Shown here: positions 1 to 64,000 of the stretch, piece by piece | Position numbering within the stretch: position 1 is the first letter of the stretch | Layout: each line of letters opens with the position of its first letter | DNA from: Octopus vulgaris | Lineage: Eukaryota | Length of the DNA: 64,000 nucleotides | Assembly (NCBI GenBank): GCA_951406725.2 | Contig: OX597818.1 | Span: 37,510,001 to 37,574,000 of the forward strand | Reading direction: 5' to 3' | The notes under the pieces: generated by a model | Database searches by the model: none | What the model was told of the DNA's origin: nothing | Seen by the model: only the letters and a program-made list of their open reading frames with translations | Program-made: the position numbers and the translations under genes

Positions 1-99
1 TAACTTGGTGTGTGGTAAGTGAATACGATGACGTATTTATTCAAAATTCATACCTTACAACTTTGTTATCTTTATTAACTGCACTACACAAGTAACATG

Positions 100-400
100 C
101 TGCTTCTTCGTAGTCATCCAACATTGCAAAACGAAACATTTCGGCGAGTAGCAACTGAGAAAAGAGAAGTTTAGGAAACTTTTATTGAATTATTGCTACT
201 GACGCTATGAAGTTGGATAGAAGAGATATTCCGTAAAAATATGATGACAGCAGAATTTTTGCATTCCTCGAAGTAGAAGTTTCACAAGAGTGACCGGCGA
301 AAGAAGGATACGCACTGTTGACGGGAAAACTTCAAATCTAGAAAATTCTCTTTAGCGACGAATATGGCATATTTTTGCCGAAATATCAGTGTCATTGATG
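100..400 (+). pseudogene. Highly decayed Tc1/mariner-like transposase fragment
   Basis: One frame reads KILFSDE (~343-363), resembling the first catalytic Asp motif; stops and frameshifts around it. Confidence 0.3.
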
Positions 401-535
401 GCCATTTTATGAAATATTTTAAAAGTGGGTATGATAATTATTAAAAACTCGTCTTTTGCTTCCTTGTCTTTATTAATTTATCTAAACTAATAGTACACTG
501 CTTCTTTGAGATTCTCTCCCTCACACACACAGAAA

Positions 536-573
<38 letters not shown>

Positions 574-959
574 AATACATAGACGTATATACATATATGT
601 ACATACATATATTTAAGTATGAGACGTTTTGACTCAACTTATTTAGCGTCATTAATTCGACGCTGACCTCAGTTGTTTTTTCTTCTCTCCCTTCCCCCTC
701 TCTCTTTGTGTGTGAGGGTATATTTCTCTCTATATGTATAAGGAGAGGGAAAGTATTTATGTAAATCGTGTTCAATGAATAAATTGTAATGTATTTTTTT
801 CTCTATCTGTATATATATATGTATATTTCTGCGCGTGCGTGCGTAGTGTGTTTGCCTCCAGTGCTAAAAAGTACTGTCGCCAAAATAGGTTGAATGCTCA
901 GTCAGCCATGCTAAATCGCCAGCGTTTGAACAGCCACACTAAATCGTTGCATTCCGATC

Positions 960-1450
960 TGAGGTGCAGAAATTAGAAGTGCTGTGACGAGGTTAGCTAG
1001 ACATATAGGTAAGAATTTCGAAGCAAGTGATTGGAATTTATAAGCGATTTAGATATTGTTATAAAATGGATAAAAGATACTTTATGGAGAAGCAGGCACC
1101 ACACAAAGTGAAAAATTTGAACCATTCATGAAGAGGTTAAATGACTTAGGTGTAAAGGGATTCCAGTTTCTCAAATGTATAAATTAATTATAAATTAATT
1201 GGGGAATGCTTTTTTTTTCTTCTGAGTTGTGATGCAGTCAGTACGACCCTGTTAAAGTTAGTGGTAGTCGGGACAACAGCACGCCGGTGAATTTCGAAAG
1301 ACTTGATGTGCCAACAACTAGCACTAGCTGCCAAAATCTTAGTTACAGTACGCATGTTTTTAATAACTAGTCTTCCCTGCATGCTATTTGTGCACTGCAT
1401 GATTGACCCAAGGAGCCACTTCAAAGTTAAAGAACGAGTCCCTCACCCTG
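960..1450 (+). pseudogene. Decayed pogo/Tigger-like transposase fragment
   Basis: Translates to NFEASDW (~1014-1034) and YGEAG (~1083-1097), matching Tigger FxASxGW and GEA motifs; frames are broken. Confidence 0.45.
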
Positions 1451-1610
1451 ACAAAGTAACATGTAAATATATTTGGACCAATTATTTCTTTAACTAACAG
1501 TATATGAGTATACGCTTGATTGCTTCCCAACAGATTTGATCATATTAGATTTACAATCTTTTCCAGCTTCATTTAAACATATGTTCAACTTTATTGTGAT
1601 GACACACAAA

Positions 1611-1903
1611 CAGGGCCGGATTAAGATACACAGAGATCATAAGCACTTAAGACATTCTGCTTCCCACATATATCTCTTTTGCTCTTTTACTTGTTTCAGT
1701 CATTTGACTGTGGCCATGCTGAAGCACTGCCTTTAGTCGAGCAAATCGACTCCAGGACTTATTCTTTGTAAGCCTAGTACTTATTCTATCGGTCTCTTTT
1801 GCCGAACCGCTAAGTTACGGGGACGTAAACACACCAGCATCGGTTGTCAAGCGATGTTGGTGCGGGGGGGGTGGGGCAAACACAAACATACACACACACG
1901 TAC

Positions 1904-1947
<44 letters not shown>

Positions 1948-2326
1948 GACGGGCTTCTTTCAGTTTCCGTCTACCAAATCCACTCACAAGGCTTTGGTCG
2001 GCCCGAGGCTCAGGTGCCACGCAGTGGGACTGAACCCGGAACCATGTGGTTGGTAATCAAGCTACTTACCACACAGCCACTCCTATATATGCAATTTAAT
2101 AATAAACCATAAAATAATTTTTTTATTTTTCAAAATGAAACAAAACTAACAGTAAGATGGAAAATAATGTATATTTTTGTATACTTCCACTTTATTTATA
2201 TTTGAAAATTTTTCTCCTACTTTTTTAATTGTAAACCGAAAACCATTTACCATTTCTGTGGTACCCTTCTCCTCCCTTGATGCCCTAAGCACGTGCTTAT
2301 TTTACTTAATGGTTAATTCAGCGCTG
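1611..2326. mobile_element. Old hAT-like MITE interrupted by a SINE-B
   Basis: Imperfect TIRs CAGGGCCGGATTAA (1611) and TTAATTCAGCGCTG (ends 2326), 11/14 match; flanks cacacaaa/agtacaaa may be a decayed 8-bp TSD. Confidence 0.35.
1676..2085 (-). mobile_element. SINE family B (tRNA-like head, CORE-like segment, internal TA/TG microsatellite)
   Basis: Minus-strand head GGAGTGGCTGTGTGG (A box) and GGTTCAGTCCC (B box); tail ...GACTGAAACAAGTAAAAGAG; many similar copies in the window. Confidence 0.9.
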
Positions 2327-3696
2327 AGTACAAAGGATATTACCACGATACATTTACTAGTTGGCACGAGTTCTAGGGTTATTGTGTCGACATGTAGTGA
2401 GAATGACCTTTCACTATCCATGAAGGATCTCCTACAACACACTGAGAGACCATCTTCGCAATGCTCTCAATGTTAAGCATCACAAACAACTTCTGGAAGT
2501 ACTGACAGTTTCTGATTTCAGTAGAATTGAAGGAAGGAAGCAGGTCTCCGTCACCTTAAAATTGGATGGGGAGAAATAATCTTGGGTGTTAGCTCATCTG
2601 GAGAAAAGAAAAGAAACAAACTGTTCTTAAACTCTGCTCAAGTTCAACTACACTCATCTTTTGAGAGAGGTAGAGTTGACTGAAGTGACTTCAGTATTTT
2701 ACTAGTTCTTATTTTTTCTGATATCATTGGGGGAATAAAATGCAAAAGTTTATCTGTGAGGAACTTGAAACGTGGAAAAAACCTTACAAGAAAAAAAAAA
2801 TTACTTAAAAAAAATATTACTAATCTGGGAGGATCTAGAAATACGGAAATATTTTACTAAATATGGCAAAGCATTTTATTGGTCGCTCTAATGACTCGGC
2901 CAGCCACTGCAGATTGTTTATCTTCGGAGCAAAAAGATGGAGGGAATCGTAGAATCGTCGAAATCTTGAAGTTGAGCACACTGTGTATGATCGATCAACG
3001 AAACAGACTGATGACCTCTAATAATATGTGTTTGAAAGATCCCAATATTCTCTCAAAGTTCAAATCTAATCGGGGTAGATTTTGTGTTTCATCTTTTCAT
3101 ATCTCTGGGATCGATAAAATAAGTACCAATCAAGTATCGATGTCACAATAATCAACTACACACTAATTTGTGGTCTCTATGTTAAAAATCATTAATATGC
3201 TAGAAATCATTACTATAACGAAAGGGAAAAGATAAAGCAACGTCTCTACTCCACAAAAAGAAAGCAGAAAAAGAAAAAACGACAAATGTCTTTAGAAGCG
3301 AATAAATTGGTATTGAGTTTATTTTGAAGAGTCGTATTGCAAAATCGGCTCATATATTTTCTCGAGTTGTACAAATGATGCAGATACAAAAACATAAACA
3401 TCATATAAATATGAATAATAAAAATGCACAAAAGTATAAATTCTATAATATGGAACATGCACACACATACATATACCTTCACGAACGCATGCACACAATA
3501 CATACAAGCCTGCTAGGATTCTCGCATGCATATACGAAAATTTAGTCACGCACAGATGCACGCACTCAAACATAAATACACGCAAACATCGCAGTTACAT
3601 GCAAAATAATTTTCTAGAATTTTTGATTCTTAGAAAAATTGTTAACTGCTTTTGAATTTTTTATTCCTTATATATATATATAAAACCAAATATATA

Positions 3697-4295
3697 TATT
3701 TCTTTATTGCCCACAGGGGGCTAAACATAGAGGAGACAAACAAGGACAGACAAGGGGATTAAGTCGATGATATCGACCCCAATGATTTACTGGTACTAAT
3801 TTAATCGACCCCGAAAGGATGAAAGGCAAAGTCGACCTCGGCGGAATTTGAACTCACAACGTAGCGGCAGACGAAATACCTATTTCTTTACTACCCACAG
3901 GGGGCTAAACACAGAGGGGACAAACAAGGACAGACAAACGGATTAAGTCGATTATATCGACCCCAGTGCGTAACTGGTACTTAATTTATCGACCCCGAAA
4001 GGATGAAAGGCAAAGTCGACCTCGGCGGAATTTGAACTCACAACGTAGCGGCAGACGAAATACCTATTTCTTTACTACCCACAGGGGGCTAAACACAGAG
4101 GGGACAAACAAGGACAGACAAACGGATTAAGTCGATTATATCGACCCCAGTGCGTAACTGGTACTTAATTTATCGACCCCGAAAGGATGAAAGGCAAAGT
4201 CGACCTCGGCGGAATTTGAACTCAGAACGTAACAGCAGATGAAATACGGCTACGCATTTCGCCCGGCGTGCTAACGTTTCTGCCAGCTCGCCGCC
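3697..4295 (-). mobile_element. SINE family A, three-unit tandem form (184-bp period)
   Basis: Head GGCGGCGAGCTGGCAGAAACG, B box GAGTTCAAATTCC; body plus tail repeated three times; ~16-bp TSD ataaaaccaaaYatat at 3680-3695 and 4300-4315. Confidence 0.9.
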
Positions 4296-4384
4296 TTTAA
4301 TAAAACCAAACATATCAACGAACAGGAAGTGGTCGGCTGTTAATGTTTTCCCCAATAACATTTGTGATACAAGTTGTTTAACCA

Positions 4385-4820
4385 CAGCCCTGGATTGATC
4401 GAGCAGATATATGACCTAAGGCGTCCGCATCATGACCTCCCCAGCATTTTACGACAAATACAATGTTTTCCTTTTTTGAGATGCTGGAGTGAGGCTTGAG
4501 AGACATTTGGCTGTTATTTTTAGTAGGTTAAACGACGGTGAGAAGGTTCCAATGATAACTAGGATATGATAACTGAAAACTGTCGCTACTAATTGAAAGC
4601 TAAATTATATTCTACAACACTTTATTGCCACAGAGCCTCTACGAGGTCGTACGACCTGCGAGAAATAGCAACCGAATGCCCCTGACATAATACCCTACAG
4701 TCTTGAAAAGGAAAATACACAATGAATCATATAATCTTAGATATGAAATGGCCGAGAAAATGGTGGGATGTTCATGCCTAGAATACTTTTAATCATATGT
4801 CTGTTCAATTAAGCCAACTA
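4385..4820. repeat. Two oppositely oriented copies of an old dispersed repeat (family D)
   Basis: Core GTCGCTCGACCTGCTAGAAATAGC...GGATGGTCATGGC...TTTGATCATA; also at ~11785, 30020-30600, 52850, 53510 and 62010. Confidence 0.6.
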
Positions 4821-5177
4821 AGAAAAAATAGTAATAATAGTAATAATGATGATGATAACCCTTAAATCAGCATCAACTATCACAACATCAATAGTGTTAG
4901 ACCAGGTCTTAACGGCTTCAATGCAAGGTAGGGTAACAGGAAAATGAGACTCTCCTAAATGAATTGAGAGCATTAGCGACATAAGTGAAATGAAAGAATT
5001 TCGAATAGAAATTAAGATGATTCGCTTCGTCGAGAATTTTCTTTCTCCAATACTCATTATTTTGTTGTGAAACATGTATTATTTACTTCGCAGTATTATC
5101 ACTCCAGAATCTTTAGACGAAGAGGAAATAAACGTTCGTGGGGCGGTGAGAAAGGAGGTAAGAGTAGGACTAAATAA

Positions 5178-5409
5178 GGCGGCGAGCTGGCAGAACCGTT
5201 AGCACGCCGGGCGAAATGCGTAGCCATATTTCGTCAGCTGTTACGTTCTGAGTTCAAATTCCGCCGAGGTCAACTTGGCTTTTCATTCTTTTCGGGGTCG
5301 ATTAAATAAGTACCAGTTACGCACTGGGGTTGATATAATCGACTTAATCCGTTTGTCTGTCCTTTTTTGTCCCCTCTATGTTTATCCCCTTTTTGGCAAT
5401 AAAGAAATA
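5178..5409 (+). mobile_element. SINE family A, young tail type, followed by an older family A remnant
   Basis: Full head, body and tail ending GGCAATAAAGAAATA; a degenerate family A sequence continues from 5410. Confidence 0.9.
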
Positions 5410-6386
5410 AGAAATAGTTAGGGTTTCAGAAGAAATGTATAGAAGTATTTTTTTACGGCTCTTTACCTTCTGGTTTCCAATCCTGCCACGTCCAAATTTA
5501 CCTATCATTCCCTCAGGGACGACAAGATAAATTACTAGTCACGTACTGTTCTTGACTTAACCAATTAACCTCTAACGGCTCCCACCCCACATCGACCACA
5601 AGTTCAAATGGTACTTATTTTTGTCGACCCCTAAAGGATGAAAGACAAAGTCGACCACAACGGAATTTGATCTCAGAACACAAGGACGAAATACTGCTCA
5701 GCATTTTGCCCGAAATGATAACGATTCTGCCAGCACGCCGCCGACGCCAATGTTATATAATAATAATAACATTATACATTTAGTTATTTTGTGTAATTTC
5801 AACAACAAATAAATAATAAATAGAAAACAAATGTTTAACCTCCTCAGTGTATTGTACCGTATACCTTACACCTTTTCCTGTTTATAAATGAATTTGCTGC
5901 ATTTATCTCAATATATTTCGAAACCCCTTTGTGCGTTTTCATTGTGTAAATGCATGAATGGTCCGGATGGCAATAATATACTACTACTACTACTACTACT
6001 ACTACTAGTTTTATTGTTATTGCGTGCTTTCGCTGTTATTGATATTGCGTGCAATAACCAAGCTCAGCTCTGTAAGCCCTGTTTCTGTACAGGGCTATAT
6101 ATTTTTTTGTTCTAATACATTGAGATTACGTCATGCATGTGTAGTGTCTAGTATAGACATTTTCTGTGTTAATGAATACAAGTCCAGGCGTTTTCGTTAA
6201 ATATTTATCTGTGCCTTCTTTTTTATCGTTCCCGAGGCTCCTATTGCAATGGATGGGAAGGTGGGGGGTTGTATTTTTAATCCCTACATGCTGAATATTT
6301 CAATGACCAGGGCTTTTATATTAGGATAGTTTATGTATGAACGAATGATAATACATATACACACATGCGATCACTCACTGTATGTG

Positions 6387-6462
<76 letters not shown>

Positions 6463-6568
6463 TATAGTTAATCCAAACGTGAAAACACAAAGAGAAAACA
6501 CAACAACGCGAGGACGTGGAACAAGTATGGTGTTATTGGATGCTCAGGAAAGGAAAGAAAGGAGGAGG

Positions 6569-6603
6569 ATTTAACGTTTCGAGCGGAGCTCTTCGTCAGA
6601 AAC
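6569..6603 (-). ncRNA. Minimal type I hammerhead ribozyme motif (Penelope pseudo-LTR-like)
   Basis: Minus strand GUUU-CUGACGA-A-GAGC(UCC)GCUC-GAAA-CG-UU-AAAU: canonical core, 4-bp stem II, palindromic ACGU stem III, short stem I. Confidence 0.75.
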
Positions 6604-6773
6604 ATGGAAAAAGGAAAGGTCCAAGGAAGGGAAGACGTAGAAAGAAAATTACCAACGATACACACGCGGTCACATATTGAACTTATATATATGTAGTGTA
6701 GTAACTCTACTGAAAAGTAATGGTTGTTACCATCCCAACGTGGTTGTTCCGTACAGAACAATGTTTCTACTCC

Positions 6774-7083
6774 TTTTAACCCCAGGAGGACACCTCCTTC
6801 AGTTGAGTTACTATTTGCATCTCTTATAGAGATTTTAGAACTTTGCTTCTTGCAAGATTAGCGGCTGAATGTCGCTTATTTATACATTGCGAACTGGGAC
6901 GAACAACAGCTATGTGTAGCAGACGGGTGTACCAATACTGAGGAAAGGCAAGACCCTGAAACCAGTTGGTCTACTAGCCCTGTTACCGCTGGATGGGAGT
7001 TCTTCGTTCCCTTGTTTGCACTATAACGGACACGGATATCGTATCGTTAACCAGCTGGAGGAGGTGTCCTCCTAGGGTTAAAA
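6774..7083. mobile_element. 310-bp element with 32-bp terminal inverted repeats and an internal hammerhead
   Basis: 6774-6805 matches the reverse complement of 7052-7083 at 29/32 positions. Confidence 0.7.
6923..6983 (+). ncRNA. Type I hammerhead ribozyme motif with extended stem I
   Basis: CUGAGGA 6938-44, stem II AGG(CAAGAC)CCU, GAAA 6958-61, stem III ACCA(GU)UGGU, GUC triplet 6969-71. Stem I CCAAUA/UACUAG has two mismatches and extends via GGG/CCC across a UGUA bulge. Confidence 0.7.
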
Positions 7084-7114
7084 ATAAAATCAAAAACAGA
7101 ACACAAAGGATATC

Positions 7115-7205
7115 GCGGTACACGTGTTTCAAGCTTCATAAACGACCTGTTCTTACATCAGTGTATAATAGATATAAAAGATGGTTTAAAGCTCTCTTCA
7201 GCCGC
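7115..7205 (-). ncRNA. Type I hammerhead ribozyme with long stem II hairpin
   Basis: Minus strand GCGG-CUGAAGA-GAGCUU UAAAC...GUUUA UG AAGCUU-GAAA-CACGUG-UA-CCGC: perfect 4-bp GC stem I, GUA triplet, palindromic stem III, long paired stem II. Confidence 0.8.
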
Positions 7206-7302
7206 ATACATTGTTATTCCAAAGAGTTACATCACACTATAAAAAATATGAAAAGTACATGTAGTATTACCCATTATAATAGGTATATCATATCTCCTTG
7301 AG

Positions 7303-7421
7303 AAAGTGTATTTGTAAAATTTCGTAACTGTATAACTGTATAAAGGTTCATTGGATTTCGAAAATCTGTCCCTACTGTATCACCAGTCAACATATGTTAC
7401 GAAATTTTACAAATACACTTT
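7303..7421. repeat. Perfect 26-bp inverted repeat
   Basis: aaagtgtatttgtaaaatttcgtaac (7303-7328) and gttacgaaattttacaaatacacttt (7396-7421). Confidence 0.9.
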
Positions 7422-8159
7422 TTTAATTCGTTGTTAGTGTTTTTGTTTTTCTGTTGAGAAACGTCATTGACAAGGCCCAATGAGGCCGAAATGCATTACT
7501 ATCCCGCCCTTAATTCCCCACAATAAAAACGCATTCCCACCAAGCTCATACCCTCTTCACTGTATTTTTCTTCAACCACCTTTTTGTTGATTGACATCTA
7601 TGTTGAAACAAGATTTATTCTGTTGCCTGTCATACACCCTTCCACCAACCCTTCTTTTCCAATAGCCACTCGGAAAAAATTGATAAATTGTATTGTTTTA
7701 TCGATGCTCTGAATAAAAGATGGAATGCGATATTTATTAGATCCTTTTTGAAAAAAATAACATTAACTTCAAATATGGTGGGATGGATTGACAGAATCCT
7801 TATAGAGTCAGAAAAAAAAATGCCTTGCATTATTTGTTCCGAATTTTACATCCTCATTTCAAATCCCGTCGAAGTCAACTTTTTCTTCCATCGTTTCAGG
7901 GTTCAATCAAGTGCTGGGGTTGATGATAATCGACTTGCCTTCCCCCTCAAATTATAAGCCTTTTGCTTACATTTGAAACATAATCAATTTCATTTTTAAT
8001 TCGTTGTTGTTAGTGTTTTTGTTTTTCTGTTGAGAAACGTCATTGACAAGGCCTAATGAGGCCGAAATGCATTACTATCCCGCCCTTAATTTCCACTTTA
8101 AAAACGCATTCCCACCTGGCTCATATCCTCTTCACTCTATTTTTCTTCAACCATCTTTT
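7421..8159 (+). repeat. ~165-bp direct repeat pair (7421-7584 and 7993-8159), each with a variant hammerhead-like motif
   Basis: Near-identical copies; motif UUGACAA-GGCC...GGCC-GAAA-UGCA-UU at 7467-7497 and 8043-8073; an old SINE-A lies between them. Confidence 0.8.
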
Positions 8160-9125
8160 CTCATTCTTTCCTCTTGTTTTTATTTTTCTTTCTTATCAAA
8201 GATTAACGTCTGATACGTCAAAACTCCTTCCTTTTTAAGCGTTCAACTAATACATTACGAGTTTCATAACATCTTTGTTTAGAGAGTAACTATCGAGCTA
8301 AACCGAAAAGTAAACGGAAAATATTAATTAAATATGAGTAAATAATTATTCTTGTTTGACTCTGCTGAAACTATATCACTAATTAGACATGTATGAGTAA
8401 TAAGCATCTACATTATATCTATCATTGGAATATTTTGATTTTATTTTGTAAAATCTTACCGAAATTTACTGTAAAGCGTTCAGGATGCATTACGCCAATA
8501 TGCATAGTATGCCACAGATAGTTACAGCCGATAAAGCTCATAGATGCTAGCAGTTCCTGAATCAGTCACCCTAATTATTCTTGTCATGCTTACTATATCA
8601 CAAATGCCGCATCTTATCGTGATATTTCATGGTAATTTTAATTTTAAAACCGTCCTATTGAACCTAAGTCAGTATTGATTTTAAATTGCTATTAAACTTA
8701 ACAGAATAATTAGACAGAAACCATCTTGAGTTGTATATAATTGTATTAAGTGAGACAAAAAAAAAAAAACGAGAATTATAACAAACATTCTAGTCACAAT
8801 TCATGTTGGACCTCTGCATGTTGTGGTGGCGCTATTTTCAGTCTTTCAAAACAGTTTCTTGTCTTACAAAGATCAGTTTCAGAGTGCCAACTGCACCTTG
8901 CGTTTTGGATGACTTGAGGAATAATAAGAAAGATTCGATATTCTTTTACAAGCTTCAGTTATTGGACTGCGGCCATGTTGGAGCAGTTGAAGTGCTGCCT
9001 TGAAACTTGTCAATGATATCGAACAAGAACGTGTTTTGGTCTTGTACTTACGTTATCGTTGTTATTAATCAAACGCTAAGTAGGCGCGCGCGTGTATGTA
9101 TGCGTGTGTGTGTGTGTGTATGTGA

Positions 9126-9179
<54 letters not shown>

Positions 9180-9180
<1 letters not shown>

Positions 9181-9530
9181 TTATCTTGACTGCAGCTATT
9201 CGAGGGCACCGCCTTGAAGGGTTTTAAGTCCAACAAAACAACCCCTGAACTTAAAAAGCCTAGAACTTATTCTATCGATGTGTTTTGTCGAATCGCTAGA
9301 TTACAGGGACTTAAACACCCCAACACCGGTTGTCAAACGGGGGGGGGGGCAAACACAGACACACACACATACTACGGGCTTCTTTCAGTTTCTGTCTACC
9401 AAATCCACTCACAAGGCTTTGGTCGGTCCGGGGCTACAGTAGAAGCCACTTGCCCAAGGTGCTACGCAGTAGGACTGAACCCAGAACAATGTGGTTGGGA
9501 AGCAAGCTTCTTACCACACAGCCACACCAG
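9180..9530 (-). mobile_element. SINE family B
   Basis: Homologous to the other family B copies; more diverged. Confidence 0.85.
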
Positions 9531-9586
9531 CGCTTCTCTTTCTCCCTATACAAATACACACACATGTAGATAGATAGATAAATAGA

Positions 9587-9642
<56 letters not shown>

Positions 9643-11031
9643 CTGCTGAACGGTCTCTGTTTACCAAGATCTCTTCGCAAAATATAGGGTACGAAAAAGA
9701 AAAAGGCATCGGAGGGGCGATTTTTTCGCAAATTATAGTGTGACTTACAATGTGTTGCTTACCCAGGCATTTTAATTGAATTAAATTTTTCTTTTAAGTA
9801 TCACTATTATAGGTATTTATACTCCGATGAAATTAAGACATCAACTCGTAAATAAACGAAGCCCTCGAATCTATCACTGTACACACACACACATAGAGTC
9901 ACATATCTATGTATGTATTTATGTATGTGCCCGCACATGTCTACGCGCATAGGTACATCATGATCTATACACACGCAGACAAGGGTCGATTCATATGAAA
10001 AAGAAAGTGAAAATAATATGATCACTTGCTAAACGGAAAATCTGTAAGTTCGATTTTATTTTATTAAAAAAAAATTTTTTTTTAAAGATAATCAAACCAA
10101 ACGTTCATTATTTCGAGCCACTTACCCAATGAGTATTTCTGCCAAATGTGGCGAAAATCTGTTCAGCCGTTTTCCAGGGTTTTCGCAGGGTTTAAAAAAA
10201 GGCAAAAAGAAACAAAAAAAAATTGACACATATCACTGATAAATCATTAAAAGATTATAGCTGTTGGATAATTTCAACGTGTTCTAAAGCGTGAATTGAT
10301 AGAAATTATAGAGATCCCTTCGAAATTGGTTTTGTAGACTCTCTCATTATAGAGTTTTAAACCAACTTGTATTTCACACATCAGTCTTATACTAACCAAA
10401 ATGAACTGCTAGCCGAATGGTGCACGGTTCACATGTTGCTATGAGTAGTACATTTTGTTATAATAAATGCATATCTCGCTGAATCACGATTGTATAATAA
10501 ATGTATGCTTCATTGTTTTACAATGCTGATTTGGAGTACTCTGGTGGGTTTAGAGCCGCCATCAACGCCCAAGCAACTCAAGTGTATTCTCCTTGGTAGA
10601 TCCTTCGTCACTTTGAAAGTGCCAAAATTATTCCTGTCTCCACCATTTTGAACAATAACAATGATATTTATATCCCACTTGTTAAAATAAATCTTTAATT
10701 ATAATAGTAATAATAATGTGTTTAAGTGCAAGTTAGTTTTAAATAATAAATATCTACGATTAATTTGCTGTTCATCATTCCCCTTCTCCATCTCATCATC
10801 ATTGACAAAACCGAACATGGGCGAAATCACGTGATCTGGTGATCTCGACGCTGTAGGTAGTAGGGATTTATCTCCCCGCAAGTGATATCAAGAGGGCATT
10901 TTTCAGCTAACATGAGTGTTTCGCTCATGTTAACTACCGCAGTATAGTTCCTTCAAACAGAACATCTACATTTAAGTGAGGATAAATATTACCTTTCGGT
11001 ATTAATATTGCCTCTGTCGCTAATATATATT

Positions 11032-11420
11032 TCTATATTTATAAACGGCAAAATGTGTCTGTGTGTCCTATGTACACAGTTTTTCACGTAAAAGGCTCGC
11101 ATTTTCTATGAGCTTTCAAAACTGTCTGAGGGTGGTCGGGAAGATCTTTTCATTTTCCCAGTCACTCTAGAAAGCCATTAAACAATTGATAAACCGACCC
11201 CTTATGCCCATAAGTTATGGACACATGGGCATTGCCGAAGTCCAATGAATATTAATTACTCTTATAAAAACCTCCAACTAGCTCATAAACAACAAAACTG
11301 GCCCGGGCTGAAATGTGATAAGAAACTTAGCTCTTGGTTTAGTGAGAAATTTTTACTGCGACCCGGCAACGAACAACAAGCACTAGCAATAGGCCCGGCA
11401 ACGCCGGGTCATAGTGCTAG
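11032..11420 (+). mobile_element. Non-autonomous Helitron
   Basis: 5' TC(TATATTTATAAA); subterminal GC hairpin CCCGGC-AAC-GCCGGG (11394-11408) followed by CTAG (11417-20) and T; no TSD seen. Confidence 0.75.
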
Positions 11421-11917
11421 TTTTTAATAAAGAAGAAATTGCTTGATTAATGATCTTCAACGTAGATAACACAAGACCAATACACATGGTGTGAATGAGA
11501 GCAAACGATTAAATCATCTCCGTAATTGATTGGTACTTATCCAAAAGGATGAAAGGTAAACTGAACCCCAGCGGGAGTCGAACTCACAGTAAGAGTGACG
11601 CAACGAAATACCACAAGGCATTTTGGCCGATAATTCTTTCTACTAATTCTGCCACCAACTGCACTCAGTTTCGTTTGAACAATGACATCGATTACATATC
11701 AAGCATACTCGAGTTGAACAAGAATTAATTTGCTATCGTCAAAAGTAATCAATATGCAAGGTAATCATTTGCGAGTCGGAGCAGCCTCTACGCGGTCACT
11801 CGACCTGCTAGAGATATCAGCCGAACCTCCGTGATAGTTTTATCTGAATAATAAATGGGATGATGAACTCCTTTGATCATAGCTATGTTTGACCGAGACT
11901 GACCAGTGAATAATAAT

Positions 11918-14741
<2,824 letters not shown>

Positions 14742-15200
14742 CGTAAGACTAATATACTTAGCCTGCTAATGCTCAAGAGAAATGCATGAACCACATGAAT
14801 TACCGTTTCTTTTTTTTTTTTTTTATAAATCTGAGACATTGTGTTTATGTAAGAAATCAATGATTTTTTCATTTCGTGACACAATTAATTAAGGAATAAT
14901 TCAGCTCCATCACAAACATTTCACGGGGTTCTTGAGAATTATTGGTCTGACTGAGTAGATAATTACCGTTGTGGGAGTATTTGATTAAATGAAACGTTTG
15001 ACTGACAGCTTAATGTTTCTCGTAGAAATAATTATAATTATCAAAGGCTAATTAGTTTAGTTAAGCAGTTAAACTTGTTGCTTTTAATCTCATATCATAT
15101 CTTTTTCTGAAAACATTTGAAGTTACCAATTCACTCGTTCATTCTGTCTATAAGCTCTTCACATTTATCTTTAGATGAATATTTTGTATGTATCTGTCCG

Positions 15201-15237
<37 letters not shown>

Positions 15238-15354
15238 AAGTCTTTATCTTTCTCTTTGTTAGTTCTTTGAAAGTATCTATTCCTCTATATCTCTCTACAA
15301 CTCTATATCTACCCACTCATCTATCTATAACTATCTGTCCATTACTAAATCTAT

Positions 15355-15386
15355 GTATCTATGTATGTATGTATGTATGTACATAT

Positions 15387-15482
<96 letters not shown>

Positions 15483-15507
15483 CTATCTATCTATCTATCT
15501 ATCTATT
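15355..15507. repeat. (TATG)n/(TCTA)n microsatellite
   Basis: Direct reading. Confidence 0.95.
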
Positions 15508-15966
15508 TGTTGTTGGGTATTTAATATCTTTAGTTTATGTTTATCGTCTATTTTATAGATGGATTCAATTTCAGTAGAACGTTCGAATGCAATATACTTT
15601 TCATTTCACCTGCCGTGTCGAGATAATACCAACTGTTTATGCCTCACACTTGTATATCAGGGTCGAACCTGAGATTGTGTGGTACTTAAACATTTCTCTT
15701 TGCTATTACAGATATAATTAGAGACACATTCGCACAATCAGACCTAATATATAAACACCAGCAACTGAAAGAATAGTGATATATTCCTGTGATACTTGTA
15801 CTGATTCTACACATTGAAGTTGTGGGCAGCGAACCAAACTGGACCTGGTGAAAGCAACGGACATATTTCGCTCTAATTAAACCTCCTTAGCGAAGCAGGT
15901 TTTCATCATTTGGCAGGACTAAGTAAAATATGCTTCGTTTATACATTCTTTCTCTTTCCTCTTCTC

Positions 15967-16033
<67 letters not shown>

Positions 16034-16214
16034 ATTGGTTCTCTTGTTGCAGACGACAGATGATGGGTTGAAGGTTCCGCAATTTCTTGCCGAATAACCA
16101 GCACAGATAATTTGTTTATAGTGATCAAACGTTTGTGCTGTACATTAACCCCCTGCTCTCCATCAAATCGGCATTCCCTGTAGAGGCGCACTACGTCAGA
16201 TTTCGAAGGGATTG

Positions 16215-16330
16215 CAAAGAAACATGAAATAAATTGTTTTGCTCAAGAACACGACGTAGCGCCCTACGCAGGAATCGAAACCAGTATTATGCGATTGCGA
16301 GTCCAACACCCAAACCACGAGGCCACGCAA
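16215..16330 (-). mobile_element. Degenerate head of SINE family C
   Basis: GTGGCCTCGTGG...GGACTCGCAATCG...GGTTTCGATTCC...TTCTTGAGCAAAAC, similar to the head of the 54519-54906 copy. Confidence 0.55.
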
Positions 16331-16377
16331 CCGCACGCACGCAAGATTTAAGTACGAACTGGGTGGACTTTGTTTCA

Positions 16378-16412
16378 CTGATGAGACCTAATATGATCGA
16401 AACATGCATGTT
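16378..16412 (+). ncRNA. Degenerate minimal hammerhead motif
   Basis: CUGAUGA-GACC(UAAUAU)GAUC-GAAA-CAUGCAUG-UU; core and palindromic stem III are present, proximal stem I does not pair. Confidence 0.45.
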
Positions 16413-16566
16413 ACTGTCACCGGTTTGTTTAAAACTGTTTCTCAATTATTTTTTACCTATGGACTCCTTTGATTCCTATTCTACTCGGATTTACGCTCCT
16501 AGCCATTTGATGCTTGAAAGAAAATCTATATTATATTTTTATAATTAAATATTAAGAATTGATATT

Positions 16567-16729
16567 AGGCGCAGGAGTGGCTGTGTAGTAAGTAGCTTGC
16601 TAACCAACCACATGGTTCCGGGTTCAGTCCCACTGCGTGGCAACTTGGGCAAGTGTCTTCTGCTATAGCCTCGGGCCGACCAATGCCTTGTGAGTGGATT
16701 TGGTAGATGGAATCTGAAAGAAGCCTGTC

Positions 16730-16783
<54 letters not shown>

Positions 16784-17000
16784 ATGTGTTTGTGTGTCTG
16801 TGTTTGTCTCCCTAGCATTGCTTGACAACCGATGCGGGTGTGTTTACGTCCCCGTCACTTAACGGCTCGGCAAAAGAGACCGATAGAATAAGTACTGGGC
16901 TTACAAAGAATAAGTCCCGGGGTCGATTTGCTCGACTAAAGGCGGTGCTCCAGCATGGCCGCAGTCAAATGACTGAAACAAGTAAAAGAGTAAAAGAGTA
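16567..17000 (+). mobile_element. SINE family B, full length
   Basis: A and B boxes, CORE-like TTGGGCAAGTGTCTT, internal (TA)n(TG)n, tail (GTAAAAGA)2. Confidence 0.92.
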
Positions 17001-17319
17001 ATTGTATTTAAAAATATTAGTTTTCAAATACAATTACTTAGAAATATTTTGTGTATTGTAGAAGTTTAATCAATTTATTGTAGATAAATTTTACCAACAA
17101 AATCTTATATGGACTCCCAAGAGCCACACTGACCCCAATTAAGAATCACCGGTTTAAAAGACAAAATTCACTTTGATGTTTTCATTTTCCAAAGGAAATC
17201 AACTGACGAATCATACTGGAGTTTTATACTTGATATCTATCTTTCTGTCTACCTGCTTGCCTGCCTGTGTCTATCTATCTATCTATCTTATTTGCAAAAA
17301 AAAAAAAAAAAAGAAATAT

Positions 17320-17638
17320 AACATGTGACTTCATTGACCGAGGTTACCGTGGTCTTTTCCGTAGGCTTTTCCTTCCGCGGGTAAACTTCACCTGTCCTCC
17401 CCTTTACACTTCATATTGACATTTCTGTGATTACGATCCCTATTGATCAACTTTTTTTTCCTCCCCCCTTTTCTCCCCTCCCCTTTTTAAAAAATCCTCC
17501 CCTTTTTTTGTCCCCTTTCTTTCCTTTTACGATCCCTTTTGATCGAAAACCAACCCCCTTTTTTTTACCCCCAAAAGAAAAGCTCTACCTTGTAATTTGT
17601 TCTGTCTGTGTGCAGCCCTGTGTGGCTAATAAAGAAAC
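17320..17638 (+). mobile_element. Probable 3' UTR of an L1/Tx1-like LINE
   Basis: Pyrimidine-rich tract ending GTGCAGCCCTGTGTGGCTAATAAAGAAAC, with AATAAA at the terminus; resembles the young SINE-A tail. Confidence 0.45.
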
Positions 17639-18096
17639 ATATCTATATTGAGATATTACACTCAGTATGTATCTATCTGTTTTACACATTACGCATCTCT
17701 AAATAGTTAAAAGTGTTTTTTTGTTTTTGTTTTTTATAGCACGTTTTCCGATACTGCATAAGCGAGGCTAGCGTGTGCATATTCCACTGAAAGCAAGTTA
17801 TCTGTATTTCTTATAGTTCTTTCTATATATGCTAATCACCTATCGGCTATTCAACCAGCTTATTATTGGTGAAGCGAATTCCTGGTCAACTTGATCTTCA
17901 GTAATTGTGATTAATCAGACAACAAAGAGTTTCATTGCAAATATATATATTTATATACGAAAACTTCCTTCTAAAAGTTTCTCCTTATTCTGTTTTTCAA
18001 TGATTTTTTTTTAGTAAGAATTTATAATAAAATTTTTCTTGAAATATTCTGATTGTATGAAGCATCTTTTGCAAAACATTTATATTTTAAATGTAT

Positions 18097-18470
18097 GCAG
18101 GGATGGCTGTGTGGTAAGAAACTCCCTTCCCAACTACATAGTTTCGGGTTCAGTTCCACTGCGTTGCACCTTGCGCAAGTGTCTTCTACTCTAGTTCTAG
18201 GCCAACAAAAGCGTTGTGAGTATATTTGGCGGACGGAAACTGAAAGAAGCGTGTCGTATATATCTGTGTATCTGTGTATGTTTGTCCCCCACCGGCGCTT
18301 GACAACCGGTGTTGGTTTGGTAACGTCCTTGTAACAAAAAGAATTCGACAGAATAAGTACCAGGCTTAAATAAAAAAAATAATAAACCCTGGGGTCAATT
18401 TGTTCGACTAAACCCTTCAAGAAGGAGTCCCAGCATAGCCGCACGCAGTTCAGTGACTGAAACAAGTAAT
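18097..18470 (+). mobile_element. SINE family B (diverged)
   Basis: Homologous to family B. Confidence 0.85.
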
Positions 18471-19494
18471 GAATAACGGATGAAGATATAACCCACACCA
18501 AAAAGAAAATATGGTTGGATTCAACTAATATTAATCTCTTAGTAATTTGTCGATATTGGTAGGGATGCCGGTCATGTTGACATTTCTGACGAAATGACAC
18601 GCGAGGTAGAAAATGAGTGATTTTCGTGTTCTAGTTATTAATTAATTCATTTGGAAATCCCACATTGAAATGTCAGTCAGTCAGCCATATGGAGATATTT
18701 TTACATAGTTTTACAACTTCTCTTTCCGCTGTAGTTTATCGCGGCTGGGTCCGTTGTTGCTTCTCATTTTGTTCATGATGCGTAGAATTTATTCATTCTT
18801 CACTCAATGTCTGTGAAGCCATGGTGACTGCTTGTATGAAATCGATAAAAAAAAAGAAGGGGAGAACCCAACAAAACACTAAAAAAAAAAGCCCCAAAAC
18901 AAATAGACGTGTAGTAAACCAACAAAAGAGAACAGTGATTGTTTAATAACAAAATGAATATGACTAATGGCGATGACGAAAAAATAAACCAACTGCATTT
19001 GTCTTACATCCCATTACTCCTACTTGAACAGCTTTTTACCAACACCCGATGTTATTGTATCGATCGCTGTCGTCATCACCACCACCACCACCATCACCGC
19101 CGCCGCCGTCAATAATATGACTATATCAATAAAGAATTATTTCTGTTCCTCGGATACAGAATCTAATATCCTTTTGTTGGGTACTGAAACATTTTAAACT
19201 TAGCAGGTAACTGTGCGTCAGCATATCTAACGCACAGAACATTTAAAAGAAAGGGGGAAAAAAAGAAAGAAAAAGCTAAACTAGTGAGCAATAGTTAGCG
19301 CATCGGACAAAATGCTTAGTGGTATTTCATCTGCTTCTTTACATTTTGAGTTTCAATTTCAAAGTTAACTTTGCCTTTCCTTCTTTTGGAGTCGATAAAA
19401 ATAAAGTACCAGTTGTAATCGACTAGTCCCCGCCCCACTCACCTAAAATTACTGGCTTTTTACCAAAATACGAAACCATTATTATTATTATTTA

Positions 19495-19908
19495 GGCGGC
19501 GAGCTGGCAGCAGCGTTAGCACGCCGGGCGAAATGCTTCGCGGTATTTCGTCTGCCGTTACGTTGTGAGTTCAAATTCCGCCGAGGTCGACTTTGCCTTT
19601 CATCTTTTCGGAGTCGATAAATTAAGCACCAGTTATGCACTGGGGTCGATGTAATCGACTTAATACCTATGTCTGTCCTTGTTTGTCCCCTCTGTGTTTA
19701 GACCCTTGCGGGTAGTAAAGAAATAGGTATTTCGTCTGCCGCTACGTTCTGAGTTTAAATTCCGCCGAGGTCGACTTTGCCTTTCATCCTTTCGTGGTCG
19801 ATAAATTAAGTAACAGTTACGCACTGAGGTCGATATAATCGACTTAATCCTTTTGTCTGTCCTTGTTTGTCCCCTCTATGCTTAGCCCTTGTGGGCAATA
19901 AAGAAATA
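19495..19908 (+). mobile_element. SINE family A dimer; an older copy lies directly upstream (19280-19480)
   Basis: Head plus two body/tail units joined at AAAGAAATA|GGTATTTCGTC. Confidence 0.9.
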
Positions 19909-20239
19909 AGAAATAAATTAACCTACGAATTAAGTAACATTTCTATATATTAGGTTAGCAATTTGTTCCATTTCGGTAAAATAAGTTATCTTCCCGCTGT
20001 TGACACTTAAAAAATGTTCCACCTTTTTTCCCGATTAGGCAACGAGGCAACGATTTGTCTAGGATACTAGAAACCATACTGGAGATTTTTATCGCTAAGT
20101 CGGTGATCCTGGATGTGACCAACTGTAAATGTGAAATTGTTCTTTCAAAACTAATAGTAAAAAAAAAACAGTGACAGGGTATTTTTAAACGTCTAAAGAC
20201 ATTCCTAGGAACATTATATTCATTAGTATTAATAGTAGG

Positions 20240-20900
20240 TGAGTGGAATGACGTTTCTGACGCACGCAGGGATTGTGTGTGAGAAGATAGGAGGAAGAGT
20301 GCAAGTCTCGCAGACCTGTTCAGCTAGATACCGAGTTGATTTTTCTCAATTCGTAACTATGAATTTGGGAAAGCTGCATAGATATTCGAGTTGCACTTAG
20401 TATTTTCAAGTCACTGATATATTCAGTGTAAGTTCTTCATAGTTTTAGGTAGACTGTTATCGGGTCACGAATTCGTGATGTGCAAAATTATGTTAGATAA
20501 GACCAACAGACGAGGACTCGGTTAATGGAAGTTAAACTCACCTTTCCTAGCATGGAAGAAATTCAGGAGCCAGATTAGCAGAGTAAATTGAAATTGCCGA
20601 GACCCTTGCGAACAACGGATAATGGATCTCGCTAAAGAGAAATTAGAACAGTAACTACTAGCTTTATCAAAGAAAGAGCGGGACTGAGAAAAGTAGAAGA
20701 GAGAACTAATCAGCTAGTTAGAAAAAGTACATAGAATAGTCATTTCAATTGTATTATCGGTGAGATTGGCTTACGACCATTTCTCTGACGTGAAGTGTGA
20801 GAGATGTATTGTTTGCATTGGAGCATGTGTGATGAAACGGGGAGACGAATCTATTCGATGGACTCAAATATCAGAAGCACAATATGATAGGAACACACAA
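20240..20900 (+). pseudogene. Decayed L1/Tx1 ORF2 fragment (end of the APE domain)
   Basis: GHEFVMCKIMLDKTNRRGLG*WKLNSPFL (WKLN at 20526-37) matches the SDH...GxGYWKLNxSLL signature. Confidence 0.6.
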
Positions 20901-21014
20901 GGACTTATGTATTACTTCTAAAAACAGAAATATGCCTTGAAGATAGATGAGGAACACTTAATTCGACCATTCTTGTTTTATTCTTTCTATAAAATTCCAA
21001 TGATAAATGGTTCT

Positions 21015-21429
21015 TATTTCTTTACTGCCCACAAGGGGCTACACACAGAGGGGGCATACAAGGACAGACAAAAGGATTAAGTCGATTACGTCGACTCCAG
21101 TGCGTAACTGGTACTTATTTAATCAATCCCGAAAGGATGAAAGGCAAAGTCGACCTCGGCGGAATTTGAACTCAGAACGTAGCGGCAGACGAAATACCTA
21201 TTTCTTTACTACCCACAAGGGGCTAAACACAGAGAGGACAAACAAGGACAGACAAACGGATTAAGTCGATTATATCGACCCCAGTGCGTAACTGGTACTT
21301 ATTTAATCGACCCCGAAAGGATGAAAGGCGAAGTCGACCTCAGCGGAATTTGAACTCAGAACGTAACGGCAGACGAAATACCGCTGAGCATTTCGCCCGG
21401 CGTGCTAACGTTTCTGCCAGCTCGCCACC
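21015..21429 (-). mobile_element. SINE family A dimer
   Basis: Same internal junction as the other dimers. Confidence 0.9.
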
Positions 21430-21441
21430 ATGTAATGGGAT

Positions 21442-21559
21442 GATTACAGCACCTAGGTTTCCCAAGCGGTCACCCATCTAAGTACTAACTAGGCTCGATG
21501 CTGCTTAACTTCGGTGATCGAACGAGAGCCGGTGCTTTCAACGTGATATGGCCCTAAAA
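21442..21559 (-). pseudogene. Solitary 5S rRNA copy, probably a pseudogene
   Basis: Minus strand GGCCATATCACGTTGAAAGCACCGGCTCTCGTTCGATCACCGAAGTTAAGCAGC...TTAGTACTTAGATGGGTGACCGCTTGGGAAACCTAGGTGCTGTAATC matches metazoan 5S, including the internal control region. The first six bases are degenerate and there is no downstream T-run terminator. Confidence 0.88.
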
Positions 21560-21989
21560 GTAAAAAAGATTCATCCAGCTTCAAAATACAAAATCTCTTG
21601 AAATACTTTAATTCTTTATTTTCTTAACTTCACTCGTTTAACAAATGATTACAACTGCTGTAACTAAAAAGACTTATCAGTCCGCCTCACGATCCCGGCG
21701 GACAAAATGGAAAAGACGTTGCCTTAGTGAATGACAAGGAAGACACGCTGGAACAACCACTCCGACTTACGAGGCTCGCACTTATGGATAGCCATATCTG
21801 CCCTGATAGCAGCGAATAGGGATGAACATAGATGTTTTGAACATTACATGTATATTTTAATCAATTCAATAAAAAACGAAATCTATAAATAAGTTAAGCT
21901 TCATAGAAAATTAAGGGAAAGATTAATTATAGTTTATAGTCCCTTTTTCGTACGTGGACGCATTCTCAATACCTACAGAGAAAATACAT

Positions 21990-22250
21990 AGGCGTAGGCG
22001 TGGCTGTGTGGTAAGAAGCTTGCTTCTCAACCGCATGGTTCCGAGTTCAGTTCCACTGTGTGGCCCTTTGGGCGTCTACTATAACCTCGTGCCAACCAAA
22101 GCTTTGTGAGTGGATTTAGTGGACGGAAACCTGAAGAATACCGTCGTACGTACGTACGTATGTATGTATGTATGTATGTACGTACGTACGTACGTATGTA
22201 TGTACGTACGTACGTACGTATGTACGTACGTATGTATGTATGTATGTATG
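21990..22250 (+). mobile_element. SINE family B 5' half ending in an expanded (TACG)/(TATG) microsatellite
   Basis: A and B boxes and body, then the repeat. Confidence 0.85.
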
Positions 22251-22251
22251 T

Positions 22252-22522
22252 ATTTCGTTTTTGGATTTGGTTTGCAAGATTCTTTATGCGAGTTCATGTG
22301 TTGAAGCATATTCTGTTGTGTCTGGAGAGAATCATTTTCTTTTTGTGCTTTATAATTTAACACATTCACCGGTAATATTTCCACTAGTCAAGACTATTGA
22401 AAAGGCTGCAAGACGCAACGAAAATTTTAAGAAAATAAAAATAAGGAATAAGTGGAAATTTTACGGGTGAGTGTGTTAAATTATAAGGCACAAAAAGAAA
22501 ATGACTCTCCCCAGACACAACA
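22252..22522. mobile_element. Short repeat family E (Penelope pseudo-LTR-like) in foldback arrangement
   Basis: 22313-22385 is inverted at 22451-22522; simple copies at 46515-46714 and 54055-54252. Confidence 0.8.
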
Positions 22523-22573
22523 GTATATATATATATATATATAAAAATATATATATATATATATACATACATA

Positions 22574-22666
22574 CAGGGTGGCCCAAAAGTAGGTTTAGAG
22601 TTATCACGTAGGCACTTTAAATTTCTTTTAAAACATTTTATTACATTTAAATTTCTATCTTACAAA
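22574..22666 (+). mobile_element. Left half of the Tc1/mariner MITE seen complete at 57381
   Basis: TA-CAGGGTGGCCCAAAAGTAGGTTT; matches 57381-57473; fused to a SINE-B 3' half. Confidence 0.85.
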
Positions 22667-23191
22667 CTGCTTGATAACCGGTGTTAGTGTGTTTATGTCA
22701 CCGTTACTTAGTGGTTCGGGAAAAAGAACAGGTTAAATAGTACCAGGCTTAAAAAAAAAGTTAGTACTGAGGTCGATTCATTCGACTAAACATTTTTCAA
22801 GACTGTGCCCCGGCATGGCCGCAGTCTAATGACAGAAACAAGTAAAAGATAAAAGATATTTGTTCAACGCAGTTGAATTTAACATATTTACATATTTACT
22901 TTACTAATTCTTACAGTACATATTTTATATATATGTTAAATTTTCAACATTCACCCGAGCACCACGTCGACAAATTGAAGTGTGACCTTTAAATGAAAAA
23001 TGGTTCCCCCCATCATTATCTTCGGCTGTTATGTATATCATGTAAATATCATCAGAGTAAGTGTCAGATATATCATTCCCACCACAGTATCATCACCACC
23101 GCATGACCCATTAAAACTACCTATGCATTCAACACCATTGACTTTACTACTACTACTACTACTACTACTACTAATAATAATAATAATAATA

Positions 23192-23745
23192 AATGCCCTG
23201 ATGCAGTACCAAGCAGTGGCTCTCGTGGCTTCTGATCTTAACTGATTGAAAGTATTATCTAAATTGTTTTGTCTTGGTATAAAAGATGGGCTACAACAAA
23301 TATTCTGCTCAATACCACAGATTTGCTTGTCAGTTGTTTGACCTTAACCAGTTGACCATGTCCCTTGGTGGCTGACGATATGTGCATCTCTGACCACGAG
23401 CAGAAGTAGTGGGAGAGCATCATAGCCATGTGTTGAGAGGGATTCTTTGGGGCTTGAATAATTCAACTCTGGAAACATGGGTGGTTTGTTCAACATCCTT
23501 AAACAACCCTTATTCAAGGACCTCTTGAGTGGGATGGGTTATTCGACCTGAAGAAATTCTAACTGGGCCTCACCTGCAAGGTCATGCGCTTTTTATCTTG
23601 ATATGAGACCACCATGTCGCGCACATTTGGTTGTGATGCATGTGCCTGGTGTACCCTTATCAGTCGGGTGTGTCATGATGGGTATACTGGGCTTCGTATA
23701 TTTTACCCCAGTGTTACTTTGATGGCATGCACTGCTCTCTCACTC
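23192..23745 (+). mobile_element. 554-bp element flanked on both sides by (TAA)n, probably a retroposed 3' end
   Basis: Complex sequence with sharp junctions to (AAT)n at both ends; no TIRs. Confidence 0.6.
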
Positions 23746-25114
23746 AATAATAATAATAATAAGAAGAAGAAGAAGAATAAGAAGAAGAAGAAGAAGAAGA
23801 AGAAAAAGAAGGCGAATACCACTACTATATGTCGATGAAGGAGCTTCTACGCTGTCACACGACCTGTTACAGTTGGTCTCTGGGAGGAGGGGATGCAGTC
23901 AATACCATCCACCCCTGTACTTAACTGATACTTTATTTTATTGGCCTTAGAGGGGTGAAAGGTAATGTTGACCTCGGCAGGATTTGAACTCAGAACTGGA
24001 ACTGGAGAAAATGTCACAAAGCAACTATTCTTTCACTCACTGCCATACAGTTTGCTATCATTTAAATTTCTTTCCAGTTATATAACACCGAGCAGAAATG
24101 AAGACGGATGGTCACGGACTGAATTCCCTTGGACATCATCGGTGGCGAAAAGAAGTGAAACCTGCTTGCATGGGTAACTCTTTTATCTCTTCACGCAGAA
24201 ACACACATAATTGACTCACCAGAAAGGGACGACTCTACACAAATCAAATTTTAAGGATTTAAAAAATTACTAACATAAATAATCTGAGTTTAAATTCCGC
24301 TGAGATTACTTTGTATTTCATCCTTCGGTTGTCGATAAATATAATACGAGAAATATAGTACGAATTCATGGCGGTTGGACTGATGAAATTTGGTAGAGTA
24401 TCAAACACGCTGCCTTGCGTTATATGTTCCCGCGCTTTGCATTCTGACGACAACAGTAGCGACGACACTGTTGACATGTCATGTGCATCGGTCTTTCCCT
24501 TGGACAACATCGGTGGCGAAAAGAAGTGAGACCTGCATGCATGGGTAACTCTTAGCCTTCCACAAGAAACAATGCCCAAACCTGAACACTGAAGAGTTAT
24601 TTCACGGGTGTAGATACTTAATCGACTATAACAGACAACAAAAGGCATTGATACACACACACACACACATATATATGTAAACAACACTATTTTCAAAATT
24701 TCAACATAGATATAAAACGATTGTAACAACAACGGCGAAAAAAAAAAAAAGAAATTATGTTACTATCTTCTTTTCTAATAGTTGTACAAAAAATAAAAAA
24801 TCCAACGCCTTACATACAAAAATAAACCTCATAAGCATAAACTGAATCATAATTGTTCAGGAAACATGTTACAACCATAATATCAGGCACAATAAATTTC
24901 TAATTGCACTCCGATAAAGTTGAACAAAGGAGGCTTCATAACACAAAAATACGCATTCAGTACATAAACACTACGAGAGCACTCTAAACCTATTTTCCAA
25001 ATAGACAGACTTTCAAGACAAAACCAGCAACACGAAGCACCTATATATATATATATGTAATTTAATAAATTAAATATATACATACATACATATATGTACG
25101 TAAATACATCTACA

Positions 25115-25156
<42 letters not shown>

Positions 25157-25644
25157 TAATAATAAATATTAGGGAATAAATCCAAATTTACAGGGCGAAT
25201 TATATTATATATATAAATATATATATATATGAGTACAGGACACCACAAATAAACGTAGAACTCAACGAGAAACGAAAACATAAGAACAAACTAGGAAACG
25301 GACTTTTTTAACAACGGAAAAACAGAATACAAGACAAACAATACAAGGAATATTCCCCTTCATCAGCTGTCCCTGGTTCGACTCAATGCGTGTTTCGAAG
25401 GTAAGGACAGAACACGAACCGTCGAACCAATCCTTCCTGCAAAAGAATTAAATAAAATTCCTTTGCAGAGGGGTAAAAACAAGGAAAGAAAAAATGTGAC
25501 AAGAACAGGACGTAAAATCAATACAAATACAAATAAAAATACAAAATAAAAATACAAATACAAAAAGATACAGTACACATAATGAATAAAAACAGGACAA
25601 TGAAACCAACATTGAGGGCTATTTTTTAAGCCTAGACGATGGAA

Positions 25645-25771
<127 letters not shown>

Positions 25772-25827
25772 AGAGAGAGAGAGAGAGGAAGAGAAAGGGA
25801 GAGATAGATTAATGGATGGATGGATAG

Positions 25828-25873
<46 letters not shown>

Positions 25874-26119
25874 GCCCCCAAAGCATACACGCTTTAACAT
25901 CATATAACTCAATTTTCGTTTATTTTTACGATTTGACCCATTAAAAAAGGTTTAGCTTTGGACAAAGGAAATATACCCTAAAGTGCCCTAGGTAGTTTGA
26001 AAACCAATCGAAGCGCAAAAGTAGGTTAGGAGGGAGTTTCAAACAGATCAACCTGCACGACTTACCATCACTCGAATTTGGGTTAAGTTCACAATGTCCA
26101 CAAGAAACGGTCTTGAAGA

Positions 26120-26643
26120 CCATAATTATCGACGAGCCTCACAAAGTAAGAAAGAGTACCAGAAACATATTACCAGAGTTGAAAAAATTCTGTGAGGTAA
26201 GCAAGTTGTGAGATAAGTATTTCAAAATCAAGCATTCATCGCTTGTTGAAGCGCTGTCGTTGGAAAAGTTACATTCCAAGAATAGTACATGCTCTCAATG
26301 AAGGTAGTCTGGACGGAAGAGTGGGGTTTTGCAAATGGTATTTGGTAAGATGTGTAGATGTACACTTTGCAACAAAGATTGTTTGGAGTAATGAGGCCAC
26401 ATTTAGATTAAATGGTTCAATTAGCCGCCATAATTGTACCTACTGGTGACCTAGGAACCAGCGTATTATTGAGTAACATCATGTTAATTTACTGAGTTTT
26501 AGTAGTGCCTAGAACAGAACAGTCATCAGTTTGAAATAAAATTGTATCTGTAGGTTCTATGGAATTTTGAAAATGAAGTAATTTAATAAACACTGACTTT
26601 ATAATCATTTAATGCATGTATGCCTTCCTTCGAGTCACCATGT
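26120..26643 (+). pseudogene. Tc1/mariner transposase remnant
   Basis: RVGFCKW...[24 protein letters not shown] matches the WSDEATFxLNGxVNRHN pattern; ends in a TIR-like CACCATG-TA. Confidence 0.75.
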
Positions 26644-27236
26644 ATATGTATATATGAACTCATAATACTGTCCCAGCAGATTATAAGCTCTAGCTACGTC
26701 TCTTAACACTCCAAAGAACCACCATCGGGAAACAATTCATTGCACAAAACATCCTGGTTTTCATATAAAACAGATAACACAACATCAGTTGAATTTTTTT
26801 TTTTGCTTCTCGAGCAACCCACGCCACCACGCATAAATACCTTACCAAGTTAACTACTACAGTTCTTCGCAAGATATCTGATCCACACACCTAGCTACGT
26901 CAATTACTTTGCAAACAATTCCCCCAACTTTCCTCTGATCCCCGTAACCATTATATTGATAATTCACTGAAACATTAATAAAAAAATAAAAGCACTTCAA
27001 AACCTCAGTGGAACCAGATCAAAACGAGAAGACTTAGAGGAAATGTGGGTGAAAAAGCGAGATAGAAATAAAGGTTGTAATTGATTGGAGAGATGGCAGA
27101 AGGTAATATGGCAGAGTAAATAAGGTAGGGTGGGGGTATATTTGGTGTAATGAGATGAGAAAGACAGATAGAAGACAGAACGAGGAAATCAAAGAAGTAG
27201 GCAGATAGGACAGATAGGATTACAGATAATAGGTAT

Positions 27237-27322
<86 letters not shown>

Positions 27323-29075
27323 AGAAAAGAGAAGGAGAGTGATTGAGCATGAATTTCGCGATTCCATTCATTAAAACGGGAGAAAAACCGTCAAATTAAT
27401 GATAAAAGAGCCATTCAGTTTGGAACGAAATTCAATAGGGAAGTGGTCTGAAGAGATTTCATCGATTTTTCCTGTCCTGATCTATACAGATAACCACTTT
27501 ATCTCTTTCTGCTCAGCGAGGGAAAGATTAGGTCATTAGCACGCCACCAGCATTCGTTACGAGAGCTCTGCAAAATTACGAGAATTCATTCTGATTCCAT
27601 AGTGTGTATTCGATATCTGTTGATAATTTACCGGGAATATTTCTTTTACTTTTCTCTTAGTGAGGATGGAATATATAAATTGTAAAATCATATTCCGTTC
27701 CTAGCAATAATCGGAGGTTATTATGTATTGTGGTTTATGTGCCGGCTAAACATGGTTGATTGGCTATTATTCAAGGCCGATCTACAGTTGACTTTTGAAG
27801 TAGATACTTGCGTGTTGATATTCTCTTTGCGCATGTGCACATCATACACACATACACACAAGAATTTCAATGCTAATTGTCGTTTCCTGATACCGTCCTC
27901 TCTCATATACGTGTGTGAATGTGTGCAGGAGAACATAATGTATAATCAACAGTGAAGAGAGAAAGTATAAATAGGACAAGCTATCATTTACGAATAACAT
28001 AAAACAATGTAATCCAGAAATCCTACTGATTCTTTGCGTCGGCGAAGAGAGTACAGATTGGTATAATTGAAAATATTTGAATGTTGACGTGGGAATGCGA
28101 CTTAACAGAAAATGGTGAGGCGATTAGTTTCAACCTGCAAAATTTAAATTTGGCTGAGATCACTTTCTTCTCTGGAGATTGTTTCAGATATTAGATTTCT
28201 TGAATTCAAATCCATCAGATTCCTTATCGCCTAAAATAATTTGCTTTCCTGTTTTCCATAATAAACGTATTATGTATTAATTTTAGAGGCCAAATGAAGC
28301 CATTTCTTATCAATTTTAAGCAACTGCTGTAATACTTTACAGTGATATGTTCTGAATTTTCCGTTCAGTTTCAAATCATTTTCTTTCGTCTACCTTTCCA
28401 AGGTCCGTAACAAAAGTGGGAAATTGAAACATTTTAATCAATAAGTACTAAATAAATACTGGTTTCAAATTTTGGCACAAGGCCAACAAGTTCGTGGAAA
28501 GCGGGTAAGTTGATTACATCGACACCACTGATACCCATTTTAACGACCCCGAAAAGATGAAAGGCAAAGTTTACCTCGATGGAATTTGAACTCAGGAATT
28601 TGAAATGTTGCTATGCATTTTTTCCCGACGTGCAAACGATTCTGCCAGCTCGCCACCTTGGTACCAATAAAATATTAACATTGTTTTAATCAGCTAATCC
28701 ACTCATATTTCAAACATTGTTCAATGCCCATCTAGCGGTAGATAAACATATCTTTTATACTATTGGTTTCAGTCACTGGACTGTAGCCACGCTGGGATCC
28801 GACCTTCAGAACTTTAATCAATTATACTAGTTCTAGTATTTGACTGCAGCTTAGTTATGGAATTCGTAAAGGTGAAGTGAGCCTGGACAGCATTTGAACT
28901 CAGAACGTGAATAAAATGTAAAAAAAAAAAAGCAACAAAAAGTACAAGGTATTTTATTCGATGTTCTAATAATTTTACCTTTCACTGTTTTTTATACTCA
29001 TATTTTAAACAAAGAATAGGTGTACCAAAGTACTATTGGGGAAGAATTATATTTTACATAAATTATATTTTCATG

Positions 29076-29670
29076 AGTGGTTCCGGGTTCAGTCTCACTA
29101 CGTGGCACCTTGGGCAAGTGTCTTCTACTATAGCCTCGGGTCAACCAAAGCCTTGTGAGTGGATTTGGTAGATGGAAACTGAAAGAAGCCCGTCGTATAT
29201 ATACATATGTGTGTGTATATGTTTGTGTGTCTGTGTTTGTCCACCCCCAACATCGCTTGATGAACGATGCTGGTGTGTTTATATCCCCGTAACTTAGCGG
29301 TTCGGCAAAAGCGACCGATAGAATAAGTACAAGGCTTACAAAGAATAAGTCATGGGATCGATTTGTTCGAATAAAAGTAGTGCACCAGCATGGCCGCAGT
29401 CAAATGACTGAAACAAATAGAAAAATAAAGGAATATATATGCGTGTTTGTGCGTGTGATTGTCCTCCCATCACCGCTTGACAACCGGTGTTGGTGCGTTT
29501 ACTTCCCCGTAACTTAGCGGTTCGGTAAACGTGAACAATAGAATAAGTATTAGGTTTAAAGAATAAGTCCTGGGCTCGTTTTGTTCGACTAAAACCCTTG
29601 AAGGGAGTGCTCCAGCATGGTTGCAGTCAAATGACTAGAACAAGTAAAAGAATGAAAGAAAAAGAATAGA
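29076..29670 (+). mobile_element. SINE family B followed by a second, older 3' half
   Basis: Homologous to family B. Confidence 0.85.
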
Positions 29671-29727
29671 ACACACACACACACACCAGTCATCGTCGTC
29701 GCCTCTTAGCAGTCTTGCACACACGCA

Positions 29728-29764
<37 letters not shown>

Positions 29765-30019
29765 ATCAATTCGAAATATTATTTACCCCCAACATTCAAA
29801 ACCTCCCCCACCCCACTCTCTCACTGCTTGCTGTCATTAAAATCCCTGCCATCATTCCGCCTGTTACCATAATTCCTATTTACACGCCACCCTCTTCAGA
29901 CGGCAATCTCAATCTATTTCTTCTCACCAAGACAAGTGAAGCGAGATGATACGATAATACAACAGAATCCCTCGAGTAAAATATTTCAACCTCCCGCACA
30001 CTCCACTTTGTCAATGACA

Positions 30020-30600
30020 GGCCTCTGACATGGTCGCTCGACATTCTAGAAATAGCAGTCAAATTCCGATCCAACGAAGGTGCTTGTACGAGGTGGTGCT
30101 CGACTAGCTAGAAATATCAAGTAGATGTCTCTCAAATCGCATCCGACTATTTCAAGTAAAACGTCCGATTAAATAACGTACACAAACATAATTTAAAGCG
30201 GGATGGTCACAGTTGGAATGCTTGTGATCATGAGTCTTCAGCCATGGCTGGCCAACTGCTAAGCATCATCATCAGCCACATTTCTCTCAAATCGTTCTTT
30301 ATATTTTTATAGAAATAGAAGGGAAAGGGTTAAGTGTCCCAACATCCTCCTAGAGCAAACGAGAAAGCTTATAAGCGGCCTACTCGAGCTGCTAGAAATG
30401 TCAAACAATTCTTCCTCAGATTACAACCTACGATCTTAGAACGGAAGGACACACTGGCACGGGATTTTATGTCAAAAGATGTGTATGCAGTATGTGCCTT
30501 GGAACAAAAATATACAGGACGGTCACGGCTAGAACGCCTTTGATCATATGACTGCTTGATCGTGGTTGAACTGGCCTAGGGCTAAGCAACAACCAACGAG
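30020..30600 (+). repeat. Cluster of family D repeat fragments
   Basis: The CTCGAC..CTAGAAAT core occurs at least three times, plus GGATGGTCAC...TGATCAT tails. Confidence 0.6.
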
Positions 30601-31060
30601 TTTGTGTGTCAGTAAATAAATATCAAGAAAATAGCAGTCCTGGGATTGCATTACTACAGCTGGAGGGTAACTTTCTGGGTCAGTAACTCATTTAATTGTT
30701 TAGGCACTTCACATCTTTATTCAGCGATGTCTTCATCTTTTGACATAAAATACGCGCAGAGATAAACACAAATGCAAACATGCGTAAATGCACACAAACT
30801 CACACATACGCAGAGTTACAGATGCACACATACACAGACGCACACATGCGCGAATACACGTAAATACACAGACGCACACATGCGCGAATACACGTAAACA
30901 CACAGATACACACGCGCACACAAACGTTATAATTTACATCCTGTTATGAAAGGCCGCGAGGAGTGGAATTCACAGAATTTGTTCGCCAAATAAATAAAAA
31001 GTCAATCTAAGAGACTCAATTTTCTCTTACGTGTGTATGTATGTATGTATGTATGTATGT

Positions 31061-31098
<38 letters not shown>

Positions 31099-31644
31099 AA
31101 TAAATAAATAAATAAATAAATCATGGCTCTTTTATTTTTGACGATTCTGTCCCTAACAAGGCTTGATGCCGCTCACTGCAGCATGAGGAACAACAAAAAA
31201 TGAAATGAAAGGGGTCCCACGAATTCGAAAAATGTCGATTGACAGAAAGCTTAAAAGACAGAATGAAAACAAGACGATGATAGTGACTTTCAGAGAGGAA
31301 CAGTTCGAGTAAAAAAGCTACTCTTTATTTACAAACATGCTTCTCTTATTACTTGAAGGAACTGTAGAAATTCCACGTTTTATAAGCTTTTTCATCCCTG
31401 TTTTGTTGCCAAAACTTATAATCTTCATAACGTTGCTTGATTTATGTTAAAATTTTTCGGTTATGTCTTCGATTTAGTTCCACAATTATAAGATTGTAAA
31501 AAGCGTTATGCTCAAACGCATTCCGTAACGAGTAGAATAATATGTAGTTTTTAGTACTAGCACAAGGCCAGGTAATTATTTTTTAATCAAACCTGTCAAA
31601 CAACTAGGATATTTTATTTTATCGACCCTGGGTAGTGGTGTCTA

Positions 31645-32492
31645 AGGCAGCGAGCTAGTATAATCGTCAGCACTCCGGGAAAAATGCTTAGTGGCGTTTC
31701 GTCCGTTTTTAAGTTCTGAGTCCAAATTCCACCGAAGTCGATTTTGTCTTTCATGCTTTCATGGTCGATAAAATGAGTACCAGCTGAACACTGGGGTCGA
31801 TATAACCGACTAGTCCCCTCCCCTAAAATATCAAGCCTTGTGCTTATCGTAGAAAGTGATATCAATCTCTTTTTGCCCACAGGGGGCTAAAATAGAGGGA
31901 ACGAACAAGGACAGACAAAGGGATTAAGTCGATTATATCGACCCCAGTGCGTAACTGGTACTTAACTTATCGACCCCGAAAGGACGAAAGGCAAAGTCGA
32001 CCTCGGCGGAATTTGAACTCAGAACGTAGCGGCAGACGAAATACCTATTTCTTTATTGCCCACAAGGGGCTAAACATAGAGAGGGACAAACAAGGACAGA
32101 CAAACGGATTAATTCGATTAGATCGACTCCAGTGCGTAACTGGTACTTATTTAATCGACCCCGAAAGGATGAAGGCAAAGTCGACCTCGGCGGAATTTGA
32201 ACTCAGAACGTAGCGGCAGACGAAATGCGGCTACGCATTTCGCCCGGCGTGCTAACGTTTCTGCCAGCTCGCCGCCTTCGTAGAAAGTAATATCGGTTTC
32301 AAAGCTTGGCATTATATCGATCTCAGTATTCAACTGGTACTTATTTTATCGACCCCACAAAGGATGAAAGGCAAAGTCGACCTCGGTGGCATTTTAACGC
32401 AGAACATAAAGACAGACGAAATACTGCAAAGCATTTTACCCGGCGCGCTAACGATTCTGCCAGCTCGCTGCTTCATCGTAGAAAGTAATATC
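31645..32492. mobile_element. Stack of family A SINEs: older plus-strand copy, young minus-strand dimer (31866-32276), older minus-strand copy
   Basis: Three copies of a 17-bp TSD tcgtagaaagtRatatc at 31847, 32278 and 32476. Confidence 0.85.
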
Positions 32493-32904
32493 AATAATGG
32501 TTTCCTACTTAGGAACGAGGCCAGAGATATTGATAGAAAGGGTTCAGTTGATAACAGCGACCCCAGAACTAGACTGATACTTTATTCCATTGATCTTGAG
32601 CACAGAACATAAGGAACCGTAATTTTTTTTGTAATAATAATGCGCTGGATTTCTTTTTCTCTTTGCATCAGTGATTCAGTGTTTTTCCTCCGTTTTATTC
32701 CAACTTTTTCTGGGTTTTTTCTCTATGAACATTCGATTCCTTTTTGTTATAAAACCGTTATAAACTTACTACCACTCCACAATGGAAGATATTACAAAAG
32801 TCCCTCGTTCTTTCTTCTCACTTCCACGCAATCCGTTATTCTATTTCTTATCTAAAAAATTATTTTTGCCTAATCTCTTTTATTAAATCTTATGTATTTT
32901 TATA

Positions 32905-33101
32905 TCTTTTACATGTTTCACACATTGGATTGTGCAGCCATGCCAAGGCACCGCCTTGAAAAGTGTAACAGAACAAGTCAACCCCAGTACTAACCCTTTA
33001 AGTCTGGTACTTATTGCATCGGCCCTTTTGCTGAATCGCTAAGTTACAAGGACGTAAAGAAATCAACACCATCTTGAAACAGTGGTGTTGAGACAAAACA
33101 C

Positions 33102-33134
<33 letters not shown>

Positions 33135-34220
33135 GACGGGTTTCCACAGAGTCCCTGTATACCAAAGGCATTGGCCGGCACGGAACTACAGAAGACACTT
33201 CAACTACAACTCCGGGCCGACCAAGGTACCGCGCAATGGGACTGAACCTGAAGCCACACGGCTGCAAAGCGAGCTTCTGAAACTTACAGCCATGCCTGCA
33301 CATATTTAAAGGAAAGAGGGGGAGGATGCACAGAAAGATAGAGTGATAGATAGTGAGAGAGAGAGAGAGCAGGGACGGGAGAGAGTGGTGTGCAAACGAA
33401 ATGCGTGAAAAGAGCATTCAATATATGTAATTTGCCTTAAATAATCGGATTAACAGCCTGATAAAAAATTCCATGACCTTTCAACCGTTCGGAAACTTAG
33501 TATTGTATACTTGTGTGTGTGTGTGTATGTGGACGTTCAATGTGGAACAGGATAAGGATGTGGGTGGTGGATGACAATGGAAATTACAGGAAAACAGGAA
33601 AAACGCACATCTAACGAAAGCAGACAAGCTCAATTCCTCGTCAGTTGTCGACCAAAAATCATCACAATCTTGATTCGGTTCAGGAATGAGTCTATGGTTT
33701 AGACTTAGAAAACTCAACCATCCGCCGCACTTCCAGCAAATGTGCTACACCATAGCCCCATGTCGATTCAGTACTTTTTGAGTCAAAAAGTAGTTGACGG
33801 AAACTGTGCTGTAGCCTATCGTATGTCTGTGTGTGCATGTGTCTACATCTCTTTTACTCTTTTACTTGTTTCAGTCATTTGACTGAGGCCATGCTGGAGC
33901 ACCGCCTTTACTCGAGCACATCGACCCCAGGACTTATTCTTTGTAAGCCTAGTACTTATTTTATCGGTCTCTTTTGCCGAACCGCTAAGTTACGGGGACG
34001 TAAACACACCGCCATCGGTTGTCAAGCGATGTTGGGGGGACAAACACACACACACACACATATATATATATAGATATACAGTTTCCGTCTACCTAATCCA
34101 CTCACAAGGCTTTGGTCGGCCCGAGGCTATAGTAGAAGACACTTGCCCAAGGTGCCACGCAGTGGGACTAAACCCGGAACCATGTGATTCGTAAGCAAGC
34201 TACCTACCACTCAGACACTC
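32905..34220 (-). mobile_element. Two SINE family B copies (32905-33300 diverged; 33850-34220)
   Basis: Homologous to family B. Confidence 0.85.
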
Positions 34221-34767
34221 ATTTATTGCACATAAATTTCAACGACAAAATCTTATATGGTTCACCAAGGGTTATATGGACCCCGGTTGAGAACCAATGT
34301 ACTTACTATAGGCAGAAGGCTTGAAATTTTGTGGGAAGAGGCCAGTCGATCGCATAGATACCAGAACTTGACTGCTCCTCGACTTTATCGACCCTGATGA
34401 GATAAAAAGCAAAGTCGGCTGTGGTGGAATTTGAGCTCAGGATGCAAAGACGGACGAAATGCTGCTAAGCGTTTTAACTGGCGTATTAGCGATTCTGTGG
34501 TGGTGATGGTGAAGGAACGTGTACGACGAATGAGAGCAAAAATATTACAAGCGGGAAAAACATGATAAAGAGGAGCAGACAGGGATATCACTGTAAGCGA
34601 TAGAGAAAAATTGACTGGCGGGGAGGGGGGATATTTTTAGGTGGTGAATTTTAAACGGGTGAATGTATACGTATGTGTGCGCACTATATAAGCCTGTAGT
34701 TGATTTTATTTGCGAATATACTAAATGTGTATATTGTTATTGACAATGTACTGTTTCCGTTGATGTT

Positions 34768-35176
34768 ATATACACACACACACGTATTTATTCATATACA
34801 CATTTACACACACACACACATGCTTTCATACAGATATATACGTATATGCATACACACATACACACACACATATATACATATACACACACACATATATATA
34901 TACATATACACACACATATATACATATACACACACACACATATATACTTATACACACACACATATATACATATACACACACATATATACATATATACACG
35001 TTTATTGATATATCCATATATATACACACACATATATACATACACACACATATAGGTATATCCATATATACATACACATATATACATATACACACGTATA
35101 TGGGTATATCCATATACAGGCACACACACACACATACATACACACATAAACATATACATACATATGCACATACATA
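34768..35176. repeat. Long compound (TA)/(CA) low-complexity tract
   Basis: Direct reading. Confidence 0.95.
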
Positions 35177-37685
35177 ATTGAAATAAGTTAATCTTTGCGC
35201 GTGGCTACACTACTCCGCCAGTCCTTCCTCCTTCATCTATCACACCAAACACCTGTTTCAGAGTATGACCTTTTTCAAAAGCAAAATAATTGCTTAACTC
35301 TTTCCAGACGGTTAGTCTTTCCACTTGATAGTGAGACATAAAGAGAGAGAGAGAAAGAGAGAGGGGGGGGGAGAATGTGTATTAGCTATCGTAATGTGCG
35401 CGTTGCATGTAAAAGAGAGAGAGAGAGACAAAGACTACAAGGTGGGATGAAACACGAAATAAAGATAACATCCAACCTCGGTACTGACTTTTGAAATAAA
35501 TGCCGGCATAGATACAAATGTACTGTGTTCAGATGCAGATACATATAAGAACACGAAGGAAATATAGATATACAGGCACCATAAATACATTATATATGTA
35601 TATAAAGAATTAGCAAGTTCGTTGGAGCATCAGATAGAATGCCTTCTGCTTGCTGAGGTCCACTTTGTCTTTCATTCGTCCAGAGTCGATAAATGAAATA
35701 CCATTCCTGGAGAGATGAACTTCCAGAATTCAGAGAACATCGGACAAAATACTTTGCGATGTCTGTGTCGTTTCTCTACTTTCTGCGTCCAAACTCTCTG
35801 TGATGAAGCGATTTATCTTGGTTCTGGTATCTAGTCCAATGCAAAAAAAGAAACTACCTTCTCTGACACTCCGGTAACCTCACAGTAATGGATGAAGCCT
35901 GAGTTCATAAGAACCCTTACCTATTTCAAGGTATTTTCGTTTGTTTGGATGTGTGTATATTGAAGAATTTAGCATTAACGTTTTATTTCTGTACCATACT
36001 GTATTATAGTTAATCTAACTGGCTACCAGTAATGCATACATGCGTATATATGTAGGCATTCTTGGTAGCAGTAATATAGCTTTAAAACATCGCTTTGTCA
36101 ACGTTTGAATCATTTGTATATCGAACTAGCAACAAAGAATGCATTGTATATGCTGAGTTTATAAACAGTGCATCCGTAGATTGTTAAAGAGAACATACAG
36201 CTGTTAATGAAATCCCAACACTTATTTTTGTGCTGCTGACACCGCTGGATTGAATGGTACTGCTCAAGTGTCAAAACCATAGTGATATCCGTGGGGCAGC
36301 TGATGATGGAGGTGTGTTAGATCGTTGGTATGGCTGTTATTGTATGTGCGGAATAGTTTTATAAGACATCCATTTGAGATAATTTTTTCTTTTATTAAAA
36401 TTATCTCCGCCTCTAGAGGTAATTGAGAACAGCTCCTGTGACAAGGGGAGAATCAAGAATTCTCCAAAGTTGATATGCCATTAAGGAAAAGGACACGCTT
36501 ATCATTTGGAGATATGAGGTCGTCATCAGCATGACAATTGCTTTAACCTATCTCCAGCAACCAAAGGATACACAGAATATACAAAAAGGATAGAACATAT
36601 TTATGACAAGGTAATTTGCACAAATCAAACATACGTGAGCTAAGAGAGGTAACTGAGCGGCTAGTGATATGATATGAACAGTACTGATAAATACCACACA
36701 AGAAATTTTTGATTTATAAGAATTATCACCGCCTCTAAGGATTGTTTCACATTTACAAAATTATAATTGAGAATTGCTCAGAAATGAGTGCCAGGGAGGG
36801 CAAGACGCGACAGAGGGGTGGATGCAAGAAGACATTTTGTATATGTCTTCTCTAAGATATATATATATATATATATATGATGTATGTATGTATATATACA
36901 CACGACCACATAATTTATGATACATATTTCATGGTTTACGATCGTAAACATTGAAGTTATGTCTTGGTTACCTACACGCGTGAAAGGAAATGCGTGTGTG
37001 TGTGTGTGTGCGAGCGCGCGTACGTGCGTGTGTTTCGGAGCAATGAGATGTATATATGAAGGCCTACTCACTTATCCACCGTTTCCATTTCTCTCCCTGC
37101 CTCTGCTGATTCGCTCTAATGCCATTCCTTCTGATACCTGTGTAAAAATCATATATTTAATTATAGTTACTTACACTCACGAACATTATGTTGTTGTGTG
37201 TTGGATTTTTTCCCCCCACCCGTACAAAAACATTAACCTAGTTTGTAATCATACCACACACAACACTACATATACACATACACAAACACTACATATACAC
37301 GTACACAAACACATACACGCGCGCAGCACGCAAATACATTCTTACCTTTTCACATATGTCTTCCCTTAATATATTTTATATATTTGATTCCTTTTGCTTT
37401 CTAGGATGTTCTTGTTATTGTTCTTTATTGTCTTTTCGTATTTCTCATTATTTCTTCTCAACAAGCTTGTTAGAGAATTTATTGTTAATACGAACGAATT
37501 AGCTTATTTCTATTTATTTCTGTACTTAAATTTCCCCGAGCGCTTTCAAGCCATGCATTTATGACTTGTTATGGCAACAGAGACATTCGCGATGAGTATA
37601 AAATACGTGAATTTATCTGCAAGAAACCGTCTATAAAGCTGTTCTTATCTTTTCATTGGTATTGTCAATAGTTGACAGAATCTAA

Positions 37686-38440
37686 GGCGGTGAACTGGCA
37701 GAATCATTAAAATTATTCTGCGCAAAACAAATATTGTAAATACTTTATGATAATATAAGGCGGGCTGGCAGAATCGTTAGCATGTCGGGCAAAATACTTA
37801 GCGACATTTAATTCGTCTTTACGTTCTGAGTTCAAATTCCGCCGTGGTCGACTTTGCCTTTCATCCTTTCGGAGTCGATAAATTAAGTACCAGTTAAGCA
37901 CTGGGTTCGATGTAATCGACTTAATCCGTTTGTCCGTCCTTGTTTGTACCTTCTGTGTTTAGCCCCTTGTGGGCAATAAAGAAATAAGTATTTCGTCTGT
38001 CGCTACGTTCTGAGTCCAAATTCCACCGAGGTCGACTTTGCCTTTCATCCTTTCGGGGTCGATTAAATAAGTACCAGTTACGCACTGGGGTCGATGTAAT
38101 CGACTTAATCCGTTTGTTTGTCCTTGTTTGTCCCCTCTATGTTTAGCCCCTTGTGGGCAGTAAAAGAAATAAGAATCATTAAAATTATTCTGCGCAAAAC
38201 AAATATTGTAAATACTTTATGATAATATAAGGCGGGCTGGCAGAATCGTTAGCATGTCGGGCAAAATACTTAGCGTCATTTAGTTCGTCTTCATGTTCTG
38301 AGCTCAAATTCCGCTGAGGTTGACTTTGCCTTTCATTCTTTCGGGGCCGATAAAATAAGTTCCAGTTGAACACTGGGGTTGACATAATCGGCTGATCCCT
38401 CCCCCGAAATTGCTGACTTTGTGCCAAAATTCGAAACCTA
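37686..38440 (+). mobile_element. Composite SINE family A locus with an exact 104-bp duplication
   Basis: 37700-37803 is identical to 38172-38275 and flanks young body/tail units. Confidence 0.9.
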
Positions 38441-40988
38441 CTGTAACTTACACATTCATTCTTAATACGTTCCACCAGGTTCGAGCTTGAATGTGCTAAT
38501 CGTTCTCGTGTTTTGTCCTTGGAGAACAGCTTCTTTCAGACGAATGCGTTCGTAATACAGTTTACTCATTGGCATAGGAGGGGGCTTATGTTCGAATCTA
38601 CAGGAACGTATAAAGAATTAATATGCAAATTCTTGCTTTCATTCTTGTTGTTTATCGTGCATCGACGATTATATACATGTGTGTGTGTGTAATCAGGGTT
38701 ATGTAGAAAATCTTACAACTGAAATATTACAAAACCATAGGCCCATTATTTTGTAAATGGATTATTTATTATAAACAAACAACTCATCTAAAAAATTATA
38801 TTTCGGTTTACGAGACCATCGTTGGAATTCGCGTGAATTTTAGTGCATCCAGTACAGGGTTTTCCTAATCTTTTTCCGTTCCATTTACATCCTAGTAACT
38901 TTTTGAAAATAGATATACCCTCCCCTGTAGTGTTCTGTAATTCAAGTTTTGACCTCTACCATAACAAATCAACCAACAAAGAGGACATTTTTAATGCTGT
39001 TTTCACACATAATCAAGTTCAAATGATAATAAAAATAGCGCATAACATTGCTATTTCACTCAGAATCAAACGCAATCTTCTGAATGAGACTATTCTCTTA
39101 GAAGAGTAATTAAAAAATAATATTAAGTAGTTGAAAGTGGAAATTTGAAACACTATTTTTAAACATTATTCTAAGTTCAAATATCAATAAAAATAGCGCA
39201 TAACAATATTGTTGCACTTATTTATGAACTAATAATAAACAGATACCAGATCCAAATAGTCTTCTAAATTAAGCTACACCATTGCAAAACACAGAAAATA
39301 AGAGTTATACATCACAGTTAAATCCAGTGTGAAAAAGAAACAAAATTAGCTTTAATAAAAAAAAAATCACCATCATTATTATATTTTGTTTTTGTTTTAT
39401 AAAATAGGATAATTTTTATTTTTTTCTTGATTTCAAATTGTTTTTTCTTTTCAAATAATGGGAAAACTAGGTAGAAATCCAGTATTAGAAAATTTACCTC
39501 CGAGGATATGGTTAACCTCAGCATGGAGACTCCCGAACTAGATACTTTGAATAAATGGCAAAGAAATGTTTAAAAAATAACCAGATTATTCAAACTAGGG
39601 TAAACTGGGAGATAGATTTAAGAAACTGGAGCTAAACGCATAAAAAGTGAGATGGGTTTAGTTCCAAAAGAGCTGAAATGGTAACTAATTTATTCGAAAT
39701 CTCACCTTCAGTGTTTAAGTTGCGGATAATTTATTGATATAGCTCATCTCTGATGGTGCACTTTCATAGAACCAATATACTATTAAACAGGCAGCCAATC
39801 GAACACTCAGCCCAATACACAAATTCACGTTGAAGTCTCATCTCTCCAACGTGGTGTTACTTGCAACGTTAAGACTTTCCTCTCCCATTCTCTATCGCCT
39901 GGATAGAAGTAAAAGTTAAAGCATAATTTACATTTAAGCAACAATACACTTTCAGTAACATATATTTCTGAGGACTGTTATATGGTTGAAGAGAAAAACC
40001 TGAAAAGATGCTTCGCTATATTTTAAATACCTAACCCATTGAACCGTGAGTACTCTTTAGCGGGGTCGATTTAGTTTGACTATATCCTAAGAAGACGCCA
40101 AAGTGGTCGACGACAGAGGTTTGTGTTTACAGCTGAAAATAACGATGTTTCAGCCAGTCAGTGTGCCTCTTCACACGCTTTCGTGTCTTCCAGGGTTACA
40201 ATTAAACGAAGTCATGCCTGCTAAAGCGTAGTTGTGGGTTCAAAAGGTTAGCGCTTTGACCTTGAATCCGTGTTCCCCTTCCTTCATCCCTGCTTTTGTA
40301 TCTTCCAAGGTTATAGTCAAACGCAATCACGCCCGCTAAAGCATACTCATGGATTCATAGCGTTAACGCTCTGAAATTGAATCTAACTTTTATTTTCATT
40401 TCCTGCGATGCAAATGAAACAAGTACCAGTAATGTACTCGGGTGTACATAATAGACTGCATCAACACGTTTAGAACTGTCTCACATTGCGCCAAAGTTAG
40501 AAATTAATAATACAGAATTCATGTAATATAAGAGGTAGAATCCCAGTGCAAAAGAAGCTGGCAAGCTTGTATCAGTGGCAGATAGATGATATTTTAAAAT
40601 ATTTACGCCCTTCTCCTCCGTCTGAAAGACGCCCTTATAGCTATTCAAAAGACACCATTATTCAAAAGATTACCAAAACACTAGAAAGATAGAGATAAGA
40701 GCGAGATGAAAACGCAATGCCTTTATTGTGGATGCTATTATCGTTGTTTAGCCATTGGTCAGTCTATGATCAAAGGGAAAACCATCACATCTTTTCGGAA
40801 GAATCTTTGTCGGAATTAAAATATGTTATGATATCAATGAACAGAAACATGAGTGATAATGCAACAAGGGCCAAAGTTATCTCTTTTATATAAGTCCTAA
40901 TTTTCTTAACCGTCTCTCATTTACTTCTTTAGTCATTAGACTGCCCCCCATACCGGCACACTGCTACTTATTCCATCGATATCTGCGC

Positions 40989-41050
<62 letters not shown>

Positions 41051-41254
41051 CACACACGCACACACACGCACGCACACACACACAGACGCTGCAGTCAAAT
41101 GACTGAAACAAATAAAACGTGAAAACTATACACACACACACACATATAATATATATATGTATATATATATATATATATGTATATACACATATATATCCAT
41201 ATACCTATATGTATATATATATATATATACTTATATATACATATATGTATATGG

Positions 41255-41765
<511 letters not shown>

Positions 41766-41806
41766 TTTATATATATGTATATACACACACACACACATAT
41801 GGATTT

Positions 41807-41848
<42 letters not shown>

Positions 41849-42040
41849 TTTCGGTGCGAATGGCTTGTGGGTTTGGGTCCAACACGTACGGGAAAGCCTA
41901 CTTTTTTCTGTCGAGGGCTTGTATGCCCCATTATTAGACTATTTTCCTTAGTCATTTGCCCGTTGATCGCTATAAACTTATAAAAAATACCATTATGATT
42001 ATTTACAGATTATATATATATATATATATATATAAATATA

Positions 42041-42785
42041 CAGGATCCGGTGAATAAACAGTTGTCTAAATTACACAAAAATTAAAATAACCCTGACATA
42101 TCATTTTAACAGATATATTTACCAAAATTGCATAATCTTGAAATACTAAGGAGTAAATTTATTCAATAAAATTGTCATTGACTTCAACCATGGGCTCCAG
42201 ACGACTTCAGAATCTTCTGCAACTCTTATAGACGGTCTCCTTGTTTAAGTTGGTGAATGCTGCCATAATCCTTGTCTTCAGTTCATCTTGGGTGCTACAA
42301 GGAATTTTGTTGGTCTCTCGCTCAACTGCCCCCCTCGCATAATTATCAAGGGGTGTGCATTCTTCGGAGTTAGGTGGCCAGATGTTAGGGTTGATGTGGT
42401 CGCAGAAATTGTCTGACATGGGTTCTCCTGCTTGTATAGCATGGTGCAGAGTCTCGTTGCCAGGCATAGGGTCTTTCAGCAGCCACCTTCTTGGCCTAGG
42501 GCAGTACTAACTCCTCCAGACACATGATGCAGGCCTCCGTGTTGTATTTGAGGTCGTGTGGGAAGATGAATGGAGGCATAACGTCACCGTCACTAGTGAT
42601 CACTCCAAGCACCATGATGTTGACTGGATGTTTGATTTTTATCACTCTCGGTACATATCCTCAGATTACACAGTTTTTAGATTGACACCCAAACAATCTG
42701 AAATGTTCGTATTGGAGCTTCCGGTGCGAATGCCAAACAGTACAGCATGTCGTTTCCAAATTTCTGACAAAGTGAATTGCGTCAT
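42041..42785 (-). pseudogene. Internally deleted Tc1/mariner (maT/DD37D-like) element
   Basis: Start MTQFTLSEIWKRHAV; KHPVNIMVLGVITSDG; WQRDSAP; WPPNS..CTPLD; ends at a TA-flanked CAGG terminus. Confidence 0.8.
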
Positions 42786-42789
42786 TTAT

Positions 42790-44160
42790 ATTATAATCTT
42801 TTATATTATAATCATATTTACAATTATTAAAGAATTTAATACTATTATTATATCCCGCCTCCCGCAAGGCTTCATTATAATAAGACGCGTGTTTTTGGAA
42901 AATCTCAAAATTAAAAGAAAGCATCGATATTCTTTTACCTATATTATGTATCAACGATTTTTTAATTGAGGGTAGGTGATTACTATTAGCATTAATATAT
43001 CTAAGGTTTTCATTAATTTTATGGAATGGTTGGGTTTTACCTGGTATTAAATTAAAATTAGCATCTAAATAATTAACATTATAGTTCTCTTTATATATAG
43101 TAATACCTAATCCATATCTTTAAAAAAAACTATATAGTTTATTCTTATATAATTCTAGTGTTTTATTGGTACAATTCTTAGTTATAATAAAAGGTCATCC
43201 CTATATAATCCACCCTCTAAATTTAATTTTTCTAATTGAAGTTGAGATAAATACCTACTAAATCTGTCACCTGGGCAGAATCGGATACCCCCATAGGTAT
43301 ATCAAAATAGTCTCTAGTATCTTTCCTAGCCCACAATTTATTATTATATCTAATCAACGATTTCTTAGCCGCTTTAACTACATTAAATTCATCATAAGTC
43401 ATTCCAACCTTATTTATTGCATAAATTAGGGCCTTATGGACTACAATCTCATTTATAGAAGAATAATAATTATCTATATCTATTTGAATGAATTTATATC
43501 TATTTTTATCTTTGGTATTATTAAACCATTTTAAAGTATCGTTAGTACTACTCCAAAGTTTTAGATAATTAAGTTCATTTAATCTATTAATATATTTATC
43601 TAAAATGATCTTAATTTACCTAGATCTGATTTACATGGACAAATAAGTCTAACTTTTGGATCAGAATAAAAATTATCCTTATGGTCTTTTAAAGTAATTC
43701 TAGGGTGCGTCGGTACATAAGGTTCAGTTTTATTGTCTAACTCATATTTTATCATGATTGATTTAGAGGCCTTATTTATATTATAAAGAGTATTTTCAGG
43801 AACAATTTTATATTTTTAATATATTCATTTCTCTAATAGATTATCATATAATTTAACATCTCTTTTATACAGGTTCCTAGTTTCGCATTTCTTTTATTCT
43901 AATAGCTAGATTTCTTAATGTGCCTCTTTGGGTATCTATGAAATTTAATATTTTTCACCACCTTCCAAATATCCTCTAAAACCTGTATTTCTCTATTATT
44001 CAGGGGTCCCTTTCTAGATTTAAGTTTAGTATTAATATAATTAGTACTCTCTACATTGTTAATATTAGATATGTTACAATTATTGTAGTAGGCTTTCCAT
44101 TTAATCCTATTAATACATTTTTTTACATTATTAATAAGTTTAAGATATTCCTATACCATC
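42790..44160 (-). pseudogene. Penelope-like element reverse transcriptase remnant
   Basis: LKWKAYY, KTRNLYK, ITLKDHKDNFYSDPKVRLICPCKSDLG, FIQIDIDNYYSSI, FDIPMG...DLVG, GLYRDD (YRDD at 43194-43205), YNEALREAGY; stops and frameshifts present. Confidence 0.88.
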
Positions 44161-44169
44161 TAGAAAAGA

Positions 44170-45200
44170 ATATATTTTGATCTCCTTGGCTAGTTGTATT
44201 AGCAAGACAGTAGGTAATACCTATGATCAAATTGAAGTTAACCACATGCAACATTAGTGTATCCCACACTGTGTTGCACCGGTAGAAGAGGACATTTGTT
44301 GCCTGGTCTTCTTGGATGAAAATCGCTATTTCTCCTTGTTTCCGTATTCTGTGGTCAGTTCTGAGTAATAAATAATCTGACATATGTACTTCCACATCCA
44401 ATATGTCTGGGGTCAGGTGCGTTTCACTTAGTGCTACACATATTGTCTTTTCTTGCTGTACGATGTCTCTCTTGCTGTACAAGATCTCTAAGGTATGATA
44501 CTTATGTTCAATTTATGAAGTGCGAAAGACCTTGTACATTCAGCATTATCATAGAGTTGAGTTTGAGGGTTAATGATAGCAATGGTAATGTGGCTGTGCA
44601 CTGGGGTAATAGCAGTAGTTGGTGCTGTATAAGAGCTAGAAGTTTTTTTTTTAATTTCTTTTGCCAGATTCATCATGATTTGCAGCTGTTGATTTTACAG
44701 TAGATGACTGTGTGACATGTGGGTTTCGATGAAAGTCTGGATCAATACTTCCACTGTAAGGGATATCTTTACTGTGGATTTGGTGATGATTTGAAGTCAT
44801 GCGTTTACTAGAGCATCGAGTCTCTAAAGGATTAGTGAAGGCACAGTCACACATCAGACATAATCTTTCGTGTTAGGAAAGCAACAGATTTTAGGATTCT
44901 GGGTTACACGTGTAGTAGTTATTAAGTGTGATTTAGCATTTAGCAGTGATGGTGGTGGTGGTGGTGGTGTTGTAAGATGTGTAGTTTGGTTGGTATTGTT
45001 TGTACGAACTGTGCATCTTGTCCTTGAGAAACGGGTTAAGGTGCAGTCACTGCGTATGCATAGTCTCACGCGTTGAGAATAGCGGCATATTTTGGGGTTT
45101 CGTGTATTCATGATTTTACTTTATTTACAGTTGGCAAATTTATCATGGAGCTATCAGGTATAATTCAGATTAAAGTGGATAGTAGGAGGAGGGCGAAAGA
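44170..45200 (-). pseudogene. 5' part of an APE-type LINE (Cys-rich ORF1 plus start of the apurinic endonuclease)
   Basis: ICVALSETHL...YLLLRTDHRIRKQGEIAIFI matches APE motifs; upstream PKICRY..C....C resembles a CR1-group ORF1 zinc finger. Confidence 0.75.
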
Positions 45201-45670
45201 AAGGAGTGGTTCTTCACTAATTTGAGTAGTAGTAGTGGTAATGGTAGTAGCAGTAGAATAGAATGACAATGGTGATGATGGATCTCTCGTGTTATTCTGA
45301 GAAGAATTTGAGTGTCCTGACTGTGGAGAAGACCTAGAGACTGTGGTGTTTAATAGGTCATCAATTATTCTAGTATTGAAGATTCCCTGCCAATGCCGAG
45401 CATATTACTGTTACTATTGTCTAGTTGTGATAAGAGTAATAGCAGTAGAACATAATGATAATGATGATGGGTCACCTGTGGTATTTCGAGAAAATGAGAA
45501 AGTGGAATACTACACAGGGAAGAGTTCTTGATTGTGGAGTGTAATATTTCATTAATTGTGCTAGCATCGAGGAGTGGCCGTGGGTTTTGTTGTTTTGTTG
45601 TTGTTACATTGCTGTTTTATATATATACTGTGTGGGCAGTCATCTAAAAGATTTTGTTCGTCATGATGCT

Positions 45671-45784
45671 GACATAAGTTCCTTGTCTTTCCTGATGAGA
45701 AGGCGGCATAATGCACTCCTTATTCCTTCGGAATTAGGAATATGCAGTCTTCGAAACATATGTCGAGAATAAAGGAATTTTGTT
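45671..45784 (+). ncRNA. Type I hammerhead ribozyme with extended stems I and II
   Basis: CUGAUGA 45692-98; stem II GAAGGC/GUCUUC extended by GCAUA/UAUGC and hairpin UCCUUAUUCC(UUC)GGAAUUAGGA; GAAA 45753-56; palindromic ACAUAUGU; GUC 45762-64; stem I UUUC/GAGA, 3x3 internal loop, then AAGUUCCUU/AAGGAAUUU. Confidence 0.88.
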
Positions 45785-45810
45785 AAATCGTCGTTCGACT
45801 CCATTCTTTC

Positions 45811-45866
<56 letters not shown>

Positions 45867-46514
45867 AAAGGAATTCCAACCTTGTCTGATTTTCACGTTT
45901 TATTTACAATCTTATAATGATATATTATAATATAATATAATAGAATAAAAAAAAATAGTAGAATGTTAAATGTTCATTCTCATTGAACTAGTACTTTCAT
46001 GCATTAAATTCTGCAATCTTTAGGTTCATGTAGTAGTGGTGACAGTCATGCTTCACAATTTTTGACTGTAGCGAGATGATTGAATCTGTGCCTTATATAT
46101 ATATAAAATACAAAATCCGTTCTGTCTGTGTGTGTGTCTTCTAGGATCTCGGGCATTCTCCATCCAATTGCGCTCAAATTTGATATGTAGATACTGACGG
46201 TATCAGGGCGTGTATAAGTCTTGAAAAAATTACAAAAATCGATTACAGGTGAGAATGCGATCGATAAAGCTGTGGGAACGTGCATTTGTACGCGCAAGTA
46301 CATCAGCTGTTGCAATCCATACTACGCATACGCAAGAAAAATGTACGGTGTCTCAAATTTTGGTTAAATCAGTGTTTCTCAAAGGGGAAGCCTATGGGAC
46401 GGTCGGACAAGTTGTTTTGAGAAAATTTGGTTTAAATGTTTGACAAATCAGCACCGTCCATTAGACGGGGGGGGGGGCGTTTTGCTCGTGTACACACACA
46501 CACACACATATATG

Positions 46515-46714
46515 TATTTCGTTTTGGGATTTGGTTTGCAAGATTCTTTATGTGAGTTCGTGTGTTGAAGCATATTCTGCTGTGTCTGAGGAGAGTCATT
46601 CTCTTTTAGTGTCTTATAATTTTACACACTCACCGGTAAAATTTCCACCCATTTACTTATTTATTTTTCTAAAAATTTTGGTTGCTTCTTGTAACCGTTT
46701 CAATAGTTGTTGAC
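46515..46714 (-). mobile_element. Repeat family E copy
   Basis: Homologous to the 22252 and 54055 copies; embedded in TG/TATG microsatellite. Confidence 0.8.
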
Positions 46715-47399
46715 TTTGTTCGTTATCCAAGCTGCATTCTTTTTGTTTGTGCGCATGTGTGTGGGTCAGTGTCTGTGCCATACACATGTATGTATGTATG
46801 TATGTATGTATGTATGTATGTATGTATGTACATATGTACGTATGTATGTATGCATGCATGCATGCGTCTGTATGCATGTATGTATGCGTGTGCGTATGTG
46901 TATATGTATGTGCGTACGTTTTTGTACGTATGCATTCTGCATATTCATGTTTGTGTGTTCGTGTTTGTGTATTTTTATGTGTGTGTGTTTGCATGTGTGT
47001 GTGTGTGTGTGTGTACCTCTGTCTCCTTGTGTGTACATGTCGTACTGTGTGTATGTCTAGGTTTTTGTGACTATGTATTGTGCGTGTATGTATGGATGTG
47101 TATCTCCATATGTGTGGACGTGTGTCTCCATACGTGTCCTTGTGTGAAATGTGTGTGTATATGATCATATGTTTCAGTCTTCATTTGCGTATGTATGTGT
47201 GTATGTGTGCTTGCCTGTTCATATTACCTATGTACCTATCCGTCAGTATGTCTATCTGTTTACATTCATATCCATTTGCCTACATACATATGCATACACA
47301 TATACATACATACATCTACATAACAGCCGACTAACTATTCTACCTGTATATAAATATAAACTGTGGATATGGGGGTATGATTACCTACTACGTATGTTT

Positions 47400-47769
47400 C
47401 CTATTTAGTACTGGGGATGTTTCATTTTTGAGGATGTCCTCCTGTATTTGTCTGAATGTTGGGTCCTTCGGGTATTTGGTTATTATGCGGATGTCAAGTT
47501 GACCCAGGTTGCCTCCATATTGGTCTTTAACATGTTGTTAGAGTAAGGAGGACTGTTTTTTGTCGTCATATTGTCTCAAATTTTCATTTAGTTATTCCGC
47601 GATGTTCCTAGATGTCTCCCCTATGCATGTCATGTTCATGTCTTTACAAGCACCTTCTATGCATCTTATGCTGTAAACTACATCTCTAGTTCTACAGTTA
47701 ATGCCAAGACTAATCCTACATACCATGCAGTTATCATTGGTGCATATGCACCCTCCGTTCCCGAGCTCT

Positions 47770-47770
<1 letters not shown>
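47400..47770 (-). pseudogene. GIY-YIG endonuclease remnant of a Penelope-like element
   Basis: CTNDNCMVC...CRTRDVVYSIRC...C..MTCIGETSRN...QH...DPTFRQIQE...PVLN; one internal stop. Confidence 0.8.
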
Positions 47771-47823
<53 letters not shown>

Positions 47824-48202
47824 GGTTTGGTTATATTTCATACAGTTAATGGGTTTCAAGGGGTCAGCCAAGATTTCAGCCAAAGGGATTCCCAATTATT
47901 AAAATAGATCAACTGTTATTCGTCAAATTAGTGAAAAATACTAAATTAAAAATAAATGCTAGATGATAATTATATTTGAGGGTGGGAAGGTTCGACCGAA
48001 TCCAAAGGCTCTCCTGGCAACATATGTCTGGTCTGGTCTGATCTAGAGATGACCTAGAAGAAAAATGTATTCCTACCGTATAATTTTACATTTAACACTT
48101 ATTATGAAAGGGTCAAGCAGGGACAAGAGTTGGGCTGTGTGCTTAGGGTTGCATTTGACCTTAAACCGACCCTACATACTGGGCATTTTCTATTCATTGC
48201 TC

Positions 48203-48620
48203 GGTGAGCTGGCAGAATAGTTAGCGCATCGGACACAATGTTTAGCGGCATGTCATCTAACCCCTTACGTTCTAAGTTCAAATTCCGCTGAAGTCGACTT
48301 TGCGTTTCATCCTTTCGGAGGTTGATAAAACAGGTACCAGTTGAGTACAAAATTCTAGACCGTATGCCCTCAGTAGAAAGAATTATTATTACTATTTTTT
48401 CGTATATAAAGGCGGTGAGCTGGTAGAATCATTAGCACATTAGACGAATGCTTAGCGGTATTTCGCCCGTCGCTTTGATATGAGTTCAAATTCGGCCAAG
48501 ATTAACTTTGCCTTTCATCCTTTCGTGGTCGATAAAATAAATACCAGTTGAACACTGGGGTCGATATAATTGACTCATCCCCCCCTCCAGAATGGCTGCC
48601 CTTGTGGCAAAATTTGAAAC
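48203..48620 (+). mobile_element. Two older SINE family A copies
   Basis: Heads GGTGAGCTGG at ~48203 and ~48414, diverged bodies. Confidence 0.8.
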
Positions 48621-48786
48621 CGTTACTATTTTTTCGTATATATATTGTGTAATTTTATCTACCATAATATGAAAAACCCATTGCTAATCAGAGGTGAAAA
48701 CCTCCACCTTGCTAGCTTGCTTGTTCTGTGAACAGGGAATCATTCTTAAAGAACATACGCAAAACGGGACGCTACTTCTACATGGC

Positions 48787-48858
<72 letters not shown>

Positions 48859-49386
48859 TGTATGTGTGTGTGCGTAGAGAATTAGTGGTTGTGATTAGAT
48901 CGTGGTTGGAATTGTTAGGTAGCTTTAGATAAATAATCTTAAAATGCGGCGGAGGAAAATCCTTTTGTCCCGTAATCAGCTGTTCTGCGAAAATAGGTCG
49001 CATAACTAGACGATTCATGCATCATACACGTACACACACACACGCGCACACGGAACACGCATCCATACATGCGTATAAATGCGTATGCATTCATTCATAT
49101 ATAACATAACTTAAACACAAACACTCACATAAACTCGTATACACACACAGATATATGTATGTATGTGTATATGTATTGTATAAACAATGTATACACATAC
49201 ACGCACATACTTTTACACACACACACACACACACGAACGTACGCACGCACGCATGAACGTGTGTGGGTATTTGTGTACAAGCGTAACACGTTCACGTTCG
49301 AAATCGTAGATAAACACTACCGCTCAAATAAGCGCGTATACACGAAGACACATGCGAACGCATATACGGACACATAAACGAACGCA

Positions 49387-49485
<99 letters not shown>

Positions 49486-50200
49486 CAGTTATTACTCACT
49501 CGCACACATACCGCACATAAATGTATCTTCAAACTCTTTGCGCTGCTGACAAATGCGATGCGTTTCTAACCCATTCCTCTCTTAGATGAAGAGAGCCGTC
49601 ACTATCGTATGTGTGGCACACACACACACATATATATATATATGCATGCAAGAGAGATAAATAAATATGTGTTTGTGAGCGTATTTTATCAGTATTTTTC
49701 AGTGTACGCTAGTGTGTATGTTACTACGTGCAGTTGGAGGGGATATCTGCGCTTGCGCGTACGGCGTGCGTGCGTGTTCCTCCAGTTTTTTTCGTCTTCT
49801 TTTATATGTTTCTTTACCGCGATGGTAAGGGGGTTTCAGCGATAGTGTGAAAACAAGCTAACTGTATGTGTGTGCGTCTGGAAAGCAGTGATGCTATCGT
49901 GAAAAGCCCAGCTAGTATGAAGAAACTACTATGCGAAGCATCATCGCAACCGTTGCTCCAGCCCTTTAAACAACTATTACCAGTTTCTAAAATGCTTTTT
50001 ATCCGGTGACATGGAGTTTTACCGCCCCATCTAGCGATCATCATCATAAAGGTTAGTTTTATACTTTTAAGTTATCTTAAGAGAGAGAAAATGAAAAAAA
50101 TCAAAGCATCGATAAAATATATATATATAGTCATCGTATTTTTTTTAGTTGATTTTATAAATATCGTATGTTGTATATTTCGCTCTCTGTACCTCATGAA

Positions 50201-50602
<402 letters not shown>

Positions 50603-51465
50603 CTTGTTGTCTGTCTAATGATCTATCTGTCCGTCGGCGTATCTATTTGTTCTTCTATCATACTCTTTTTCGCTCTGGTTCTTAGAAATCGACCCTTCAG
50701 TCTTAGGGAACATATAGCAAATGGGATAGATAGCCACTGCCATTTGGAATCTGAGACCATAGATATTTTAAACGAAAGACTCACGTGGGAGTCCTGTAAA
50801 CAAGAGTGGGAATGCTCACTACCACATGTTCCATGTATAAGCAGATATCTGCGAATGTGTATTTGTGTGTGTGCATATATATACGCACACACACACACAC
50901 ATACACAACTACGCACACACACACACAATGCCGGTACACATGTGGCAGTAGTCACATTTTACTAAGGCAACAATTTTATAGGAAAATTCGAAAACAAACT
51001 AGGCCGAGTACTACTCATGGTAGACGTCAGACAGACACAAACATACGTATAGACATACACATGCTAGTATACACACACACACATTGATCCATATGCATAT
51101 ATGCATGTACACACACACACACACACATATGTGTGACGGCTAACATTGTCATAATTTTTTATTTTATTTGGGGCGGGATTATAATGGAAGGAAGGCATCT
51201 GTGATTTATTTAAACTCAACTGTTTGTATTTATCTGTGTCCCCTCGTCCCCTGCGAGGAAAAAAGAAAAGATTATCTCTTCTTCTACACCTATATCTTTT
51301 CTCATTTTTAAAAAAAATCTTCGTCTCCATTTCTCATTTCTCCTTTCTTTCATTCTGTCGCTCTCTCGCCCCGTCTCTCACTCTACAAATACACACGCAT
51401 GTGTGTGTGTTTGTGTGTGTATGTATATATATATATATACAAATATATATGTATATACATGTGTA

Positions 51466-51508
<43 letters not shown>

Positions 51509-51522
51509 GTATGTATATACAA

Positions 51523-51584
<62 letters not shown>

Positions 51585-51791
51585 TTACAAATATATATGT
51601 ATATACATGTGTATGTATGTATGTATATATTTACAAATATATATGTATATACATGTGTATGTATGTATGTATATATTTACAAATATATATGTATATACAT
51701 GTGTATGTATGTATGTATATATATACAAATATATATGTATATACATGTGTATGTATGTATGTATGTATATACAAATATATATGTATATATA

Positions 51792-51822
<31 letters not shown>

Positions 51823-52008
51823 ATACAACTAGCTAGTTTGCTTATATATATATATACATATATATTCTTTTACTTGTTTCAGTCATTTGACTGCAGCCAT
51901 GCTGGAGCACCACCTTAATATATATATATATATATAACGATATGGCGAGTCATATCTATATCTGCATATACTGCATGTAATATACTTTACATATATACAG
52001 CCCTGTGA

Positions 52009-52052
<44 letters not shown>

Positions 52053-52446
52053 CATCACACACATACATATGCGCACATATTTGTTGCACATTCTAAAAAA
52101 AAAAAAGAGCACAACACGTGTGTGTGTGTGTATATGTGTGTAAATAAATCTACGAACGTTATACGATTCTCACATTTTTTTTTAACCAATCTTTTTTTCA
52201 CAGAGTGGTCCATAAACATCCCTACTCTGATTTTCCGCTGTTGTCTCGACACGGTATGAAATTTCCCACCACACACACACTCGCTCGCACGCACACATAC
52301 ACACGAGCACACACACACACAAACACATACTCACAGCAGAGCATATCTATGAAACGGCTTGCGGTTTGTTTGTCCTTAGGTCAGCCCCGTTGGAGCAGAC
52401 AAGACAGACTTTATTATATTATATATTCCAGCTGTGCTCATCCCAT

Positions 52447-52630
52447 CTCTTCCTTTCTTTCTTTCCTTCTTTCCTTCCTTTTTTCTTTCTTTCTTTTTTC
52501 TTTCTTTCCTTCCTTTTCTTCTTTCTTGCCTTCCTTCCTTCCTTCCTTCTTTCTTTCCTTCTTTTTTGCCTTCCTTCCTTCTTTCTCTCCTTTTTTTGCC
52601 TTCCTTCTTTCTTTCTCTCCTTTTTTGCCT

Positions 52631-52670
<40 letters not shown>

Positions 52671-52745
52671 TTTTTTGCCTTCCTTCTTTCTTTCTCTCTT
52701 TTTTTGCCTTCTTTCTTTCTTTCTTTCTTGTCTTCTTTCTTGTCT

Positions 52746-52788
<43 letters not shown>

Positions 52789-52790
52789 AT
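52447..52790. repeat. (TTTC)n/(TTCC)n polypyrimidine tract
   Basis: Direct reading. Confidence 0.95.
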
Positions 52791-53033
52791 ATCTGTGATT
52801 ATATTGTCCAACGTGCATCCCTTCTATTAAGATGGTATAATGAAGATCTGTGGGAGATTTGGTTGCTATTTTTAACTGGTCGAGTGATCGCTTGAGAGGT
52901 GTTTCTTCGTTGGCTCCACTAAAAATATTTTGATCTTTAGCCTTGGTCAGGTATAGCCGAGAAGACCGATTCATGGAGAAAGACGTTCCGACCGTGAACA
53001 TCATGTTTATATATTTATTTATTTATTTATTAC

Positions 53034-53432
53034 GGCGGCGAGTTGGCAGAAACATTAGCACGCCGGGCGAAATGCTTAACGGCATTTCGTCTGCCGTTAC
53101 GTTCCGAGTTCAAATTCCGCCGAGGTCGACTTTGCCTTTCATCCTTTCGGGGGTCGATTAAATAAGTACCAGTTATGCGCTGGGGTCGATATAATCGACT
53201 TAATCCGTTTCTCTGTCCTTGTTTGTCCTCTCTGTGTTTAGCCCCTTGTGGGTAGTAAAAAATGGGTATTTCGTCTGCCGCTACGTTCTGAGTTCGAATT
53301 CCGCCGAAGTCGACTTTGCCTGTCATCCTTTCGGGGGTCGATAAATTAAGTACCAGTTATGTACTAGGGTCAATCTAATCGATTGCCTTCACTCCCCAAA
53401 AATTTCGGGCCCTTTTGCCTACAGTAGAAAAG
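53034..53432 (+). mobile_element. SINE family A dimer (young tail, then old tail)
   Basis: Same architecture as 41369. Confidence 0.9.
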
Positions 53433-53599
53433 CATATTTATTCAATTATTAAATATCAAGCACTGCAAGGTGTCTCCGTCTACCTTCATTTTGCTATTTG
53501 ACTTGAGAAGAGATTTAGCTGCTACATCTAGCAGGCTAAGCGACCGCGAAGACGCCCTCTCGTGAAGCGAGTAAATAAACTCGGGAAGTCACGAAGCTT

Positions 53600-54028
53600 T
53601 TACTCTTTTTACTCTTTCTCTTTTACTTGTTTCAGTCATTTCACTGCGGCCATGCTGGAGCACCGCCTTTAGTCGAGCAACTCGACCCCGGGACTTATTC
53701 TTTTTGTAAGCCCAGTACTTATTCTATCGGTCTCTTTTGCCGAACCGCTAAGTAACGGAGACATAAACACACCAGCATCGGTTGTCAAGCAATGCTAGGG
53801 GGACAAACACAGACACACAAACAAACACACATACATATATATATATTTATATATACATATATACGACAGGCTTCTTTCAGTTTCCGTCTACCAAATCCAC
53901 TCACAAGGCATTGGTCGGCCCAGGGCTATAGCAGAAGACACTTGCCCAAGATGCCACGCAGTGGGACTGAACCCGGAACCATGTGGTTGGTTAGCAAGCT
54001 ACTTACCACACAGCCACTCCTGCGCCTA
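53600..54028 (-). mobile_element. SINE family B, full length
   Basis: Close to the 16567 copy. Confidence 0.92.
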
Positions 54029-54054
54029 TTGTATATTTTTAAAGCATTCCATTA

Positions 54055-54252
54055 CTTCGTTTTTGGATTTTGTTTGCAAGATTCTTTATGTGAGTTCGCG
54101 TGCTGAAGCATATTCTGTTGTGCCTGGGGGAGAGTCATTTTCTTTTTGTGCCTTATAATTTCACACACTCACCCGTATAATTTCCACTTATTTCTTAATT
54201 TTATTTTCATAACATTTTCGTTGTGTCTTGCAACATTTTCAATAGTCTTGAC
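54055..54252 (-). mobile_element. Repeat family E copy
   Basis: Homologous to 22252 and 46515. Confidence 0.8.
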
Positions 54253-54518
54253 TGTCCGTTATTTACACTGCTTTCCGTTATATTTTCTTATATACTAGCA
54301 TTCGTACTTGCGTGTATACATATGACGCGCACGCACACACACATACACACACACACAGACACACACACACACACACACACATACACACACACACGAACTA
54401 CATATACACCCTCGCAGACGTATGCCTATGCTGGAAACAAGCCATTTTGCAAATGTTTGGGAGTCTCTTTGTATCTTTGTATTACACACGCTCACACACA
54501 CACATATATATATATATA

Positions 54519-54906
54519 AGGGAAGGAAGCACTCCGTCGGTTACGACGACGAGGGTTCCGGTTGATCCGATCAACGGAACAGCCTGCTCATGAAATTAAC
54601 GTGTAAGTGGCTGAGCACTCCACAGACACGTGTACCCTTAACGTAGTTCTCGGGGATATTCAGCGTGACACAGAGAGTGACAAGGCCGGCCCTTTGAAAT
54701 ACAGGTACAACAGAAACAGGAAGTAAGAGTGAGAGAAAGTTGTGGTGAAAGAGTACAGCAGGGATCACCACCATCCCCTGCCGGAGCCTCGTGGAGCTTT
54801 AGGTGTTTTCGCTCAATAAACACTCACAACGCCCGGTCTGGGAATCGAAACCGCGATCCTACGACCGCGAGTCCGCTGCCCTAACCACTGGGTCATTACG
54901 CCTCCA
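54519..54906 (-). mobile_element. SINE family C, tRNA(Arg)-like head, inserted in (TA)n
   Basis: TGGAGGCGTAATGACCCAGTGGTTAGGGCAGCGGACTCGCGGTCG...GGTTTCGATTCCC: A and B boxes with TCG at the anticodon position; a diverged copy on the plus strand from ~54943. Confidence 0.8.
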
Positions 54907-55144
54907 TATATATATATATATATATATATATAGATATACACACTGCTTAGTGTGTAGGGTGTTGTACTCATCGCTAGATTGTGATTTCAATTCCTAGACC
55001 GGGTGGTGCGTTTTGTTATTGAGAGAACGTTTCATCTCTCGTTGCTCTGCGATCACTTCGACACCTGACGCATGCGCTTGTTCATACACCGTCGATTTGT
55101 GCAGGTCGTTGGGTAAAATCATAGCGCTCATGCGTCGTGTTTGA

Positions 55145-55676
55145 TGCTAGAGCACCGCCTTTAGTTGAGAGCTAATCGACCCCAGGACTTATTCTTTGTA
55201 AGTCTAGTACTTATTCAATCGGTCTCCTTTGCCGAACCGCTAAGTTACAGGGACGTCAACACACCAGCATCAGTTGTCAAGTGATTGGGGGGGGGGGGGA
55301 ACACAGACACACAAACATACACCCCCCACACACATATATATATACATATATACGATGGGCTTCTTTCAGTTTCCGTCTACCAAATCCACTCACAAGGCTT
55401 TGGTCGGCCCGAGGTTATAGTAGAAGACACTTGCCCAAGGTTCCACACAGTGGGACTGAACCCAGGACCATGTGGTTGGTATGGATGAAATCATTATTTA
55501 ATGAATTTACTAGTGGCCAGCATACTAAAAATACCATAATGATTAATTTATATTAAAATTATAATACGGGTGTCGAAGGAGTGGCTGTGTGTTGGGCAAG
55601 TGTCTTCTACTATAGCCTCGGGTCGACCAAAGCCTTGTGAGTGGATTTGGCAGACGGAAACTGAAAGAAGCCCGTC

Positions 55677-55724
<48 letters not shown>

Positions 55725-55918
55725 CTGTGTTTGTCCCCCAACATCGCTTGACAACCGATACTGGTGTGTTTACGTCCCCGTAACTTAGCGGTTCGGCAAA
55801 AGTGAGCCGATAGAATAAGTACTAGGCTTACAAAGAATAAGTCCTGGGGTCGATATGCTCGACTAAAGGCGGTGCTCCAGCATGGCCGCAGTCAAATGAG
55901 TGAAACAAGTAAAAGAAA
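55145..55918. mobile_element. Head-to-head SINE family B pair (55145-55480 minus; 55576-55918 plus)
   Basis: Homologous to family B in opposite orientations. Confidence 0.88.
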
Positions 55919-55934
55919 AATATATATTATATAA

Positions 55935-55984
<50 letters not shown>

Positions 55985-56020
55985 GTGCAAGTACACACAC
56001 ATGCACACACTGATCGAATA

Positions 56021-56247
56021 CAGTAACTCTCGACTATCACGTGTATTACGTTCCCCCACCCCACCTGCGATAGGTGAAAATCCGCGAAGTAGAAACAGTA
56101 CTATATTGTTTATATTTATTATTATTATTACTATTATTTGTGTATATTTATTTTATATATAAATGCAAAACAACAGCACGGAGGAATCGACGTAAGCTTA
56201 AATAATAAACCGCGATAGGTGAACCGCGATAAGGTGAGGGATTACTG
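56021..56247. mobile_element. pogo/Tigger-type MITE
   Basis: TA-CAGTAACTCTCG...TGAGGGATTACTG-TA; internal repeated GCGATAGGTGAA motifs. Confidence 0.8.
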
Positions 56248-56647
56248 TAAGCAGACAACAGTGGATGAGCAACAGGCAACTGGTGGCCAATTGCATTTAT
56301 AGATAGTAAACAAAACATATATGCCCATGTGCACACGATGAGGGCTGATCTCAACCAACGACACTTTTTCGTTGTCATATATATATATAAATGCTTGGAC
56401 ATATACAATACATGTGTGTATGTGCAGTGATGTGTTTGAATTACCCGCGTTACGGATGTGCTGCGTTTCTGAAAACTTTGTTGCAACATAGGATTCTGTA
56501 ACGTGATGCTCATTTCCCCAAAGGTTTTCATGTGTTCCGAAGATGTTTTTTTGATGATGGTGGTGGTGGTGGTGGTGGTAAGGGTGGTAGTTACTCATTC
56601 TTACGTATTAAATAACTATTTACAATATAACTAAATCATCATATGTA

Positions 56648-56935
56648 CGCTGTGTAGTAAGGAGATTGCTTCCAAACCACATTGGTTCCGGGTTCAATCC
56701 CCACTACGTGGCACCTTGAGCCTTGTGAGTGAATTTGGTAGATGGAAACTGAAAGAAGCCTGTCGTATGTATATATATAGGAGTGACTGTTGGTAAGTAC
56801 CTTGCTTCCCAACCACGTGGTTCCGAGTTCAGTCCCCACAGCGTCTCACTTTGGGCAAGTGTCTTTTACTATAGCCTCGGGCCCACCAAAGGCCTGTGGA
56901 TGGATTTGGTAGATGGAAACTGAAAGAAGCCAGCC

Positions 56936-56978
<43 letters not shown>

Positions 56979-57183
56979 TGTGTGTCTGTGTTTGTTCCTC
57001 CCCTCCTACAATCGCTTGACAACCGATGTTGGTGCGTTTATGTAACTTAGCGGTTCGGCAAAAGAGACGGATAGAATAAGTATTCAGCTTAGAAAGAATA
57101 AATCCTGGGGCCGATTTATTCGACTAAAGGCGGTGCTCCAGCATGGTCGTAGTCAAATGCCTGAAACAAATAAAAGGATAAAA

Positions 57184-57185
<2 letters not shown>
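56648..57185 (+). mobile_element. SINE family B, partial copy plus full copy
   Basis: Homologous to family B. Confidence 0.85.
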
Positions 57186-57232
<47 letters not shown>

Positions 57233-57255
57233 CTTAGTAATTTTAATATTTCTAT

Positions 57256-57291
<36 letters not shown>

Positions 57292-57311
57292 CTTAGTAAT
57301 TTTAATATTTC

Positions 57312-57342
<31 letters not shown>

Positions 57343-57380
57343 ACGGGAAGCTTTATGAAAATAAACAATATATATATATA

Positions 57381-57607
57381 CAGGGCGGCCCAAAATTAGG
57401 TTTACAGTTATCACGTAGGCACTTTAAATTTCTTTTAAAACATTTTATTACATTTAAATTTCTATCTTACAAAGTGAAAGGGGAGCTTGACAAAATTAAA
57501 CTAGCATAGAATAATGGTTTCATTTTTTAAAACTAAGATCTAAACTGTTTATATATGAATGCGAAAGAGATAGTTGAATAACTGTAAACCTACTTTTGGA
57601 CCACCCC

Positions 57608-57608
<1 letters not shown>
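57381..57608. mobile_element. Tc1/mariner MITE (228 bp) in (TA)n
   Basis: ~31-bp TIRs CAGGGCGGCCCAAAATTAGGTTTACAGTTAT and ATAACTGTAAACCTACTTTTGGACCACCCCG; TA TSD. Confidence 0.9.
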
Positions 57609-57665
<57 letters not shown>

Positions 57666-58328
57666 CCACCCATAATTGGAAAGAACTCACCCAACAAGAA
57701 CTCACTACTTAAACAAAACTTGACTTAAACAGGTGGTGCTATTAAGTTAGACATGGCCTGGACCAATCTTTGGTCGAAACATATCTAAGTTATCTAAGTT
57801 ATATATGAGTACGGTACACATACAAAAACAATCATTTGAAGAGAAATATTATTAGGGAAGAGATAAGAATAAATTTTTAGCTTTTAACTTGAATAAAAAT
57901 TGTAATTATTGGCTCGACACATTACATCTAGTCTGATCGTTATCCCACATACTAAGATGCCGTTCCTGTTAATGCATGGAGTCTTGGACAGTTAAGGGAG
58001 TAGTTGCCTCGCTATTTGACCTAATTTTTCTTATTGTCATATAGTTTTCCTATTATAGACGTTGCAAATTTTAATTTTTCTTTTCTGGGAATGTAGTAGA
58101 CTTTTTTTCTCTCCTGTATCTAAGCATCAAGTCCAACGTAATCTCTACGATACCTTCTGGTTTTATTGCCTTCACTTCGAACAGAGGATCTCTTTCTAAC
58201 GATTCTGAACAAGTGTGATGCTGTATACTATGTGCACTGTACGTTCAATAAAATTACGTACCACAGTGGTGGTGATTGACAGGAAAAGTGATCGCGAAAA
58301 TAAATTATTTCTAAAAGCAATTTATTTC

Positions 58329-58402
<74 letters not shown>

Positions 58403-59506
58403 TTGTCTGTCTCTTTGTCTGTATCACTCTTTCTCTCAACGTCTCCCTCTCTCTCTCTTTCTCTCTTACTATATAAAAACCTCATCCGGTCATGAATGAC
58501 TGTTAGATTGCACCTAGAAAGTTACCCTCCAAGGCCCAAGTCCGGGCAAGTTTGTTCATGGAAGACCAGCAGTCGCACATGCATACCATACCTGTTCACA
58601 CCACTGAAGTTATCCAAGGGAAAGGAAAGACAAAGGTCGATACAGCTTGGCACCAGTGATGCCGCAACTCATTTTTGCAGCTAAGTGCTTCATAGCAACA
58701 ATCACCAGATATTATAGGTTAACCATCCGTATAAATGGCCCATATCAAATTTTAATACAACAGTTGGAGAATATCTAACCTATAAGCTATGCGAATATGG
58801 TAATGTGTGTTGATCTGACTACAAATACTAATGTTTTATGACTGTCCCTTCCCCCAAATTTTGGCCATCCATTACCCCTACTTCTATTAACCCATCTTAA
58901 CCCAGGTTAACCCTGTCGAAATTTTGAAGATAGTTATATAAATAGGGATAACAAACATACGGAAGCGTCCAGTTAACCTTTATTGCAGTAAATAAACCAA
59001 ATACAATGGTTGAATAAGTACAAGCACTATTTTGCATCCAGTTAACCTCTATTGCTGTAAATAAACCAACGAGGACAGTGATATGGGTTAAGATAAACTG
59101 AAAAAGTCCGTTTTGTATTTCACGGTAGGCGACCAAGGTTGCCGGATATGCAAATACGAATACAAAAGTTAAGGAATGGAATAGATAAGATCCGGGCTGT
59201 ATATGTTTGATTGCGAGTGGAACCTCGGAAGTGGTTAAATATCTTAGCGAGGTGTATACTGCTGGCTACTCGTCAGGCCAAAGGTGTCTTGATTGAATGA
59301 AAGCTTACATTGTCGAAAGGAGGTACTTGTTAGCACATGGCTGGATCGATCAGAATGTGTAGAGAGCACAGTAAGAATAGAGAATATGAATGTGTGTGTG
59401 TGTCTAATTAATAATATCAGGGTAATAAACATTTTAGAAATTTTTTACTACTTGTGGCCTAGCGTGTAGAAAAATTAGTCAATAGACTATATATTATTCA
59501 TATAGA

Positions 59507-59790
59507 TACATTTAAACACATAAGAGGTATCCGTCATAGGATTCCTTTCATGCTAGAAGGAACAGCTAAAGTCCAAACCACTACTAGCGATAAAAAACTC
59601 TCCTGAACCATGGTTTCAAACTTTTTTAGCAGTAAAAAAAGTCTGAAACCATGGTTCAGGAAATAGATGGTAAATGTCTTTAATTTTCATTCTCTTCGAG
59701 TTTTTATCTTTATTAGTTGTTTGGACTTTAGCTGTTCCTTCTAGCGTGAAAGGAATCCTATGACGGATACCTCTTATGTGCTTAAATGTA
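59507..59790. repeat. Nested foldback: ~93-bp outer and ~27-bp inner inverted repeats
   Basis: 59507-59600 vs 59698-59790; 59601-59627 vs 59635-59661. Confidence 0.9.
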
Positions 59791-60207
59791 CACTGTATTT
59801 ATATTTATATATTTATATTTATATATATATATATATATGTATATTTATCGGTTTCTGTATCAAAAATTCCTAAAATATATCCGAATATGTGCAGAATTGT
59901 GAGATGTATCCAAAAATTTATAGTTTCTAGAATTTTCTTAAGTCCAGAATTTCGTAAGTAGAGTTTTTGTAACGCTGGGGGTCATTGTAGTTAAGGTTCA
60001 CTTGTAGTTTATCCAAATTATTTATAGTTCATTCATAACAACTTTGTGCGCAGGTTTAGAAGTTGCATTGCAGCAAGGAAATTTTGGGTTCGATCTCACT
60101 GCACAGCATTTCGGGCAAATATCTTCTACTGTAGCCTTACGTTAATACCTTGTGCGTAATATTTGATAAACGAAAACTGTGTGGGAGCCTGTTGTACGTA
60201 ATACATT

Positions 60208-60549
60208 CTTTTATTCTTTTACTTGTTTCAGTCATTTTGACTGCGGCCATGCTGGACCACCGCCTTTAGTCGAACACATCAACCCCAGGACTTACTCCTT
60301 TTAAGCCTAGTACTTATTCTAAAAGTTATCAAGCCATGATGAGGGAGGGGGAGGAACAAACAGAGATACACACACACACATATATGACGGGCTTCGTTCA
60401 GTTTCCGTCTACCAAATCAACTCACAAGGGTTTGGTCGGCCCGAGGCAATAGTAGAAGACACTTGCCCAAGGTGCCACGCAGTGGGACTGAACCCGGAAC
60501 CACGTGGTTGGGAAGCAAGCTTCTTACCACACAGCCACGCCTGCGCCTA
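60208..60549 (-). mobile_element. SINE family B with internal deletion
   Basis: Homologous to family B. Confidence 0.85.
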
Positions 60550-62359
60550 TGTATATGTTTATGTAAATATGTGCTTGTATACACACACACAGCATCAACT
60601 TATGCACATGCTCGTATTTGTGTATAACGGTGTAAATCGGATCGTCGAATTGCACCACTTTACGTCAAAAAAGTAAATCTTAGCCGTTCTATAAAAAGAA
60701 ATCGATCGAAGTATCAGAATGCAATAAGTATTGGCATGGATATTATTGACAAAAACATACCTCTTAAAGACGATGCTTCAACATGTTTGCAGTCCAATGA
60801 ATGGCGAGAATAAATGTAGAAAAGGGCAAGAGTAATGACCAAACTCTTGTTTGTTATTTTACTAGCTGACGTTGATAGTCAGAGGAAAATCACCACAGCT
60901 CTATATTTTCACCCTCCAACGTTTTGCTTTCAACTGCGAGAGCCTCTTTTTGTATTCGCTCGACTTATTTTGAATACCAAACAGCATTCTACTGACTTGA
61001 AAAAAATAAATAAATAAGGGAATGCTAGATAATGTATTCCTGGATAAACTTTGTCATCAGAAACCACACCCTATCAACTTTAAAAAGGGAGGGTCATATT
61101 GAATGATATATTCTTTGATAAACTATGTCATAAGGAAAACATGCTCTGCTTAGAGGTGGAACAGCGTTGATCACATGTTTGTCAGCTTGATCCGAGTTGT
61201 TTGACTTGAGTTTAAAAATACAACAAATATTGAGTTTTGCATGTAATTTTGGATAGAATAAAGGTTGCTGATGCATACCTCGATGAATCCAATCAGCTGT
61301 AATCTTCTCGTTTTTATAAATACGTGCCTGTACGTATTTATAAAGTACCGGATCTCGCTATTTCATTTATTTATCTTCTTGTTTCGAACTTGATCCCTTA
61401 ACAGGAAAAAATAAGGATAATTTAGATATTCGAAAGAATACAATTTGTTGCTACAATAAGCTTCAACCCTATTAAGTGTATACCAGGACCGACTTGGAAG
61501 TATTATAGGCTCCCCAGCAAATCGAAACACTGGACCCTGTAGTATTTATTTATTGACAGCAAGCCGCGGCATACACATATCAGAATTGGGCCCTTAGACT
61601 CGTGAGGCTCCAGGGTAACTGCCCAGTGTGCCCATACTTTAAGATAGCACTATTATACATCACCTCATATACCCAGGTATCAGGTCTTTAAGAATGAAAG
61701 GTCCGATTTCCTTATGTACCAAGTTTGACAGTCGTAACTCTAATGTTTTATCCTGACAATTCTTTGTTTTACAACATTGAAGAGTTACATCATCACTTTT
61801 CGAAATGCAATTCATGGTGTCTGATTTTATCGTGAGCTTTCTCTTGTAAATCAATTTTTGTGCACCCATGGATAGATAAAAAAATGTGTTGATAATTTAG
61901 GTGCATTGCTTTTTGTTGAGATAAAGTAAAATAAACTTTCAGTTCAAAATCGGACATTTCATTCTTAATGACCTAATTTATGTACAATACCCAGGGCACC
62001 AATAAAGAAACCATGACGTTGTCGCTCGAACTGTTAGAGATAGCAGTAGATCTCTCTCGCTCTCTCTCTCAAATCACATTTTATCTTTTTAAAAAGGAAA
62101 ATGTATATTGGATTGTGTATGTAGTCACAAAAGACGGATGGCCATGGTTAGACTACCTTTGATCATAGGTCAGAGCATAAAACAAGAAAAAGACATTAAA
62201 AGCAAATTAGACCGTAGACTGAACACTTACGACAAAAAAGAAATAAGTAATGACTATTTAATTGAAAAATAAATTAATTCTAACAGTTTAAGTATTAAAC
62301 ACGCTGACGGTAACGACGACAACAACGTTCAGACATAGTCAAATAAATTAGTCAGGAAA

Positions 62360-62880
62360 GATAATGCCTAGGCTAGTAGGTGTTTCCACCTCCCTTCCAA
62401 AGAGCAACTAGAAGAAGCACCCCACGAAATATTGGTAGAAAGTTTTTAGATTAATCGTGGAAAGGCTTACGTGACTGCTGTGTTTTCAGGACCGGGCACT
62501 CAGCCAAAACACAGGCTGAAACAGTTAGATATAGATCTACTCCATCATTTAGAACAGAAAATTATAGAAGTGAAAGCCAAGGGCATTGGCAACAATGTTG
62601 ACCCGTGCTCGTTATCTTTGTTTCGGAGTATAGATGTGTGGTTAGCGCAAGAGTCATTTGAGGCGATATGTGGGAAGGATTAGGATGAACTTTTGAATCT
62701 TAGAATGCACAACATGGCCATACCAGAGATGTGCGTAGTTGAGAGCACCAAAACAAAGGGTATGAGGTTGACGATGTATTTCAAATGGTCTAGTTGTAAT
62801 ATATGTGGCAGTAAAGGCCATTCAAGGGGCTTTTGCATCAAAGAACTGGAAAGGCTAGAAAAGTGGAGGAGTGAGGAAAG
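62360..62880 (+). pseudogene. gag-like ORF1 remnant of a LINE with a zinc knuckle
   Basis: CNICGSKGHSRGFC is CX2CX4HX4C; broken frames; cut off by a SINE-B 3' half at 62881. Confidence 0.65.
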
Positions 62881-64000
62881 CAGCGGTTCGGCAAAAGGAG
62901 ACCAATAGAATAAGTACCAGGATATAGAAATATAAAGAAGTACTGTGGTCGATTTATTCGTCTAAAACCCTTCAAGGCGGTGCTCCAGCATGACCGCAGT
63001 CAAATGACTGCAAAACAAGCAAAAAATAAAAGATAGAAGATTTAATCATTACTAAAGAAAAATGTATGAAAAGATGTGGTTCGTAATTCCGTTTAATTTC
63101 CTCTCTGATACTTAACTAGGTTATAAACTATAAGACAAAAATACCGCTCCCATATAAGCGCTCACGCATATGTATGTATTAATGCTTACATACACACACA
63201 CGCTTAAACGTGCCTCAAGATATTTTGAAAGGTTCAGAAATGTTTGTATAGTCGGATTGAGAGAAAGAAAATGGAAGTTGGAGAGGGAGGAATATAAGGA
63301 CAGTTATATAAACTGCTTAAGAAAGACACACGTACGTACATATGTATGTATGCATGTATGTATGTATGCGTGTGTGTGTGTGTGTGTGTGTATGTATAAA
63401 GATCGCACATTAGTAGTGAATGTGTGGAGGCAATGTTTATCACCGTATTAGATCTTTATAATGCATTAACATTAATGTCACATTGTAGTGAAATTTCCTG
63501 TTTTTGTTTTTGTTTCACTACACGCCTTATTTTTGTATTTTATTAACATATTCAGATCGCGCACGCGTTTGCCGACGACTAGTGTTGATCAAATATCAAG
63601 AACTAAGTAGACTGATACATCACTATTGACATTATTAAACAAAATATAAATATTGACAGAGCAAATTGCAATCTCTCGGCTACTGAACAGACTGAAGTCC
63701 TGTTTTCGTAAACCTTGAGCATTAGTTGTCTGAATGGGGCCACTATGCTTCTGATAAATATGTATCTTTATCGGCTCTGGAAGGATAAAAAACGAAGTTA
63801 ATTTCGGTGGAACATCATCATTATCATCATCATCGTTCTAGCTTCCACTTGGACTGAGTTAATTGAAGCAGATTTTTGCACTTCGAATTGCAGCGACGGC
63901 ACTAAACGCTGCAAAATGTTGCTGCTGTGCTCGACCAAAGTCAGAACCAAAAAGGCTTAATTGGATCAATGCGTATTTAATCAGGAAGGAGAGCATCATA

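Follow-up and report, generated by a model that had tools for sequence, protein, structure and literature searches.

The stretch between positions 6467 and 8159 of the window, by which we mean the whole analysed piece of 64,000 nt of octopus DNA, consists of four unrelated repeats placed side by side (E1 to E4), each of which contains its own hammerhead motif. We consider it very probable that these repeats are truncated or non-autonomous elements of the Penelope-like (PLE) type which piled up on a shared AT-rich target and have no function as a unit; the stretch is most likely ordinary transposon debris and no working ribozyme switchboard. An earlier sequence-only reading had offered such a pile-up of hammerhead-bearing retroelements as one of two explanations, and it is supported by the depth differences between the four families, gradients of 5'-truncation, (TA)n ends of E1, E2 and E3 either here or elsewhere, and the inverted-plus-direct layout of E2 with its inverted junction. 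M2 has decayed, and M4 and M5 are devoid of helix I. The features are listed in Table 1.

Table 1. Repeats, hammerhead motifs and adjoining features of the cluster, in window coordinates.
Feature	Position	Strand	Description
(TA)n(TG)n microsatellite	6379-6466	.	3' end of E1 lies against it
E1	6467-6681	-	5'-truncated, very high-copy hammerhead-bearing repeat with depth gradient
M1	6569-6603 (core 6573-6599)	-	minimal type I hammerhead, dimer type
Short (TA)n remnant	6683-6692		abuts outer end of the inverted piece of E2
E2 inverted piece	6699-6797	-	last ~100 nt (3' end) of the E2 unit
E2 direct copy	6798-7084	+	16-nt remnant of prior unit (6798-6813), then most of the E2 unit; cut by E3 at 7084
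M2	6922-6984 (core 6938-6971)	+	decayed canonical-type I hammerhead (helix I bulged, helix II of 4 bp, helix III palindromic) capping a long rod (6880-7026)
E3	7083-7396	-	5'-truncated, middle-to-high-copy hammerhead-bearing repeat with T-rich 3' end
M3	7115-7205 (core 7119-7201)	-	type I hammerhead whose helix II arm is long; helix III small and palindromic
26-bp inverted copy of 7303-7328	7396-7421	+	adjoins E3 on its 5' side
E4 copy a, with M4 (7467-7497)	7420-7584	+	depth near single-copy outside 7459-7520
Old fragment of the window's common short interspersed repeat	7818-7996	.	16 of 22 BLAST rows; depth peak 7831-7892
E4 copy b, with M5 (8043-8073)	7993-8159	+	92% identity to copy a

The anatomy of the stretch was derived from contigs of public runs placed on positions 6467-8300 at 80% likeness, which were obtained for 4 of 24 runs: X3, X4 and X8, which are DNA or unlabelled and carry three organism codes, and X15, which is guessed to be RNA. 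The summed contig depth splits the region into four repeat families spanning about four orders of magnitude. Divided by the single-copy background (6.7-13 in X3), the depth amounted to 2e4-1e5 for E1, 1e3-2e4 for E3, 4-20 for the hammerhead part of E2 and 1-14 for M4, ratios that serve as an order-of-magnitude guide and give no copy number. E1, E2 and E3 abut with gaps of at most 17 nt between neighbours, and the gap between E1 and E2 is the (TA)n remnant. Because a contig of X4 (7316-8229) covers the E3-E4 junction together with both copies of E4, this part is not an assembly artefact. A contig of X3 (6736-7110) spans E2-E3 by 26 letters, below the bar of 31 letters, and none of the contigs listed for X3, X4, X8 and X15 bridges E1-E2 or the whole stretch. 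Contigs of the families are also present in X15, with no joint among the rows listed and no locus-spanning contig; as assembled sequence they are silent on ends, strand and level and neither support nor oppose expression.

The repeats noticed from the letters alone proved to be real, both the inverted ones (6774-6814 with 7043-7083, 83% over 41 nt; 7303-7328 with 7396-7421, a perfect 26-bp pair) and the direct one (7420-7584 with 7993-8159, 92%). The inverted repeats are inverted pieces of E2 and E3 and no separate elements. The reported absence of coding sequence also held: within the span there is just a single stop-to-stop frame, of 107 aa (6978-7301), a further one of 116 aa was seen at 7607-7957, and a set of 150 PLE-like proteins matched the window at 42-43 kb only, with no RT plus GIY-YIG reading frame in the cluster. 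The assignment to four unrelated families was likewise confirmed, as only M4/M5 among the ten pairs of motif neighbourhoods exceeded the shuffle maximum.

All five hammerhead motifs described earlier were recovered at their positions and on their strands, M1 to M3 with full cores that beat the shuffles, whereas M4 and M5 stayed within the range of chance. Each motif has a Watson-Crick 3-8 pair, GAAA, a helix II and an NUH triplet (GUU, GUC, GUA, AUU and AUU for M1 to M5), and the palindrome is perfect in M1, M3, M4 and M5 and one letter off in M2, where the majority letter of the family restores it. M1 contains a C3-G8 core, an extra A, a 4-bp helix II, an ACGT palindrome replacing helix III and a helix I of 4 bp including one G-U. 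M2 has a full C3-G8 core and is unpaired at 3 of 7 positions of proximal helix I and 1 of 4 positions of helix II. M3, with a full C3-G8 core, an 8-bp helix II closing a 64-nt arm, a palindromic helix III and a helix I of 4-5 bp, is the best-formed motif of the five, and the mean pair probabilities predicted for its helices I and II are 0.87 and 0.86. M4 and M5 combine a U3-A8 core with helix II and the palindrome and contain no pairs of helix I; a type II or III arrangement supplying helix I to them was sought by eye and not found. Judged by helix I, M1 and M3 are type I hammerheads of the PLE type, and M2, M4 and M5 are remnants.

Motifs were scanned with a score of our own, using 40 dinucleotide shuffles of the 64-kb window as control. 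At a score of at least 9, the window contains four motifs (M1, M2, M3 and one at 45692) versus a shuffle mean of 0.025 (maximum 1), and M4 (6.5) and M5 (7.3) fall into the range reached by shuffles (mean 1.4 at scores of at least 6 and 0.7 at scores of at least 7). Pattern scans yielded 0 loci in metagenome contigs and 0 in viral contigs. The Rfam covariance models, which had been proposed as a check, returned no hammerhead match for the window at gathering score or for three sub-stretches at E up to 10, and the matches obtained were microsatellite or hairpin look-alikes of miRNA models, well under thresholds. According to the available sections of PMC4209133, published minimal hammerheads were detected by descriptors rather than by the Rfam hammerhead models. 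If 5-8 motifs are distributed uniformly over 64 kb, the probability of finding four independent ones within 1.5 kb is 0.0003-0.003, which is unusual for one window, chosen here after the fact; the higher motif counts include two decayed motifs seen by eye below the cut-off of the scan.

Other hammerhead-like sequences occur elsewhere in the window. Yet another unrelated family is represented at 45692-45764 (+) by a well-formed hammerhead with a 54-nt helix II arm, a palindromic helix III and a fold z of -3.0. The decayed motif at 10803-10836 (+) has a U3-A8 core, a 7-bp helix I, a perfect palindrome and a broken helix II, and that at about 16377-16412 (+) has a C3-G8 core, no helix I and flanks resembling those of M4/M5, the alignment with M5 being marginal.

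The depth of E1 in X3 was 5.6-6.8e5 and dropped to 4e4 towards 6681, and that of E3 decreased from its 7083 end to 7396 from 14,328 to 978 in X3 and from 829,619 to 53,020 in X8, with 37 and 135, respectively, past 7396. Both gradients were seen in all three DNA runs and are deepest at the end 3' of the hammerhead, which is the pattern of 5'-truncated retroelements. In other copies, (TA)n borders E1 (loose end at 6487 in X8) as well as E3 (loose end at 7082 in X8), and a joint of 6536 to 7083 in X4 and X8 places E1, a microsatellite and E3 next to each other at another locus. E1 likely represents the 3' terminus of a PLE family or of a non-autonomous derivative of one, and both E1 and E3 may well be catalogued in Repbase or Dfam already. 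The cores of M1 and M3 show no difference from their family majorities among the differences listed (best 40 of 152). Because the depth at 7396-7421 is near background, the second arm of the 26-bp pair would be a local fold-back at the 5' junction of E3, likely formed at insertion.

In X8 (organism C) the depth of E3 over single copy is about 10 times that of X3 and X4, which suggests a lineage-specific expansion. A contig of X8 (6751-7084), likely the orthologue of E2, extends 35 letters beyond 7084 without a match to E3, and on this one contig E3 may be absent at that site in organism C.

The structure of E2 became apparent from two joints among the best 15 of 75; other inverted-junction joints mostly have sides of 20-25 letters at 80% likeness and are unreliable. 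One connects 6770 and 7084 on opposite strands (X8, shorter side 63 letters), and the other leads from 7084 to 6806 with 40 letters in between and a side of 37 in all three DNA runs (X3, X4, X8). These 40 letters resemble the reverse of 6741-6776 at about 27 of 31 positions aligned by eye. The two joints indicate that beyond 7084 the unit continues as the reverse complement of the left arm before the next unit begins, and therefore that the family unit is about 320-345 nt long (279 + 40 = 319 nt according to the head-to-tail joint; 345 nt from the window pieces) and occurs head to tail. The 16-nt end of the preceding unit is 15/16 identical to 6699-6714 reversed. E2 has a GC content of 0.44, and a 345-nt circle of the window pieces is predicted to fold at z -2.8, with 0 of 100 shuffles as stable. 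The 3' part is deeper than the interior, and the left arm reaches about 100-200 times single copy in X3.

Within 6885-7021, 11 positions carry another majority letter by depth in X3 (among the best 40 of 152 difference rows). Ten of these letters make or strengthen a pair (9 pairs) in helices I, II and III or the rod, none breaks a pair, and one falls outside the registers drawn. The two registers of the rod were drawn after the majority letters were known, and the energy control is independent of them: the majority letters take the folding energy from -47.0 to -65.2 kcal/mol, versus -44.1 +/- 4.0 kcal/mol for 2000 random sets of same-type changes, 0 of which were as low. Because the majority letters restore pairs missing here, the local M2 ribozyme has decayed. 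The helix I mismatch 6935/6974 has no majority-letter fix among the differences listed (best 40 of 152), and the forced hammerhead fold of M2 is predicted at +7.4 kcal/mol versus a free minimum of -21.9 kcal/mol. Judging from these sequence comparisons, the E2 family appears to have been shaped as an RNA with a hammerhead, of which the window holds a decayed copy.

The layout of E2, an inverted 3' piece followed by a partial tandem and a direct copy, corresponds by analogy to that of PLE insertions, and E2 is probably a retrozyme family with PLE insertion anatomy. Its unit of about 320-345 nt is similar in size to animal non-LTR retrozymes (350-390 nt in mussel, available text of PMC7229834, Cervera and de la Pena 2020), and E2 fits the retrozyme description of a self-paired 170-400-nt unit with a GC content under 45% and a canonical type I hammerhead. 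The head-to-tail joint in other copies is also retrozyme-like. The tandem at the locus contains one hammerhead, and no contig with two hammerheads is among those listed for X3, X4 and X8. With a single hammerhead here, which is decayed, E2 lies outside the two-unit definition of an active retrozyme given in the accessible portion of a preprint (bioRxiv 10.64898/2026.07.22.740005). The inverted 3' piece is a trait of PLE insertions and is not described for retrozymes in the available parts of PMC7229834 and of that preprint.

The two copies of E4 diverged unevenly: their first 96 nt, which bear the motif, show 1 difference and a 3-nt indel, compared with 8 differences in their last 68 nt (post hoc contrast, p = 0.004). 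Neutral decay by itself is no explanation of this pattern; gene conversion would explain it, and constraint on the motif-bearing halves is possible. Since helix I is missing alike in M4 and M5, either E4 was duplicated after decay or it belongs to an old family with an unusual fold. The sequence between the copies is single-copy apart from the short-repeat fragment, and the 165-bp repeat may be a pair of pLTRs or may have arisen by local duplication at a later time. Because E4 is nearly single-copy, it is the motif that connects it to PLEs. The M4/M5 pair was found in runs labelled as three organisms.

A broken reverse transcriptase of the Penelope type is located 35 kb from the cluster at 42832-43884 (-), in three pieces that lie in different frames and contain stops. 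It matched protein P0121 at E 7e-62, and a HMMER search yielded 1181 proteins at E up to 0.001; a word-index protein search gave no match and Pfam no relevant family. Pfam recognised weak, sub-threshold RT or GIY-YIG domains in three of eight long relatives, and six of the eight examined contain CxCX5C, most of them also DKT and RW[KR]. The available sections of PMC8557442 name a CxCX5C linker, DKT and RW[KR] as marks of Hydra PLEs, which carry hammerheads and insert into (TA)n. By the likeness of these motifs, the remnant shows that such Hydra-type elements were probably once present in the genome. BLAST within the window revealed no sequence link of its flanks to E1-E4.

Several of these traits are in print, namely PLE hammerheads, the link between retrozymes and PLEs, the U3-A8 core and pairs lying close together on opposite strands. 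The accessible text of PMC4209133 (Cervera and de la Pena 2014) describes U3-A8 cores in PLE hammerheads as well as pairs located 100-700 bp from each other on opposite strands. PLE insertions comprise inverted 5'-truncated copies and partial tandems (PMC8557442, Craig et al. 2021), a layout also found in PMC8969392, and PLE cleavage is AT-rich, within the element's own pLTR or elsewhere (PMC11167929, Frangieh et al. 2024). The preprint mentioned above (Li, Clavereau and Pollet 2026) describes, in its available part, retrozymes as non-autonomous PLEs from 31 vertebrates, 3 insects and 1 coral, with no mollusc. From the accessible part of PMC6962438 we know of 235 Rfam hammerhead matches in the giant squid. 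No paper on octopus hammerhead elements was found in the literature searched, which lay mostly outside subscription journals and excluded Repbase and Dfam.

The minimal PLE hammerheads in the available text of PMC4209133 resemble M1-M5 in their type I topology, short helix I and palindromic or absent helix III, M1 in the extra nucleotide before helix II, and M4 and M5 in the U3-A8 core; as at our locus, they are mostly solo motifs of truncated copies, with nearby opposite-strand pairs. Unlike those in that text, the locus joins four unrelated families in 1.5 kb with no parent ORF attached, M3 has a 64-nt helix II arm, and M4 and M5 are devoid of any helix I. The PLEs of the Hydra clade (PMC8557442, PMC11167929) share with the locus the 5'-truncation, the partial tandem, the inverted 5'-truncated copy, the hammerhead near the 3' end and the (TA)n or AT-rich targets, and the remnant of an RT whose relatives are Hydra-type lies in the window; the cluster differs from them by its lack of an ORF and of any sequence tie between the RT remnant and E1-E4.

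In the preferred reading, each element would have been copied by a PLE reverse transcriptase with GIY-YIG endonuclease acting in trans. The enzyme would nick AT-rich DNA and copy from the 3' part of the RNA, so that truncated copies would nearly always retain the hammerhead, and the hammerheads of the source elements would cut a tandem precursor RNA, mostly as dimers. The elements would have inserted one after another at one AT-rich site, E3 likely later than E2 because it cuts off the 3' end of E2 at an A-rich TTAAAA site, and the copies would have drifted neutrally afterwards. A (TA)n or AT-rich target is seen for E1 and E2 at the locus and for E1 and E3 in other copies. Against this pile-up stand the lack of an autonomous partner tied to any of the four families, the fact that no target-site duplications were identified at the locus, the missing matches of the Rfam hammerhead models, and E4, which is nearly single-copy and whose copies diverged in a way that goes beyond neutral decay alone.

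The same elements may also have come together by pure chance, if hammerhead repeats are common in the genome and share no target preference, an explanation that differs from the pile-up solely in the cause of the clustering and which we regard as improbable. The further strong hammerhead and two decayed ones in the window are in line with it, and at the P calculated above for each window, tens of thousands of windows would be expected to contain some tens of clusters. However, E1, E2 and E3 abut, the gap between E1 and E2 is (TA)n, and E1 and E3 are also neighbours elsewhere, separated by a microsatellite. We had initially read E2 as a TTAA-flanked, piggyBac-like MITE, and dropped this reading because the family sequence runs beyond TTAA. 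In its wider form, with E2 as such a MITE or a foldback derivative of a DNA transposon which captured a hammerhead fragment, and with the 26-bp pair as a second MITE, we consider it very improbable. The arms of E2 do read TTAA-CCC ... GGG-TTAA, and the depth of the arm segment far exceeds that of the interior. In X3, 62 loose ends show that many copies of the arm have another sequence inward of 7048, variable interiors behind the arms being a trait of MITE families. Nevertheless, other copies continue past TTAA on both arms (joint with the 63-letter side; 40-letter joint), the head-to-tail joint occurs in every DNA run, and the interior shows family-wide pairing of hammerhead and rod. The depth near background past 7396 shows that the second 26-bp arm is no family feature, for which reason the second MITE was rejected.

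The other explanation of the sequence-only reading was a composite locus that cuts transcripts of either strand, and as a selected locus whose ribozymes would process read-through transcripts we find it extremely improbable. M1 and M3, both on the minus strand, have cores that agree with their majorities among the differences listed (best 40 of 152), the fold prediction gives M3 both helix I and helix II, the M4/M5 pair is shared by runs labelled as three organisms, and the two E4 copies resemble each other more closely in their hammerhead-bearing halves than elsewhere. Yet the motifs themselves lend cutting on both strands no support, since all three plus-strand motifs are defective: M2 lost pairs of its family and has the unfavourable forced fold given above, and M4 and M5 lack helix I. 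The short palindromic helix III of M1 and M3 belongs to a type reported to depend on a partner of the same family (available parts of PMC4209133), which is absent at the locus, and because the palindromes of the two motifs differ, we infer that they form no dimer with each other. The same parts of that paper report that single minimal PLE hammerheads gave no cleavage, and in the available part of the preprint (bioRxiv 10.64898/2026.07.22.740005) 8 of 9 tested genomic retrozyme dimers remained uncleaved. The contig of X8 without E3 past 7084 is a weak hint that the block is unfixed.

By itself, the locus is of minor importance as a local example of PLE fragments seeding animal genomes with hammerhead motifs, and it cautions that ribozyme cores can cluster on both strands without selection. 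The part most worth following is E2. It is conceivable, though we consider it rather unlikely, that E2 represents an undescribed invertebrate, probably cephalopod, retrozyme family that bears the insertion signature of Penelope enzymes in its inverted 3' piece, partial tandem and (TA)n target, and that unrelated hammerhead families home into one another's AT-rich ends and so build ribozyme islands. If so, the anatomy of the locus would be evidence for PLE enzymes as the movers of animal retrozymes, a view that has so far been based on co-occurrence and terminal homology in vertebrates. If the E2 family were a circRNA-forming retrozyme with PLE-type inverted junctions, it would allow a direct test of the mobilising enzyme in a lineage unsampled by the papers found.

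Microsatellites and short repeats abound in the animal DNA of the window, whose common short repeat resembles an octopus SINE. A long open frame of a non-LTR reverse transcriptase with a C-terminal zinc-binding region extends over 11910-14732 (+) between (TAA)n-type and (CAT)n repeats; it shares 64% identity with its best relative, and a search with its ORF (11955-14570) gave mostly unnamed proteins, the named homologues being from arthropods only (34-51% identity). This element resembles the R4/Dong type. A solitary 5S rRNA-like sequence (93.6 bits) is located at 21441-21559 (-).
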